DNA of 9,346 nt. Origin: a virus. Its lineage: Duplodnaviria > Heunggongvirae > Uroviricota > Caudoviricetes. Numbering within the stretch: the first letter of the stretch is position 1; the number at the start of each line of letters is the position of its first letter. Positions 1 to 9,346 of the stretch are shown piece after piece. The DNA lies in the IMG/VR virus record IMGVR_UViG_2706794670_000010. One strand, given 5' to 3'. The notes under the pieces were generated by a model, which saw nothing but the letters and a program-made list of their open reading frames with translations, made no database searches and was not told the origin of the DNA. The translations under genes were made by a program, and so were the position numbers.

Positions 1-103
1 GGGACGGAAGTCGCTGTCGTTCTCAAAATCGGTGGAGCTGCATGACAAAGTCATCGGGCATTATCTGAACATAAAACACTATCAATAAGTTGGAGTCATT
101 ACC
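1..103 (+). mobile_element. IS1 insertion sequence, right (3') end; element continues left of the window
   Basis: Bases 1-103 match the IS1 3' region as I recall it, ending in the terminal inverted repeat ...ATCAATAAGTTGGAGTCATTACC at base 103. Orientation is the same as the IS1 end at 9264-9346. Confidence 0.85.
2..88 (+). CDS. insB: IS1 transposase InsB, C-terminal fragment (5' part outside the window)
   Basis: Frame 2 reads ...GRKSLSFSKSVELHDKVIGHYLNIKHYQ then TAA at 86-88, which is the InsB C-terminus. It lies inside the IS1 right end. Confidence 0.75.
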   Translation, partial: GRKSLSFSKSVELHDKVIGHYLNIKHYQ

Positions 104-235
104 AAACGGTTGAAATGTATGCCGCTACTTACGGGTCCTGTAATCCTCTGAATAAACCAGAGGGAAAAGATGATTTCGACAAAATTTACCGCTTCTTGGA
201 GGACCGCTATATCAAAAGCTTAGAGGACGCAGGGA

Positions 236-613
236 TCAAATCCCCAGTGAAGTCACCATTGTCCTGAGAACTTGCAGAACGTCATGATCATAACTTCCAT
301 CCAAACCGCGACGGCGAATTGCTTCTCGTATTACCGGAAGCAGTTCGCTGGAAATCTCGGTGCATATTTCACCTGATAATACGCTTGGCTCAAGTGAGAA
401 TATTGGTGAACTTACGGTCTTGGTCTCGACAGTTTCAGAGTCAGTGCCAACATTATAAAGCTCAACGAAAGCGGTCTTGATTTTCCGGGCCAGATCTTTT
501 GCTGGCTCGCTTGCAATATCTTTCCCGATTTCTCGCAGCACAGAATGCAATGTATGAGCTGCTGTTTTCTGTACATCAGACGGTAAATCTTTAAATTCCA
601 TCGTCAGCCTCAT
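236..613 (-). CDS. hypothetical protein in the leftward (early-left-like) prophage operon, 121-125 aa
   Basis: Open minus-strand frame from the ORF track. Two candidate starts: ATG at 613 overlapping the upstream stop (TGATG), or ATG at 601 preceded by GAGG with a 6-nt spacer. No recognisable catalytic motif. Confidence 0.5.
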   Translation of the reverse strand: MRLTMEFKDLPSDVQKTAAHTLHSVLREIGKDIASEPAKDLARKIKTAFVELYNVGTDSETVETKTVSSPIFSLEPSVLSGEICTEISSELLPVIREAIRRRGLDGSYDHDVLQVLRTMVTSLGI

Positions 614-765
614 CAGTCAGTGTTTCTGGCTAACCAGCAACGCGCGCCAGATTCGGTTTTAAACGTTTTGCTTTTGGTATACGTCATGGCGGTAAACGTT
701 CCATCCTGGTTAGGGAACACGCCGCACACCAGAGATTCGTTGTTGCCAAGATCGATAGTATCCAT
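613..765 (-). CDS. small hypothetical protein (~50 aa; MDTIDLGNNESLVCGVFPNQDGTFTAMTYTKSKTF...)
   Basis: Internal ATG at 765 is preceded by GAGG (5-nt spacer), whereas the ORF-track start at 819 has no Shine-Dalgarno. The stop overlaps the start of the next leftward gene. Size and position recall the small genes next to the Rac repressor, but I cannot confirm identity. Confidence 0.4.
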   Translation of the reverse strand: MDTIDLGNNESLVCGVFPNQDGTFTAMTYTKSKTFKTESGARCWLARNTD

Positions 766-946
766 GCTGACCTCATTTCCCCTTAACGCCGGGGTGGCGG
801 AACAAAAAACCTGCTGCATAGTTAAAGATTGAACCCTGCCGTCATGTTCTTACGCCTCGGGCTGGCTACTTAACCCCTGACCACTGTCTGGTAACTCGAA
901 GTATTGCCCTGCATTCTGTGGGGCGGGGTGGGTTGACGCCTGAAAC

Positions 947-989
947 AATAGCATCATTATTTTTTTTTGATGTAAATAGCATCGCTATT
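947..989. promoter_or_regulatory. OL-like operator pair: AATAGCATCATTATT (947-961) and the perfect 6-3-6 palindrome AATAGCATCGCTATT (975-989)
   Basis: Read directly from the sequence. The half-site AATAG(C/T) with an ATC spacer is the same as in the palindromes between the divergent repressor and cro-like genes (2085-2125). The pair sits upstream of the leftward operon starting at 765, beyond the terminator of the repressor operon. A matching -10/-35 could not be assigned confidently. Confidence 0.4.
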
Positions 990-1004
990 GTTTTTTGTTG
1001 GGGC

Positions 1005-1029
1005 AAGAAAAAACCACCCTAAGGTGGTT
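1005..1029 (-). terminator. putative intrinsic terminator for the leftward repressor/antitoxin/toxin operon
   Basis: A 7-bp stem AACCACC (1012-1018) / GGTGGTT (1023-1029) with loop CTAA. On the minus-strand transcript the hairpin is followed by UUUUCUU (complement of 1005-1011). It lies 17 bp past the toxin stop at 1046. Confidence 0.45.
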
Positions 1030-1045
1030 CTGTCGGCGGGAATAA

Positions 1046-1336
1046 TTAACTGTTTTTGCCTGGATACTGTCTTCGAGAATGCACAATATTTACTACTTCT
1101 ATGCTTGATGCTGTTACTCGGTAAAGGATGATGTAGTTAGGATGAGTTACAATTTCACGAAGACCAAGAACTCGCTCGCTTGGAGGATACAGGTAAGGAT
1201 GCTCTGTGAGCGGCAAAACGGATGTTTCAATTCGAATTTTCATTCTGCGTGCTGCCGCGGGATTTTCTTTAGCTATGTAGGCTACGATCTGGCGCAAATC
1301 ATCACGAGCAGATGGTAGCCATAAAACGGGTAACAT
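1046..1336 (-). CDS. type II toxin-antitoxin toxin, ParE/RelE superfamily (96 aa)
   Basis: Translation MLPVLWLPSARDDLRQIVAYIAKENPAAARRMKIRIE...IILYRVTASSIEVVNIVHSRRQYP has the ParE/RelE sequence pattern (N-terminal helices, C-terminal YR/VHSRR-type beta region). Its start overlaps the upstream gene's stop as TAATG. Confidence 0.8.
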   Translation of the reverse strand: MLPVLWLPSARDDLRQIVAYIAKENPAAARRMKIRIETSVLPLTEHPYLYPPSERVLGLREIVTHPNYIILYRVTASSIEVVNIVHSRRQYPGKNS

Positions 1337-1530
1337 TATTCACCTCTGTGAGTTGCAGCAGCAATTTGGGCAATAATTTGTTCCATTTCCGCCATTACCT
1401 CATCATGCGGAATCGCCGGGCGGGGATCCGCGAGGCTTGCTGCTACTTTGGCCCGCAGCCATTCGTTGTAACTATTTTCTTGCTCAACTGTCTCAAATTC
1501 TGAAACCATTGGGGAAAGGACTGTACTCAT
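1336..1530 (-). CDS. cognate antitoxin (ParD-like / CC2985-type addiction-module antidote, 64 aa)
   Basis: Small acidic protein (...EWLRAKVAASLADPRPAIPHDEVMAEMEQII...) immediately upstream of, and overlapping, the ParE-like gene. GAGGAG lies about 9 nt upstream of the ATG at 1530. Its start is 19 bp below the repressor stop. Confidence 0.7.
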   Translation of the reverse strand: MSTVLSPMVSEFETVEQENSYNEWLRAKVAASLADPRPAIPHDEVMAEMEQIIAQIAAATHRGE

Positions 1531-1549
1531 TTTACATATCTCCTCTGAT

Positions 1550-2050
1550 TTAGGCGCGACGGCCTTTTTGTGCAGCTAACCACCGCGCAACCGTACGATC
1601 CATTGATTCTTTTTTATCTTTCATCTCCTGAAGCATGTGTTCTTGATCTTCTTTCGGAAAAGCTCTGAACGTATGGATTAAATCTCGTTCCATCGGCTCT
1701 ACGGCAAACGGTAGTTCATCCTCTGTTTGTTCTGTGTCTGCTGGTAATGCGACTATGTTATCTTGCTGTGGTTCTCGACAATACATCCTTGCAATTTGCA
1801 GCAAATCTACCATGTCTGGCCTGATTGACTCAGGGGGAACTTTCAGTAAGCCAGCAAACTTTAGAACAGCCTCAAGGTTTAGTGGGGTTTGACCATTTAG
1901 GTAGTGACTTACCGCCCCTTGTGTTGAAAACCCCATAATTTCCGCCGCACGTTCCTGAGTCAATCCCAACTGAGATTTCTTTGCCATCCAGATTTCTTTC
2001 AGTCTTCTGGCGGCGTTGAGGTCGGTGTCTGACAATGATTTTCTTTTCAT
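1550..2050 (-). CDS. CI-like prophage repressor, Xre-family HTH, no S24 peptidase domain (RacR-like architecture)
   Basis: HTH segment LGLTQERAAEIMGFSTQGAVSHYLNGQ. It is divergent from the cro-like gene with operator palindromes in between. The first ATG is at 2050 (166 aa); the ORF-track start at 2080 is a GTG without a Shine-Dalgarno. The C-terminal region lacks the Ala-Gly/Ser-Lys autocleavage signature. Confidence 0.8.
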   Translation of the reverse strand: MKRKSLSDTDLNAARRLKEIWMAKKSQLGLTQERAAEIMGFSTQGAVSHYLNGQTPLNLEAVLKFAGLLKVPPESIRPDMVDLLQIARMYCREPQQDNIVALPADTEQTEDELPFAVEPMERDLIHTFRAFPKEDQEHMLQEMKDKKESMDRTVARWLAAQKGRRA

Positions 2051-2084
2051 ACATCCAATTCTAATAAGATTGCTAATCACTTTG

Positions 2085-2125
2085 AAATAGTATCACTATT
2101 TACTTTTAAAAATAACAGTGCTATT
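2085..2125. promoter_or_regulatory. OR-like operator region: palindrome AAATAGTATCACTATTT (2085-2101) and related site AATAACAGTGCTATT (2111-2125); candidate rightward promoter -35 TTTACT (2099-2104) and -10 TATTAA (2122-2127)
   Basis: Inverted repeats read directly from the 111-bp interval between the divergent repressor and cro-like genes; centres are 25 bp apart. The promoter hexamers are weak matches with a 17-bp spacer. Confidence 0.45.
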
Positions 2126-2161
2126 AATTATGCATTGGTAACACATCACATAGGGCGGATT

Positions 2162-2425
2162 ATGAATCTTGGAGAATATTTGCATCATTTTCATATAACC
2201 CAGAGTTCATTTGCTGAGATTGTTGGCGCATCCCAAGGGATGGTCAGCCACGTTATAACGGGGCGTGCAAAACTTACAGGAGAAAAAATATTACGTTGGT
2301 GTGAAGCAACGGGATGGGTGGTGACCCCACATGAGATTGACAGTAAAACCTACCCCAACCCAACTGACGGCTTGCCTGCTGAGTTTCAGGCTAACACACA
2401 ACCATCGGCGGGGGTTGATTCATGA
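2162..2425 (+). CDS. Cro-like / YdaS-like HTH regulator (~87 aa)
   Basis: HTH segment SSFAEIVGASQGMVSHVITGRAKLTGEK. It is the first rightward gene opposite the repressor. ATG at 2162 is preferred over the in-frame TTG at 2135. Its stop overlaps the next start as ATGA. Confidence 0.7.
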   Translation: MNLGEYLHHFHITQSSFAEIVGASQGMVSHVITGRAKLTGEKILRWCEATGWVVTPHEIDSKTYPNPTDGLPAEFQANTQPSAGVDS

Positions 2426-2847
2426 AAATCAAGCATGAACACATCCGCATGGCGATGAAAGCCTGGGCGCATCCGGACGGTGAAAAAGTTCCGGCAGCTG
2501 AAATAACCAGGGTTTATTTCGAACTGGGAATGACGTTTCCGGTTCTGCATAACGACAGCAAGCACAACACGCTTTATCTCAACACCCAAAAGATTTTCCG
2601 TTGGCTGGATAAAGACACCCCTGACGCTGTTGAAAAAATTCAGGCGTTGTTACCTGCGATCGAAAGGGCAATGCCACCTCCGCTGGTGGCTCGAATGCGC
2701 AGCCACAGTTCAGCTTATTTTCGGGAACTGGTGGAGACGCATGAACGACTGGTGAGAGACGCTGATGATTTTGTCGCAGTGGCAATCGCCGGTTTCAATC
2801 AGATGAACCGTGGTGGCCCGGCAGGAAATGCTGTGGCAGTACATTGA
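2422..2847 (+). CDS. YdaT-like (CII-analogue) prophage regulator, 141 aa
   Basis: Begins MKIKHEHI..., which I recall as characteristic of the YdaT family of Rac-type prophages. It sits in the cII position and is translationally coupled to the cro-like gene. Confidence 0.65.
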   Translation: MKIKHEHIRMAMKAWAHPDGEKVPAAEITRVYFELGMTFPVLHNDSKHNTLYLNTQKIFRWLDKDTPDAVEKIQALLPAIERAMPPPLVARMRSHSSAYFRELVETHERLVRDADDFVAVAIAGFNQMNRGGPAGNAVAVH

Positions 2848-2918
2848 CTGACAATAGCCATATCGAATCGCTCCCGGCAACTCGTGAGTAAAAAGATTCG
2901 GTATCAGAAGAGGTGAGT

Positions 2919-3593
2919 ATGGCTAACGCCTGGCTCAGATTATGGCATGACATGCCAAATGACCCTAAGTGGCGAACAATTGCCAGGGTGTCAGGGCAGC
3001 CAATTGCAACAGTGATGGCAGTGTATATCCACCTCCTGGNNNNNNNNNNNNNNNNNNNNNNNNNNNNNNNNNNNNNNNNNNNNNNNNNNNNNNNNNNNNN
3101 NNNNNNNNNNNNNNNNNNNNNNNNNNNNNNNNNNNNNNNNNNNNNNNNNNNNNNNNNNNNNNNNNNNNNNNNNNNNNNNNNNNNNNNNNNNNNNNNNNNN
3201 NNNNNNNNNNNNNNNNNNNNNNNNNNNNNNNNNNNNNNNNNNNNNNNNNNNNNNNNNNNNNNNNNNNNNNNNNNNNNNNNNNNNNNNNNACAAAATGGCG
3301 ATTGTCACGGCGCGTCACGAAATGTCACGCACATGTCACGACGAGTCACGACAGATACAGATAAAGATACAGATAAAGAAGATCAAAACACTATGGTCCA
3401 TGGCGTAAAAAACGCCACGAACCAGGCAGGGGATGTTCAGACCGTCAATCCTGGTCAGCCAGCAGGCTCGACACCGGAAGCCGATTCAGCGTATGCGCTG
3501 AAAGCCGATTCGGGCGCTGTGCAGCAGGTGATGACCGCAAGGCCGGAGCAATCACTCCAACTGCAGCAGCCTGAAGCCGATTCCGCCATTCAG
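2919..3593 (+). CDS. phage replication initiator (O-like / replisome organiser), partial: interrupted by masked run 3040-3289 and running into masked run 3594-3859
   Basis: ATG at 2919 is preceded by GAGGTGAG. The N-terminus MANAWLRLWHDMPNDPKWRTIARVSGQPIATVMAVYIHLL is typical of phage replication-initiator N-domains. The frame stays open through the visible stretch 3290-3593, which holds the iterons and a low-complexity linker. The true 3' end is not visible. Confidence 0.6.
3040..3289. other. N-masked run (250 nt), sequence unknown
   Basis: Run of n characters. ORF-track proteins crossing it are X-filled and uninformative. Confidence 1.
3304..3377 (+). repeat. candidate replication-origin iterons inside the initiator gene: GTCACG x5 phased at 10-11 bp (3304, 3314, 3324, 3335, 3345), then 12-bp direct repeat GATACAGATAAA x2 (3354-3365, 3366-3377)
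   Basis: Read directly from the sequence. Helical-period phasing of a short motif followed by an A-rich stretch inside the initiator gene parallels the lambda arrangement, where ori lies within O. The upstream extent is hidden by masking. Confidence 0.55.
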
Positions 3594-3859
3594 NNNNNNN
3601 NNNNNNNNNNNNNNNNNNNNNNNNNNNNNNNNNNNNNNNNNNNNNNNNNNNNNNNNNNNNNNNNNNNNNNNNNNNNNNNNNNNNNNNNNNNNNNNNNNNN
3701 NNNNNNNNNNNNNNNNNNNNNNNNNNNNNNNNNNNNNNNNNNNNNNNNNNNNNNNNNNNNNNNNNNNNNNNNNNNNNNNNNNNNNNNNNNNNNNNNNNNN
3801 NNNNNNNNNNNNNNNNNNNNNNNNNNNNNNNNNNNNNNNNNNNNNNNNNNNNNNNNNNN
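3594..3859. other. N-masked run (266 nt), sequence unknown; hides the end of the initiator gene and/or the start of the helicase-loader gene
   Basis: Run of n characters. Confidence 1.
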
Positions 3860-3898
3860 TGTGAATCATATTTCTGAACCGGATACCGAAATTCCGCC

Positions 3899-3919
3899 NN
3901 NNNNNNNNNNNNNNNNNNN
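3899..3919. other. N-masked run (21 nt)
   Basis: Run of n characters. Confidence 1.
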
Positions 3920-3921
3920 CT

Positions 3922-4386
3922 GACGAACTGATGACCGGGTGCACGAATTTTGTGTTCAGCGGTAAAACCGGCACCGGGAAAAATCACCTTGCAGCGGCGA
4001 TGGGTAACCGGCTGATGGCGAAGGGGCGCAGCGTGATTATCGTCACCGAGTCTGATGTCATGAGCGTGTTGCATGACAGCTACGACAACGGCAAATCCGG
4101 TGAAAAATTTTTACAGGAGCTTTGCGGGGTTGATTTGCTGGTCCTGGATGAAATAGGCATTCAGCGGGAGACGAAAAACGAGCAGGTGGTATTGCACCAG
4201 ATAATTGATCGCCGGACAGCATCACTGTGCAGTGTCGGGATGTTAACAAACCTGAATCATGCCGCAATGAGCACGCTTCTTGGTGAGAGGATTATGGACC
4301 GCATGACCATGAACGGTTGTCGGTGGGTGACGTTTAACTGGGATAGCTGGCGTTCAAATGTCAGCTTTCCGGGAGTTGTGAAGTAA
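3922..4386 (+). CDS. DnaC-like helicase loader (IstB-like AAA+ ATPase), C-terminal ~155 aa visible; 5' part lies in masked sequence
   Basis: Walker A FSGKTGTGKNHLAAA and Walker B LLVLDEIG, and the visible stretch follows my recalled DnaC sequence closely. The frame is open upstream into the N-run, and ATG at 3931 would sit only 10 residues before the Walker A, so the real start is upstream. Stop at 4384-4386. Confidence 0.8.
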   Translation, partial: DELMTGCTNFVFSGKTGTGKNHLAAAMGNRLMAKGRSVIIVTESDVMSVLHDSYDNGKSGEKFLQELCGVDLLVLDEIGIQRETKNEQVVLHQIIDRRTASLCSVGMLTNLNHAAMSTLLGERIMDRMTMNGCRWVTFNWDSWRSNVSFPGVVK

Positions 4387-4407
4387 TTTTTGTTGGAGGA
4401 TGTTTTA

Positions 4408-5133
4408 ATGGAAACTGTATTTGACGCACTGAAAGCACTGAAAAGAGCCTCTTCACATGTGGTGGCGTCCCGCCTTGGAATCAGCCGTGAAGATGCGGTC
4501 AACGAACTGTGGAAACTGAAGCGCCGTGGTGAAGCGGATAACAAGGGTTCGATGTGGTGGCTGATTCAGGCTGGTGAAAGTGAACCAGTGTCACCGGTAC
4601 CGAAAGTGACAGCGCAAATGCTGACTGAGGCGATTGAACAACATGGCCCACAAACGGCGGATGAGCTGGCACTGATGTTCGGGATTACCTCCCGCCGGGC
4701 GAATTCATCGCTGGCCATGGCAATCAGCAAAGGGCGTCTGATTCGCGTGAATCAGGGCGGTAAATTTCGGTACTGCATACCGGGCGCTGATTTACCGGCA
4801 GAGCCGAAAGCCGCATCCATAGCGGAAACGGATGGTAAAGTCTTTCCTCAGCCAGCAGGTGTTGCGTTACCGGTACAGGAAGCTGCAACACAGGAAGAAA
4901 TTAAAACAGAAACTGTGGCGGACATTGTGCAGTCGTTGCCATCGTTCACCGAAACGCAAGCGGATGACCTGGTTTTACCATCGCTGCATATGGCAAACCG
5001 CGAACTGCGTCGGGCGAAAAGTCATGTCCAGAAGTGGGAGCGTGTCTGCGCCGCGTTGCGGGAGCTGAACAAGCACCGGGATATTGTTCGACAGATTGTC
5101 GATTCCTCCGGTCGTATTGTGTCGGAAAAGTGA
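4408..5133 (+). CDS. hypothetical phage protein, 241 aa, two tandem winged-helix-like segments plus acidic linker and helical C-terminus
   Basis: GGAGGA lies 7 nt upstream of ATG 4408; the ORF-track start at 4390 is a TTG. Segments [22 protein letters not shown] and [28 protein letters not shown] look like wHTH recognition regions. Family not identified. Confidence 0.6.
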
Positions 5134-5148
5134 TTGCCGGGGGCGCTT

Positions 5149-5571
5149 ATGGCAAAAGTATTTACACAGGAAGAGCGGGAAAAAATTAAGGGGCAGGTTG
5201 TTGAACTCGTACGCCAGAGTGGGCGCGAGACGTTACGACAACTGGAAGCTAAAACCGGGGCGACAAGATATTTAATAAGCGTTCTCGCCAGAGAGCTGGT
5301 TGCCAGTGGGGATGTATACAACTCTGGCTACGGGTTATTCCCGTCTGAACAGGCTCGTAAGGACTGGCAAAACGCCCGCAAAAAACTCTCGAGGGCAAAG
5401 CTGAAGAAACCATCTGTGGTTGATCCGGACCTTATCTGGTCATTACCGGACGGAGAAATACGCCGCTACGACAGACATCAGAACATAATCTGTCGCGAGT
5501 GCCGGAAGAGTGAAGTTATGCAGCGTGTACCGGCTTTCTATCAGGGTGATTTTCAGGAGGCGGTACTGTGA
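5149..5571 (+). CDS. hypothetical protein, 140 aa, N-terminal winged-helix-like segment, C-terminal CxxC
   Basis: ATG at 5149 is preceded by GGGGG (5-nt spacer) and follows the previous stop by 15 nt. Contains ETLRQLEAKTGATRYLISVLARELVASGDV and CRECRK. Confidence 0.55.
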   Translation: MAKVFTQEEREKIKGQVVELVRQSGRETLRQLEAKTGATRYLISVLARELVASGDVYNSGYGLFPSEQARKDWQNARKKLSRAKLKKPSVVDPDLIWSLPDGEIRRYDRHQNIICRECRKSEVMQRVPAFYQGDFQEAVL

Positions 5572-5628
5572 GTGAAATTAGCTATCAGGCTTCAATTACC
5601 GCTGGCATTCGCATCAAAGGAGAGGAGC

Positions 5629-5985
5629 ATGGAAATAAAACCAGAAGATGAGTTAAGCAATATTGTTTTATTTCCGGTAAAAGAGGATAACCCTCGTAAT
5701 CAGGTTAATTTTCTTTATGAGCCATCGGAAAGACCATATTGCCATCACGCTTCTGTCCGGGTTGACGAAAAAGAGCGTCAGGTCCGCTGTAAAATTTGCG
5801 GTGCAGTTGTGGAGCCATTTGACTGGATGCTCTCTGTGGCGAAAAGAGAAACCAGACTGGCAGATGATGTAAGGCTCTTGCGCCAGGAGGAGCGGGAAAG
5901 GCGAAAAAATATAGAAAAGCTAATCCAGATTGAGCGTAATGCGAAAGCGCGGATACGCAGGGTGACAAAATATAGCCCCGAATAA
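5629..5985 (+). CDS. hypothetical protein, 118 aa, putative zinc ribbon (CHH...CKIC) with basic coiled-coil C-terminus
   Basis: Strong Shine-Dalgarno AGGAGAGGAG at 5617-5626 before ATG 5629; the ORF-track start at 5572 is a GTG directly after the previous stop. Cys/His spacing CHH-x17-CxxC. Confidence 0.55.
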   Translation: MEIKPEDELSNIVLFPVKEDNPRNQVNFLYEPSERPYCHHASVRVDEKERQVRCKICGAVVEPFDWMLSVAKRETRLADDVRLLRQEERERRKNIEKLIQIERNAKARIRRVTKYSPE

Positions 5986-6124
5986 TCAAGGTTATTTCTG
6001 GAAGTCAAGTCGTGAGTGATGAGGACTAACAAATACGGTGAACTCGATAAAGAGATTCAGGACGAACTGGAGGCCAGGAATGATTGACAAATCACCAAGT
6101 GAGTTCAGCTACAAAGATTTATTG

Positions 6125-6140
6125 TCATAACGGGTTATGA
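6125..6140. promoter_or_regulatory. perfect inverted repeat TCATAAC-GG-GTTATGA upstream of the methyltransferase gene (possible operator or RNA hairpin)
   Basis: Read directly from the sequence, 60-110 bp upstream of the candidate methyltransferase starts. Function is not established. Confidence 0.2.
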
Positions 6141-6199
6141 GATCGACTTGGTGCGTGATATTCTTCGGGCCAGTTTGCTATGCGCCACCATGAGATGTT

Positions 6200-8032
6200 A
6201 TGGCCCGCATGTTTGATACATTAGGATTTTACATTATGAATGTGCAACATTTTGATTTTTTTACAGATAATGAGTTTTCTAATCTGGAAAGATATCAAAC
6301 TTGTAAAGCCATGGCCAAAGGTTATGCGGGCAATTACAAAACCGGGCAGTCAAGGTTGATGCATGCCCGCTCATACTGCTTCAGCATCGTAGCTGCATAT
6401 TGGGATACCCTTGCAAAAAAGCAAAAAAGCAGCATTAAAATGAGGGCAGTACCGCACACTGTTTACATAGAAGACATTCCATGTGATGCACGCGAGCTCG
6501 CTGAACGAACAGGTGAGCTTATTGCTCAATTTCCGGCGGAGGACGCTGGATATCTGATTGGGTCAATTTATACGGTAATGCTGCCATCCGCTTACCGTTC
6601 GGAATTGGGGGCTTACTATACCCCCCCACCTTTGGTAGCGCGTCTCTTGGACCTGGCTGAAAAGTCTGGTGTTGATTTTTCTCATGCATCGGTTATTGAT
6701 CCTGCGTGTGGTGGCGGTGCATTTTTGGCACCAGTAGCCATTCGAATGTTAAAAAAAGACAAGGGGTCTTCCCCTGAATGGATGTTGAGGAGAATCAGTC
6801 GTCGTTTAAAGGGGATAGAGATCGATCCATTTGCGGCTTGGATGAGTTTGGTATTGCTCGAATCTGTACTAATGCCACTATGTGTAAAGGTAAAACGTAG
6901 ATTGCCTGAAGATACAATTATTGTTGCTGATGCGCTTCAGCAAGATAAATTTTCTGGTTATGATCTTGTGGTAGGGAATCCGCCTTACGGACGTGTCACT
7001 CTCGATATTAAAACGAGAGAAAAATATTCTCGTTCGTTATTTGGTCATGCAAATCTATATGGATTGTTCACCGACTTAGCTGTTCGCATGGTTAAAGAGA
7101 AAACAGGAGTTATTGCATTTCTTACGCCAACTTCTTTTCTTGGTGGGCAGTATTTCACCGCGCTGCGAACCCTTTTGACCGAAAAAACTACTCCGTATGC
7201 CCTTGATTTCGTCACTGACAGGGATGGGGTCTTTGACGATGTTCTCCAGGAAACAATGTTGACAGCATTCAAGGCGGGAGAACATAAAGTTCGGGCCCAG
7301 GTATCCTCACTTGTCCCTAAGGGGTTGAACAAAGCAAAAATTGAGAAAATAGGTAATGTTGATATAGAAAAAGGTGGAGCAACGTGGCTTTTGCCACGCG
7401 TTAAAGATGATGCCTGTTTTCTTAATGTATTAAAACAGATGTCTACGCGTTTAGCTGATCTGGGATACTCAGTCTCTACAGGTCAGTTAGTCTGGAATCG
7501 ATTTAAGTCGCAGTTGCGTACGACGAAAGGAAAAAATAGCTACCCATTAGTCTGGGCGGAATCAATAACTTCAGCTGGTTTTCGTTTTAGTGCAGACAGA
7601 AAAAATCATGTTCCCTATATCGATATAACCCCACAACAGGGTTTCCTTGTGACAAAATCTGAATGTGTGCTTGTTCAGCGGACAACATCGAAGGAACAGG
7701 ACAGAAGGATTTTAGCGGCAATTTTACCTCAGGGATTTATAGATGAAACTGGTGGCGTAGTAGTTGAAAACCATATTAATATTGTATATTCAAACGGATT
7801 GTTCTCTGCGGTTCGCCCTGATGTTATTGATATGCTACTTAATTCGCATGTTGTCGATCGGGCGTTCAGGTGTATAAGCGGAAGTGTTGCTGTTTCGGCC
7901 TATGAATTGAATTCAATCCCGTTGCCTTCTCTGGAGCAGGTGATGGAGATTCAATCGTTAATTGATGCTGGCGTCCACAGACGGATTATTGAGAGAACTA
8001 TCGCTGGTTTCTATGGAGTGATGATTGCATGA
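6200..8032 (+). CDS. gamma-class N6-adenine DNA methyltransferase (Type II R-M modification subunit), 598-610 aa
   Basis: Motif order YYTPPP (motif X), then DPACGGGAFL (motif I, AdoMet binding), then VVGNPPYG (motif IV, NPPY), then a long C-terminal target-recognition region. Start is ambiguous: ATG at 6200 or 6209, or ATG at 6236 with AGGA 9 nt upstream. Stop TGA at 8030-8032 overlaps the next ATG. Confidence 0.85.
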   Translation: MARMFDTLGFYIMNVQHFDFFTDNEFSNLERYQTCKAMAKGYAGNYKTGQSRLMHARSYCFSIVAAYWDTLAKKQKSSIKMRAVPHTVYIEDIPCDARELAERTGELIAQFPAEDAGYLIGSIYTVMLPSAYRSELGAYYTPPPLVARLLDLAEKSGVDFSHASVIDPACGGGAFLAPVAIRMLKKDKGSSPEWMLRRISRRLKGIEIDPFAAWMSLVLLESVLMPLCVKVKRRLPEDTIIVADALQQDKFSGYDLVVGNPPYGRVTLDIKTREKYSRSLFGHANLYGLFTDLAVRMVKEKTGVIAFLTPTSFLGGQYFTALRTLLTEKTTPYALDFVTDRDGVFDDVLQETMLTAFKAGEHKVRAQVSSLVPKGLNKAKIEKIGNVDIEKGGATWLLPRVKDDACFLNVLKQMSTRLADLGYSVSTGQLVWNRFKSQLRTTKGKNSYPLVWAESITSAGFRFSADRKNHVPYIDITPQQGFLVTKSECVLVQRTTSKEQDRRILAAILPQGFIDETGGVVVENHINIVYSNGLFSAVRPDVIDMLLNSHVVDRAFRCISGSVAVSAYELNSIPLPSLEQVMEIQSLIDAGVHRRIIERTIAGFYGVMIA

Positions 8033-9111
8033 ATCTGCCTGTTGTTCCCCCATTGAATGTTATCCGGGAAAGATTACAATTAATTTTCCCTGAAGGGACT
8101 GAGAATCGTGGATATTTAATTCGGGAAATAGCTGCAAAAACAATTTTTGTCATGTTTTATGCTGGTGCGGTTGAGGGGCTGGGGCGATGGATAAGGCCCA
8201 GCCAGGTTGTAAGTATGGGAGATTCGCAGGCTGCTCTTACTGATGATGCGTCCAGAGAAAGCTGGGTAAAGATGACTTTCTCTAAACAAAAGATAAGGCC
8301 TGCTGATGCATGGTATGCGGAAAATACGCGTGAGCCAATACGTGATGAAACTATAAAAAATGGCCTAATACCTTGCAATGCAATTGTTGAGCGTAAAGGT
8401 ATACCCACCACATCCTCTCGTCCTCGTTACAGTTTGAATCGCTCTTTTGCAGCACTCTTTGATGCCGGGCTTGAAGGAGATTCGCTGCTGAGTGCAATAA
8501 GTTCCTGGCAAGAAAATCATTTGAACAAAGCCGCTCTTGCTAGGTTGCGTTTATTGAAATCAGGGGCAGTGATTGCTGCTGATGCCGTAGTCGTCACTTT
8601 CCCAAATGGAGAGAAGAGAACTTTAGCTCCGGGCCCGTCAAGTACAATAGCTAAGGCCGTCATCGAAGTTTTTGCTCCTAATTTTCTTAAGAATCCAACT
8701 GTGCTCTGGTTGTCTGAATCCGGGAATAAAGTTGTTGCTCAGGATGATGTATTGGCAAAAGCATTGGGGCTGAATATTGATGCCTCAAAAGCACTTCCAG
8801 ATATTATTTTGATTGATTTGGGAGAGGACCGAACGGGTTCGGACATGCTTGTAGTTTTCACTGAAGTAGTTGCGACAGATGGGCCTATAAACAGGGAACG
8901 AAAAGTTACTCTCACTCATTTGGCTATTGACGCTGGGTTCAGCGAGAAAAATCTTGCATTCCTTACGGCATTTATGGACAGAAGTGCTCTGCCTTTTAAA
9001 AAGGCAATACCAGAATTGGCGTGGGGATCTTATGCATGGTTTGCTTCTGAACCGGAGCACTTAATTGATCTTCGGGATGGTTATCCGGTAAAGATCAGCC
9101 AGAGAAAATGA
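8029..9111 (+). CDS. putative Type II restriction endonuclease partner of the methyltransferase (possibly BsuBI/PstI-like; family unverified), 360 aa
   Basis: ATGA start/stop overlap with the methyltransferase and GGAG 10 nt upstream indicate translational coupling. Same AT-richer composition as the methyltransferase. I could not locate an unambiguous PD-(D/E)xK motif by eye, so nuclease identity is inferred from context. Confidence 0.55.
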   Translation: MNLPVVPPLNVIRERLQLIFPEGTENRGYLIREIAAKTIFVMFYAGAVEGLGRWIRPSQVVSMGDSQAALTDDASRESWVKMTFSKQKIRPADAWYAENTREPIRDETIKNGLIPCNAIVERKGIPTTSSRPRYSLNRSFAALFDAGLEGDSLLSAISSWQENHLNKAALARLRLLKSGAVIAADAVVVTFPNGEKRTLAPGPSSTIAKAVIEVFAPNFLKNPTVLWLSESGNKVVAQDDVLAKALGLNIDASKALPDIILIDLGEDRTGSDMLVVFTEVVATDGPINRERKVTLTHLAIDAGFSEKNLAFLTAFMDRSALPFKKAIPELAWGSYAWFASEPEHLIDLRDGYPVKISQRK

Positions 9112-9263
9112 CCAAAGTTTGATATCCGCCACGCCCTGAAGGATGGGGGTTTTACGGTGCACTGGATAAAAAATCGGTTTCATAGATTTGCCCACCGTGG
9201 TATACGCCTGCGATAAAAACTTTATTGTCATCAACGGCAAAAGCAATAATTGTTCTGTGGCGG

Positions 9264-9346
9264 GGTGATGCTGCCAACTTACTGATTTAGTGTATGATGG
9301 TGTTTTTGAGGTGCTCCAGTGGCTTCTGTTTCTATCAGCTGTCCCT
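9264..9346 (+). mobile_element. IS1 insertion sequence, left (5') end; element continues right of the window
   Basis: GGTGATGCTGCCAACTTACTGATTTAGTGTATGATGGTGTTTTTGAGGTGCTCCAGTGGCTTCTGTTTCTATCAGCTGTCCCT matches the IS1 left terminal repeat and insA leader as I recall them. Same orientation as the IS1 end at 1-103. Confidence 0.85.
9319..9346 (+). CDS. insA: IS1 InsA, N-terminal fragment (GTG start; continues beyond window)
   Basis: GTG GCT TCT GTT TCT ATC AGC TGT CCC translates to (M)ASVSISCP, the InsA N-terminus. Confidence 0.7.

Follow-up and report, generated by a model that had tools for sequence, protein, structure and literature searches.

An IS1-bounded prophage core at the Qin site of Shigella sonnei-type chromosomes: probable decay in place, perhaps checked by addiction genes

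How did a short piece of phage DNA with an origin-like region, a toxin-antitoxin pair and a restriction-modification (R-M) system come to lie between two IS1 copies in direct orientation, and does it move as a unit? The whole stretch of DNA analyzed here (9,346 nucleotides, below called the window) had been described from its letters as a potential translocatable unit. We conclude, with a probability of about 0.85, that the window is what is left, between IS1 copies, of a lambdoid prophage that decayed in place at the Qin site, its erosion perhaps being checked by addiction genes. The translocatable unit stands as a structural possibility, but no evidence of its movement was found.

Both ends of the window are IS1 sequences in the same orientation, as initially proposed. 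Positions 1-103 (+ strand; the right end, on the IRR side, of the copy denoted here IS1-1) and 9264-9346 (+ strand; the left end, on the IRL side, of IS1-2) are identical to the last 103 and the first 83 nucleotides, respectively, of the 768-bp IS1 copies of complete chromosomes. When the contig is extended in finished genomes, both elements prove to be complete: copies of 767-769 bp, with 0-2 differing positions, bracket the segment in loci L005-L008, L010-L013, and L015-L023. In the complete chromosomes, insA and insB run from left to right in each copy when viewed in the window orientation (those of IS1-1 are annotated on the + strand in L007, L010, and L011), and both copies encode the InsA zinc-ribbon, HTH_Tnp_IS1, and DDE_Tnp_IS1 domains. 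The assignment to IS1 agrees with the 768-bp length, the terminal inverted repeats, the insA-insB' frames, and the 9-bp duplications made on simple insertion, which are AAACGGTTG at IS1-1 and AACCGGAAA at a further copy, IS1-0. Altogether, the segment lies between two complete direct IS1 copies in 18 complete chromosomes, with an identity of 99.9-100%. The N runs of the window (3040-3289, 3594-3859, and 3899-3919) stand for 253, 332, and 302 bp, respectively, in L008; since the runs are shorter than the sequence they replace, the distance between the two elements is 9,508 bp and not 9,160 bp, which corrects the 9.16 kb given before.

The source is best explained as a Shigella sonnei-type chromosome, based on one recognized accession (CP000038.1, one of the 18 chromosomes, which we take to be S. 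sonnei Ss046) and on one NCBI source name, "[Shigella sonnei]", attached to the truncated YnfF fragment discussed below. In this host an IS1 bracket is not exceptional. The 4.99-Mb genome of S. sonnei 53G contains 165 copies of IS1 (Hawkey et al. 2020, S1 Table, PMC7373316), from which ~45 IS1-IS1 intervals of at most 9.5 kb per genome, about half of them direct (~22), are expected by chance. With ~165 copies per genome, brackets like this one are therefore expected, and the bracketing of the segment is within chance expectation for this host.

The cargo agrees with the initial description, as domain, PHROG, and PADLOC matches identify an iteron-bearing replication module, a repressor-linked ParE pair, and a coupled methyltransferase and endonuclease. 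The immunity region has the layout of the CP-933P/Sp12 prophage of E. coli O157:H7, with repressor, antitoxin, and toxin genes transcribed leftward, ydaS-ydaT rightward, and an O-like gene following, whereas here, in contrast to CP-933P and Qin, only 9.5 kb of prophage is left between IS1 copies. The position of cI is occupied by a PaaR2-like repressor gene (1550-2050, - strand, 166 aa) whose product has a Pfam HTH_3 domain and a lambda-CI-type N-terminal helix-turn-helix; its match to the N-terminal domain of lambda CI in PDB (E=2.5e-9) covers residues 12-91 only, and the Pfam and PDB searches gave no protease-domain match. It is followed by genes for a PaaA2-type antitoxin (1336-1530, - strand, 64 aa; Pfam PF21217 PaaA2, E=3e-23; PDB 3zbe_A, E=1e-23) and a ParE2-type toxin (1046-1336, - strand, 96 aa; Pfam ParE_toxin, E=2e-17; PDB 5cw7_B, E=7e-37, 62 of 93 residues identical), the antitoxin stop overlapping the toxin start. 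Both proteins match the solved O157 structures; with ~67% identity to the O157 ParE2, the toxin is a homolog rather than the same allele. Divergently from the repressor are transcribed genes for a YdaS/Cro-like regulator (2162-2425, + strand, 87 aa; phrog_35, E=8e-17), with a Pfam HTH_3 match (E=4e-4, 20.8 bits) below the 23-bit Pfam cutoff, and a YdaT/CII-like regulator (2422-2847, + strand, 141 aa; Pfam PF06254; phrog_163 "CII-like transcriptional activator", E=3e-40). The order of regulator, antitoxin, and toxin at the cI position, divergent from ydaS-ydaT, and the PaaA2 and ParE2 family matches are those of a three-component paaR2-paaA2-parE2 locus, which has the same gene order in CP-933P (PMC8630535). 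Toxicity and post-segregational killing have been demonstrated with the O157 locus alone; this CP-933P locus stabilizes an unstable plasmid, and it was suggested to keep rearrangements of the immunity region in check (PMC8630535).

The replication module begins with a gene for an O-like replication initiator or replisome organizer (2919-3923, + strand, 354 aa in finished genomes), which belongs to phrog_3729 "replication initiation protein" (E=3e-250 for L008:4541-5605); in the window part of it is masked, and the end coordinate given here is off because the N runs are shortened. Inside this gene lie origin-like repeats (3304-3376, + strand), namely five copies of GTCACG spaced ~10 bp apart at 3304-3350, followed by two copies of AGATACAGATAA at 3353-3376. 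Four GTCAC(G/A) repeats form another cluster within the masked run 3040-3289, and 10 of the 14 GTCACG occurrences in the 21-kb L008 locus are found within ~310 bp, nine in the repeat orientation and one inverted. The adjacent gene encodes a DnaC-like helicase loader (3899-4386, + strand, 248 aa in finished genomes; Pfam IstB_IS21, E=5e-18; phrog_50, E=2e-79), with its N-terminal 97 codons under an N run and 3931-4386 readable. The unit has the sequence features of a lambda-type replication module, with phased iterons inside the initiator gene, an A+T-rich stretch after them, and an adjacent helicase-loader gene. Three small genes downstream, encoding a DUF1627 protein (4408-5133, + strand, 241 aa), a DUF977/Ren-like protein (5149-5571, + strand, 140 aa, phrog_142), and a 118-aa protein without assigned function (5629-5985, + strand, phrog_1621), are best explained as nin-region genes. 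An Rfam scan of the window yielded no family at the gathering score.

The right half of the unit is filled by the R-M pair. The type II N6-adenine DNA methyltransferase (6200-8032, + strand, 610 aa) has an NPPY motif, the Pfam domains Eco57I (PF07669) and N6_Mtase (PF02384), and a PADLOC match to MTase_II (E=2e-300). Its stop codon is overlapped (ATGA) by the start of a type II endonuclease gene (8029-9111, + strand, 360 aa; PADLOC REase_II, E=3e-128), whose product contains both BsuBI_PstI_RE domains (PF17728, E=1e-30; PF06616, E=9e-45) and thus, adjoining an N6-adenine methyltransferase, belongs to the BsuBI/PstI family. The nearest endonuclease relatives in species-representative genomes, from Paraburkholderia, Burkholderia, and Erwinia dacicola, are 63-68% identical, and the assembly collection lists the exact protein in 4192 blocks. 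The CTGCAG-methylating system EcoGIII of Stx2a phages is likewise borne by a lambdoid prophage (PMC3893438), where a methyltransferase and an endonuclease of the same Pfam families form an extra cassette, but the endonuclease here is only ~27% identical to the Stx2a-phage enzyme. A CTGCAG specificity by analogy with EcoGIII was considered and rejected as unsupported at this identity; the unit contains two CTGCAG sites, which argue neither way. The methyltransferase gene is split in L007, L017, and L019, probably by assembly errors, as other genes of the same loci are also broken.

In finished chromosomes the unit occupies the native site of the Qin prophage, flanked by ynfF and ydfI, where Qin itself resides in E. 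coli K-12 and B (the junction was mapped against BL21). On the left flank, the core gene ynfF is oriented as a plain deletion would predict. The prophage is clearly truncated, as had been noted, to a lambdoid immunity and replication core: intact, IS1-free relatives in E. coli retain int, xis, parDE, Q, lysis, and head genes and are 99% identical over the R-M half. A search for the segment in other genomes found it between IS1 copies in the 18 chromosomes, and related prophages without IS1 in E. coli. None of 72,556 records in the plasmid collection and none of 50,697 in the phage collection holds more than 27% of the unit; the matches there are to mosaic prophage only, with the R-M genes in none at the DNA level. 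The IS1 junction was found in none of 5,426 complete E. coli genomes, and an exact search for the left junction gave no match in the species-representative genome collection, which probably lacks the source genome because GTDB folds Shigella into E. coli. The unit has a single location among ~50 finished contigs, a limited sampling of Shigella. It is present in every sampled genome, its presence being required for sampling: both genome look-ups started from a protein encoded within the unit and therefore cover only genomes that have kept it.

The 9-mers just inside the two elements, AAACGGTTG at 104-112 and CTGTGGCGG at 9255-9263, are not a duplication of each other, as the sequence-only reading had stated. 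Its suggestion of two independent insertions holds for the left copy, which has its own duplication and an empty site; the right one is a deletion junction with no duplication. IS1-1 is shown to have entered the early-left region by simple transposition that generated the duplication AAACGGTTG: this 9-mer, whose right-hand copy is at 104-112, perfectly flanks the element in L008, L011, L012, L016, L018, L021, and L022, and a single AAACGGTTG marks the empty site in the E. coli prophages L003 and L004, which are uninterrupted across the insertion point (ATGACTAAAGAA...GATAAAACGGTTGAAATG). The insertion cut off the 5' end of a small rightward hypothetical ORF, the remainder of which is at 115-267 (+ strand; 66 aa in E. 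coli, WP_000159335.1). A leftward operon had been thought to be cut after position 236; in fact the leftward ORF at 236-601/613 is complete, and it is the rightward one that IS1 cuts. The complete early-left ORF (236-601, - strand, 121 aa, phrog_33007) has no assigned function, and next to it lies a gene for a DUF1391 protein (613-765, - strand, 50 aa as usually annotated; Pfam PF07151, E=3e-28; phrog_751).

Further to the left, the third copy, IS1-0, lies 1.24 kb from IS1-1 and has its own perfect duplication, AACCGGAAA, in L022. Some strains have lost the 1.24-kb Rha segment between these two direct copies by IS1 x IS1 deletion, most simply twice. The hybrid junctions CACGGGTCG[IS1]AAACGGTTG and AACCGGAAA[IS1]AAACGGTTG are exactly those predicted for recombination between IS1-0 and IS1-1 and support it. 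Together with leftward deletions starting from IS1-0, such recombination is shown to account for the strain-specific left flanks, in which the outer 9-mer is AAACGGTTG, CACGGGTCG, or AACCGGAAA. Two independent deletions into ynfF were considered in place of a recurrent loss of Rha and rejected as less parsimonious, since the same base-pair endpoint would be needed twice. The exact truncated YnfF has 311 aa, and the nearest representative, P0001, matched only contigs beginning inside ynfF.

On the right side, IS1-2 is flanked by CTGTGGCGG and CATATAACA in 17 of 17 finished loci examined, with no target duplication. Its left neighbor is the remnant of a second ParE toxin gene (9152-9263, - strand), comprising the last 36 codons and the stop, without the 5' two-thirds of the gene and without the gene for the ParD antitoxin; the remnant is identical at 36 of 36 positions to residues 68-103 of a 103-aa ParE from E. 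coli FDAARGOS_943, and intact ParE and ParD genes follow the R-M pair in L001, L002, and L009. The right flank of IS1-2 is colinear with the ydfJ-ydfI spacer of BL21. The element thus joins the middle of parE (codon ~67) to the ydfJ-ydfI spacer and shows where the right arm of the prophage was deleted: parD, Q, the lysis, head, and tail genes, and ydfJ are shown to have been removed by an IS1-associated deletion, for which the missing duplication is as expected. As to the order of events, IS1 would first have inserted into the parE toxin gene, where it would be harmless because the toxin was disarmed. The ParD antitoxin could afterwards have been lost by recombination with another IS1 in the ydfJ-ydfI hot spot or, alternatively, by a one-ended adjacent deletion; either route is compatible with the junction. 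An IS1 that inserted independently in E. coli G3/10, where it has a duplication of its own, lies 7 bp from the S. sonnei right junction. The second ParDE pair did not prevent the right-arm deletion, which is a counterpoint to the idea of addiction.

Could the bracket be something other than the outcome of decay in place? The window ends inside IS1 on both sides, like short-read contigs at repeats, and in most assemblies the segment is on a contig of 5-10 kb, so the IS1 ends might be suspected to be contig-end overlaps with a collapsed repeat. Such an artefact is refuted, with practically no probability left to it, by finished chromosomes, including the Sanger-era CP000038.1, which have a complete IS1 at exactly these junctions. 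The IS1 boundaries themselves explain why the segment forms an isolated ~9-kb contig in thousands of short-read assemblies, and the window is best explained as one such contig, broken at the repeated IS1 copies. Tn9 and the IS1-flanked r-determinant of R100/NR1 carry direct IS1 copies around a cargo and can transpose as a unit, or excise and amplify by IS1 recombination. The unit shares with them two complete, near-identical direct copies with intact outer ends around a cargo, as would be expected if a composite transposon had moved into the site in one piece with its origin, toxin-antitoxin, and R-M genes. However, the outer ends bear no 9-bp duplication around the whole unit: the outer 9-mers differ in 17 of 17 finished loci, the right one being always CATATAACA, which none of the three left variants matches, so that the proposed composite with duplications beyond the window fails. 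Moreover, IS1-1 has a duplication of its own, both its sides are contiguous in the uninterrupted E. coli prophages, the flanks are native neighbors of the Qin site, and a second location was found neither among the ~50 finished contigs nor in the plasmid, phage, and complete E. coli collections. A composite-transposon origin is largely refuted and, in our estimate, very improbable. The mismatched outer flanks, the native site, and the lack of a plasmid or phage copy argue for a remnant that decayed in place rather than a transposon that arrived, and in contrast to Tn9 the bracket here results from one insertion and deletions inside a prophage. Lambda dv plasmids are minimal lambda replicons with cro-, cII-, and O-type genes and a helicase loader. 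The unit has a similar set of genes, beginning with the immunity switch and extending to the O-like and loader genes with an internal origin, the homologous switch is bistable (PMC8630535), and IS1 x IS1 recombination does occur at the locus, so that a 10.3-kb circle (9,508 bp plus one IS1) might be freed, replicate, and re-enter at any IS1. Yet the loader is DnaC-like instead of lambda P, and the unit has an intact repressor gene; in the repressed state, no rightward transcription is expected to pass the origin. Moreover, no plasmid record holds a larger part of the unit than stated above, and neither a circular form nor other extrachromosomal evidence was seen. We regard such a latent replicon as quite unlikely. 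The same low estimate applies to the unit as a self-sufficient addiction cassette that re-enters from a transient circle at any of the ~165 IS1 copies or a plasmid; if true, the cassette would be able to spread as well as withstand deletion, and how far IS-driven reduction of Shigella genomes can go would be determined by the addiction modules.

For the preferred reading, decay in place, it remains to ask why the erosion stopped where it did. The two bracketing IS1 copies would formally constitute a Tn9-like composite and a substrate for RecA-mediated excision. The expectation that direct IS1 copies delete the DNA between them is borne out for the neighboring 1.24-kb segment, but not for the unit itself. 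A cell losing the unit would lose an addictive toxin-antitoxin pair together with an R-M pair, and this may be why erosion came no closer than 152 bp to the endonuclease gene and 942 bp to parE2; judging from gene content, the two systems may resist loss of the unit. It is also conceivable, at somewhat less than even odds, that the addiction genes have no role and that the interval has simply so far escaped deletion in a lineage that is young, clonal, and rich in IS1. The ~22 direct intervals expected per genome, the loss of the second ParDE pair without apparent hindrance, the sampling biased towards presence of the unit, and the failure to detect ParE2 activity in single cells (Jurenas et al., PMC8630535) are consistent with such neutral persistence. 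Against it, the similarly bracketed 1.24-kb interval was lost, parsimoniously twice, whereas the 9.5-kb interval was lost in no sampled genome; both deletion fronts end just outside an addiction module; and plasmid stabilization has been published for the CP-933P locus.

The locus is an ordinary product of IS-driven genome decay. Expansion of IS1, interruption of genes, and loss of the DNA between homologous IS copies are the established course of genome reduction in Shigella (Hawkey et al. 2020, PMC7373316), to which the locus adds a series of states resolved to the base pair. Its value is modest: related strains display two insertions with duplications, one deletion junction, and the hybrid IS1 x IS1 junctions. 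In addition, nature provides a comparison between a 1.24-kb segment without addiction genes, lost probably twice, and an adjacent 9.5-kb segment with them, which was kept. Confirmation of this retention by an unbiased survey would lend support to the idea that addiction modules act as deletion barriers, which are breached by IS insertion into the toxin gene. The locus has been public in S. sonnei genomes since Ss046.

Compared with the 768-bp IS1 copies of finished chromosomes, the window begins with an exact match to their last 103 nt (positions 1-103) and closes with one to their first 83 nt (9264-9346); both copies run insA to insB from left to right. The direct IS1 bracket noticed in the sequence-only reading is thereby confirmed, and the inner flanks, AAACGGTTG at the left copy (IS1-1) and CTGTGGCGG at the right copy (IS1-2), are as given there. 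An exact-protein look-up with the endonuclease (8029-9111) and a 121-aa ORF (236-601, minus strand), both encoded inside the bracketed unit, yielded 18 finished chromosomes of 4.78-5.03 Mb, a sample conditional on the presence of the unit. In all 18, the window segment is 99.9-100% identical and both flanking IS1 copies, whose completeness had been in question, are complete, with 0-2 differences between them. CP000038.1 (4,825,265 bp) we take to be Shigella sonnei Ss046, and the truncated YnfF fragment at the locus carries the NCBI name '[Shigella sonnei]'. The longest contig encoding the endonuclease is 5-10 kb in 2158 of 4192 assembly blocks, and that encoding the 121-aa protein in 1726 of 2372; short-read assembly thus usually breaks at the IS1 repeats here, and the window is one such contig.

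The left side of the bracket can be followed through four states, read in window orientation. In state A (L022), dicB is followed by a further copy, IS1-0, between two copies of AACCGGAAA, by 1.24 kb with the Rha gene, by IS1-1 between two copies of AAACGGTTG, by the 9.5-kb unit, and by IS1-2 between CTGTGGCGG and CATATAACA ahead of ydfI. Each of IS1-0 and IS1-1 has its own perfect 9-bp duplication and so entered separately, by simple insertion; E. coli prophages have the IS1-1 site unoccupied, as TTTTGATA-AAACGGTTG-AAATG within a small ORF. In state B (L016, L018, and L021), truncated ynfF and CACGGGTCG lie to the left of IS1-0, with AACCGGAAA, the Rha gene and IS1-1 to its right, the product of a deletion running leftward from IS1-0 into the core gene ynfF. 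In state C (Ss046 and eight other genomes, 13 loci) truncated ynfF and CACGGGTCG, and in state D (L006) dicB and AACCGGAAA, are joined through one IS1 to AAACGGTTG. The junctions of states C and D are exactly the hybrids predicted for IS1-0 x IS1-1 recombination removing the Rha segment, and most parsimoniously this segment would have been lost twice, from B to C and from A to D. A single loss would need two ynfF deletions sharing one base-pair endpoint and is less parsimonious. In one strain (L020 12356-20366; CP049185.1), ynfG breaks off after 37 codons, and AntA, Bro-N, Ead/Ea22, and a 2784-aa MuF/LPD protein come next; here a different prophage or rearrangement has entered beside the locus.

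At the right side, no duplication flanks IS1-2 in any locus examined. On its left, a second ParE is reduced to its final 36 codons (9152-9263, minus strand), identical to residues 68-103 of the intact 103-aa ParE that, with ParD, adjoins the R-M pair downstream in E. coli prophages; on its right, the sequence runs colinear with the ydfJ-ydfI spacer of E. coli, at a point 48 bp upstream of ydfI. The missing parE from codon ~67, parD, Q, lysis, head, and tail genes, and ydfJ are all present in intact relatives in E. coli FDAARGOS_943 and VL7S7 and in L009, whose R-M half is 98.7-99.1% identical. At 7 bp from the junction of S. sonnei (L008 12004), E. coli G3/10 (L036 5383-6150) has an independent IS1 in the same orientation, flanked by the duplication TTTTATTCA; the spacer is therefore an IS1 hot spot, and several further E. 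coli have IS1 nearby in ydfJ or ydfI. Two insertions followed by recombination are a plausible origin of the junction, and a one-ended adjacent deletion would leave the same product. A 19.5-kb draft contig (L014, AAWETE010000076.1) is 100% identical to window 3920-9259, from the DnaC-like loader through R-M, and ends 4 bp short of the IS1-2 junction. It has an intact dicB/exo left arm, no IS1-1, and a different immunity region without the PaaR2-PaaA2-ParE2 genes, which suggests either that the IS1-2 junction may be older than IS1-1 or that recombination replaced the immunity region.

The origin of the unit is decay in place, and we put the structural history as reconstructed at roughly 85%. 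The sequence-only reading had proposed a potential translocatable unit; formally the segment is a Tn9-like composite and a recombination substrate, so that the word 'potential' holds good, but there is no evidence that it moved as a unit. The interpretation is supported in part. The outer 9-mers, which were to be checked for a target duplication, never match across the examined finished loci. The unit occupies one single place in every finished genome sampled, and its flanks, ynfF and ydfI, are the genes that naturally border the Qin prophage site, as they do in BL21. Neither inner junction occurs in 5,426 complete E. coli genomes, and no plasmid or phage record contains >27% of the unit. S. 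sonnei 53G carries 165 IS1 copies in 4,988,504 bp (PMC7373316, S1 Table), and random scatter of these predicts ~45 IS1-IS1 intervals of <=9.5 kb, ~22 of them direct. Four direct copies lie within ~33 kb here: the bracketing pair, IS1-0 1.24 kb to the left (L016 7089-7856), and IS1-3 8.2 kb to the right, after mgtT (L005-L013 20226-20994; flanks CTCCGTTCA / CAGGCGGAA, no duplication). A bracket of this kind is therefore to be expected, and IS1 copies flank the chromosomal genes ydfI through dgcZ just as they flank the prophage remnant. Loci of this kind are known, the organism is well sequenced, and general interest is low; the locus has some use as a neat illustration and as a case in which addiction modules as deletion barriers could be put to the test.

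The leftward immunity genes encode a PaaR2-like repressor (1550-2050), whose similarity to lambda CI is confined to the N-terminal HTH and in which Pfam and PDB comparison found no S24 protease domain, the PaaA2 antitoxin (1336-1530; PF21217; PDB 3zbe, E=1e-23), a ParE2-type toxin (1046-1336; PDB 5cw7, E=7e-37; 62/93 identical), and a DUF1391 protein, followed by the 121-aa protein of unknown function; YdaS/Cro-like and YdaT/CII-like regulators are encoded rightward. The same arrangement, paaR2-paaA2-parE2 with ydaS-ydaT, is found in E. coli O157:H7 prophage CP-933P; its PaaR2, YdaS, and YdaT play the roles of CI, Cro, and CII, and its locus is addictive (PMC8630535). A hairpin GGTGG...CCACC followed by a T run (1009-1035, minus strand), spotted by eye just beyond the parE2 stop and absent from the list given by a consensus scan, looks like a terminator of the paaR2-paaA2-parE2 operon.

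The rightward R-M pair consists of a type II N6-adenine methyltransferase (6200-8032), whose stop overlaps the endonuclease start, and the BsuBI/PstI-family endonuclease; its G+C is 42-46% versus 50-57% in the replication genes. The endonuclease is only ~27% identical to the CTGCAG-specific PstI/EcoGIII-type enzyme of Stx2a phages, and no sequenced phage carries it. Among species-representative genomes, its closest relatives are in Paraburkholderia, Burkholderia, Erwinia dacicola, and Pseudomonas (63-68% identity), with sphingomonad relatives at 50-55%. It appears to be horizontally acquired and of uncharacterised specificity. In three assemblies (L007, L017, and L019) the methyltransferase is split into 133 + 428 aa beside an intact endonuclease, and the O-like and YdaT genes are likewise broken; the splits are probably homopolymer errors; were they real, it would have to be explained how the endonuclease stays intact with its methylase broken.

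Type II R-M pairs resist loss. Deletion halted 152 bp beyond the endonuclease stop on one side and 942 bp beyond the parE2 stop on the other, and the neighbouring IS1-bracketed Rha segment, which was lost, by the most parsimonious history twice, has no addiction genes. Tentatively, and at somewhat less than even odds, we suggest that the unit survived owing to its addiction genes, putatively active in S. sonnei, but this reading is weakened by a genome sample conditional on the unit's presence. According to a proposal by Jurenas et al., paaA2-parE2 keeps rearrangements of the immunity region in check (PMC8630535). Such a barrier could be passed if IS1 disrupted the toxin gene first, the antitoxin then becoming deletable, an order suggested by the truncation of the second parE.

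The rightward replication module encodes an O-like initiator, with two GTCAC(G/A) repeat clusters at ~10-bp spacing followed by AGATACAGATAA twice, and a DnaC-like helicase loader; genes for a DUF1627 protein, a DUF977/Ren-like protein, and a 118-aa protein come next. N runs at 3040-3289, 3594-3859, and 3899-3919 (250, 266, and 21 N) fall short of the sequence they stand for, which is 253, 332, and 302 bp in the finished locus L008. They mask the first of the iteron clusters, a part of the O-like gene, and 97 N-terminal codons of the loader gene. The true distance between the IS1 copies is 9,508 bp, and coordinates after the N runs are offset by 350 bp relative to finished genomes. Finally, the window and finished genomes disagree by one T in the length of the poly-T tract 959-968, which lies between parE2 and the DUF1391 gene; the sole gap in 3 kb of alignment, this could be a true polymorphism or a sequencing error in the homopolymer.

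Follow-up and report, generated by a model that had tools for sequence, protein, structure and literature searches.

Gene content of the immunity region

The window, by which we mean the whole 9,346-bp stretch of DNA that was analysed, is the immunity region of a CP-933P/Sp12-like lambdoid prophage. Its minus strand carries the repressor-PaaA2-ParE2 operon (1046-2050); also present are a Cro-like gene, a gene for the CII-like protein YdaT, and replication genes.

1046-1336, minus strand: ParE2-like toxin gene (Pfam ParE_toxin PF05016, E 1.8e-17; PDB 5cw7 ParE2, E 7e-37)
1336-1530, minus strand: PaaA2-like antitoxin gene (Pfam PaaA2 PF21217, E 3e-23; PDB 3zbe PaaA2, E 1.4e-23)
1550-2050, minus strand: CI-like repressor, 166 aa, with a lambda-CI-type N-terminal HTH domain in residues 1-91, then a disordered linker that leads to two PaaR2-like C-terminal helices
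2162-2425, plus strand: Cro-like HTH protein in the YdaS position, 87 aa, whose recognition helix SQGMVSHV resembles TQGAVSHY of the repressor
2415-2432, no strand: perfect YdaT operator, TTGATTCATGAAAATCAA, at the cro/ydaT junction
2422-2847, plus strand: YdaT, the CII analogue (Pfam; PDB 3c4r, E 4e-79; 77% identical to Sakai Sp12 YdaT)

The genes of the repressor operon are 19 bp apart or overlap, and the single terminator follows parE. The YdaT operator was assigned with the published consensus TTGATTN6AATCAA and the published position at the end of the cro-like gene (PMC9986795).

The N-terminal domain of the repressor is 39% identical to lambda CI (PDB 1lmb, E 2.9e-9 by phmmer). Its AF2 model matches 1lmb, 3kz3 and 1rio with TM scores of 0.84-0.93, and the top 10 Foldseek hits are all the lambda CI N-terminal domain. 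The recognition helix TQGAVSHY, which starts T43-Q44-G45-A46-V47, is invariant across the family. E33 and E37 correspond to lambda E34 and D38, so that both acidic positive-control residues are retained. An S24 peptidase domain is absent, as Pfam gives HTH_3 and HTH_31 only and the model shows two C-terminal helices. The last 44 residues are 52% identical to those of PaaR2 (E 5e-15), whose sequence was taken from Sakai Sp12 by coordinates; the N-terminal DNA-binding domains of the two proteins are unrelated.

A Shigella sonnei record has a repressor protein identical to this one, and the immunity type occurs in 72 of 5426 complete E. coli genomes (about 1%). No repressor of more than 60% identity was found by tblastn among 50,697 phage records, where the best-listed matches, from lambda and other lambdoid phages, were about 31% identical. 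Peptide patterns from the repressor, which proved too specific, gave no confirmed relative in a contig scan of one genome per species. The literature on paaR1, paaA1 and parE1 contained nothing relevant to this repressor type.

Palindromic sites and predicted promoters

All 9346 bp were searched with the pattern AATARYNNNRYTATT, allowing at most one mismatch. Exactly four palindromes of the AATAG-N5-CTATT type were found (947-961, 975-989, 2086-2100 and 2111-2125) against 0.33 expected, and four matches were reached in 0 of 200 shuffles. A PWM was built from relatives alone, then applied to the window. The four sites scored 19.6-23.3 bits, with the proviso that the PWM, like the conservation counts below, derives from sites picked by the motif itself. 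The next-best site, at 2062-2078, reached 7.6 bits, and the top score in shuffled sequence averaged 8.5. The sites and their enrichment are direct observations; the operator and promoter names below are predictions.

945-976, minus strand: predicted PL, -35 TTTACA (976 to 971) and -10 TATTGT (950 to 945), read from the sequence and from alignments of relatives
947-961, no strand: candidate OL1, the PL-proximal operator, AATAGCATCATTATT, one mismatch to AATAG-N5-CTATT, overlapping the predicted PL -10
975-989, no strand: candidate OL2, the PL-distal operator, AATAGCATCGCTATT, perfect, with the top PWM score of the window (23.3 bits)
1005-1029, minus strand (1029 to 1005): intrinsic terminator at the end of the repressor operon, with an AACCACC/GGTGGTT stem, a 4-nt loop and a TTTTCTT tail, read from the sequence
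2058-2086, minus strand: predicted PRM, -35 TTCAAA (2086 to 2081), 17-nt spacer, -10 TAGAAT (2063 to 2058), 9/12 consensus match
2063-2077, no strand: candidate OR3, a weak operator, AATAAGATTGCTAAT, two mismatches, the fifth-best PWM site
2086-2100, no strand: candidate OR2, AATAGTATCACTATT, perfect, within the wider palindrome AAATAGTATCACTATTT (2085-2101)
2099-2127, plus strand: predicted PR, -35 TTTACT (2099-2104), 17-nt spacer, -10 TATTAA (2122-2127), read from the sequence
2111-2125, no strand: candidate OR1, AATAACAGTGCTATT, centred at -68 from the repressor ATG

The earlier note had reported these four palindromes, and the window sequence confirms them. It rightly placed two between the repressor start (2050) and the cro-like start (2162), and two just past the hairpin and T-tail terminator (1029 to 1005, minus strand) that ends the repressor operon. 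Its AATAG half-site family holds, but the ATC spacer that it attached to this family does not: the spacer is found in 3/4 sites here, and the central 5 bp vary freely in relatives. The repressor gene does lie between the site pairs, as claimed, together with the PaaA2/ParE2 toxin-antitoxin pair. Its count of only two OR sites is not supported; a weak fifth copy lies at the OR3 position (2063-2077).

The repressor/cro-like intergenic region is 111 bp long (2051-2161) and holds the sites at 2063-2077, 2086-2100 and 2111-2125 together with predicted promoters placed back to back. The DNA of this region is AT-rich. OR1 covers the spacer of PR together with bases one to four of its -10. OR2, with its centre at -43 relative to the repressor ATG, adjoins the PRM -35 and overlaps the PR -35. 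OR3, centred at -20, lies across the spacer of PRM and reaches the margin of its -10; its score of only 7.6 bits is not significant alone. On the leftward side, the low-coordinate edge of OL2 (975-976) overlaps the predicted PL -35 (976 to 971).

The PRM -10 ends 7 nt ahead of the repressor ATG. This spacing is consistent with transcription from, or close to, the first base of the start codon (2050). The repressor mRNA is predicted to be leaderless, as those of paaR2 and lambda cI are. The PR layout matches that of PL in relatives (CTATTGACx-N16-18-TATTGT). The PL spacer is 17 nt in most relatives and 20 nt in the window because of a run of 9 T at 960-968; with a spacer of this length PL is possibly weak or dead here.

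A consensus promoter and terminator scan of the window listed PRM and omitted PR, PL and the operon terminator. PR and PL were missed because they have only 8/12 matches; a stem able to run on into the T-tail may explain the omission of the terminator. These three assignments come from reading the sequence and from conservation. The operon terminator hairpin is kept in all relatives, with changes confined to the loop. A rightward TTGACG-16-CATTAT (933-960) from the consensus scan was dropped, as it is not conserved in relatives. An RNA element in the conserved PL leader (760-945, minus strand) was also dropped after folding against shuffles gave z = +1.07. An Rfam scan of the whole window gave nothing above noise.

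The motif in related loci

Loci with a related repressor were compared (55 loci, 381 kb of redundant sequence). They hold 225 paired motif matches, at the two predicted places and hardly anywhere else, and 3 unpaired ones, counts that are not independent events because many of the loci are near-duplicates. The leftward pair lies just beyond the cargo genes of the repressor in all 55, whatever the cargo, and a copy at -19/-20 is also frequent among them. In the 44 IMG/VR loci whose repressor is at least 77% identical, the motif with at most one mismatch occurs at both -68 and -43 in 42/44; at this cutoff L015 and L036 lack the -68 copy. The leftward pair is found at +1055 to +1096 from the repressor ATG in 44/44, with one stray match elsewhere. 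An OL1 equivalent is present in all relatives, 24-28 bp away from OL2, and the T-run between the two varies from 5 to 9 T among near-identical prophages. The outer AAATAG/CTATTT bases are invariant in 22 distinct OR versions, and the central 5 bp of OR2 are hypervariable. These fixed positions are observed directly.

In the distant relatives the N-terminal domain of the repressor shares 45-75% identity with that of the window repressor and has the same helix; their cargo is HigBA, HipA-like or none. All have sites at -68/-43/-19 and a pair after the cargo that overlaps TTGACx-N16-18-TATTGT. Their OR3 counterpart is a one-mismatch site, ATTAGTAAAACTATT, likewise at -19/-20. In relatives, dicB-type leftward genes lie under PL.

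In contrast, no motif match was found in 7 loci with a different repressor N-terminal domain. Such heteroimmune loci carry their own palindrome family at both places: ACTTTNNAAGT in L049-L053, and a GTTTAGT family in L048 and Sakai Sp12. The window is homologous to Sp12 up to 935 and again from 2411. In the interval the match is limited to the toxin-antitoxin genes and the C-terminal part of the repressor, which places the motif exactly in the swapped patches. Thus the motif is seen to co-vary with the DNA-binding domain. As background, 108 kb from other prophages of E. coli gave 2 unpaired matches. By chance, about 0.02 pairs should arise per 5 Mb, and the host genome should hold about 4 exact single sites and no pairs. 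Three further searches were negative: ACTTTNNAAGT, the L052-type operator, was not found in the tandem-HTH loci, the published PaaR2 N-terminus MQKKE had no match in the loci retrieved, and BLAST with L048 did not recover O157:H7.

The search was also run in reverse, with 80 viral contigs chosen solely for a double motif. A homologue of the lambda CI N-terminal domain (CI-NTD) lay within the fetched stretch in 33 of the 44 contigs with GC of at least 0.44. Ten of the 33 homologues are distant (28-60% identity), and the recognition helix starts QG in 10/10, mostly after T or S. No such homologue was found in the 36 AT-rich contigs (GC < 0.44) with a double motif.

Probable readers of the palindromes

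From the sequence comparisons we consider it very likely that this CP-933P/Sp12-like prophage has a bistable immunity switch of the lambda style and that the palindromes serve as its operators. Another reading is that the Cro-like protein (2162-2425) alone reads them and that the CI-like repressor recognises some other sequence. The helix (S/T)QGMVSHV is common to the Cro-like proteins of all same-motif loci, and these proteins are co-inherited with the motif in close relatives. Because repressor and Cro-like protein are co-inherited in most loci, the comparative data do not separate the repressor, the Cro-like protein or both as site readers. However, six distant contigs found by the motif alone (L064, L071, L074, L083, L138 and L141) have a CI-NTD homologue and no detectable Cro homologue. 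The family-invariant repressor helix is near-identical to that of the Cro-like protein, and in CP-933P the same region is footprinted by both proteins (PMC8630535). A role for the Cro-like protein only is thus very unlikely. It is scarcely credible that the palindromes are autoregulatory operators of a PaaA2-ParE2 complex, as in classical type II systems. Both site clusters do flank the operon that bears the toxin-antitoxin genes, but PaaA2 has no DNA-binding domain (PMC8630535), the same motif positions occur with HigBA, with a HipA-like pair or with no cargo, and the motif is absent from near-identical PaaA2/ParE2 loci with another repressor.

The remaining alternatives draw on base composition and on overlap with promoters. 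Chance AT-rich palindromes, or mere promoter parts in a -35/-10 context with no operator role, might be suspected from the overlap with predicted hexamers, from the AT-rich intergenic DNA and from the 36 contigs of GC < 0.44 that have a double motif by chance and no repressor. This seems hardly plausible given the shuffling result, the invariance of the dyad-symmetric outer bases around a variable centre, and the power of the motif to predict the presence of a homologous repressor. Moreover, the palindrome family is a different one in heteroimmune loci whose flanks and promoter positions are the same. Silencing of the prophage promoters by a nucleoid or regulatory protein of the host (for instance H-NS, Fis, IHF or another AT-tract binder) would suit a horizontally acquired prophage as well as the AT-rich sequence and the promoter overlap. 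We judge it exceedingly improbable: the precise 5+5 dyad is conserved while its centre is free, site spacing is strict at about 25 bp, and a change of the phage repressor domain alone, in one and the same host species, brings other palindromes in place of the motif.

Proposed immunity switch

The operator reading has one repressor, with a Cro-like rival, very probably shutting off both the rightward and the leftward early promoter through the palindromes. The earlier note had proposed this lambda logic, with one operator family at OR-like and OL-like positions, and it is supported by position, co-variation, the reverse search and the CP-933P experiments (PMC8630535), binding itself being what we infer. 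The proposed binding sites, 15-17 bp long with the consensus A-AATAG-N5-CTATT-T, would be occupied by dimers of the 166-aa repressor, and the lambda-CI-type HTH would read each half-site through the helix that starts at T43. The Cro-like protein, whose helix SQGMVSH is near-identical, is a probable competitor for these sites. The predicted PR -10 and -35 are covered by OR1 and OR2, whose occupancy should therefore block cro/ydaT/replication transcription. OR2 at -43 of the predicted leaderless PRM is at the position from which lambda CI activates PRM, and the same activation may occur here. The weak OR3 overlaps PRM and could provide negative autoregulation at high repressor levels. OL2 and OL1 would cover the -35 and -10 of PL, which lies just past the operon terminator and is predicted to drive the ydfA-like leftward genes. 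By homology, the PaaR2-like C-terminal helices probably form higher-order oligomers and could bridge OL and OR, about 1.1 kb apart.

A broader proposal is more doubtful than not by a good measure. It holds that the AATAG half-site and the '(T/S)-Q-G-x-V' helix form an old portable module shuffled between C-terminal domains, that a second HTH gives cross-immunity and that the T-run is a dial on PL. The module appears common to CI-like and Cro-like proteins, and to enterobacterial prophages and distant high-GC environmental phages; it also appears in tandem two-HTH repressors. The second HTH of these tandem repressors has no cognate site in its own locus and therefore might provide cross-immunity to another type of phage. 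The T-run between OL1 and OL2 is prone to slippage and may be a heritable dial that turns PL, and the dicB-type genes of relatives, up or down.

The analysis provides a testable operator consensus and a predicted promoter map for a lambdoid immunity type of which no published description was found. The CP-933P switch, which has been dissected by experiment, becomes one of several interchangeable immunity cassettes on the same scaffold. The repressor is a natural hybrid, with a lambda-CI DNA-binding domain on a PaaR2-type oligomerisation tail, and lends itself to studies of the way specificity and cooperativity modules recombine. The system, an ordinary lambda-style switch, leaves the general understanding of lysogenic switches unchanged.

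Comparison with known systems

In the CP-933P/Sakai Sp12 switch PaaR2 is the CI analogue, YdaS the Cro analogue and YdaT the CII analogue, acting with PR, PRM, PL, OR1-3 and OL1-3 (PMC8630535). Footprints of PaaR2 and YdaS in CP-933P cover the OR region, and the two proteins repress PL, which lies past the end of the paaR2-paaA2-parE2 operon (Jurenas et al. 2021, PMC8630535). The window shares with CP-933P/Sp12 the repressor-PaaA2-ParE2 operon followed by divergent cro-like, ydaT and replication genes, a PL with operators just downstream of the toxin-antitoxin operon, a PL leader that is 93% identical, a perfect YdaT operator where the cro-like gene ends, a repressor without a peptidase domain and, by prediction, a leaderless repressor mRNA. 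Unlike PaaR2, the window repressor has a DNA-binding domain that is a true homologue of the lambda CI N-terminal domain and is unrelated to that of PaaR2. The Cro-like protein has no detectable similarity to CP-933P YdaS, the operators are AATAG-N5-CTATT and not 18-bp repeats of the GTTTAGTAA type, and two OL sites were found in the window.

The Rac (RacR/YdaS/YdaT) and Qin (DicA/DicC, dicB operon) prophages of E. coli K-12 likewise have ydfA/DUF1391 and dicB-type genes under a leftward promoter and ydaT to the right. Their operators differ, and no similarity was detected in the searches run. In phages 434 and P22, the recognition helices of repressor and Cro are much alike and the two proteins compete for a single family of operators, in which the outer bases are conserved and contacted and the central bases are variable. 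Their proteins have no sequence relationship to those of the window beyond the HTH fold, and their operators differ in sequence and length.

Several features separate the window from lambda. Its repressor lacks the S24 peptidase/RecA-cleavable C-terminal domain and has a short two-helix C-terminus instead. The half-site is AATAG in the window and TATCAC in lambda. Unlike lambda Cro, the Cro-like protein is an all-helical HTH and shares its recognition helix with the repressor. A toxin-antitoxin pair stands in place of rexAB as the cargo that follows the repressor gene, there are two OL sites, and YdaT replaces CII. As in lambda, the repressor has a basic N-terminal arm, Q as the first residue of helix 3 and acidic positive-control positions. 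The candidate operators are dyads of about 17 bp spaced 23-25 bp apart, with OR1 and OR2 over PR and a second set at PL. Lambda OR2 is centred at -42 of PRM; the window OR2 is centred at about -43 of the predicted PRM, from which a leaderless cI-type mRNA is likewise predicted.

Organization of the early region

An exact sequence check confirmed the positions of four palindromes of the type AATAG-N5-CTATT reported in an earlier note. They are candidate operators, named OL1, OL2, OR2 and OR1 here, and lie among the following features, of which the minus-strand genes were assigned by Pfam and PDB searches.

947-961: OL1
975-989: OL2
976 to 971 and 950 to 945 (-): predicted leftward promoter PL, TTTACA and TATTGT, directly after the terminator hairpin (1005-1029)
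1046-1336 (-): ParE2-type toxin gene
1336-1530 (-): PaaA2 antitoxin gene
1550-2050 (-): HTH repressor gene
2086 to 2081 and 2063 to 2058 (-): predicted repressor promoter PRM, -35 TTCAAA, 17-nt spacer, -10 TAGAAT (consensus scan)
2086-2100: OR2
2099-2104 and 2122-2127 (+): predicted rightward promoter PR, TTTACT, 17-nt spacer, TATTAA (read from sequence)
2111-2125: OR1
2162-2425 (+): gene for a small HTH protein in the Cro position
2422-2847 (+): YdaT gene (PDB 3c4r, E 4e-79)

Downstream of ydaT are replication genes, DUF1627, DUF977 and a PstI/BsuBI-type restriction-modification pair. This type II pair (6200-9111, prophage early-right region) comprises an Eco57I/N6_Mtase family methyltransferase (610 aa), whose gene overlaps that of the BsuBI/PstI family endonuclease (360 aa) by 4 bp. 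Masked N runs at ~3040-3290 and ~3600-3920 fall inside the replication-initiator gene (2913-3923). At least 80% of 800-2900 is present in 72/5426 complete E. coli genomes, and an identical repressor protein is recorded from Shigella sonnei.

Conservation of the palindromes

A search of the 9346-bp window with the degenerate pattern AATARYNNNRYTATT and at most one mismatch gave these four positions only (0.33 expected), and 0/200 dinucleotide-preserving shuffles reached four. A weight matrix trained on sites from relatives only scored the four at 19.6-23.3 bits; the next window site (2062-2078) scored 7.6 bits.

The 51 IMG/VR loci retrieved with the repressor, which are partly redundant, include 44 with a repressor of at least 77% identity and 7 with another N-terminal domain. 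When sites were located with the motif itself at a cut-off of one mismatch, a copy was present at -43 from the repressor ATG in 44/44 loci, at -68 in 42/44 (L015 and L036 lack that copy at this cut-off) and as a pair at about +1055 to +1096 in 44/44, with a single stray copy elsewhere. The motif was found in 0/7 loci with another N-terminal domain. The outer AAATAG/CTATTT bases are identical in all 22 distinct OR versions. Variation across the whole repressor-cro interval is highest in the central five bases of OR2 (2091-2095), with every flanking base fixed. The ATC spacer that the earlier note counted as part of the site is therefore not part of it. The imperfect left half of OR1, AATAAC, is kept in every relative.

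Probable reader of the sites

Over residues 1 to ~90 the repressor is homologous to the N-terminal domain of lambda CI (~39% identity, E 2.9e-9). In the AlphaFold model (mean pLDDT 77) a disordered linker (92-118) joins five N-terminal helices to two at the C-terminal end, and each of the model's ten top PDB matches is a lambda CI N-terminal domain (TM 0.84-0.93). In lambda CI the N-terminal arm, the glutamine opening helix 3 and the positive-control residues have established roles. By alignment the repressor has a basic arm (MKRKS), the glutamine (Q44) and acidic counterparts (E33, E37) of the E34/D38 positive-control patch. It lacks an S24 peptidase domain. The recognition helices of the repressor (TQGAVSHY) and the Cro-like protein (SQGMVSHV) are nearly alike, a likeness shared by the repressor/Cro pairs of 434 and P22 but not by the lambda pair. 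(S/T)QGMVSHV is common to the Cro-like proteins of all same-motif loci, and heteroimmune Cro-like proteins, from loci with the same flanks and another DNA-binding domain, differ. The Cro-like protein would probably compete for the same sites.

Distant relatives keep helix TQGAVSHY, and their cargo after the repressor is HigBA, a HipA-like pair or nothing. All carry three sites, at -68, -43 and -19/-20, and a pair 24-26 bp apart directly after the cargo, over a TTGACx-N16-18-TATTGT promoter. Since the sites persist with other or no cargo, the toxin-antitoxin complex is ruled out as their reader. The three sites of these relatives also support a weak window site with two mismatches (2063-2077) as a probable OR3.

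The palindrome changes with the DNA-binding domain. Heteroimmune loci have a different palindrome at both OR and OL places: L049-L053 have one copy of ACTTTNNAAGT at OR and two at OL, and L048 and Sakai Sp12 have GTTTAGT repeats. In the reverse search, viral contigs were scanned for paired motif copies (8-14 bp apart), giving at least 80 loci. Among the matches listed, a homologue of the lambda CI N-terminal domain lay within the retrieved contig stretch in 33/44 with GC of at least 0.44 and in 0/36 AT-rich contigs, whose double motifs are chance matches. Ten of these 33 are distant homologues (28-60% identity); in 10/10 the recognition helix starts with QG, mostly after T or S. Other E. coli prophage DNA (108 kb) gave a background of two unpaired matches, and about 0.02 chance pairs are expected per 5-Mb genome. 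Position, cargo independence, co-variation and reverse search thus support, at the level of sequence, the earlier proposal that one repressor controls both early promoters as in lambda, with the refinements that the central spacer is free and that OR probably has a third site.

The repressor family is modular. Three forms were seen: a lambda-like HTH with the shared tail, as in the window; a 132-aa form in which another HTH is joined to the same tail; and a 244-255-aa form in which the two HTH domains stand in tandem before the tail. The tandem proteins of L057-L062 (P0013-P0023) carry a lambda-like and an L052-type HTH ahead of the shared C-terminal helices. The only operators in these loci are of the AATAG type, and ACTTTNNAAGT is absent. 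The second HTH is therefore without a local target; cross-immunity is a possibility.

Predicted promoters and a model for the switch

PR and PL are modest consensus matches. Given the position of PR read at 2099-2127, OR1 and OR2 would occlude it. OR2, at -43, would occupy the place from which lambda CI activates PRM, and OR3 would overlap PRM. OL2 and OL1 would cover the PL -35 and -10. The PRM transcript would start at or beside the A of the ATG at 2050, making the repressor mRNA leaderless, as lambda cI mRNA is. The same prediction matches paaR2, whose mRNA was shown to be leaderless (PMC8630535). PaaR2 is reported to octamerise (PMC8630535), and a PaaR2-type tail may make higher-order contacts linking OL and OR, 1.1 kb apart.

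The predicted PL spacer is 20 nt in the window because of a run of nine T (960-968) between OL1 and OL2. Loci with 99-100% identical repressors have 5, 6, 8 or 9 T, so that OL1 and OL2 lie 24 to 28 bp apart and the predicted PL spacer ranges from 16 to 20 nt. The variation could reflect assembly error, or else slippage that acts as a dial on PL or inactivates it. A rightward promoter-like sequence from the consensus scan (TTGACG-16-CATTAT, 933-960, +), which overlaps OL1 and points into the terminator, was rejected as it is not conserved in 80%-identity relatives. From PL to the ydfA-like gene runs a leader of ~160 nt (776-935, -). It shares 91-93% identity with Sakai Sp12 and L052, although the operators, repressor domain and cro beside it there show no relationship to those of the window. 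No Rfam family matches the leader, and shuffled sequences fold as well as it does.

Comparison with CP-933P

The cryptic prophage CP-933P/Sakai Sp12 has the same architecture. There, experiments showed that PaaR2 behaves like CI, YdaS like Cro and YdaT like CII. Both PaaR2 and YdaS gave footprints on the 97-bp intergenic region, and both repress a PL with OL sites downstream of paaR2-paaA2-parE2 (PMC8630535). The final 44 residues of the window repressor share 52% identity with the PaaR2 C-terminus from Sakai Sp12, and the N-terminal halves are unrelated. Window-Sp12 homology stops at 935 and restarts at 2411, with only the toxin-antitoxin genes and repressor tail matching between; the motif is located exactly in the exchanged patches. 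At the cro-like stop and ydaT start, 2415-2432 (TTGATTCATGAAAATCAA) perfectly matches the YdaT operator TTGATTN6AATCAA (PMC9986795), so the CII-analogue arm, with its PRE-like promoter, appears intact and of CP-933P type despite swapped CI, Cro and operators. The system is a new immunity specificity within the known CP-933P/lambda kind of switch, and its mechanism is not new.

Follow-up and report, generated by a model that had tools for sequence, protein, structure and literature searches.

The operon downstream of the prophage repressor in the window, by which is meant the whole stretch of 9,346 nucleotides that was analysed (IMG/VR virus record IMGVR_UViG_2706794670_000010, Caudoviricetes), is best explained as a three-component type II toxin-antitoxin (TA) system of the paaR-paaA-parE kind. 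It would form part of the immunity region of an Escherichia/Shigella prophage of the lambdoid (Rac/Qin/CP-933-like) type and work there as an addiction module, a reading to which a probability of about 85% is given. The operon belongs to a known and experimentally studied family, and the interpretation offered for it in an earlier note on this DNA is already in print. What appears to be new in the window relative to the published systems is a repressor head resembling that of lambda CI, together with predicted operators of its own.

Three-component paaR-paaA-parE systems were defined in prophages of O157:H7 (Hallez et al. 2010, as cited in PMC8630535). In CP-933P, the immunity region contains the paaR2-paaA2-parE2 system, and regulation is exerted there by PaaR2 and not by PaaA2 (Jurenas et al. 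2021, PMC8630535). PaaR2 is a CI analogue that is translated from a leaderless mRNA, as demonstrated for paaR2 by 5' RACE, and the divergent genes ydaS and ydaT encode the analogues of Cro and CII (PMC8630535). The CP-933P operon is flanked by OR and OL operators and a PL promoter, with YdaT activating a PRE-type promoter (PMC8630535). PaaR2 has been described as having no sequence similarity to CI, and it is devoid of an S24 domain (PMC8630535). According to PMC8630535, which cites Hallez et al. (2010), the locus is bistable and stabilises a mini-F plasmid in a ClpAP/ClpXP-dependent manner, and ParE2 induces the SOS response. Activity of ParE2 was not seen in either state of the switch (PMC8630535). 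In this literature, paaA2-parE2 “replaces rexA and rexB”, its role being that of an addiction module.

Table 1. Features of the immunity region, with positions in the window and the basis of each assignment.
Feature	Position	Strand	Basis
ydfA (DUF1391), first gene of the leftward PL-side operon beyond OL	613-819	-	Pfam DUF1391 (3.3e-28)
OL-like predicted operator pair, AATAG-N5-CTATT	947-961 and 975-989		enrichment, conserved half-sites
Intrinsic terminator, t_imm analogue, at the operon end	1005-1029	-	fold energy, stem conservation in the O145 locus
ParE-family toxin (ParE1/ParE2-like), 96 aa	1046-1336	-	Pfam, PDB, identity to the CP-933M-type toxin
PaaA-family antitoxin, 64 aa	1336-1530	-	Pfam PaaA2, NCBIfam NF050103, PDB 3zbe
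Immunity repressor, 166 aa, lambda-CI-NTD-like head and PaaR/DicA-type tail	1550-2050	-	HTH_3, CI N-terminal domain, PaaR tails
PRM-like promoter, TTCAAA-17-TAGAAT	2058-2086	-	consensus match only (promoter scan)
OR-like predicted operators	2063-2077 (weak, 2 mismatches), 2086-2100, 2111-2125		enrichment, conserved half-sites
ydaS, Cro-like HTH gene, divergent from the repressor	2162-2425	+	HTH_3 (4.9e-4), position, RefSeq ortholog annotation
YdaT operator OM TTGATTCATGAAAATCAA, located where ydaS meets ydaT; marks the PRE analogue	2415-2432		exact TTGATT-N6-AATCAA
ydaT, CII analogue	2422-2847	+	Pfam YdaT_toxin (5e-9)

Inspection of the sequence and its open reading frames gives the minus-strand order repressor, antitoxin, toxin and hairpin with U-tract (Table 1), that is, a regulator, an antitoxin and a toxin on one strand with short or overlapping junctions. 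The junctions described in the earlier note are found at the coordinates it gave: the repressor stop TAA (1552-1550) is separated from the antitoxin start at 1530 by a 19-nt gap, which contains the SD-like sequence GAGGAG, and the antitoxin stop and the toxin start share the TAATG at 1338-1334. The promoter and terminator scan found neither a promoter-like nor a terminator-like site in the 19-nt gap, and no terminator-like site on the minus strand within the operon. The hairpin with which the note had ended the operon was confirmed by folding: the stem-loop at 1012-1029 and the U-tract reaching to 1005 give -15.1 kcal/mol (z = -3.0), and one of 200 shuffled sequences folds as well. It is absent from the output of the simple terminator scan, probably because the best fold pairs part of the U-tract into the stem. 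In the O145 locus the stem is kept and the sequences flanking it diverge. The TA pair lies directly downstream of the repressor and upstream of the terminator and OL, so that its placement in a slot equivalent to that of rexAB holds. The genes ydfA-ydfB-ydfC-dicB are annotated in two of the compared loci (L001 and L004), and the five-gene layout, with regulator, antitoxin and toxin divergent from ydaS and ydaT, is common to L001-L005.

On its profile and structure matches, the toxin is a ParE protein. It matches Pfam ParE_toxin over its full length (1.8e-17; 64 bits with a cut-off of 23), and its residues 1-93 match the crystallised ParE2 of E. coli O157 (PDB 5cw7_B, 6.7e-37). It is also 82% identical to the CP-933M-type toxin of O157:H7, which is of the ParE1 type and comes from a PaaR1-type locus (L003); homology therefore extends to both ParE1 and ParE2. 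The antitoxin is, on the same kind of evidence, of the PaaA type and not of the ParD type. PaaA2 (PF21217) is its sole Pfam match above the curated cut-off (3e-23; 81.9 bits with a cut-off of 27), and this match is limited to the 33-residue PaaA2 toxin-binding motif. The NCBIfam model NF050103 (3.3e-27), a 45-residue model named “RelB family”, covers the same motif. PaaA2 chains are the only solved relatives found (PDB 3zbe, 1.4e-23). The antitoxin of the window has an identity of 77% to the PaaA1-type antitoxin of L003 and of 66% to PaaA2.

The earlier note had called the two genes a ParE/ParD-type pair and had proposed profile searches of both proteins. The ParE half of this assignment stands on the Pfam match given above, while the ParD half gives way to PaaA: no match to ParD, RHH, Phd or any other DNA-binding domain was obtained for the antitoxin at E <= 0.1 in Pfam and NCBIfam. 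An assignment of the antitoxin to ParD or RelB was rejected, as its profile matches are restricted to PaaA2 and NF050103 and no DNA-binding domain was found. In canonical parDE systems (RK2, Caulobacter, Vibrio cholerae ParD2-ParE2) a ParE-fold toxin is neutralised by a small wrapping protein, as would be the case here. However, canonical ParD carries an RHH domain and autoregulates its operon, whereas the antitoxin of the window is devoid of such a domain and regulation would be left to the prophage repressor. As the antitoxin is of the PaaA type and has no DNA-binding domain, the system is to be read as a three-component paaR-paaA-parE system in which the repressor is the TA regulator.

The repressor combines parts of two known types of regulator. 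Its open reading frame reaches the GTG at 2080, which is the first in-frame start and the limit given in the earlier note, but the likely start is the ATG at 2050; this gives the 166-aa protein (MKRKSL...), RefSeq annotates orthologs at that length, and the promoter geometry agrees. The protein is 100% identical to a protein of Shigella sonnei. It matches Pfam HTH_3 (9e-9), and its residues 2-90 match the N-terminal domain of lambda CI (2.5e-9 by phmmer, 39% identity by BLASTP). The tail matches that of PaaR1 (56% over 64 aa, 6e-23) and that of PaaR2 (52% over 44 aa, 5e-15), carries the conserved PaaR sequence (...AFPxEDQ...ARWLAAQKxRRA) and has a weak match to the C-terminus of DicA. The heads of PaaR1 and PaaR2, on the other hand, do not align with the head of the window repressor, the alignment being restricted to the C-terminal tail, and PaaR2 itself was not returned by a protein search with the repressor. 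The heads of PaaR1 and PaaR2 are likewise dissimilar to one another, so membership of the family does not depend on the head. Orthology of the window repressor to PaaR2 was accepted for its tail, but for its head it was rejected.

An S24 (LexA-like) peptidase domain was not matched in the repressor by Pfam or NCBIfam, and its C-terminal part is a PaaR/DicA-type tail of 45-65 residues. The protein therefore has the N-terminal domain of a lambda CI-type repressor without the S24 autocleavage domain and overall falls outside that class. The absence of an S24 domain suggests that cleavage triggered by RecA is probably absent as well.

Candidate operators for this repressor can be recognised on both sides of the operon. 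The motif AATAG-N5-CTATT, with at most one mismatch, was found four times with 0.24 copies expected, and none of 200 shuffled sequences reached four. Two of these strong copies lie just past the terminator and two between the repressor and ydaS; the two-mismatch copy at 2063-2077 is a possible third OR site. Measured from the ATG at 2050, the OR centres lie at -20, -43 and -68; loci L006 and L008 show the same geometry. With the weak copy counted, this arrangement of three OR sites spaced by about 23-25 bp, one of them centred near -43 of the PRM-like promoter, resembles the layout of OR3, OR2 and OR1 relative to PRM in lambda. In the 82%-identical O145 locus the operator half-sites are kept, and the central 5 bp and the flanks are changed. 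The OL half-sites are conserved in L001, L002 and L004, and equivalent pairs are located downstream of the cargo in L006 and L008. All compared loci with this CI-like head (L001, L002, L004, L006 and L008) carry the motif at both OR and OL, and it is missing from the loci of PaaR1 (L003) and PaaR2 (phage Evi, L005). This shows that the operators are linked to the repressor head.

In the PRM-like promoter, the -10 element has its end 7 nt ahead of the start codon at 2050, a spacing compatible with a leaderless repressor mRNA such as those of cI and paaR2; promoter consensus matches occur at chance frequency for the region (3 found, 2.9 expected). Elements of the -10 and -35 type for PR and PL were placed by eye and are ambiguous. 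On the rightward side, the ydaS reading frame extends upstream to the TTG at 2135, and its product is only 26-29% identical to YdaS of the RAE1 and RAE2 loci. YdaT is 81-87% identical to YdaT of the CP-933M-type and CP-933P-type loci. Footprinting of the YdaT protein has shown it to occupy TTGATT-N6-AATCAA where ydaS ends (Prolic-Kalinsek et al. 2023, PMC9986795). An exact copy of this box spans the ydaS stop and the ydaT start of the window, where about 0.001 exact chance matches would be expected, and the box is found at the equivalent ydaS/ydaT junction in L002, L003 and L005. The window thus holds a lambdoid immunity region with a divergent ydaS-ydaT pair and a YdaT operator at the junction of the two genes.

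To place the window among the published systems, two reference loci were used: phage Evi (L005), which was found by tblastn with the crystallised ParE2 sequence and represents the PaaR2 type, and the O157:H7 TR01 locus L003, a second copy that represents the PaaR1 type. The ParE2 of Evi agrees with this query at 100% identity over 92 of its 93 residues, and the Evi repressor starts with MQKKE, the published N-terminus of PaaR2. With paaR2-paaA2-parE2 (RAE2, CP-933P/Sp12 of O157:H7) the window shares the gene order, the style of the junctions and the bracketing by OR and OL. The likeness extends to the toxin (ParE2 match at 7e-37), the antitoxin (66% to PaaA2), the repressor tail (52% over 44 aa), YdaT (87%) and an identical YdaT box at the ydaS/ydaT junction, and the promoter geometry also fits a leaderless repressor mRNA. 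By contrast, the two repressor heads show no relationship, YdaS reaches an identity of only 26%, and the operators are of the AATAG-N5-CTATT type, whereas 18-bp palindromes of the GTTTAGTAA type have been published for CP-933P. At the DNA level, homology to the Evi RAE2 locus is discontinuous in the TA genes and lacking from 1616 to 2410. The repressor head, the operators and ydaS all fall into this gap; therefore, the immunity specificity differs from that of RAE2.

The closest TA pair is that of paaR1-paaA1-parE1 (RAE1, CP-933M/Sp4, L003), with identities of 82% for the toxin, 77% for the antitoxin and 56% over 64 aa for the repressor tail. The flanks on the ydfA side and on the ydaT side are also alike, while the AATAG-N5-CTATT sites are missing in L003. 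DNA homology to this locus is continuous from 622 to 1677, from ydfA through the TA genes into the repressor tail. From 1678 to 2350, a stretch with the repressor head, the operators between the genes and the greater part of ydaS, it is absent, and it returns at 2351-2845 with the end of ydaS and ydaT. The pattern of homology is that of heteroimmune cassette exchange, which makes the window a third immunity type on a common chassis. Among complete E. coli genomes, the best one matches at 96.6% over 900-2900 and most others at about 82%. A megablast of the whole window against phage records returned mosaic pieces with a coverage of at most 22%, none of them with the TA genes at high identity.

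In lambda, the rexA-rexB cargo is expressed in lysogens from the repressor operon. Both in the lambda cI-rexA-rexB region and in the window, the repressor is followed by the cargo and a terminator, all of them located between OR and OL. The window repressor has a head homologous to the CI N-terminal domain (39%) but a short PaaR/DicA-type tail in place of a C-terminal part with an S24 domain, and the cargo is unrelated to RexA and RexB. The CII analogue also differs, being YdaT, a protein of a different fold (PMC9986795).

A model for the operon can be drawn by analogy with the homologous O157:H7 system. Repressor, PaaA and ParE would be expressed from one leftward transcript that runs from the PRM-like promoter to the hairpin at 1005-1029 and is probably leaderless, starting at the ATG at 2050. 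Because the antitoxin has no DNA-binding domain, it would be the prophage switch that sets transcription: the repressor and the Cro-like YdaS would compete for the AATAG-N5-CTATT sites at OR, with a second pair of sites at OL. The CII-like YdaT, acting at the 2415-2432 box, could drive an alternative leftward transcript of the PRE type. PaaA would bind ParE and neutralise it. On loss or silencing of the region, the antitoxin, being labile, would decay and ParE, a nucleoid-associated and SOS-inducing toxin, would kill or arrest the cell; replacement of the region would lead to antitoxin decay and poisoning by ParE in the same manner. In this way, the prophage immunity region would be stabilised by addiction to the TA pair, with the toxicity of ParE, the lability of PaaA and addiction itself all expected by the same analogy. 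Regulatory details such as activation and cooperativity may deviate from those published, as neither PaaR1 nor PaaR2 has a head related to that of the window repressor.

A rather unlikely alternative, but the best of those considered, is that the pair is an anti-phage system expressed in lysogens, equivalent to RexAB in abortive infection or exclusion, in which infection by a second phage would free ParE. This would fit the location, as the pair fills the slot between cI and OL that is occupied by rexAB in lambda (PMC9986795). Sibling prophages with the same head and operators also carry cargo in this slot that matches PADLOC models, namely a HigB/HTH pair in L006 (PD-Lambda-2 A/B, 1e-14) and HipA_2/DUF3037 in L008 (PDC-M66A/B, 2e-13 and 5e-19). 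Of these, PD-Lambda-2 has been described as a defence system and PDC-M66 counts as a candidate, and a PstI-type restriction-modification system is present in the same prophage as the operon. However, toxin, antitoxin and repressor are all without a PADLOC match, and homology to RexA or RexB is lacking, with the pair belonging to the ParE and PaaA families and being analogous by position alone. A literature search found no report of phage defence by PaaA-ParE, and the published phenotype is one of addiction and stabilisation (PMC8630535). A role in defence would, in any case, be compatible with a role in addiction.

Less probable by a clear distance is that the operon is in decay and no longer functional, left over in a cryptic prophage. 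The best-studied homologs do reside in defective prophages, ParE2 activity was undetected at steady state (PMC8630535), and the window spans just 9.3 kb, too short a piece for judging the integrity of the prophage. Against decay, the five genes are intact and of full length when compared with profiles and structures, and the operators, the terminator and the YdaT box are conserved. Homologs of the TA genes are present in 842 of 5,426 complete E. coli genomes, and an identical ParE2 is found in the deposited phage genome Evi. An ordinary two-component ParD-ParE system, autoregulated by its antitoxin and merely adjoining an unrelated repressor gene, is the least probable reading and is largely refuted: it would account for the ParE toxin, the NCBI name “RelB family” and the SD-like GAGGAG before the antitoxin, but not for an antitoxin reduced to the PaaA2 motif without an RHH, ParD or Phd DNA-binding domain, a 19-nt gap without promoter-like or terminator-like sites, DNA homology to RAE1 that passes unbroken over the boundary between the TA genes and the repressor tail (622-1677), and the control of the homolog by PaaR2 and not PaaA2 (PMC8630535).

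For the paaR-paaA-parE reading, the chief value of the analysis is correct annotation, with little beyond that. In public records the proteins are named “RelB family antitoxin”, “RelE/ParE family toxin”, “helix-turn-helix domain-containing protein” and “toxin YdaT family protein”; for YdaT, the case has been made in print that it is a regulator and not a toxin. These names hide what would be a prophage immunity switch carrying an addiction module. A wider reading, which is doubtful, is that the slot between the repressor and OL is an exchangeable defence hot-spot, co-expressed with the repressor, in lambdoid prophages with a CI-like head and AATAG-N5-CTATT operators. The slot contains PaaA-ParE in the window, PD-Lambda-2-like HigBA in Salmonella and PDC-M66-like HipA_2/DUF3037 elsewhere, and on this reading PaaA-ParE would provide both RexAB-like abortive infection and addiction in lysogens. 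The variant described here forms a direct sequence link between PaaR-type repressors and lambda CI, and its operators are cleanly predictable. One repressor and operator chassis with at least three different toxin-type cargos at the rexAB position also offers a convenient natural series for testing the defence of lysogens against phage.

The same slot downstream of the repressor can be followed into two sibling prophages that share the window-type repressor head and operators. The repressor of the Salmonella locus L006 is 154 aa long; its head shares 47% identity with that of the window repressor, its tail is different, and the operator layout is as in the window, with three sites in OR and two in OL. 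Downstream of this repressor, a toxin resembling HigB and an HTH protein give matches to PD-Lambda-2 A/B in PADLOC; the cargo differs between L006 and the window while the slot is identical. In the second sibling, L008, the repressor joins the window-type lambda-CI-like head to a second, PaaR1-like HTH head and a PaaR tail, an arrangement shared with proteins P0013-P0023, and this domain make-up marks them as tandem-HTH, “two-headed” PaaR variants. Here, HipA_2 and DUF3037 (PADLOC PDC-M66A/B) follow the two-headed repressor in place of PaaA-ParE.

Features of the window and related loci, with coordinates
Feature	Location	Strand	Remarks
Repressor and cargo	L006 4001-5339		Salmonella enterica subsp. 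diarizonae contig
Tandem-HTH repressor	L008 4001-4735; also P0013-P0023		240-255 aa
YdaT box	L001 9513-9530		single mismatch
YdaT box	L004 10370-10387		single mismatch
R-M gene pair	window 6200-9111	+	PADLOC and Pfam profiles
ORF fragment (...RTIIAFAVDDNKVFIAGVYHGGQIYETDF...)	window 9152-9277	-	short; preceded by in-frame stops
N runs (masked sequence)	window 3040-3289, 3594-3859, 3899-3919
Promoter-like site TTGACT-17-AATTAT	window 1935-1963	-	9/12 match; within repressor gene

The YdaT box, the operator at the ydaS/ydaT junction, is altered to AAAACCAA and GTGATT in the closest E. coli loci, L001 and L004, whereas the exact palindrome is kept in the window and in the more distant L002, L003 and L005.

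Elsewhere in the window, a 610-aa Eco57I/N6-adenine type II methyltransferase (PADLOC MTase_II, 1.8e-300) is encoded by a gene whose stop overlaps the gene for a 360-aa restriction endonuclease of the BsuBI/PstI family (Pfam, 9e-45; PADLOC REase_II, 2.8e-128). The pair forms a complete PstI-type R-M system, a moron downstream of the DUF1627/DUF977 genes; no restriction enzyme is annotated among the genes of the retrieved stretches of L001 and L004. The short fragment at the right end of the window might be the remnant of a RelE/ParE-type toxin, and the related locus L001 has, farther to the right in its prophage, a distinct ParD/ParE pair. The O-like replication gene (2913-3923) and the DnaC/IstB-like ATPase region are only partly readable because N runs interrupt the former and the sequence immediately upstream of the ATPase ORF (3931-4386).

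The promoter-like site inside the repressor gene belongs to a region in which the count of such sites, this one included, is at chance level. If real, it could drive basal transcription of the toxin-antitoxin genes independently of the repressor, which would fit the published finding that paaA2-parE2 is transcribed in both states of the switch.

Follow-up and report, generated by a model that had tools for sequence, protein, structure and literature searches.

The placement of a replication origin within the gene of its own initiator is a textbook concept. In oriLambda, four iterons at nt 349-433 of the O gene are followed by an A/purine-rich stretch and then by a palindrome. The lambda iterons are 18 bp long and spaced 20-24 bp apart, and they are internally symmetric and bound by O dimers. 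In phage SPP1, the gp38 protein (G38P) binds direct repeats within its own gene 38 (oriL), which lie beside an AT-rich DUE, and passes to the helicase loader and the helicase (PMC6316719). The Rac prophage is known to have an active origin, oriJ (PMC3945230). The instance described here occurs in a large initiator family for which no published characterization was found. A literature search on GTCACG iterons, replisome-organizer origins, the 'Eru' modules of Stx phages and oriJ, outside of which one review of phage replication modules remained, returned no paper describing this module.

The window, i.e. the whole stretch of 9,346 nt that was analyzed (IMG/VR record IMGVR_UViG_2706794670_000010), belongs to a lambdoid (Qin/Rac-like) prophage of E. 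coli, of which it covers the early-right region (Table 1). As in lambda, the initiator gene is located downstream of a cro/cII-type early region, but its partner in the window is DnaC-like and not a P gene. The orthologue of this loader in the related locus L001 matches the NCBIfam model PRK12377 with an E value of 5e-153 and DnaC with 4.5e-89. The slot occupied by the module is the same as in Rac (ydaU-ydaV of strain K-12) and comprises a repressor, a cro-like gene, ydaT, an initiator and a DnaC-like loader. The Rac gene ydaU even contains mid-gene repeats of its own, which are of the CAGATGTTCAA type (L003 4472-4588). However, these repeats differ in sequence from those in the window, and the N-terminal domain of YdaU belongs to DUF1376. 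DNA near-identical to the window is carried by 2,858 of the 5,426 complete E. coli genomes, with many EHEC strains among them, and it also occurs in seven coliphages that have been sequenced, including Tritos and Evi. Over the whole window the closest relative is E. coli FDAARGOS_943 with 96.7% identity. Many copies of the module reside in prophages, which could themselves be defective.

Table 1. Positions of genes and sequence elements in the window (tilde, approximate position predicted from relatives).
Feature	Position	Strand	Remarks
ParE toxin	1046-1336	minus	
HTH repressor	1550-2080	minus	
Cro-like gene	2135-2425		
YdaT-family gene	2422-2847		
Replication-initiator gene	2919..3919	+	partly masked; matches phrog_3729; aligns to the genes of L001, L002 and L168
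Iteron cluster 1 (predicted), GCGTCACGaaatGTCACGcgagGTCACAttgatGTCACG and inverted CGTGAC ~30 bp downstream	~3044..3115	+	within masked run 3041-3290; coordinates approximate
Basic helix AERKRAQRERERKRE (predicted), carries K114/Q117	~3240..3290	+	masked, approximate; from alignment to unmasked relatives; AF2 helix 110-130
Iteron cluster 2, five direct GTCACG, spacing 10/10/11/10 bp	3304..3350	+	
Purine/A-rich tract abutting the last iteron, including GATACAGATAAA twice at 3354-3377	3351..3392	+	candidate DNA-unwinding element or spacer
Inverted repeat (hairpin) TGGTCCATGGCGTaaaaaACGCCACGAACCA, 31 nt, just 3' of the tract	3394..3424	+	DNA fold -8.7 kcal/mol, z = -2.6
DnaC-like AAA+ helicase-loader gene, visible 3' part	3920..4386	+	IstB_IS21 / Bac_DnaA ATPase matches; 5' part under third mask
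DUF1627 and DUF977 genes, then PstI/BsuBI-type restriction-modification pair	3' of DnaC-like loader		

The most conspicuous element of the module is an array of five GTCACG hexamers, which the initial annotation had described as spaced by 10-11 bp, as beginning 14 bp past a masked run, and as followed directly by two copies of GATACAGATAAA and an A-rich stretch, all inside the open frame of the initiator gene. This description was borne out in every point. The copies occupy 3304-3309, 3314-3319, 3324-3329, 3335-3340 and 3345-3350, all on the plus strand and together covering 47 bp, and there are no others in the window. Tandem Repeats Finder reported a 10-bp array of 5.0 copies at 3303-3353, and from 3350 to 3389 the GC content falls to a local minimum of 0.30 while the AT skew rises to +0.64. 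The frame opens with an ATG at 2919, which places the array at nt 386-432 of the open reading frame (ORF), 3' of the codons for the N-terminal domain (N-domain) and the basic helix and hence in the part coding for the inter-domain linker. A total of five GTCACG copies per 9.3-kb window is ordinary and was reached in 45 of 200 shuffles. It is the clustering of the copies that is exceptional: five copies of any hexamer within 50 nt occurred in none of 2000 first-order Markov resamplings, the best of which gave four copies, once, and the analytic expectation for such a chain of five is about 1e-14. The array is identical in 71 of 81 close E. coli relatives. A search of Rfam gave no match.

In position and order these elements resemble oriLambda, as iterons, an A/purine-rich tract of about 40 bp and an inverted repeat follow each other in the central, linker-coding part of the initiator gene, and the iterons of both systems start at a similar distance into the gene (nt 349-433 of O, nt 386-432 here). 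The iterons themselves are different. Instead of 18-bp units spaced 20-24 bp apart, the window harbors a non-palindromic core of 6-8 bp with a period of 10/11 bp. Repeats within the organizer gene and next to an AT-rich stretch are also shared with G38P of SPP1.

Because parts of the window are masked, it was aligned to L001, L002 (Tritos) and L168, three relatives with unmasked sequence. This comparison showed that the runs of N do not preserve length, as 250 N stand for 253 nt and 265 N for 331 nt, and the third run replaces several hundred nt. The true 3' end of the initiator gene lies inside the third mask, and since the frame had been read through N runs, the TGA at 3921-3923 that closes the listed initiator ORF is an artefact. 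It had also been proposed that the array might be longer than visible, and that the unmasked sequence of 3040-3289 would reveal this. In the relatives this stretch does hold further repeats, but none of them is contiguous with the visible array, and directly 5' of 3304 no extra repeats were present in near-identical unmasked relatives. At its 5' end, the first masked run very probably hides a second, separate iteron cluster, as judged from the relatives, in which this cluster consists of four direct copies and one inverted copy and has its start 260 bp before that of the visible array (cluster 2). Each of the 73 near-identical E. coli copies with matchable flanks carries this cluster 1, as do L001, L002 and L168. 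Across many genera its direct copies are found at ORF nt 129, 139, 149 and 160 and the inverted copy at nt 193, in codons for the terminal part of helix 3 and for the loop that precedes the winged helix (about aa 43-66). A second cluster within the codons of the DNA-binding domain sets the module apart from lambda. Two further candidates in this region were discarded. The inverted copy at nt 193 occurs in most close GTCACG-type loci but is absent from loci of the CGAACG type described below, and is not a universal element. A candidate DnaA box, TATATCCAC, just upstream of cluster 1 is not kept in the Pseudomonas relative.

From its N terminus, the initiator consists of a winged-helix domain, a basic helix, a linker encoded by the repeats and a C-terminal domain that ends in a DnaT-like tail, and it measures 356-364 aa in L001, L002 and L168. 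It matches phrog_3729, annotated as 'replication initiation protein', with an E value of 4e-253, and two PHROG families of 'replisome organizers' at 2e-8 and 7e-7; the RefSeq label of the E. coli protein is 'phage replisome organizer'. The gene had been called O-like, which is appropriate for its function and layout but not for its sequence. In a BLASTP comparison with lambda O the best hit had an E value of 0.22 over 32 aa, which is no similarity, and Pfam contained no match at E<0.01. No relative was found by sequence search of the PDB. The initiator differs from lambda O in sequence family. Against PF09681 (Phage_rep_org_N) it scored 12.7 bits, below the cut-off of 23.3, and against TIGR01714 15.3, below 49.8. 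This weak sub-threshold match is co-linear and aligns aa 5-122 of the initiator with positions 1-118 of 121 of Phage_rep_org_N/TIGR01714, but only two of 79 relatives reach E<0.01 to these models, and the HMM scores also separate the protein from the SPP1 system by remaining far under threshold. Compared with the RepA_N initiators, such as RepA of pSK41/pTZ2162, the protein has no RepA_N Pfam match and the repeats are short and direct; for the E. coli protein, RepA_N (PF06970) gave no hit with an E value of 10 or less, and it did not figure among the families matched by the 79 relatives. Direct membership in the lambda O, Phage_rep_org_N and RepA_N families was dropped, as searches of Pfam, NCBIfam and the PDB gave the N-domain no family. 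The fold of the N-terminal domain is a winged helix of the DnaD-NTD type. At the other end of the protein, the final ~24 residues are similar to the tail found at the C terminus of DnaT, with E values between 0.0016 and 0.07. The C-terminal tail of the initiator reads …HISEPDTEIPPGFRG. A profile search with a limit of E <= 1e-10 recovered 2,611 clusters, as formed at 50% identity.

The conservation of the repeats was analyzed in a scan with one genome per species, which yielded 80 loci with N-domain identities of 34-99%; records of two Pseudomonas phages and two cyanophages were added. The relatives in N-domain, from about 80 species, share a recurrent order of three to six hexamers at 10/11-bp spacing, a purine/A-rich tract and often a hairpin. 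In about 35 species or loci the hexamer is GTCAC(G), located at ORF nt ~129/139/149/160 and then again from nt ~380-480 (mostly 387-430). The N-domains of these species are 51-100% identical and the GC contents of the loci range from 34% to 69%. The genera concerned include Escherichia, Serratia, Rahnella, Bordetella, Pseudomonas, Aquitalea and Entomomonas. Depending on the locus, cluster 2 begins in any of the three reading frames and encodes differing peptides, and the 4-nt spacers between its hexamers vary. This indicates that the constraint on cluster 2 acts on the DNA. Of 258 pairs of adjacent iterons, 191 are spaced by 10 bp and a further 35 by 11 bp, together 226, and this regularity is consistent with binding on a single helical face.

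Such a constraint bears on the question of whether the repeats merely arose by slippage in a disordered, low-complexity linker, as a coding VNTR devoid of a function at the DNA level. The tract would agree with this. It encodes a TDTDKDTDKED linker, the D/T/K-rich segment was predicted by AF2 to be disordered, and in 81 near-identical E. coli copies the 12-bp/6-bp tract varies in length, measuring 21, 27, 33, 39, 45, 57 or 69 nt. A scan of viral contigs returned only 100%-identical E. coli copies, which served the VNTR statistics and contributed no diversity. The perfect 12-bp repeat that Tandem Repeats Finder placed at 3353-3379 (2.2 copies) belongs to the 27-nt allele of the window, which holds both copies of GATACAGATAAA and is unique among the 81. 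Compared across these copies, the 12-bp tandem repeat represents one allele of a purine-rich tract that varies in length and belongs to a conserved architecture. Slippage accounts for this length variation but not for the architecture. The 10/11-bp spacing of GTCACG is not a multiple of three, the motif occurs in all three frames with differing peptides and is conserved across hosts of 34% to 69% GC, the hexamer switches together at both clusters and in the protein (see below), and the codon choice in the tract runs contrary to the GC3 of the gene. An origin of the repeats by slippage alone is largely refuted by these observations and very improbable.

Cluster 2 could be identified in 69 loci, and the tract was characterized in these. 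In nearly all of them the last iteron adjoins a purine/A-rich tract, which has a mean purine content of 0.83 compared to 0.56 for the gene and a mean AT content of 0.67 compared to 0.42. In 37 of the 69 loci no other 30-nt window of the gene is richer in purines. The tract follows an AGA-N3 rhythm, realized as (AGATAA)n, (AGATAC)n, (AGAGAA/AGAGGA)n, (AGAGAC)n or (AGAAGC)n, and the phase of AGA falls into all three frames (34/12/3), so that the encoded peptides are of the TDKDK-, REEERR- or QIREEE-type. GC3 amounts to 0.21 in the tract and to 0.65 in the rest of the gene; in high-GC genes the values are 0.34 and 0.76. Because AGA occurs in all three frames and GC3 is low, the DNA composition of the tract is selected beyond what the peptide requires. 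A charged linker as the sole cause of the purine tract was rejected as insufficient on the same two grounds. Whether the tract serves as an unwinding element is uncertain, as it is short (~40 bp), has an AT content of about 70%, and is purine-rich rather than AT-rich in high-GC hosts. A TnnT or DnaA-trio-like periodicity, sought in the tract by eye, was inconsistent.

The hairpin 3' of the tract is likewise enriched among the members of the family. A stable hairpin past the tract ranks among the top 5% of windows in 57% of the loci, compared to 27% at control positions (Mann-Whitney p ~1e-6). On the opposite strand, the hairpin followed by the T-rich complement of the tract could be read as an intrinsic terminator of leftward (antisense) transcription, next to which the iterons would be incidental, and a consensus scan indeed calls a minus-strand site at the hairpin, with 13 pairs followed by TAGTGTTTTG. 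A single site does not exceed the shuffled expectation of 1.8 +/- 1.4, though, and in high-GC relatives the complement of the tract is C/T-rich without a U-run. A terminator would also leave the iterons and their co-variation with the protein unexplained, which makes this reading most improbable.

Other lineages of the family show the same layout with another hexamer, which is CGAACG, GTAACG, GCAACG, GGAACG or GTGACG. ACG is invariant in the iterons and is usually followed by C, and cluster 1, where present, shares the hexamer of cluster 2. The type of hexamer tracks two residues of the basic helix within the motif R-x1-x-x-x2-[RK], which correspond to K114 and Q117 in E. coli; the numbers given here are raw locus counts that ignore kinship. 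The pair K/Q is associated with GTCACG in 34 of 36 loci, over N-domain identities of 34-100%. CGAACG is found in 15 loci that combine A, G or S with W, Y or F, and in one of them the N-domain is 71% identical to that of E. coli. V with F, Y or H is paired with GTAACG (6/6), S with H or F with GCAACG (4/4), and K/W with GGAACG. Three loci that were unclassified beforehand, L121, L152 and L167, carry K/Q together with GTCAC arrays. Part of this co-variation could be due to physical linkage, because no more than 30-60 nt separate the codons of the basic helix from cluster 2, which follows downstream.

These associations permit a more specific proposal, which we advance tentatively and rate somewhat below even odds. 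A two-residue code in the basic helix (R-x1-x-x-x2-R) would determine which xxxACG iteron is read, with K/Q specifying GTC, A/W CGA, V and an aromatic residue GTA, and S/H GCA. The module would then be the type example of a family of at least 2,600 clusters at 50% identity in Proteobacteria and their phages, in which an iteron array lies in the codons of the DNA-binding domain itself, so that the protein loop and the site evolve as one. The invariant, strand-asymmetric AGA-N3 polypurine tract might on this proposal be a specific loading or single-strand-binding element, and not a passive unwinding region.

The iteron array travels with the N-domain when the C-terminal domain and the partner genes are exchanged. 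In the Pseudomonas phage phita81A the N-domain is 69% identical, the C-domain is unrelated and the partner is a primase-helicase, but both GTCACG clusters are kept. The gene 3' of the initiator encodes a helicase or a helicase loader in about 40 of 74 relatives, among which the downstream partner is of the DnaB family in 16 cases, lambda-P-like in 14, DnaC/IstB-like in six and a Toprim/AAA_25 primase-helicase in at least five. This variety of partners is a modular exchange as expected for phage replication modules. It parallels lambda, in which the N-terminal DNA-binding domain and the origin move together and the C-terminal and partner modules vary. The same observations bear on the idea that the phased repeats form a centromere-like partition site or a packaging (pac) site and are bound by a protein other than the initiator. 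Short repeats spaced by about 10-11 bp are typical of some plasmid centromeres, e.g. parC of R1, and the spacing found here resembles them. However, genes of the ParA, ParB or ParR type are absent from the module, the terminase of Tritos is located 30 kb away, and the type of repeat co-varies with residues of the initiator, with whose N-domain the array travels. Only a very slim chance is left to a partition or packaging site.

A regulatory role is the more serious alternative to consider. The repeats might be sites solely for regulation by the initiator or another regulator, through autorepression, a transcriptional roadblock in the gene itself or copy-number 'handcuffing', with the origin elsewhere. 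Plasmid iterons have dual roles in regulation and as origins, and here the sites lie within the transcribed gene of the initiator. Their co-variation with the protein speaks for recognition and not for firing. On the other hand, the complete 46-kb genome of Tritos contains no other motif cluster: GTCACG forms clusters at only two places, both in the initiator gene, and the other 16 sites are scattered singly. In a difference from SPP1, no second, distant equivalent of oriR was seen in this genome. Furthermore, an A/purine-rich tract regularly accompanies the iterons and a hairpin often does, which is the tripartite order of the proven oriLambda. Regulation is compatible with an origin function and does not exclude it. 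We regard regulation alone as unlikely, but the sites in the initiator's own gene could serve autoregulation besides, or in place of, initiation.

Taken as a replication origin, the region conforms to the iteron-type origin inside the initiator gene that the initial annotation had proposed, and this proposal is supported by the conservation of the DNA independent of the reading frame, by the co-variation with the protein, by the oriLambda-like order of the elements and by the context of replication genes. Based on these comparisons, we estimate a probability of roughly 80% that the region is a phage replication origin located in the central part of its own initiator gene, which codes for the linker. 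In a possible sequence of events, prophage induction would lead to the early rightward transcript and thereby to synthesis of the initiator. The winged helix and the basic helix of the initiator would bind the GTCACG iterons as monomers, head-to-tail and on one face of the helix. The five visible iterons would be available for this binding, as would about four more and the inverted copy predicted 260 bp upstream. The complex of initiator and iterons might then destabilize the neighboring A/purine-rich (GATACAGATAAA)n tract by opening or distorting it. Finally, the C-terminal domain with its DnaT-like tail would recruit the host DnaB via the adjacent phage DnaC-like loader.

The analysis assigns a probable origin to a class of E. 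coli and Shigella prophages that is very common and whose initiators are labeled 'hypothetical' or 'replisome organizer' by annotation pipelines. The pattern within the family amounts to a testable rule of protein-DNA recognition, according to which a swap of two residues predicts a switch of the iteron. For specialists, the iteron/residue code and the presence of iterons inside the coding sequence of the domain itself are of interest. A portable origin cassette of about 130 bp could be of use in studies of phage replication, for incompatibility typing of prophages and in vector design. The repeats also affect the sequence record of the family, as the initiator gene is often fragmentary in short-read assemblies because the entries end in the repeats.

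Over its final ~24 residues (…NHISEPDTEIPPGFRG), the replication initiator is similar to the C-terminal tail of DnaT from E. coli, with E values of 0.0016 (NCBIfam), 0.019 (PDB 6aep) and 0.07 (9zbt). One database entry is named 'DnaT-like ssDNA-binding domain-containing protein'. This likeness suggests that mimicry of DnaT is the route by which the phage initiator reaches DnaB/DnaC. Isolated phage Tritos encodes the initiator with both iteron clusters, but no DnaC-like loader gene lies beside it; a 140-aa hypothetical gene comes next. The module also exists in an 'initiator-solo' form, which presumably uses the host DnaC.

The winged-helix N-terminal domain also occurs outside initiators. Eight proteins (P0040, P0058, P0060, P0071, P0092, P0095, P0099 and P0118) combine it in a fusion with an HNH endonuclease (PF01844/PF14279). 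These proteins are small, about 180-190 aa, and lack both the basic helix and the repeat linker. In them the DNA-binding module has been put to a second use, in a nuclease. Two relatives from Serratia/Pantoea have neither the basic helix nor xxxACG(C) arrays. In place of these, palindromic repeats of the ACTACGTA type lie at nt ~326-370, and a different C-terminal part (…NYVYYVATTDGD…) without a Pfam match comes after them. Rac ydaU of E. coli K-12 occupies the same initiator slot and is an unrelated DUF1376 gene. It harbors its own direct and inverted repeats in the middle of the gene (CAGATGTTCAA / TGTTCAAACA), a candidate core of oriJ, the known origin of Rac.

Coordinates of features in the window and in related loci
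Feature	Window	Related locus	Remark
ParE-family toxin gene	1046-1336		minus strand
Hairpin after the tract	~3394-3424	L168 3163-3193 (unmasked close relative)	minus strand
Initiator C-terminal tail, ~24 residues	3860-3898 (visible initiator end)	L001 5063-5134 (unmasked close relative)	
PstI/BsuBI-type restriction endonuclease and N6-adenine methyltransferase	6200-8032 and 8029-9111		Eco57I/N6_Mtase matches for the methyltransferase
Rac ydaU repeats		L003 4472-4588	
Tritos initiator and iteron clusters		L170 32105-33638	
Serratia/Pantoea relatives without the basic helix (n=2)		L130 2501-3691; L143 2501-3805	

One frame of GTAACG reads TAA, so three copies at strict 10-nt spacing cannot all fit an open reading frame. 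In the loci with GTAACG-type iterons (L107, L112, L119, L127, L129, L140, L144 and L147) the arrays are indeed irregularly spaced, with 8, 9, 11, 12 and 21 nt being common, so that the origin looks as if it were shaped by coding constraint. (AGATAA)n tracts are likewise excluded from one frame. On the minus strand, the hairpin and, after it, the T-rich complement of the tract score as intrinsic-terminator-like, and by eye look the same as the lambda palindrome with its A-rich region; in the scan, this score was not above chance expectation.

Masking has altered lengths in the window, as the N runs at 3041-3290, 3595-3859 and 3899-3919 correspond to 253, 331 and several hundred nt in near-identical relatives. 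The positions of hidden features are therefore approximate, and the 336-aa open reading frame at 2913-3923 is artefactual at both ends, namely its GTG start and its TGA within the DnaC-like gene. Many database entries for the initiator protein are 'partial', ending at 150-215 aa, within or just past the repeat region, a pattern that would fit breaks in short-read assemblies at the iteron/VNTR segment. The restriction-modification genes and the ParE-family toxin gene of the prophage are defence and addiction cargo, unconnected with the origin.

Follow-up and report, generated by a model that had tools for sequence, protein, structure and literature searches.

In a stretch of Caudoviricetes DNA of 9,346 nucleotides (IMG/VR record IMGVR_UViG_2706794670_000010; hereafter the window), three genes lie between a replication module and a restriction-modification (R-M) system. 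What these genes encode, and whether their proximity to the R-M genes is relevant to their function, are the questions raised by this locus. A preliminary description treated the genes as a block of unrecognised proteins that, next to an R-M system, might regulate or counteract restriction. The three genes, here called A, B, and C, belong to the common early gene repertoire of Rac-like and lambdoid prophages, and their families are already catalogued.

The genes are carried on the same strand and are closely spaced, as had been noted. Gaps of 21 bp separate the DnaC-like gene (stop at 4386) from gene A, 15 bp separate A from B, and 57 bp separate B from C (Table 1). Genes A and B run from ATG to TGA and gene C from ATG to TAA, and all three starts agree with the annotation of RefSeq homologs (241, 140-141, and 118 amino acids, respectively). 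A GGAGG element (4395-4399) is located 8 nucleotides 5′ of the gene A start, and the near-ideal Shine-Dalgarno sequence previously remarked upon at gene C is indeed present. The flanking assignments confirm the location between replication and R-M genes. Upstream are a YdaU-like gene (2913-3923, partly N-masked) and the DnaC/YdaV-like gene, and downstream are a methyltransferase gene (6200-8032) and then a gene for a BsuBI/PstI-type endonuclease (8029-9111). Because there are strong family matches, many homologs (hundreds to thousands per gene), and low median pairwise dN/dS values relative to distinct homologs (0.23 for A, 0.115 for B, and 0.113 for C), we conclude that these are real genes and not chance ORFs. 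With dN/dS at 0.11-0.23, all three are under purifying selection.

Table 1. Coordinates of genes, predicted domains, and other features in the window.
Feature	Position	Strand	Basis or remark
Gene A, YdaW-family protein by profile match, 241 aa	4408..5133	+	Pfam DUF1627 (PF07789), PHROG 630
A, predicted N-terminal winged helix, aa 1-52	4408..4563	+	AF2 model, weak Pfam wHTH matches
A, predicted second winged helix, aa 66-124	4603..4779	+	AF2 model, Foldseek, hhalign
A, linker, aa 128-178	4789..4941	+	AF2 pLDDT below 50
A, predicted C-terminal helical hairpin, aa 182-240	4951..5127	+	AF2 helices 182-203, 207-240
Gene B, Ren-family protein by profile match, 140 aa	5149..5571	+	Pfam DUF977, PHROG 142; 'LygF' in phage records
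B, predicted winged helix, about aa 10-64	5176..5340	+	DUF977 fold assignment, hhalign to A; bounds approximate
B, C-terminal Ren signature, aa 107-131	5467..5541	+	Y..N.IC.ECR.S..M.RV.AFY
Shine-Dalgarno AAGGAG of gene C	5617..5622	+	Sequence reading; 6 nt 5′ of ATG 5629
Gene C, zinc-ribbon/long-helix protein, 118 aa	5629..5985	+	PHROG 1621
C, conserved N-terminal peptide, aa 5-16	5641..5676	+	Consensus TExELSNVVxFP
C, predicted zinc ribbon, CxH...CxxC	5740..5799	+	Ligands C38, H40, C54, C57
C, predicted long basic alpha-helix, aa 63-115	5815..5973	+	AF2 single helix, pLDDT 84-95
Left junction of R-M cargo	5990..6000	.	End of homology to R-M-free prophages

The profile searches proposed in the preliminary description yield strong family matches for all three proteins, and none of them is unrecognised: A matches DUF1627, B matches DUF977/PHROG 142, and C matches PHROG 1621. 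Structure prediction had also been proposed, and the AlphaFold2 (AF2) models made of A and C agree with the domain layout. The fold guesses offered earlier were sound, with a pair of winged helices in A, a single one in B, and a zinc ribbon in C. None of the three matches an NCBIfam family, PDB sequence searches with A, B, and the C profile return nothing below E 0.3, and comparison with PADLOC models reveals no defense system (one stray match for A at 0.0099, and none for B or C).

By its profile matches, the gene A product is assigned to the YdaW family (DUF1627/PHROG 630). PF07789 matches over its full length (profile positions 1-155 of 155) at an E value of 5.9e-93 and a score of 309.2 bits (cutoff 28.1), and phrog_630 matches at 1.7e-121. 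The protein is 99-100% identical to proteins of Shigella sonnei and shares 57% identity over aa 1-151 with YdaW (b1361) from the Rac prophage of Escherichia coli K-12. YdaW resembles A in its DUF1627/PHROG 630 membership, in having both winged-helix domains, and in its position after ydaV, and the K-12 gene order ydaU-ydaV-ydaW is the order found in the window. However, K-12 YdaW is only 186 aa long and does not have the conserved C-terminal hairpin, whereas A is the intact form of 241 aa. The K-12 protein is truncated because the Rac deletion joins its gene to rzpR/trkG.

The AF2 model of A (pLDDT 63) is based on an alignment of close relatives only (at least 82% identity), and its moderate confidence is due to the fact that a deeper alignment was thereby precluded. 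In the N-terminal domain, helices are modelled at aa 4-11, 16-23, and 27-39 together with a wing (pLDDT 72-84). This domain gives weak Pfam winged-helix (wHTH) matches to DUF5817_CT and HTH_Crp_2, and phrog_16668 spans aa 1-58. The second domain is modelled with helices at aa 69-79, 84-91, and 95-107 and a beta hairpin at 112-123, and it aligns with the winged helix of B and Ren (hhalign E 5.9e-5, probability 65%). When the PDB is searched with this model by Foldseek, only generic winged helices are identified (MarR/ArsR/ScpB/AlkZ-type), the best match being a structural-genomics protein at E 1.2e-3. The low-confidence linker is probably disordered. The C-terminal hairpin carries a nearly invariant block of 20 residues and lies in a region (aa 170-241) spanned by a separate family, phrog_29124; perhaps it serves in dimerization.

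By its profile matches, gene B encodes a member of the lambda Ren family (PHROG 142)/Pfam DUF977. PF06163 matches over the entire profile (2.2e-30; 105.9 bits, cutoff 22.1), and phrog_142, which is labelled 'Ren-like exclusion protein', covers aa 1-139 at 2e-46. Lambda Ren also matches phrog_142 (1.6e-41), and B and lambda Ren are 50% identical in a direct BLASTP alignment of 20 aa (E 1e-5). Kinch et al. (2009, PMC2686095) recognized DUF977 as a winged helix with HHpred/COMPASS. An N-terminal winged helix is likewise present in lambda Ren. The two proteins also share a C-terminal motif, N-x-I/V-x-x-E-C-R-x-S-x-x-M-x-R-V-x-A-x-Y, wherein N112, E117, C118, R119, S121, M124, and R126 are invariant in a family alignment that includes lambda Ren. 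Furthermore, lambda ren is located directly after the replication genes of the rightward early operon, in the order O-P-ren. In relatives of the window, gene B comes after ydaV, P, or O, either directly or with gene A between. The analogy drawn previously to the accessory region that follows the replication genes of lambdoid phages is thus well founded, given that B is related to ren, the gene directly after P.

Beyond the C-terminal 20 residues, however, B and lambda Ren resemble each other only remotely (24% identity overall). Lambda Ren has 96 aa whereas B has 140, with about 40 extra residues in B that separate the winged helix from the C-terminal motif, and Ren, unlike B, has no score against Pfam DUF977. 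Much closer are the 'LygF'/DUF977 proteins encoded by prophages of Salmonella and E. coli, to which B is 90-95% identical with no difference of substance. Records of relatives label B homologs as LygF or DUF977, and a representative-library search with B returns 102 clusters, many of which are fragments. Searches of the literature for 'LygF' recover name usage only, and those for 'Ren-like exclusion protein' recover no functional study. The name LygF carries no function.

The gene C product matches phrog_1621 over aa 1-115 (1.1e-54), which is a family without an assigned function. Its 150 homologs across Enterobacterales are every one annotated as 'hypothetical', and no Pfam family scores above its cutoff. 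Among 37 sequences, all four of the predicted zinc ligands are invariant. In the N-terminal peptide, which is modelled without regular structure, F15 and P16 are invariant, and conservation is 90% or more at T5, E6, E8, L9, and N11. The AF2 model places a beta hairpin at aa 43-54, and the subsequent long helix carries the highly conserved sequence LRxEExxRRxNIEKLIQIERNAKARIRR and might form a coiled coil.

The closest resemblance of C in both Pfam and Foldseek searches is to TFIIB-type zinc ribbons, which share a four-ligand ribbon with a beta hairpin. However, C differs from TFIIB in its CxH...CxxC ligands and in having a 50-residue basic helix after the ribbon rather than cyclin folds. Identification of C as a TFIIB zinc ribbon (PF08271, Zn_Ribbon_TF) was rejected, as the match of 21.6 bits falls below the gathering cutoff of 29. 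No Foldseek match of the C model to the PDB or BFVD is significant; the best is the TFIIB N-terminal ribbon 1pft (E 0.68), accompanied by coiled-coil noise. The resemblance between C and TFIIB is limited to a small metal-binding knuckle.

The preliminary description had regarded the three genes as one block, and it had recommended a survey of their co-occurrence among prophages. That survey reveals that the genes are separable. Among 74 viral contigs anchored on gene B, B occurs alone in 21, A-B in 21, B-C in 19, and the complete A-B-C arrangement in only 13. The genes therefore assort independently, with A and C coming and going around B, and a fixed three-gene operon is rejected by this independent assortment. 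Across 5426 complete E. coli genomes, full-length matches (at least 80% coverage) to A, B, and C are found in 809, 3891 (about 72%), and 1671 genomes, respectively. In prophages that lack any R-M system, the same genes are found behind ydaV-type or P-type replication genes. In other Enterobacterales, C is located elsewhere, just upstream of Q.

These distributions bear directly on the proposed relationship with restriction. The block physically adjoins the R-M genes, and in all four R-M contexts that were found, gene C is directly 5′ of the methyltransferase gene, with an identical spacer of 214 bp. However, the linked C, methyltransferase, and endonuclease genes are at least 98.8% identical in nucleotide sequence among these contexts, which indicates a single recently shared segment, and the linkage thus counts as one event. 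Because the R-M contexts share this segment and C is common without R-M, C was rejected as a dedicated R-M partner. In comparison with the genome counts above, the R-M system is found in only 2 of the 5426 genomes, and it is carried by 1 of 80 B-anchored viral loci. Moreover, alignments with R-M-free prophages end at position 5989 (L028, L004, and L005) or 6000 (L003), whereas those with the R-M-bearing relatives L030, L107, and L108 run on to 9263. Since homology with R-M-free prophages ceases 4-15 bp past the gene C stop codon, the R-M system is cargo that was dropped into a variable slot.

Searches of A, B, and C against Pfam (E values up to 1) and NCBIfam also reveal no R-M controller/HTH_3 or anti-restriction family, and there is no match to an R-M controller, to ArdA/ArdB/Ocr-type proteins, or to a PADLOC model. 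The spacer (5986-6199) was examined for repeats and small ORFs, and it contains one 8-nucleotide inverted repeat, nothing like controller-protein boxes, and no promoter-like site. A restriction-linked role is unsupported by these findings, and we consider it extremely unlikely. The R-M system is a rare, unrelated cargo inserted just after gene C, and the adjacency is incidental.

If not restriction, what might these genes do? A promoter scan of positions 4200-6400 detects no promoter-like site, although this was a crude consensus search that could miss weak or non-sigma70 promoters. Over the same interval, no terminator is found on the plus strand, and the terminator-like sites on the minus strand occur only at chance level. 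In the literature, DUF1627 is mentioned for its synteny, in a 2026 preprint that locates PasA/PasC near DUF1627 genes. Comparison of the whole window with Rfam reveals no RNA family, and hence no Pas-type sRNA is present in the window. Most likely, A, B, and C are co-transcribed with the replication genes and are early-lytic accessory proteins.

We consider it fairly probable that A, B, and C are separate early genes of Rac-like/lambdoid prophages, each mobile on its own, and that they encode early-lytic accessory factors, with B and A as leads for counteracting abortive infection. The genes immediately follow the replication genes, apparently as part of the rightward early operon, and their transcription would begin only once the prophage repressor is lifted. 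Early in the lytic phase, their products would then serve as small nucleic-acid- or protein-binding accessory factors rather than in protecting the lysogen. By family analogy, B would most likely function as Ren does, allowing a replicating phage to escape Rex-type abortive infection. Ren shields a phage from exclusion and does not exclude other phages, and Toothman and Herskowitz reportedly observed in 1980 that Rex excludes ren mutants of lambda. To our knowledge, lambda Ren provides the only phenotype in the family of gene B. According to Thomason et al. (bioRxiv 10.1101/2021.04.19.439022), pR drives the transcription of ren together with O and P, and the Rex proteins make two-hybrid contacts with O and Ren.

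Perhaps A counters defense likewise, because ydaW of K-12 was among the prophage blockers of the retron toxin RcaT (Bobonis et al., bioRxiv 10.1101/2020.06.22.160242). The ydaW result is a screen hit obtained with the truncated K-12 protein, and it may be indirect, for example if a DNA-binding protein lowered toxin expression. For C, metal-dependent binding and probable oligomerization via its helix can be proposed, and no further activity is assignable. A more ambitious proposal is that the three are independent early-lytic counter-defense proteins that occupy a swappable anti-abortive-infection slot. B would act against Rex-type systems, full-length A against retron-type toxins, and C as a zinc-ribbon inhibitor whose conserved N-terminal peptide might dock on a host or defense protein. 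We regard this proposal as rather doubtful.

Another explanation is that A, B, and C are the phage's own replication or transcription accessory factors. As DNA-binding proteins with winged helices or a zinc ribbon, they would modulate the firing of the origin, the loading of the helicase, or early/late transcription, and would play no part against host defenses. In every context seen, the genes are directly behind those for the initiator and helicase loader, A and B are predicted winged-helix proteins, and Thomason et al. describe ren as 'likely involved in DNA replication'. The location of C just upstream of the Q antiterminator gene in other Enterobacterales, together with its weak resemblance to a TFIIB-type ribbon, fits with this explanation, as does the listing of K-12 YdaW among predicted transcription factors (PMC9308461). 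However, for each of the three genes there are many related prophages that do without it, which is ill-suited to a core replication function, and the sequence and Foldseek searches match no known initiator, loader, or regulator fold specifically. The sole known phenotype in the family, that of Ren, concerns exclusion rather than replication yield. On balance, we judge a purely replicative or transcriptional role to be possible but somewhat unlikely.

The genes might alternatively be prophage exclusion genes that guard the lysogen from superinfecting phages. The PHROG 142 label, which is categorized as moron/host takeover, and a region rich in accessory cargo (TA modules and the R-M system) both point in this direction. 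However, the label is a name and not a test, and Ren saves the phage from exclusion. The genes also lack a match in PADLOC and a promoter-like site of their own, and they are within a repressed early operon. A role in lysogen defense is therefore very unlikely.

The families of A, B, and C are already known, and their members are standard components of Rac-like/lambdoid prophages. Their remaining interest derives from the fact that such genes are extremely common in E. coli, with B present in nearly three-quarters of complete genomes. Given the reported contacts between Ren and Rex and the recovery of ydaW as a blocker hit for a retron toxin, a counter-defense role lends itself to direct and cheap testing.

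The window comes from a Rac-like/lambdoid enterobacterial prophage and represents its immunity and early-right region. Genes A, B and C (a YdaW-type gene, a relative of lambda ren and a zinc-ribbon gene), described in preliminary work as having no assignable family, are already known families found at their usual prophage site. Profile searches place A in Pfam DUF1627 (5.9e-93) and PHROG 630 (1.7e-121), B in Pfam DUF977 (2.2e-30) and PHROG 142, 'Ren-like exclusion protein' (2e-46), and C in PHROG 1621 (1.1e-54), a family that carries no function label. Homologues are annotated accordingly in GenBank phage records (ydaW/DUF1627 for A, LygF for B) and in RefSeq E. coli genomes ('DUF1627 domain-containing protein', 'DUF977 family protein' and, for C, 'hypothetical protein'). 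Deposited, annotated sequences match the three proteins at 92-100% identity, the nearest relatives of A being Shigella sonnei proteins (99-100%); PDB sequence searches with all three gave no match. The ORFs and the sequence confirm the tight packing noted earlier, with gaps of 21, 15 and 57 bp around the genes and AAGGAG 6 nt 5′ of the start of C. Because median dN/dS values are 0.23, 0.115 and 0.113 for A, B and C (pairwise against distinct full-length homologues), these are real protein-coding genes under purifying selection.

Features of the window and domains of protein A
Feature	Position	Strand	Basis or remark
ParE toxin	1046-1336	minus	PF05016 1.8e-17
PaaA2-type antitoxin	1336-1530	minus	PF21217 3e-23
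HTH repressor	1550-2080	minus	profile match
Cro-like gene	2135-2425	+	profile match
YdaT	2422-2847	+	profile match
YdaU-like replication gene	2913-3923	+	profile match; broken by three masked N runs
N runs	3040-3289 (250 bases), 3594-3859 (266), 3899-3919 (21)		mask parts of YdaU-like gene and 5′ third of DnaC/YdaV-like gene
DnaC/YdaV-type helicase loader, C-terminal two thirds	3931-4386	+	profile match
Gene A	4408-5133	+	241 aa
A winged helix 1	aa 1-52		AlphaFold2 model
A winged helix 2	aa 66-124		AlphaFold2 model
A low-confidence linker	aa 128-178		AlphaFold2 model
A helical hairpin	aa 182-240		AlphaFold2 model
Gene B	5149-5571	+	140 aa
Gene C	5629-5985	+	118 aa
Eco57I/HsdM-like adenine methyltransferase	6200-8032	+	profile match; 610 aa
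BsuBI/PstI-family endonuclease	8029-9111	+	profile match; 360 aa

The loader ORF aligns to positions 98-248 only of the 248-residue loader model, and its true start is therefore hidden within the masked stretch. On the minus strand, the PaaA2-type antitoxin and ParE toxin genes lie directly 3′ of the HTH 'repressor' gene. Because E. coli O157 prophages carry a similarly arranged three-gene module, paaR2-paaA2-parE2, the HTH protein may be a PaaR2-like regulator, in addition to or in place of the prophage repressor. At the other end, 9264-9346 holds a terminal inverted repeat (GGTGATGCTGCCAACTTACTGATTTAGTG...) that, going by an annotated match, is that of IS1. The stretch gave thousands of IS1 matches across E. 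coli genomes, and similarity to related prophages ceases at 9263. The element sits in a RelE/ParE toxin gene, which in those prophages comes after the endonuclease gene.

The model of A has a mean pLDDT of 63 (72-85 in its domains), and Foldseek returned generic winged-helix proteins only (MarR, ArsR, ScpB and AlkZ types; best E 1.2e-3). In hhalign, its second winged helix pairs with the one in B (E 5.9e-5, probability 65%). YdaW of the K-12 Rac prophage (b1361) is a truncated homologue, 57% identical across both N-terminal domains but without the C-terminal part present in A. For B, a winged-helix fold had been assigned to DUF977 earlier (PMC2686095). PHROG 142 also takes in lambda Ren (1.6e-41), which has the invariant C-terminal family motif in common with B and occupies the equivalent site, directly after P. 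However, unlike B, lambda Ren is below the reach of Pfam DUF977, and the two are only 24% identical overall, so the relation is remote but consistent.

The alignment of C comprises 37 sequences from E. coli, Salmonella, Klebsiella, Kluyvera, Erwinia, Serratia, Yersinia and others. C38, H40, C54 and C57 are invariant, the N-terminal peptide TExELSNVVxFP is conserved and the basic C-terminal helix is strongly conserved. The model (pLDDT 74.5) has a small beta hairpin followed by a single helix (aa 63-115); structural searches of PDB and BFVD gave no significant neighbour, and the score against the TFIIB zinc-ribbon Pfam model was under the cutoff. For C, the assignable properties end at predicted metal binding and probable oligomerisation. 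Because the models, the DUF977 assignment and the C alignment with its invariant ligands agree, the earlier guess of two winged-helix-like proteins and one zinc ribbon was right. The earlier description of where the genes lie was also correct. In five homologues (P0006, P0010, P0043, P0039 and P0041) the C family is fused to Ea22-like (PF13935) or DUF977 sequence, and strain VL7S7 has an Ea22-like gene whose sequence overlaps the 5′ end of C. Such cases probably arose by recombination or as artefacts of annotation in a highly mosaic region. Near-identical copies of C (93-94%) on short contigs labelled Collinsella MAG and Ursidibacter maritimus (L010, L017) most likely stem from E. coli prophage DNA that was mis-binned or came in as contamination.

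The three genes do not form a fixed block. Both flanks were available in 74 of the 80 IMG/VR loci anchored on B, which carried B alone (21), A-B (21), B-C (19) or A-B-C (13), close to expectation for independent presence of A and C. A-B without C occurs in Rac of strain 442/2, B-C without A directly 3′ of O in vB_EcoS-640R1, and A-B-C 3′ of a lambda-P-type loader. In one-genome-per-species data, C adjoins B in Escherichia and Shigella only. In various other genera, among them Erwinia, Yersinia, Phytobacter, Photorhabdus and Leclercia, its place is the far end of the nin-like region, between a NinG-like or HNH-like gene and the Q antiterminator gene; the latter begins just 3′ of C, and stop and start codons often overlap. 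Viral contig L028 carries at 7200-8420 another DnaC-like/B/C set, located about 3.7 kb 3′ of the first (75-99% protein identity), which points to related prophages in tandem or side by side, or to a join made during assembly.

The neighbouring restriction-modification (R-M) genes, which overlap by 4 bp, had led to the proposal of a restriction-related role, and this is unsupported because A, B and C are common without them. Megablast against 5426 complete E. coli genomes matched A in 2396 (809 with at least 80% coverage), B in 4051 (3891) and C in 1679 (1671); most of the R-M segment, for which a count of any match was not applicable, was present in 2, and R-M genes occur in 1/80 of the B-anchored loci. 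The window is a recombinant mosaic of two prophage backgrounds, with the exchange inside B-C. Outside the N runs, 1499-5989 is 99.5-100% identical to L028, which is without R-M genes, and 5145-9263 is 98.8% identical to another viral contig (L030), in which the replication gene is O-type and gene A is missing. Because homology with R-M-free prophages ends at 5989-6000, just 3′ of the C stop codon, and the R-M-bearing relatives have one recent segment in common (left ends at 5145, 5293 or 5599), C serves as the homology arm on the left side of a slot for variable cargo. Elsewhere this slot holds DUF7167, Ea22-like, HNH, DUF4014 and other small genes, and its right border is a ParDE module. The R-M cassette (within 5990-9263), which is rare, is always between C and this module, inside the prophage early operon. 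The 214-bp spacer between C and the methyltransferase gene lacks any promoter-like site, and its sole inverted repeat is 8 nt long. C stands 5′ of the methyltransferase gene in all four R-M contexts, but these go back to a single inherited event and do not count as independent support. A link between A, B or C and the R-M genes is not supported.

A scan of 4200-6400 found no promoter-like site and no plus-strand terminator-like site. Because, in addition, every gene from 2135 on has the same orientation with short gaps, A, B and C would be co-transcribed with the replication genes once the repressor is removed, and would then act early during lytic growth. Rex is reported to exclude lambda phages mutated in ren (Toothman and Herskowitz 1980). 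On the best-supported reading, all three genes encode small accessory proteins of the early phase, of which B, and possibly A, shields replicating phage from abortive-infection systems. Rex proteins contact O and Ren in two-hybrid assays (Thomason et al., bioRxiv 10.1101/2021.04.19.439022), and K-12 ydaW is one of the prophage genes listed as blocking, when overexpressed, the toxicity of the retron-Sen2 toxin RcaT (Bobonis et al., bioRxiv 10.1101/2020.06.22.160242). The main rival is a wholly phage-internal role in the control of replication or transcription; ren, which pR transcribes together with O and P, has been called 'likely involved in DNA replication' (Thomason et al., bioRxiv 10.1101/2021.04.19.439022).

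Follow-up and report, generated by a model that had tools for sequence, protein, structure and literature searches.

Introduction

To our knowledge, all characterised members of the BsuBI/PstI family of restriction systems (PstI, BsuBI, EcoGIII, SdaI and SbfI) share a CTGCAG core in their target. Besides such a site, a Type IIP system of this family is expected to cut with a 3' TGCA overhang and to protect its own DNA by m6A. In SdaI (PDB 2ixs; CCTGCA^GG), an N-terminal winged-helix domain is joined to a C-terminal nuclease domain of the PD-(D/E)XK-variant type. A prophage-borne system of this kind is M.EcoGIII/R.EcoGIII of the Stx2a phage of E. coli O104:H4, found also in O145:H28 strain RM13514; for this system, modification of CTGCAG by the methylase and activity of the endonuclease have been demonstrated (PMC3893438). 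Temperate phages are known to carry defence genes at fixed hotspots, such as the P2 gpA-gpQ locus and sites in P4 satellites, and the gpA-portal site of P2-like prophages is documented as a defence-system hotspot (Rousset et al. 2022, PMC9122126).

Here we describe a restriction-modification (R-M) pair in a stretch of 9,346 nucleotides, called the window below. Like the Stx2a-phage system (our loci L093 and L094), the pair belongs to the same Pfam families, has the methyltransferase gene (M) before the endonuclease gene (R) with a 4-nt overlap, and is cargo of a lambdoid prophage in E. coli/Shigella. However, the identity is only 25% for M and 26% for R, the Stx2a-phage proteins are shorter (489 and 317 aa as compared to 598 and 360 aa), and the Stx2a-phage system adjoins cI in the immunity region whereas the present one occupies a slot in the nin region. 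R shares with SdaI the domain architecture and the PD...ExV..GP and YA..RE..R blocks, but the two are 26% identical, about 95 additional residues at the N-terminus of R stay unaligned, and SdaI recognises an 8-bp site. As for the P2/P4 hotspots, homologues of the cassette occupy the P2 gpA-portal site itself, while the copy in the window has a comparable variable position in a lambdoid prophage, where sister phages carry alternative cargo; here the slot is found between the DUF977/118-aa genes and parDE, and the prophage is a non-inducible remnant. It is very probable that the region from about 6077 to 9116 is a self-contained Type IIP R-M cassette of the BsuBI/PstI family and forms accessory defence cargo of an IS1-bounded lambdoid remnant.

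The locus and its prophage

The features discussed are the following.

1..103, + strand: right-hand end of IS1, bounding both contig and remnant on the left; matches the final 103 nt of three IS1 copies of S. sonnei CP104423.1 at 100% identity
5629..5985, + strand: last conserved backbone phage gene before the cargo, encoding a 118-aa hypothetical protein; reading frame open from 5572
5990..6076, + strand: left junction sequence, from blastn breakpoints
6127..6235, + strand: conserved non-coding leader of the cassette, from conservation across lambdoid copies
6156-6164, + strand: candidate extended -10 promoter TGATATTCT, from conservation only
6222-6226, + strand: Shine-Dalgarno sequence TAGGA, invariant among the upstream regions compared
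6236..8032, + strand: M gene, gamma-class N6-adenine DNA methyltransferase, 598 aa, from Pfam, PADLOC and motifs
8029..9111, + strand: R gene, Type IIP restriction endonuclease of the BsuBI/PstI family, 360 aa, from Pfam, PADLOC and the SdaI match
9112..9151, no strand: intergenic stretch of 40 bp from the R stop to the parE stop; homology ends at 9116 (Kluyvera) and resumes at 9166 (sister prophage L002)
9152..9263, - strand: 3' remnant of a RelE/ParE-family toxin gene, 36 codons and stop, cut by IS1
9264..9346, + strand: left inverted-repeat end of IS1, right boundary; its 83 nt match the left ends of other IS1 copies at 100% identity

The window matches Shigella sonnei chromosomes at 100% identity. 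In NCBI both exact proteins, M and R, already bear names and are assigned to S. sonnei; the exact R protein is indexed in 4192 blocks of assemblies. The host prophage is a decayed, non-inducible lambda-like (lambdoid) remnant of S. sonnei, 9.16 kb (about 9.2 kb) in length between two IS1 copies, and it is kept in all S. sonnei chromosomes examined. In E. coli the cassette is present in 2 of 5426 complete genomes. GTDB species representatives scanned with R gave only relatives of 68% identity or less. The R-M pair as such is an ordinary, already annotated two-gene defence cassette.

The slot is a variable position of the lambdoid prophage, bounded by its replication/nin genes and by the genes parDE-DUF968-RusA-Q. 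On a finer scale its flanks are the DUF977/118-aa genes on one side and parDE on the other. The 118-aa protein has a weak zinc-ribbon match and is called a hypothetical protein in E. coli loci L001 and L002.

The methyltransferase and endonuclease genes

The earlier note had read the cargo at 6000-9263 as a Type II R-M pair, and this identification is borne out by Pfam, by PADLOC, by the match of R to SdaI and by the M-then-R tandem. Of 80 homologous loci, spread over alpha-, beta- and gamma-proteobacteria, 78 have kept this tandem. The open reading frame 6200-8032 matches the Pfam families Eco57I (51 bits) and N6_Mtase (38 bits), and M matches the PADLOC model MTase_II PDLC03338 nearly end to end (996 bits). 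Motif I (DPACGGGAF) is followed by NPPY and by a C-terminal target-recognition region, the order of a gamma-class N6-adenine methyltransferase such as adjoins the endonuclease in BsuBI/PstI-type systems. Among solved structures M.TaqI comes closest. With the methylase that acts on CTGCAG in Stx2a phages M has 25% identity (E 7e-27), and the alignment runs through the C-terminal target-recognition region. Translation from the alternative start, ATG 6200, would give 610 aa; 6236 is probably the start because of the N-termini of homologues, a 1-nt indel between both ATGs in Kluyvera, and existing gene calls of 598 aa.

R has two Pfam domains, each with a cut-off of 27 bits. The N-terminal helix-turn-helix (winged-helix) recognition domain PF17728 (BsuBI_PstI_RE_N) covers residues 10-172 with 106.6 bits (1.2e-30), and the nuclease domain PF06616 (BsuBI_PstI_RE) residues 188-349 with 152.2 bits (9.3e-45). 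The PADLOC model REase_II PDLC03589 matches nearly end to end (426 bits); PADLOC thus holds near-full-length models for the exact subfamily of both proteins. In the NCBIfam search M had sub-threshold matches only and R had no family-level model. By sequence, residues 96-349 of R match the SdaI crystal structure 2ixs with E 1.8e-16. The residues P257-D258...E279-x-V281...G285-P286 are invariant across R, SdaI and the Stx-phage enzyme, and the same is true of the block Y96-A97-x3-R101-E102-x2-R105 of the N-terminal domain. The first ~95 residues align with neither enzyme.

The AlphaFold2 model of R has moderate confidence (pLDDT 66). A fold search with it returned SdaI as the sole significant match, with poor superposition (TM 0.25) because the model is weak; therefore the model was not used for mapping recognition residues. 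At the lysine position of the PD-(D/E)XK motif SdaI has EAVK, the Stx-phage enzyme ESVT and R EVVA. We considered whether the missing lysine marks R as inactive and rejected this, since the lysine is absent even from the biochemically active Stx-phage enzyme.

Organisation, selection and expression of the pair

The M stop and the R start overlap as ATGA at 8029-8032, as had been noticed from the sequence before, and the 4-nt overlap is found also in the Kluyvera and Citrobacter copies. In the cross-genus comparison dN/dS is 0.056-0.062 for both genes at dS of 1.2-1.45, which indicates that both are under purifying selection. S. sonnei is a young clone, and therefore identity among its genomes is uninformative on selection within S. 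sonnei. In one locus (L085) the M gene is split beside an intact R; other genes are split in the same assembly and therefore a sequencing or assembly error is likely.

A spacer of 215 bp had been reported upstream of the pair. The gap is real, although it measures 214 bp (from 5985 to ATG 6200) and part of it is the cassette's conserved leader. Neither this gap nor the space between M and R contains a controller (C-protein) gene, with no open reading frame of at least 50 aa, so the pair is not of the C-protein-regulated class, which has a small HTH controller gene. The leader is 92, 89 and 81% identical in three other lambdoid-borne copies, as compared to 81, 79 and 76% in the coding region; upstream of the leader, identity is about 50%. 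A common element, TGnTAT(T/G)CT, is found in 7 of the 8 upstream regions. The leader may hold the cassette's own promoter, which would allow expression from the repressed prophage. This promoter is proposed from conservation only, because a sigma-70 consensus scan of the spacer gave no match and no -35 element was visible. Folded as RNA, the leader (z = -0.77) does no better than shuffled sequences and therefore no structured RNA is claimed; an Rfam scan of the window gave no match.

These observations bear on whether the cassette works at all in S. sonnei. It could be sequence-intact but silent or inactive, carried along by a dead prophage, still there only because the clone is young, and without a present role in defence or addiction. 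The prophage is indeed an IS1-bounded remnant, the promoter scan was negative, one assembly has a broken M beside an intact R, and the scarcity among E. coli genomes means that the cassette is not broadly favoured in the species complex. On the other side, both reading frames are full length with intact catalytic motifs, dN/dS across genera is 0.06 for both genes, the cassette carries its own conserved leader, and the broken M comes from an assembly whose other split genes suggest errors. We regard a silent passenger as quite unlikely and an active R-M pair as the better reading.

Recognition sequence

By analogy with the characterised enzymes, CTGCAG or a site that contains this core is the most likely target of the pair. 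This is a prior and not a result, because the enzymes whose specificity is known are only about 26% identical. A literature search on the S. sonnei methylome and BsuBI-type systems found no experimental or methylome data specific to the cassette. CTGCAG occurs once in the window (at 3561) and not in the cassette, but about two occurrences are expected in the window by chance and the difference is not significant. In 1.3 Mb flanking the 80 homologous loci there is no avoidance of CTGCAG (O/E 0.89, rank 47 of 64 palindromes). It is known that avoidance of the site is not a general rule, and its absence is therefore weak evidence.

The system may be an active member of the PstI family while the clade with the 360-aa and 598-aa proteins recognises something other than CTGCAG, either another palindrome with a TGCA core or a longer site, as SdaI does. 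R is equally distant (26% identity) from the CTGCAG enzyme of Stx2a phages and from the CCTGCAGG enzyme SdaI, the first ~95 residues of its recognition domain align with neither, two specificities already exist in the family, and CTGCAG is not avoided around the 80 homologous loci. Against this stand the CTGCAG core common to the characterised members named above, the YA..RE..R block that is invariant with both reference enzymes, and the alignment of M with a CTGCAG methylase through the target-recognition region. A deviating target deserves weight but is doubtful, and a CTGCAG-based site is preferred. It is unlikely that two things hold jointly, namely that this widespread clade has a recognition sequence new to the family and that the leader acts as a controller-protein-independent timer of M before R in a new lysogen. 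The timer reading touches on the leader being more conserved than the coding region among the lambdoid copies.

The cassette as accessory cargo

The claim that the pair is cargo in a prophage is upheld by two lines of comparison. In the sister prophage of E. coli strain 135 (L002), homology to the window ends at 5989 and resumes at 9166, and the same slot holds 1159 bp with three small genes unrelated to the cassette (DUF7167 and two hypothetical genes). Thus the pair lies between conserved phage genes at a place where relatives have other genes. The left junction 5990..6076 is missing from this sister prophage and by blastn it is not conserved in the Kluyvera and Citrobacter cassettes.

The same cassette is also found in unrelated phage backbones, with homology limited to the cassette. 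It is present in lambdoid prophages of Kluyvera and Citrobacter at 79-81% nucleotide identity and in another lambdoid prophage (L099). Nucleotide homology to the Kluyvera/Citrobacter copies is confined to 6077/6127-9116, stopping at 9116 for Kluyvera, and the flanks are about 50% identical. Homologues of 75-76% amino acid identity are placed exactly in the gpA-portal hotspot of P2-like prophages (Serratia, L103), and in a Klebsiella island the cassette lies beside ScoMcrA-like nucleases. A DNA search of 50,697 phage records gave no match, and the protein search only the distant Stx-phage system. Judging by these breakpoints, the R-M pair is swappable accessory cargo of the prophage.

Prophage-borne PstI-like methylases give strain-specific methylomes in EHEC (PMC3893438), and the main role of the present methyltransferase could likewise be epigenetic gene regulation, as proposed for M.EcoGIII of the Stx phage, rather than defence. 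The intact overlapping endonuclease, which is under the same purifying selection as M, and the location in phage defence hotspots both argue for restriction; regulation would then be a by-product. A mainly regulatory role is very unlikely, and we retain restriction as the main one.

Base composition was part of the initial argument for cargo and it turns out to be weaker than stated. The GC content is 43.8% for 6000-9263 as compared to 48.3% for the rest of the window (N excluded), so the cargo is AT-richer as the earlier note had said. The 60-nt lines in 6200-9111 have a mean of 43.8% (range 26.7-61.7). Backbone lines had been put at 55-62%, which is overstated: their mean is 48.3% and 19% of them reach 55% (Mann-Whitney against the cassette, p = 7.5e-4). 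The contrast is strong against the replication/nin genes (52.1% GC, p = 4e-6) but does not reach significance when the comparison is with the prophage's own immunity side (46.1% GC, p = 0.13). GC3 is 0.36-0.37 in M and R, 0.53-0.64 in 3931-5571 and 0.33-0.40 in the immunity genes. Among the other hosts, cassette GC is below that of the flanks in six of seven and equal in the seventh; for example, it is 0.43 versus 0.50 in Kluyvera/Citrobacter and 0.41 versus 0.53 in Erwinia. The GC contrast is modest.

Truncation of the prophage at IS1

R ends at 9111 and IS1 starts at 9264, which agrees with the 152 bp reported between them. This interval is not empty, since it consists of the 40-bp intergenic stretch and the parE remnant. 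The translation of the remnant is identical to the C-terminus of an intact 103-aa toxin in E. coli FDAARGOS_943, where parD is next. After the same R gene that strain has retained parE-parD, DUF968, RusA, Q, lysis and head genes. The IS1 copies of complete S. sonnei chromosomes are 768 bp long, and the right one is flanked by GTTCTGTGGCGG and CATATAACAAAA with no target duplication, which indicates deletion or IS1-IS1 recombination and not a simple insertion. Chromosomal ydfI lies 48 bp past the right IS1, in the order ydfI, ydfZ, ydfH, ydfG, dcp. Taken together, the sequences indicate that the prophage is truncated at the right IS1, which is the endpoint of a deletion that removed the rest of the prophage, and the truncated right edge proposed earlier stands. 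The left-boundary IS1 has a 9-bp target duplication, AAACGGTTG, in some strains and a leftward deletion in others.

Two directly repeated IS1 copies might also form a composite transposon. This candidate was rejected, as the flanks do not pair as target duplications; deletion is the simpler reading.

Proposed working and meaning

Roles in phage defence and in addiction, and a methyltransferase made first for safe establishment, are standard inferences for R-M systems. In S. sonnei the conserved leader with its extended -10-type promoter would give a single M-R transcript. The 598-aa gamma-class methyltransferase would be made first and would N6-methylate adenine in the target. Ribosomes ending at the M stop would reinitiate at the overlapping ATG of R, so that no endonuclease would be made without translation of M. 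The winged-helix N-terminal domain of the endonuclease would recognise DNA, and the C-terminal PD...ExV nuclease domain, as in SdaI, would cut incoming DNA that is unmethylated. If the cassette were lost, decaying methylation and residual nuclease would result in post-segregational killing. Such killing could help to explain why the IS1-associated deletion ends 152 bp beyond R, and possibly it was addiction to the cassette that fixed where the IS1-driven decay of the S. sonnei prophage stopped.

The significance of the finding is limited and it leaves current understanding unchanged. It adds one more defence cassette that moves between lambdoid and P2-like prophage hotspots. An R-M pair together with toxin-antitoxin modules may delay the decay of a prophage that is already dead. 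An intact PstI-family restriction system, rare in E. coli, is apparently present throughout the epidemic clone S. sonnei. It probably gives the clone an m6A methylation mark of its own, and it would probably hinder transformation of S. sonnei, its uptake of plasmids and its infection by therapeutic phages.

Gene content of the restriction-modification cassette

The stretch, a remnant of a decayed lambdoid prophage of Shigella sonnei, carries a methyltransferase gene (M) followed by a BsuBI/PstI-family endonuclease gene (R), which together are called the cassette.

Features of the window (+, forward strand; −, reverse strand)
1-103: right end of an IS1 oriented like the one at 9264
1046-2080, −: PaaR2 (HTH)-PaaA2-ParE2-type module, immunity side of the remnant
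3040-3289 (250 nt), 3594-3859 (266 nt) and 3899-3919 (21 nt): runs of N
6127-6235: non-coding leader, with the extended −10-like TGATATTCT at 6156-6164
6200-8032, +: ORF 1 (M), 610 aa, Pfam Eco57I and N6_Mtase methylase families
8029-9111, +: ORF 2 (R), 360 aa, Pfam BsuBI_PstI_RE_N and BsuBI_PstI_RE, both halves of the endonuclease
9264-9346: left end of another IS1 copy

R matches its two Pfam families with E-values of 1.2e-30 (BsuBI_PstI_RE_N) and 9.3e-45 (BsuBI_PstI_RE), and both scores exceed the curated cut-offs by a factor of four to six. PADLOC-DB models extend over almost the full length of each protein (996 bits for M, 426 bits for R), and the NCBI names of both are already correct. 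These matches, together with that to the SdaI structure and the exchange of the slot in a sister prophage described below, bear out in outline the earlier note, which had read the region as R-M cargo; the ATGA overlap at 8029-8032, the R stop at 9111 and the IS1 start at 9264 are likewise exactly where it had placed them. The M-then-R tandem recurs in 78 of 80 homologous loci across Proteobacteria, and an ORF scan of the window found no controller-protein gene in the cassette. With dN/dS of 0.056-0.062 for both genes, at dS 1.2-1.45, M and R are by this measure under strong purifying selection.

The most probable start of M is 6236, for a predicted protein of 598 aa: the homologues begin there, an invariant TAGGA Shine-Dalgarno sequence stands 9 nt upstream, and in the Kluyvera copy the interval from 6200 to 6236 contains a 1-nt indel. 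The 109 nt 5' of this ATG are 92, 89 and 81% identical among the lambdoid copies, as compared to 81, 79 and 76% for the coding sequence, and beyond this leader identity is at background. TGnTAT(T/G)CT, an extended −10 promoter form, is common to seven of the eight upstream regions. We infer from this conservation that the cassette brings its own candidate promoter. A consensus promoter scan of the upstream spacer found no promoter, and the predicted RNA folding of the leader was no better than that of shuffled sequences. Also within the leader are two short upstream ORFs, which vary in length, and a Dam site at 6141.

Proposed mechanism and specificity

The only significant fold match for R is the endonuclease SdaI (PDB 2ixs), with which it aligns at E 1.8e-16. 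R also aligns, at 26% identity, with the BsuBI/PstI endonuclease of an Stx2a phage. Two blocks are invariant in all three enzymes: Y96-A97...R101-E102...R105 in the N-domain and P257-D258...E279-x-V281...G285-P286 in the nuclease domain. In M, motif I precedes NPPY and the nearest structure is M.TaqI; the CTGCAG methylase of the Stx phage aligns with M through the C-terminal region of M (25% identity, E 7e-27). For the Stx-phage system, CTGCAG methylation and an active endonuclease have been shown (PMC3893438). Given these alignments, the M.TaqI match and the demonstrated activity, a classical Type IIP R-M system is the best-supported reading of the cassette. M would then protect host DNA by m6A methylation, while R, its translation coupled to that of M, would cleave unmodified incoming DNA. 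The expected target would be CTGCAG itself or a site with this core, which at about 26% identity to the reference enzymes is a prior only. A pooled test of the DNA flanking 80 homologous loci gave no signal of CTGCAG avoidance (O/E 0.89). Defence and addiction would be the standard roles to assign to such a cassette.

The prophage remnant and its IS1 boundaries

Proteins identical in every residue to M and R are listed as Shigella sonnei proteins in the public collection, whose index places R in 4192 assembly blocks. Complete S. sonnei chromosomes, CP104423.1 among them, match the window at 100% identity. Among complete E. coli genomes only 2 of 5426 carry the cassette. In one S. sonnei assembly, GCA_040189005.1 (L085, 8209-10004), M is split into ORFs of 133 and 428 aa and R is intact. 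This split is likely a sequencing error since other genes are also split in that assembly; a genuine M-minus R-plus strain, if real, would argue for an inactive R.

In gene order, the remnant carries DUF1391, the three-gene toxin-antitoxin module, a cro-like gene and YdaT, followed by an O-like replisome organiser, a DnaC/IstB-like loader, DUF1627, DUF977, a 118-aa gene, M and R. In CP104423.1 the N runs correspond to 253, 332 and 302 nt, respectively, so lengths are not preserved and the O-like and DnaC-like genes seem truncated in the window; in the real genome they are whole (354 and 248 aa).

Since both of its edges are IS1 ends, the window is a contig of a draft assembly, delimited by IS1 on either side. 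Some S. sonnei strains have the left IS1 as a simple insertion, with the 9-bp duplication AAACGGTTG; in others it is the endpoint of a further leftward deletion that extends to a molybdopterin oxidoreductase gene. The right IS1, in complete S. sonnei genomes, is without a target-site duplication, and 48 bp past it stand ydfI, ydfZ, ydfH, ydfG and dcp, the chromosome of the Qin site. The proposed truncation of the right edge at IS1 is therefore correct, and this edge reflects an IS1-associated deletion, not a simple insertion. E. coli FDAARGOS_943 has the same M-R pair in a full prophage (99.9% nucleotide identity over the cassette region searched), followed by parE-parD, DUF968, RusA, Q, tRNAs, lysis and head genes. 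Of the 152 bp between R and IS1, 40 bp are spacer and the remainder is the last 36 codons of a parE toxin gene on the minus strand, identical to the FDAARGOS_943 protein and cut by IS1. The R-M pair is thus flanked by two ParE-family modules, one intact at 1046-2080 and one with a destroyed parE at 9152-9263. Separately, at 9233-9263, megablast matches to the IS1 copies of many E. coli genomes already begin 27-41 nt ahead of the inverted repeat, with an overall identity of about 92%, which suggests some similarity among IS1-flanking sequences at unrelated sites.

The cassette as exchangeable cargo

Homology to a sister prophage of E. coli strain 135 (L002) ends at 5989 and restarts at 9166, the slot holding instead DUF7167 and two small hypothetical genes. 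At 79-81% nucleotide (86-89% amino acid) identity the cassette is found in lambdoid prophages of Kluyvera, Citrobacter and another enterobacterium, each time between replication genes and DUF968/RusA/Q and with different immediate neighbours; nucleotide homology is limited to 6077/6127-9116. Remoter copies (72-76% amino acid identity) occupy the interval from gpA to the portal gene in P2-like prophages, whose gpA-gpQ locus has been described as a defence hotspot (PMC9122126), or are found in a Klebsiella island beside ScoMcrA-like nucleases. Just past the R stop, the 53-nt stretch 9119-9171 is 88.7% identical to L002 13821-13872, which is non-coding and lies between tRNA genes and late genes; one possibility is that it serves phages as a module boundary in mosaic recombination.

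The claim that the cargo is AT-rich held in part. GC is 43.8% in 6000-9263 versus 48.3% in the remaining window, and by 60-nt lines the cassette differs significantly from the whole backbone (p = 7.5e-4). The difference is strong against the replication/nin genes (52.1%, p = 4e-6) and not significant against the prophage's own immunity side (46.1%, p = 0.13). GC3 agrees with this pattern. The backbone value of 55-62% did not hold up, being reached by only 19% of backbone 60-nt lines. Cassette GC was below its surroundings in six of seven other hosts checked and equal in the seventh.

Relevance

The cassette belongs to a known kind that is already catalogued, and PstI-type R-M cargo on E. coli lambdoid prophages has been published (PMC3893438); the literature searched yielded no paper on this S. 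sonnei R-M system. In practice the cassette matters for the genetics and methylomes of S. sonnei and for phage therapy.

Follow-up and report, generated by a model that had tools for sequence, protein, structure and literature searches.

PstI and BsuBI (CTGCA^G), after which the Pfam family is named, combine an endonuclease of about 320 aa with a methyltransferase of about 500 aa, and the recognition sites of PstI, BsuBI and YenI all contain CTGCAG; YenI is presumably the prototype of the enzymes in which methyltransferase and endonuclease are fused. The only family member with a solved structure is SdaI (PDB 2ixs), which has 323 aa and an 8-bp target (CCTGCA^GG). A prophage-borne restriction-modification (R-M) pair, EcoGIII, is found in the Stx2a prophages of E. 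coli O104:H4 C227-11 and O145 RM13514; it is a PstI isoschizomer whose target, CTGCAG, is experimentally known, and the enzyme is reported to be biochemically active on this sequence (PMC3893438).

We analysed a stretch of 9,346 nucleotides (the window; 8,809 non-N bases, the other 537 being masked as N at 3040-3289, 3594-3859 and 3899-3919) that carries a methyltransferase gene (M, 610 aa, 6200..8032) followed by its cognate endonuclease gene (R, 360 aa, ATG start, 8029..9111); all features given here lie on the + strand. Like EcoGIII, this is a prophage-borne Type II pair of E. coli in which M precedes R and the two genes overlap. The endonucleases of both systems carry the two BsuBI/PstI Pfam domains and a lysine-less PD...E-x-V motif, and both methyltransferases are N6-adenine enzymes, homologous to each other over their catalytic and C-terminal regions. 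However, R is just 26% and M 25% identical to its EcoGIII counterpart, and the proteins of the window are longer than the Stx2 phage pair (360 + 610 aa compared with 317 + 489 aa), so that the earlier remark that both exceed PstI-type lengths was correct. The two systems also differ in place and frequency: EcoGIII, very common in E. coli, adjoins the cI repressor gene; the window cassette lies downstream of replication genes, and its gene pair is present in 2 of 5,426 complete genomes, both of them E. coli chromosomes. Fused M-R profiles (PADLOC PDLC03359, 840 positions; PHROG 1639, 838 positions) are matched by the window's M in their N-terminal part and by R in their C-terminal part, but here M and R are separate, overlapping genes.

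Judging by its sequence, R is a Type IIP restriction endonuclease of the BsuBI/PstI/SdaI family. It lies far above the Pfam gathering score for the N-terminal winged-helix domain (BsuBI_PstI_RE_N, PF17728), reaches 152.2 bits for the catalytic domain (BsuBI_PstI_RE, PF06616; cut-off 27 bits; residues 188-349, profile positions 2-152 of 154) and matches a PADLOC Type II REase profile over its full length with 426 bits. R is also a homologue of SdaI in sequence (~21-25% identity) and in fold; PstI and BsuBI are connected to it through the two Pfam domains. When the Stx-phage enzyme served as query of a homology search, all matches were near-identical E. coli sequences, with PstI and BsuBI absent. 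The start of R at 8029 is supported by its homologues, which share the opening residues M-(N/S)-L-P. The sequence-only reading had named a BsuBI/PstI-type endonuclease with a gamma-class N6-adenine partner as its candidate and had proposed a profile search against the two Pfam families; both domains were matched, and the candidate is borne out by these matches, by the homology to SdaI and by a homologous methyltransferase gene directly upstream of R on the same strand in all 80 genomes sampled. Taken together, the best explanation of the whole is a Type IIP R-M cassette of two genes in a lambdoid prophage, with this ORF coding for its endonuclease subunit (probability about 0.9).

The assignment of M to the gamma class of N6-adenine methyltransferases comes from Pfam (Eco57I, 51 bits; N6_Mtase, 38 bits) and from a full-length match to PADLOC MTase_II PDLC03338 (996 bits). 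Two motifs can be read from the sequence, motif I for SAM binding (IDPACGG, residues 166-172, 6695..6715) and the catalytic N6-adenine motif IV (NPPY, residues 260-263, 6977..6988), and their order, I before IV, is the gamma-class arrangement, in which a C-terminal target-recognition region comes next. The closest solved relative of M is M.TaqI, and compared with M.EcoGIII it has an N-terminal extension of ~110 aa. The earlier expectation of a gamma-class methyltransferase partnering a PstI/BsuBI-type enzyme therefore held for the class of the partner, but M is no close relative of M.PstI or M.BsuBI. At the junction of the two genes (8015..8032) the ATG of R overlaps the stop of M by 4 nt (GC-ATGA, 8029-8032) and a ribosome-binding site, GGAG, stands 10 nt upstream (8015-8018); the ATGA overlap suggests translational coupling of M and R. 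Scanning the surroundings of the cassette for promoters and terminators gave matches at chance level only, and no conserved small HTH gene that could encode a controller (C) protein was found beside the cassette in the neighbourhoods examined. The 137-aa zinc-ribbon ORF upstream is part of the phage backbone (PHROG 1621) and not of the cassette.

The structure model of R used here was built from an alignment of 117 sequences and replaced a first, poor model (pLDDT 66) that had been based on a shallow alignment of 24 sequences. R consists of a winged-helix domain for DNA recognition at the N-terminus (residues 1-172, 8029..8544) and a C-terminal catalytic domain (residues 185-350, 8581..9078), joined by a flexible linker (residues 170-184, 8536..8580), which is the only segment of this second model with a pLDDT below 50. 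Within the recognition domain, a modelled helix at residues 98-113 (ENTREPIRDETIKNGL, 8320..8367) is the candidate recognition helix by analogy with SdaI; its residues R101, E102 and R105 are invariant in our alignments A2 and A3 and are common to SdaI and the EcoGIII-type enzyme. The modelled elements of the catalytic domain follow in the order helix 203-219, strands 223-230, 234-238, 259-263 and 274-280, helix 289-301 and strand 309-315, and this predicted order agrees with the published SdaI topology, H1-S1-S(-1)-S2-S3-H4-S4 (PMC1874628). Structure prediction, suggested earlier as a way to find a nuclease fold, has thus located an SdaI-type endonuclease fold in the C-terminal domain.

R is not an isolated case: we found 277 matches to a long-form clade (~360-aa R with ~600-aa M) across reference genomes, carried by prophages, plasmids and transposons, i.e. 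in unrelated mobile contexts. The methyltransferase upstream of R is the matching long form in 77 of the 80 sampled genomes; at three loci the partner of a long-form R is a short BsuBI-type M, which resembles M.EcoGIII more closely than it does the M of the window. The long form exceeds the EcoGIII-type enzyme by roughly 40 residues, most of which fall in the recognition domain; this domain of R has ~38 extra residues in five small insertions. The extra length of R is the mark of a distinct long-form clade, whose small insertions are concentrated in the winged-helix domain.

The active site was examined in an alignment of 77 diverse family sequences, SdaI included. P257-D258 (8797..8802), the 'PD' of the catalytic motif, stands at the start of a beta-strand (modelled strand 259-263 comes next) and aligns with P232-D233 of SdaI; D258 is D in 75/77 sequences. 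The second acidic residue, E279, aligns with SdaI E248 and is E in 75/77, followed by two valines and an alanine (E279-V-V-A282, 8863..8874), the V281 column being V in 69/77. E213 (8665..8667), in the first core helix, is near-invariant (E in 71/77; invariant in A3), and R291 (8899..8901), which opens the helix that follows the E-x-V strand, is R in 75/77, the other two sequences being gapped there, and invariant in A2 and A3; G285 is also conserved across the 77 sequences. We take D233, E248 and K251 to make up the active site of SdaI. Further points on that active site are quoted from PMC1874628 and PMC1874659. The column of K251 is occupied by A, H, V, S, Y, F, N, K or T across the family; lysine is found there in one sequence of 77, SdaI itself, while the EcoGIII-type enzyme has T and the long-form clade an invariant alanine (A282). 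Going by the alignment, the family motif is thus a lysine-less PD-(D/E)XK variant consisting of E213, P257-D258, E279-x-V281 and R291, and for this reason no PD-(D/E)XK motif is visible by eye. That the sequence-only reading saw no clear signature of this type is understandable: the PD at 257-258 and the acidic E279 are there, but the lysine is missing at +2 and +3 of E279. R291 is a candidate substitute for the absent lysine.

The missing lysine is also what would favour taking R for a catalytically dead nuclease homologue that does no more than bind DNA at specific sequences or serve as a regulator. We consider this very improbable, because almost all members of the family lack the lysine, and the EcoGIII-type enzyme, reported to be active (PMC3893438), does without it as well. 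Moreover, D258, E279, E213 and R291 are under strict conservation, and the obligatory methyltransferase partner at all 80 loci makes sense only if R endangers unmethylated DNA. Still further from the data is the earlier fallback of a new methyltransferase-linked effector unrelated to known endonuclease families: the Pfam, PADLOC and SdaI sequence and fold matches place R in the BsuBI/PstI/SdaI family over its full length, they refute that fallback, and we give it next to no credence. By contrast, the target of the endonuclease is a matter of nearly balanced odds. The likeliest target in our estimate, with about an even chance, is CTGCAG or a different TGCA-core palindrome. That the long-form clade, with the same family and architecture, recognises something other than CTGCAG (a TGCA-core site such as ATGCAT, or an unrelated one) is a serious contender at just short of even odds. 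With its ~38 extra residues, the recognition domain of R shares only 17% identity with its counterpart in the EcoGIII-type CTGCAG enzyme (31% in the catalytic domain), the partner methyltransferase is of a different subfamily with its own N-terminal extension, and the DNA of carriers shows no avoidance of CTGCAG. On the other hand, the residues N99-T100-R101-E102...R105 of the recognition helix are identical in the CTGCAG enzyme, short methyltransferases of the BsuBI type accompany some of the long-form R genes, and XphI, a PstI isoschizomer, comes from Xanthomonas phaseoli, whose plasmids carry the long-form pair. All characterised members that we could trace recognise a CTGCAG-containing site, e.g. 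EcoGIII (PMC3893438) and SdaI (PMC1874628), although SdaI, with CCTGCAGG, shows that specificity can change within the family (PMC1874628). A new, non-CTGCAG specificity in the clade, in which the invariant alanine together with R291 may represent an undescribed PD-(D/E)XK catalytic arrangement, is in our view somewhat less likely than not. Our literature search found no characterised member of the long-form clade and no paper giving it a recognition site.

The count of sites in the window says little about the target. CTGCAG occurs exactly once, at 3561, and the earlier judgement that a single site is too few to test avoidance is correct, since only ~1.8 sites are expected from the base composition of the 8,809 bases. 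The wider count proposed at that time was carried out as an observed/expected analysis of palindromes at 80 carrier loci, and it did not reveal the avoidance sought: in 657 kb of carrier flanks CTGCAG shows no specific depletion (rank 38 of 64 palindromes, in a test whose power is not established). In 220 kb of cassettes CTGCAG is even the least depleted palindrome, an excess that may stem from Leu-Gln codon pairs (CTG-CAG) under conservation. CTCGAG, the word with the strongest depletion, was considered as a target and rejected, as it is no outlier among other G+C-rich palindromes.

The prophage is lambdoid and of E. coli type, and the cassette forms a moron-like accessory module of its early region, where it follows the replication genes. 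A near-identity DNA search of a phage collection gave no match for the M-R pair. A near-identical E. coli gene (99.9% DNA identity), which lies inside a prophage, carries the PGAP product name BsuBI/PstI family type II restriction endonuclease; the endonuclease gene is already annotated in RefSeq and part of an ordinary Type II R-M module. By analogy with SdaI and PstI, two R monomers would assemble on one palindromic site through their N-terminal domains, and the C-terminal domains would cut both strands in a Mg2+-dependent manner unless the site carries N6-methyladenine, a protective mark that the upstream gamma-class NPPY methyltransferase, presumably coupled to R via the ATGA overlap, would provide. 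The pair would protect the lysogen from incoming unmodified DNA, and it would also stabilise the prophage, because loss of the pair would expose the chromosome to cleavage. The significance beyond correct annotation is small for such a standard module. Nevertheless, a prophage-borne m6A methyltransferase will add a motif to the methylome of its host and hinder the uptake of DNA, effects that are documented for EcoGIII in Stx2 phages, and a single methylome run could give the specificity for hundreds of annotated long-form genes. Among plant-associated Burkholderia and Xanthomonas, plasmids commonly carry members of the clade.

The reading frame of the endonuclease gene (R) lies at 8029..9111 (+), with ATG as start codon and a 360-aa product, exactly as claimed in the sequence-only reading, which had named a BsuBI/PstI-type endonuclease as leading candidate and a new methyltransferase-linked effector as fallback. 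In the HMM search it had proposed, a Pfam scan (gathering score 27 for either model), we found the two defining domains of the BsuBI/PstI endonuclease family, the N-terminal HTH domain PF17728 (106.6 bits, residues 10–172) and the catalytic domain PF06616 (152.2 bits, residues 188–349). R also matches a PADLOC Type II endonuclease profile end to end (426 bits), and its sole solved relative by sequence is SdaI (PDB 2ixs; E = 1.8e-16, residues 96–349). R and its methyltransferase gene (M) occur at 99.2–99.9% identity in two E. coli chromosomes; at the FDAARGOS_943 locus (99.9% identity) the PGAP product WP_001053102.1 is named ‘BsuBI/PstI family type II restriction endonuclease’. Taken together, the Pfam, PADLOC, SdaI and PGAP evidence shows the candidate to be correct and refutes the new effector: R is an ordinary restriction endonuclease from a known family and is already annotated as such. 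The remaining novelty is that its long-form clade (R of ~360 aa, M of ~600 aa) has seemingly been without any biochemical characterisation so far.

The R start codon shares bases with the stop codon of M (6200..8032 (+), 610 aa), the sequence reading GC-ATGA, and is preceded, at a distance of 10 nt, by a GGAG. M matches a PADLOC Type II methyltransferase profile with 996 bits and, as its motif I (IDPACGG, residues 166–172) precedes motif IV (NPPY, residues 260–263) and M.TaqI is its nearest solved relative, is confirmed as a gamma-class N6-adenine methyltransferase. Both proteins had been described as longer than expected. Indeed, compared with the short EcoGIII-type pair (26% identity to R and 25% to M), R has 43 additional residues, present as small insertions, five in the recognition domain (residues 2–9, 28–32, 55–63, 85–92 and 146–153) and two further ones in loops of the catalytic domain. 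The alignment of M with the short methyltransferase begins at about residue 120, so an N-terminal extension accounts for most of its additional length. The first 110–120 aa of M (residues 1–120, window 6200–6560) have neither a Pfam match nor a counterpart in short BsuBI-type enzymes; the stretch is present in many long-form homologues and missing in others, e.g. from Sphingomonas (alignments from about residue 99).

SdaI D233, E248 and K251 align with D258, E279 and A282 of R, and the block P257-D258 ... E279-V-V-A282-(T/S)-D-G-P is invariant in 24 close homologues. In an alignment of 77 sequences (74 diverse family representatives from 50% clustering, the query, SdaI and the EcoGIII-type enzyme of Stx2 phages) we observed high conservation of P257 (74/77), D258 (75/77), E279 (75/77), V281 (69/77), G285 (74/77), R291 (75/77) and E213 (71/77). 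The column of SdaI K251, however, holds A, H, V, S, Y, F, N or T, with K in SdaI alone. The Stx2-phage enzyme has T here (within V-E-S-V-T-S-H-G-P); it shares 99% identity with its E. coli O104:H4 C227-11 counterpart, whose gene is reported to be biochemically active and whose partner M.EcoGIII is reported to methylate CTGCAG (PMC3893438). As all aligned sequences but SdaI lack the lysine, this reported-active type included, its absence is a family property and no sign of inactivity of R; it also explains why no nuclease motif had been found by eye. The invariant R291, which opens the helix following the E-x-V strand, is a plausible candidate to supply the basic residue that the motif lacks. 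Built on a shallow alignment, an initial AlphaFold model of R was of poor quality (pLDDT 66); a later one, from a 117-sequence alignment with more diverse homologues added, reached a mean pLDDT of 85.7 and shows two well-defined domains with a disordered linker between them (170–184). The order of its catalytic-domain elements (helix 203–219, strands 223–230, 234–238, 259–263 and 274–280, helix 289–301, strand 309–315) matches the published SdaI topology H1-S1-S(-1)-S2-S3-H4-S4 (PMC1874628), the structure prediction suggested earlier thereby recovering an SdaI-type catalytic domain.

Scanning one genome per species, we found 277 relatives. In each of the 80 retained loci, R is immediately preceded on its own strand by a methyltransferase homologue, and in 77 of these the divergence of M (42–67% identical) tracks that of R (51–68%). 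Long-form R is accompanied by a short BsuBI-type methyltransferase in L031 (~4488–7062), L033 (~4437–7044) and L057 (~893–3956). Here R is 53–60% identical to the window R, and M shares 31–36% identity with M.EcoGIII vs 25–27% with the window M; members of the family have apparently swapped their methyltransferase partners. The cassette occurs in a Burkholderia chromosomal island, a Serratia P2-like prophage, an Arenimonas TniQ/TniB transposon and on many plasmids, among them 32 Xanthomonas and 25 Burkholderia records.

Regarding the target, all characterised relatives we traced recognise CTGCAG-containing sites, and the predicted recognition helix of R has its N-T-R-E...R residues (R101, E102 and R105 are invariant family-wide) in common with the CTGCAG enzyme of Stx2 phages. 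The three loci pairing long-form R with a methyltransferase nearer M.EcoGIII likewise point, by sequence, to a CTGCAG-type target. Other findings speak against such a target or are neutral. The recognition domains of R and the CTGCAG enzyme share just 17% identity. Against a maximal-order Markov expectation, CTGCAG comes 38th among the 64 hexamer palindromes ordered by depletion in 657 kb of carrier flanks (80 loci; O/E 0.77), and in 220 kb of cassettes it is the one least depleted (O/E 1.08). All other hexamer palindromes are depleted in both; CTCGAG shows the strongest depletion in the flanks (O/E 0.48, z = -9) and is among the strongest in the cassettes (0.31). The single CTGCAG in the window (3561) had been judged too few to assess avoidance and, with ~1.8 expected by base composition in 8,809 unmasked bases, indeed favours neither side; N runs at 3040–3289 (250), 3594–3859 (266) and 3899–3919 (21), masking parts of the replisome-organiser ORF (2913–3923), leave site counts slightly short and repeats or iterons there unreadable. 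Our literature searches found no paper assigning a recognition motif to the long-form clade. Overall, we put the probability that R targets CTGCAG itself at roughly one half.

Family membership, the two-domain fold, the conserved acidic catalytic residues and the gene overlap are shown, as is the obligatory adjacent N6-adenine methyltransferase. By analogy with SdaI, whose N-domains dimerise on a single DNA copy (PMC1874659), and PstI, two R monomers would bind one palindromic site via their winged-helix domains, and the C-domains would cut both strands in a Mg2+-dependent manner and probably leave 3' overhangs. Cleavage would be blocked where the site carries m6A, and the pair may defend the lysogen and stabilise the prophage.

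In the window the cassette is part of a lambdoid prophage, where it lies downstream of the replication genes, flanked upstream by DUF977 and a small zinc-ribbon gene and downstream by a convergent RelE/ParE toxin gene. The FDAARGOS_943 prophage having the same stretch carries DUF968, RusA and antiterminator Q genes still further downstream. The 137-aa ORF just 5' of M (5572–5985, +) shows a weak, below-threshold PF08271 zinc-ribbon match and strongly matches PHROG 1621, whose function is unknown. It accompanies the cassette in both E. coli prophages, whereas in other genera it does not. The toxin gene converging on R (9153–9346, −) is a C-terminal part, its FDAARGOS_943 counterpart being annotated as a RelE/ParE-family toxin, and a complete ParE toxin gene (1046–1336, −; PF05016, 64 bits) adjoins the repressor gene. 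With two toxin-antitoxin-type genes in the window, the restriction cassette thus sits among other addiction/defence modules. Relative to the two cassette-bearing E. coli prophages the window is mosaic (1–5292 vs 5293–9263): positions 5293–9263 are 99.1% identical to FDAARGOS_943, whereas the immunity and replication region matches in patches only (85–97%), and the repressor (1550–2080) and DUF1627 (4390–5133) genes have no match there. FDAARGOS_943 has an intact M-R pair, but frameshifts in its cro-like, DnaC-like and Q genes.
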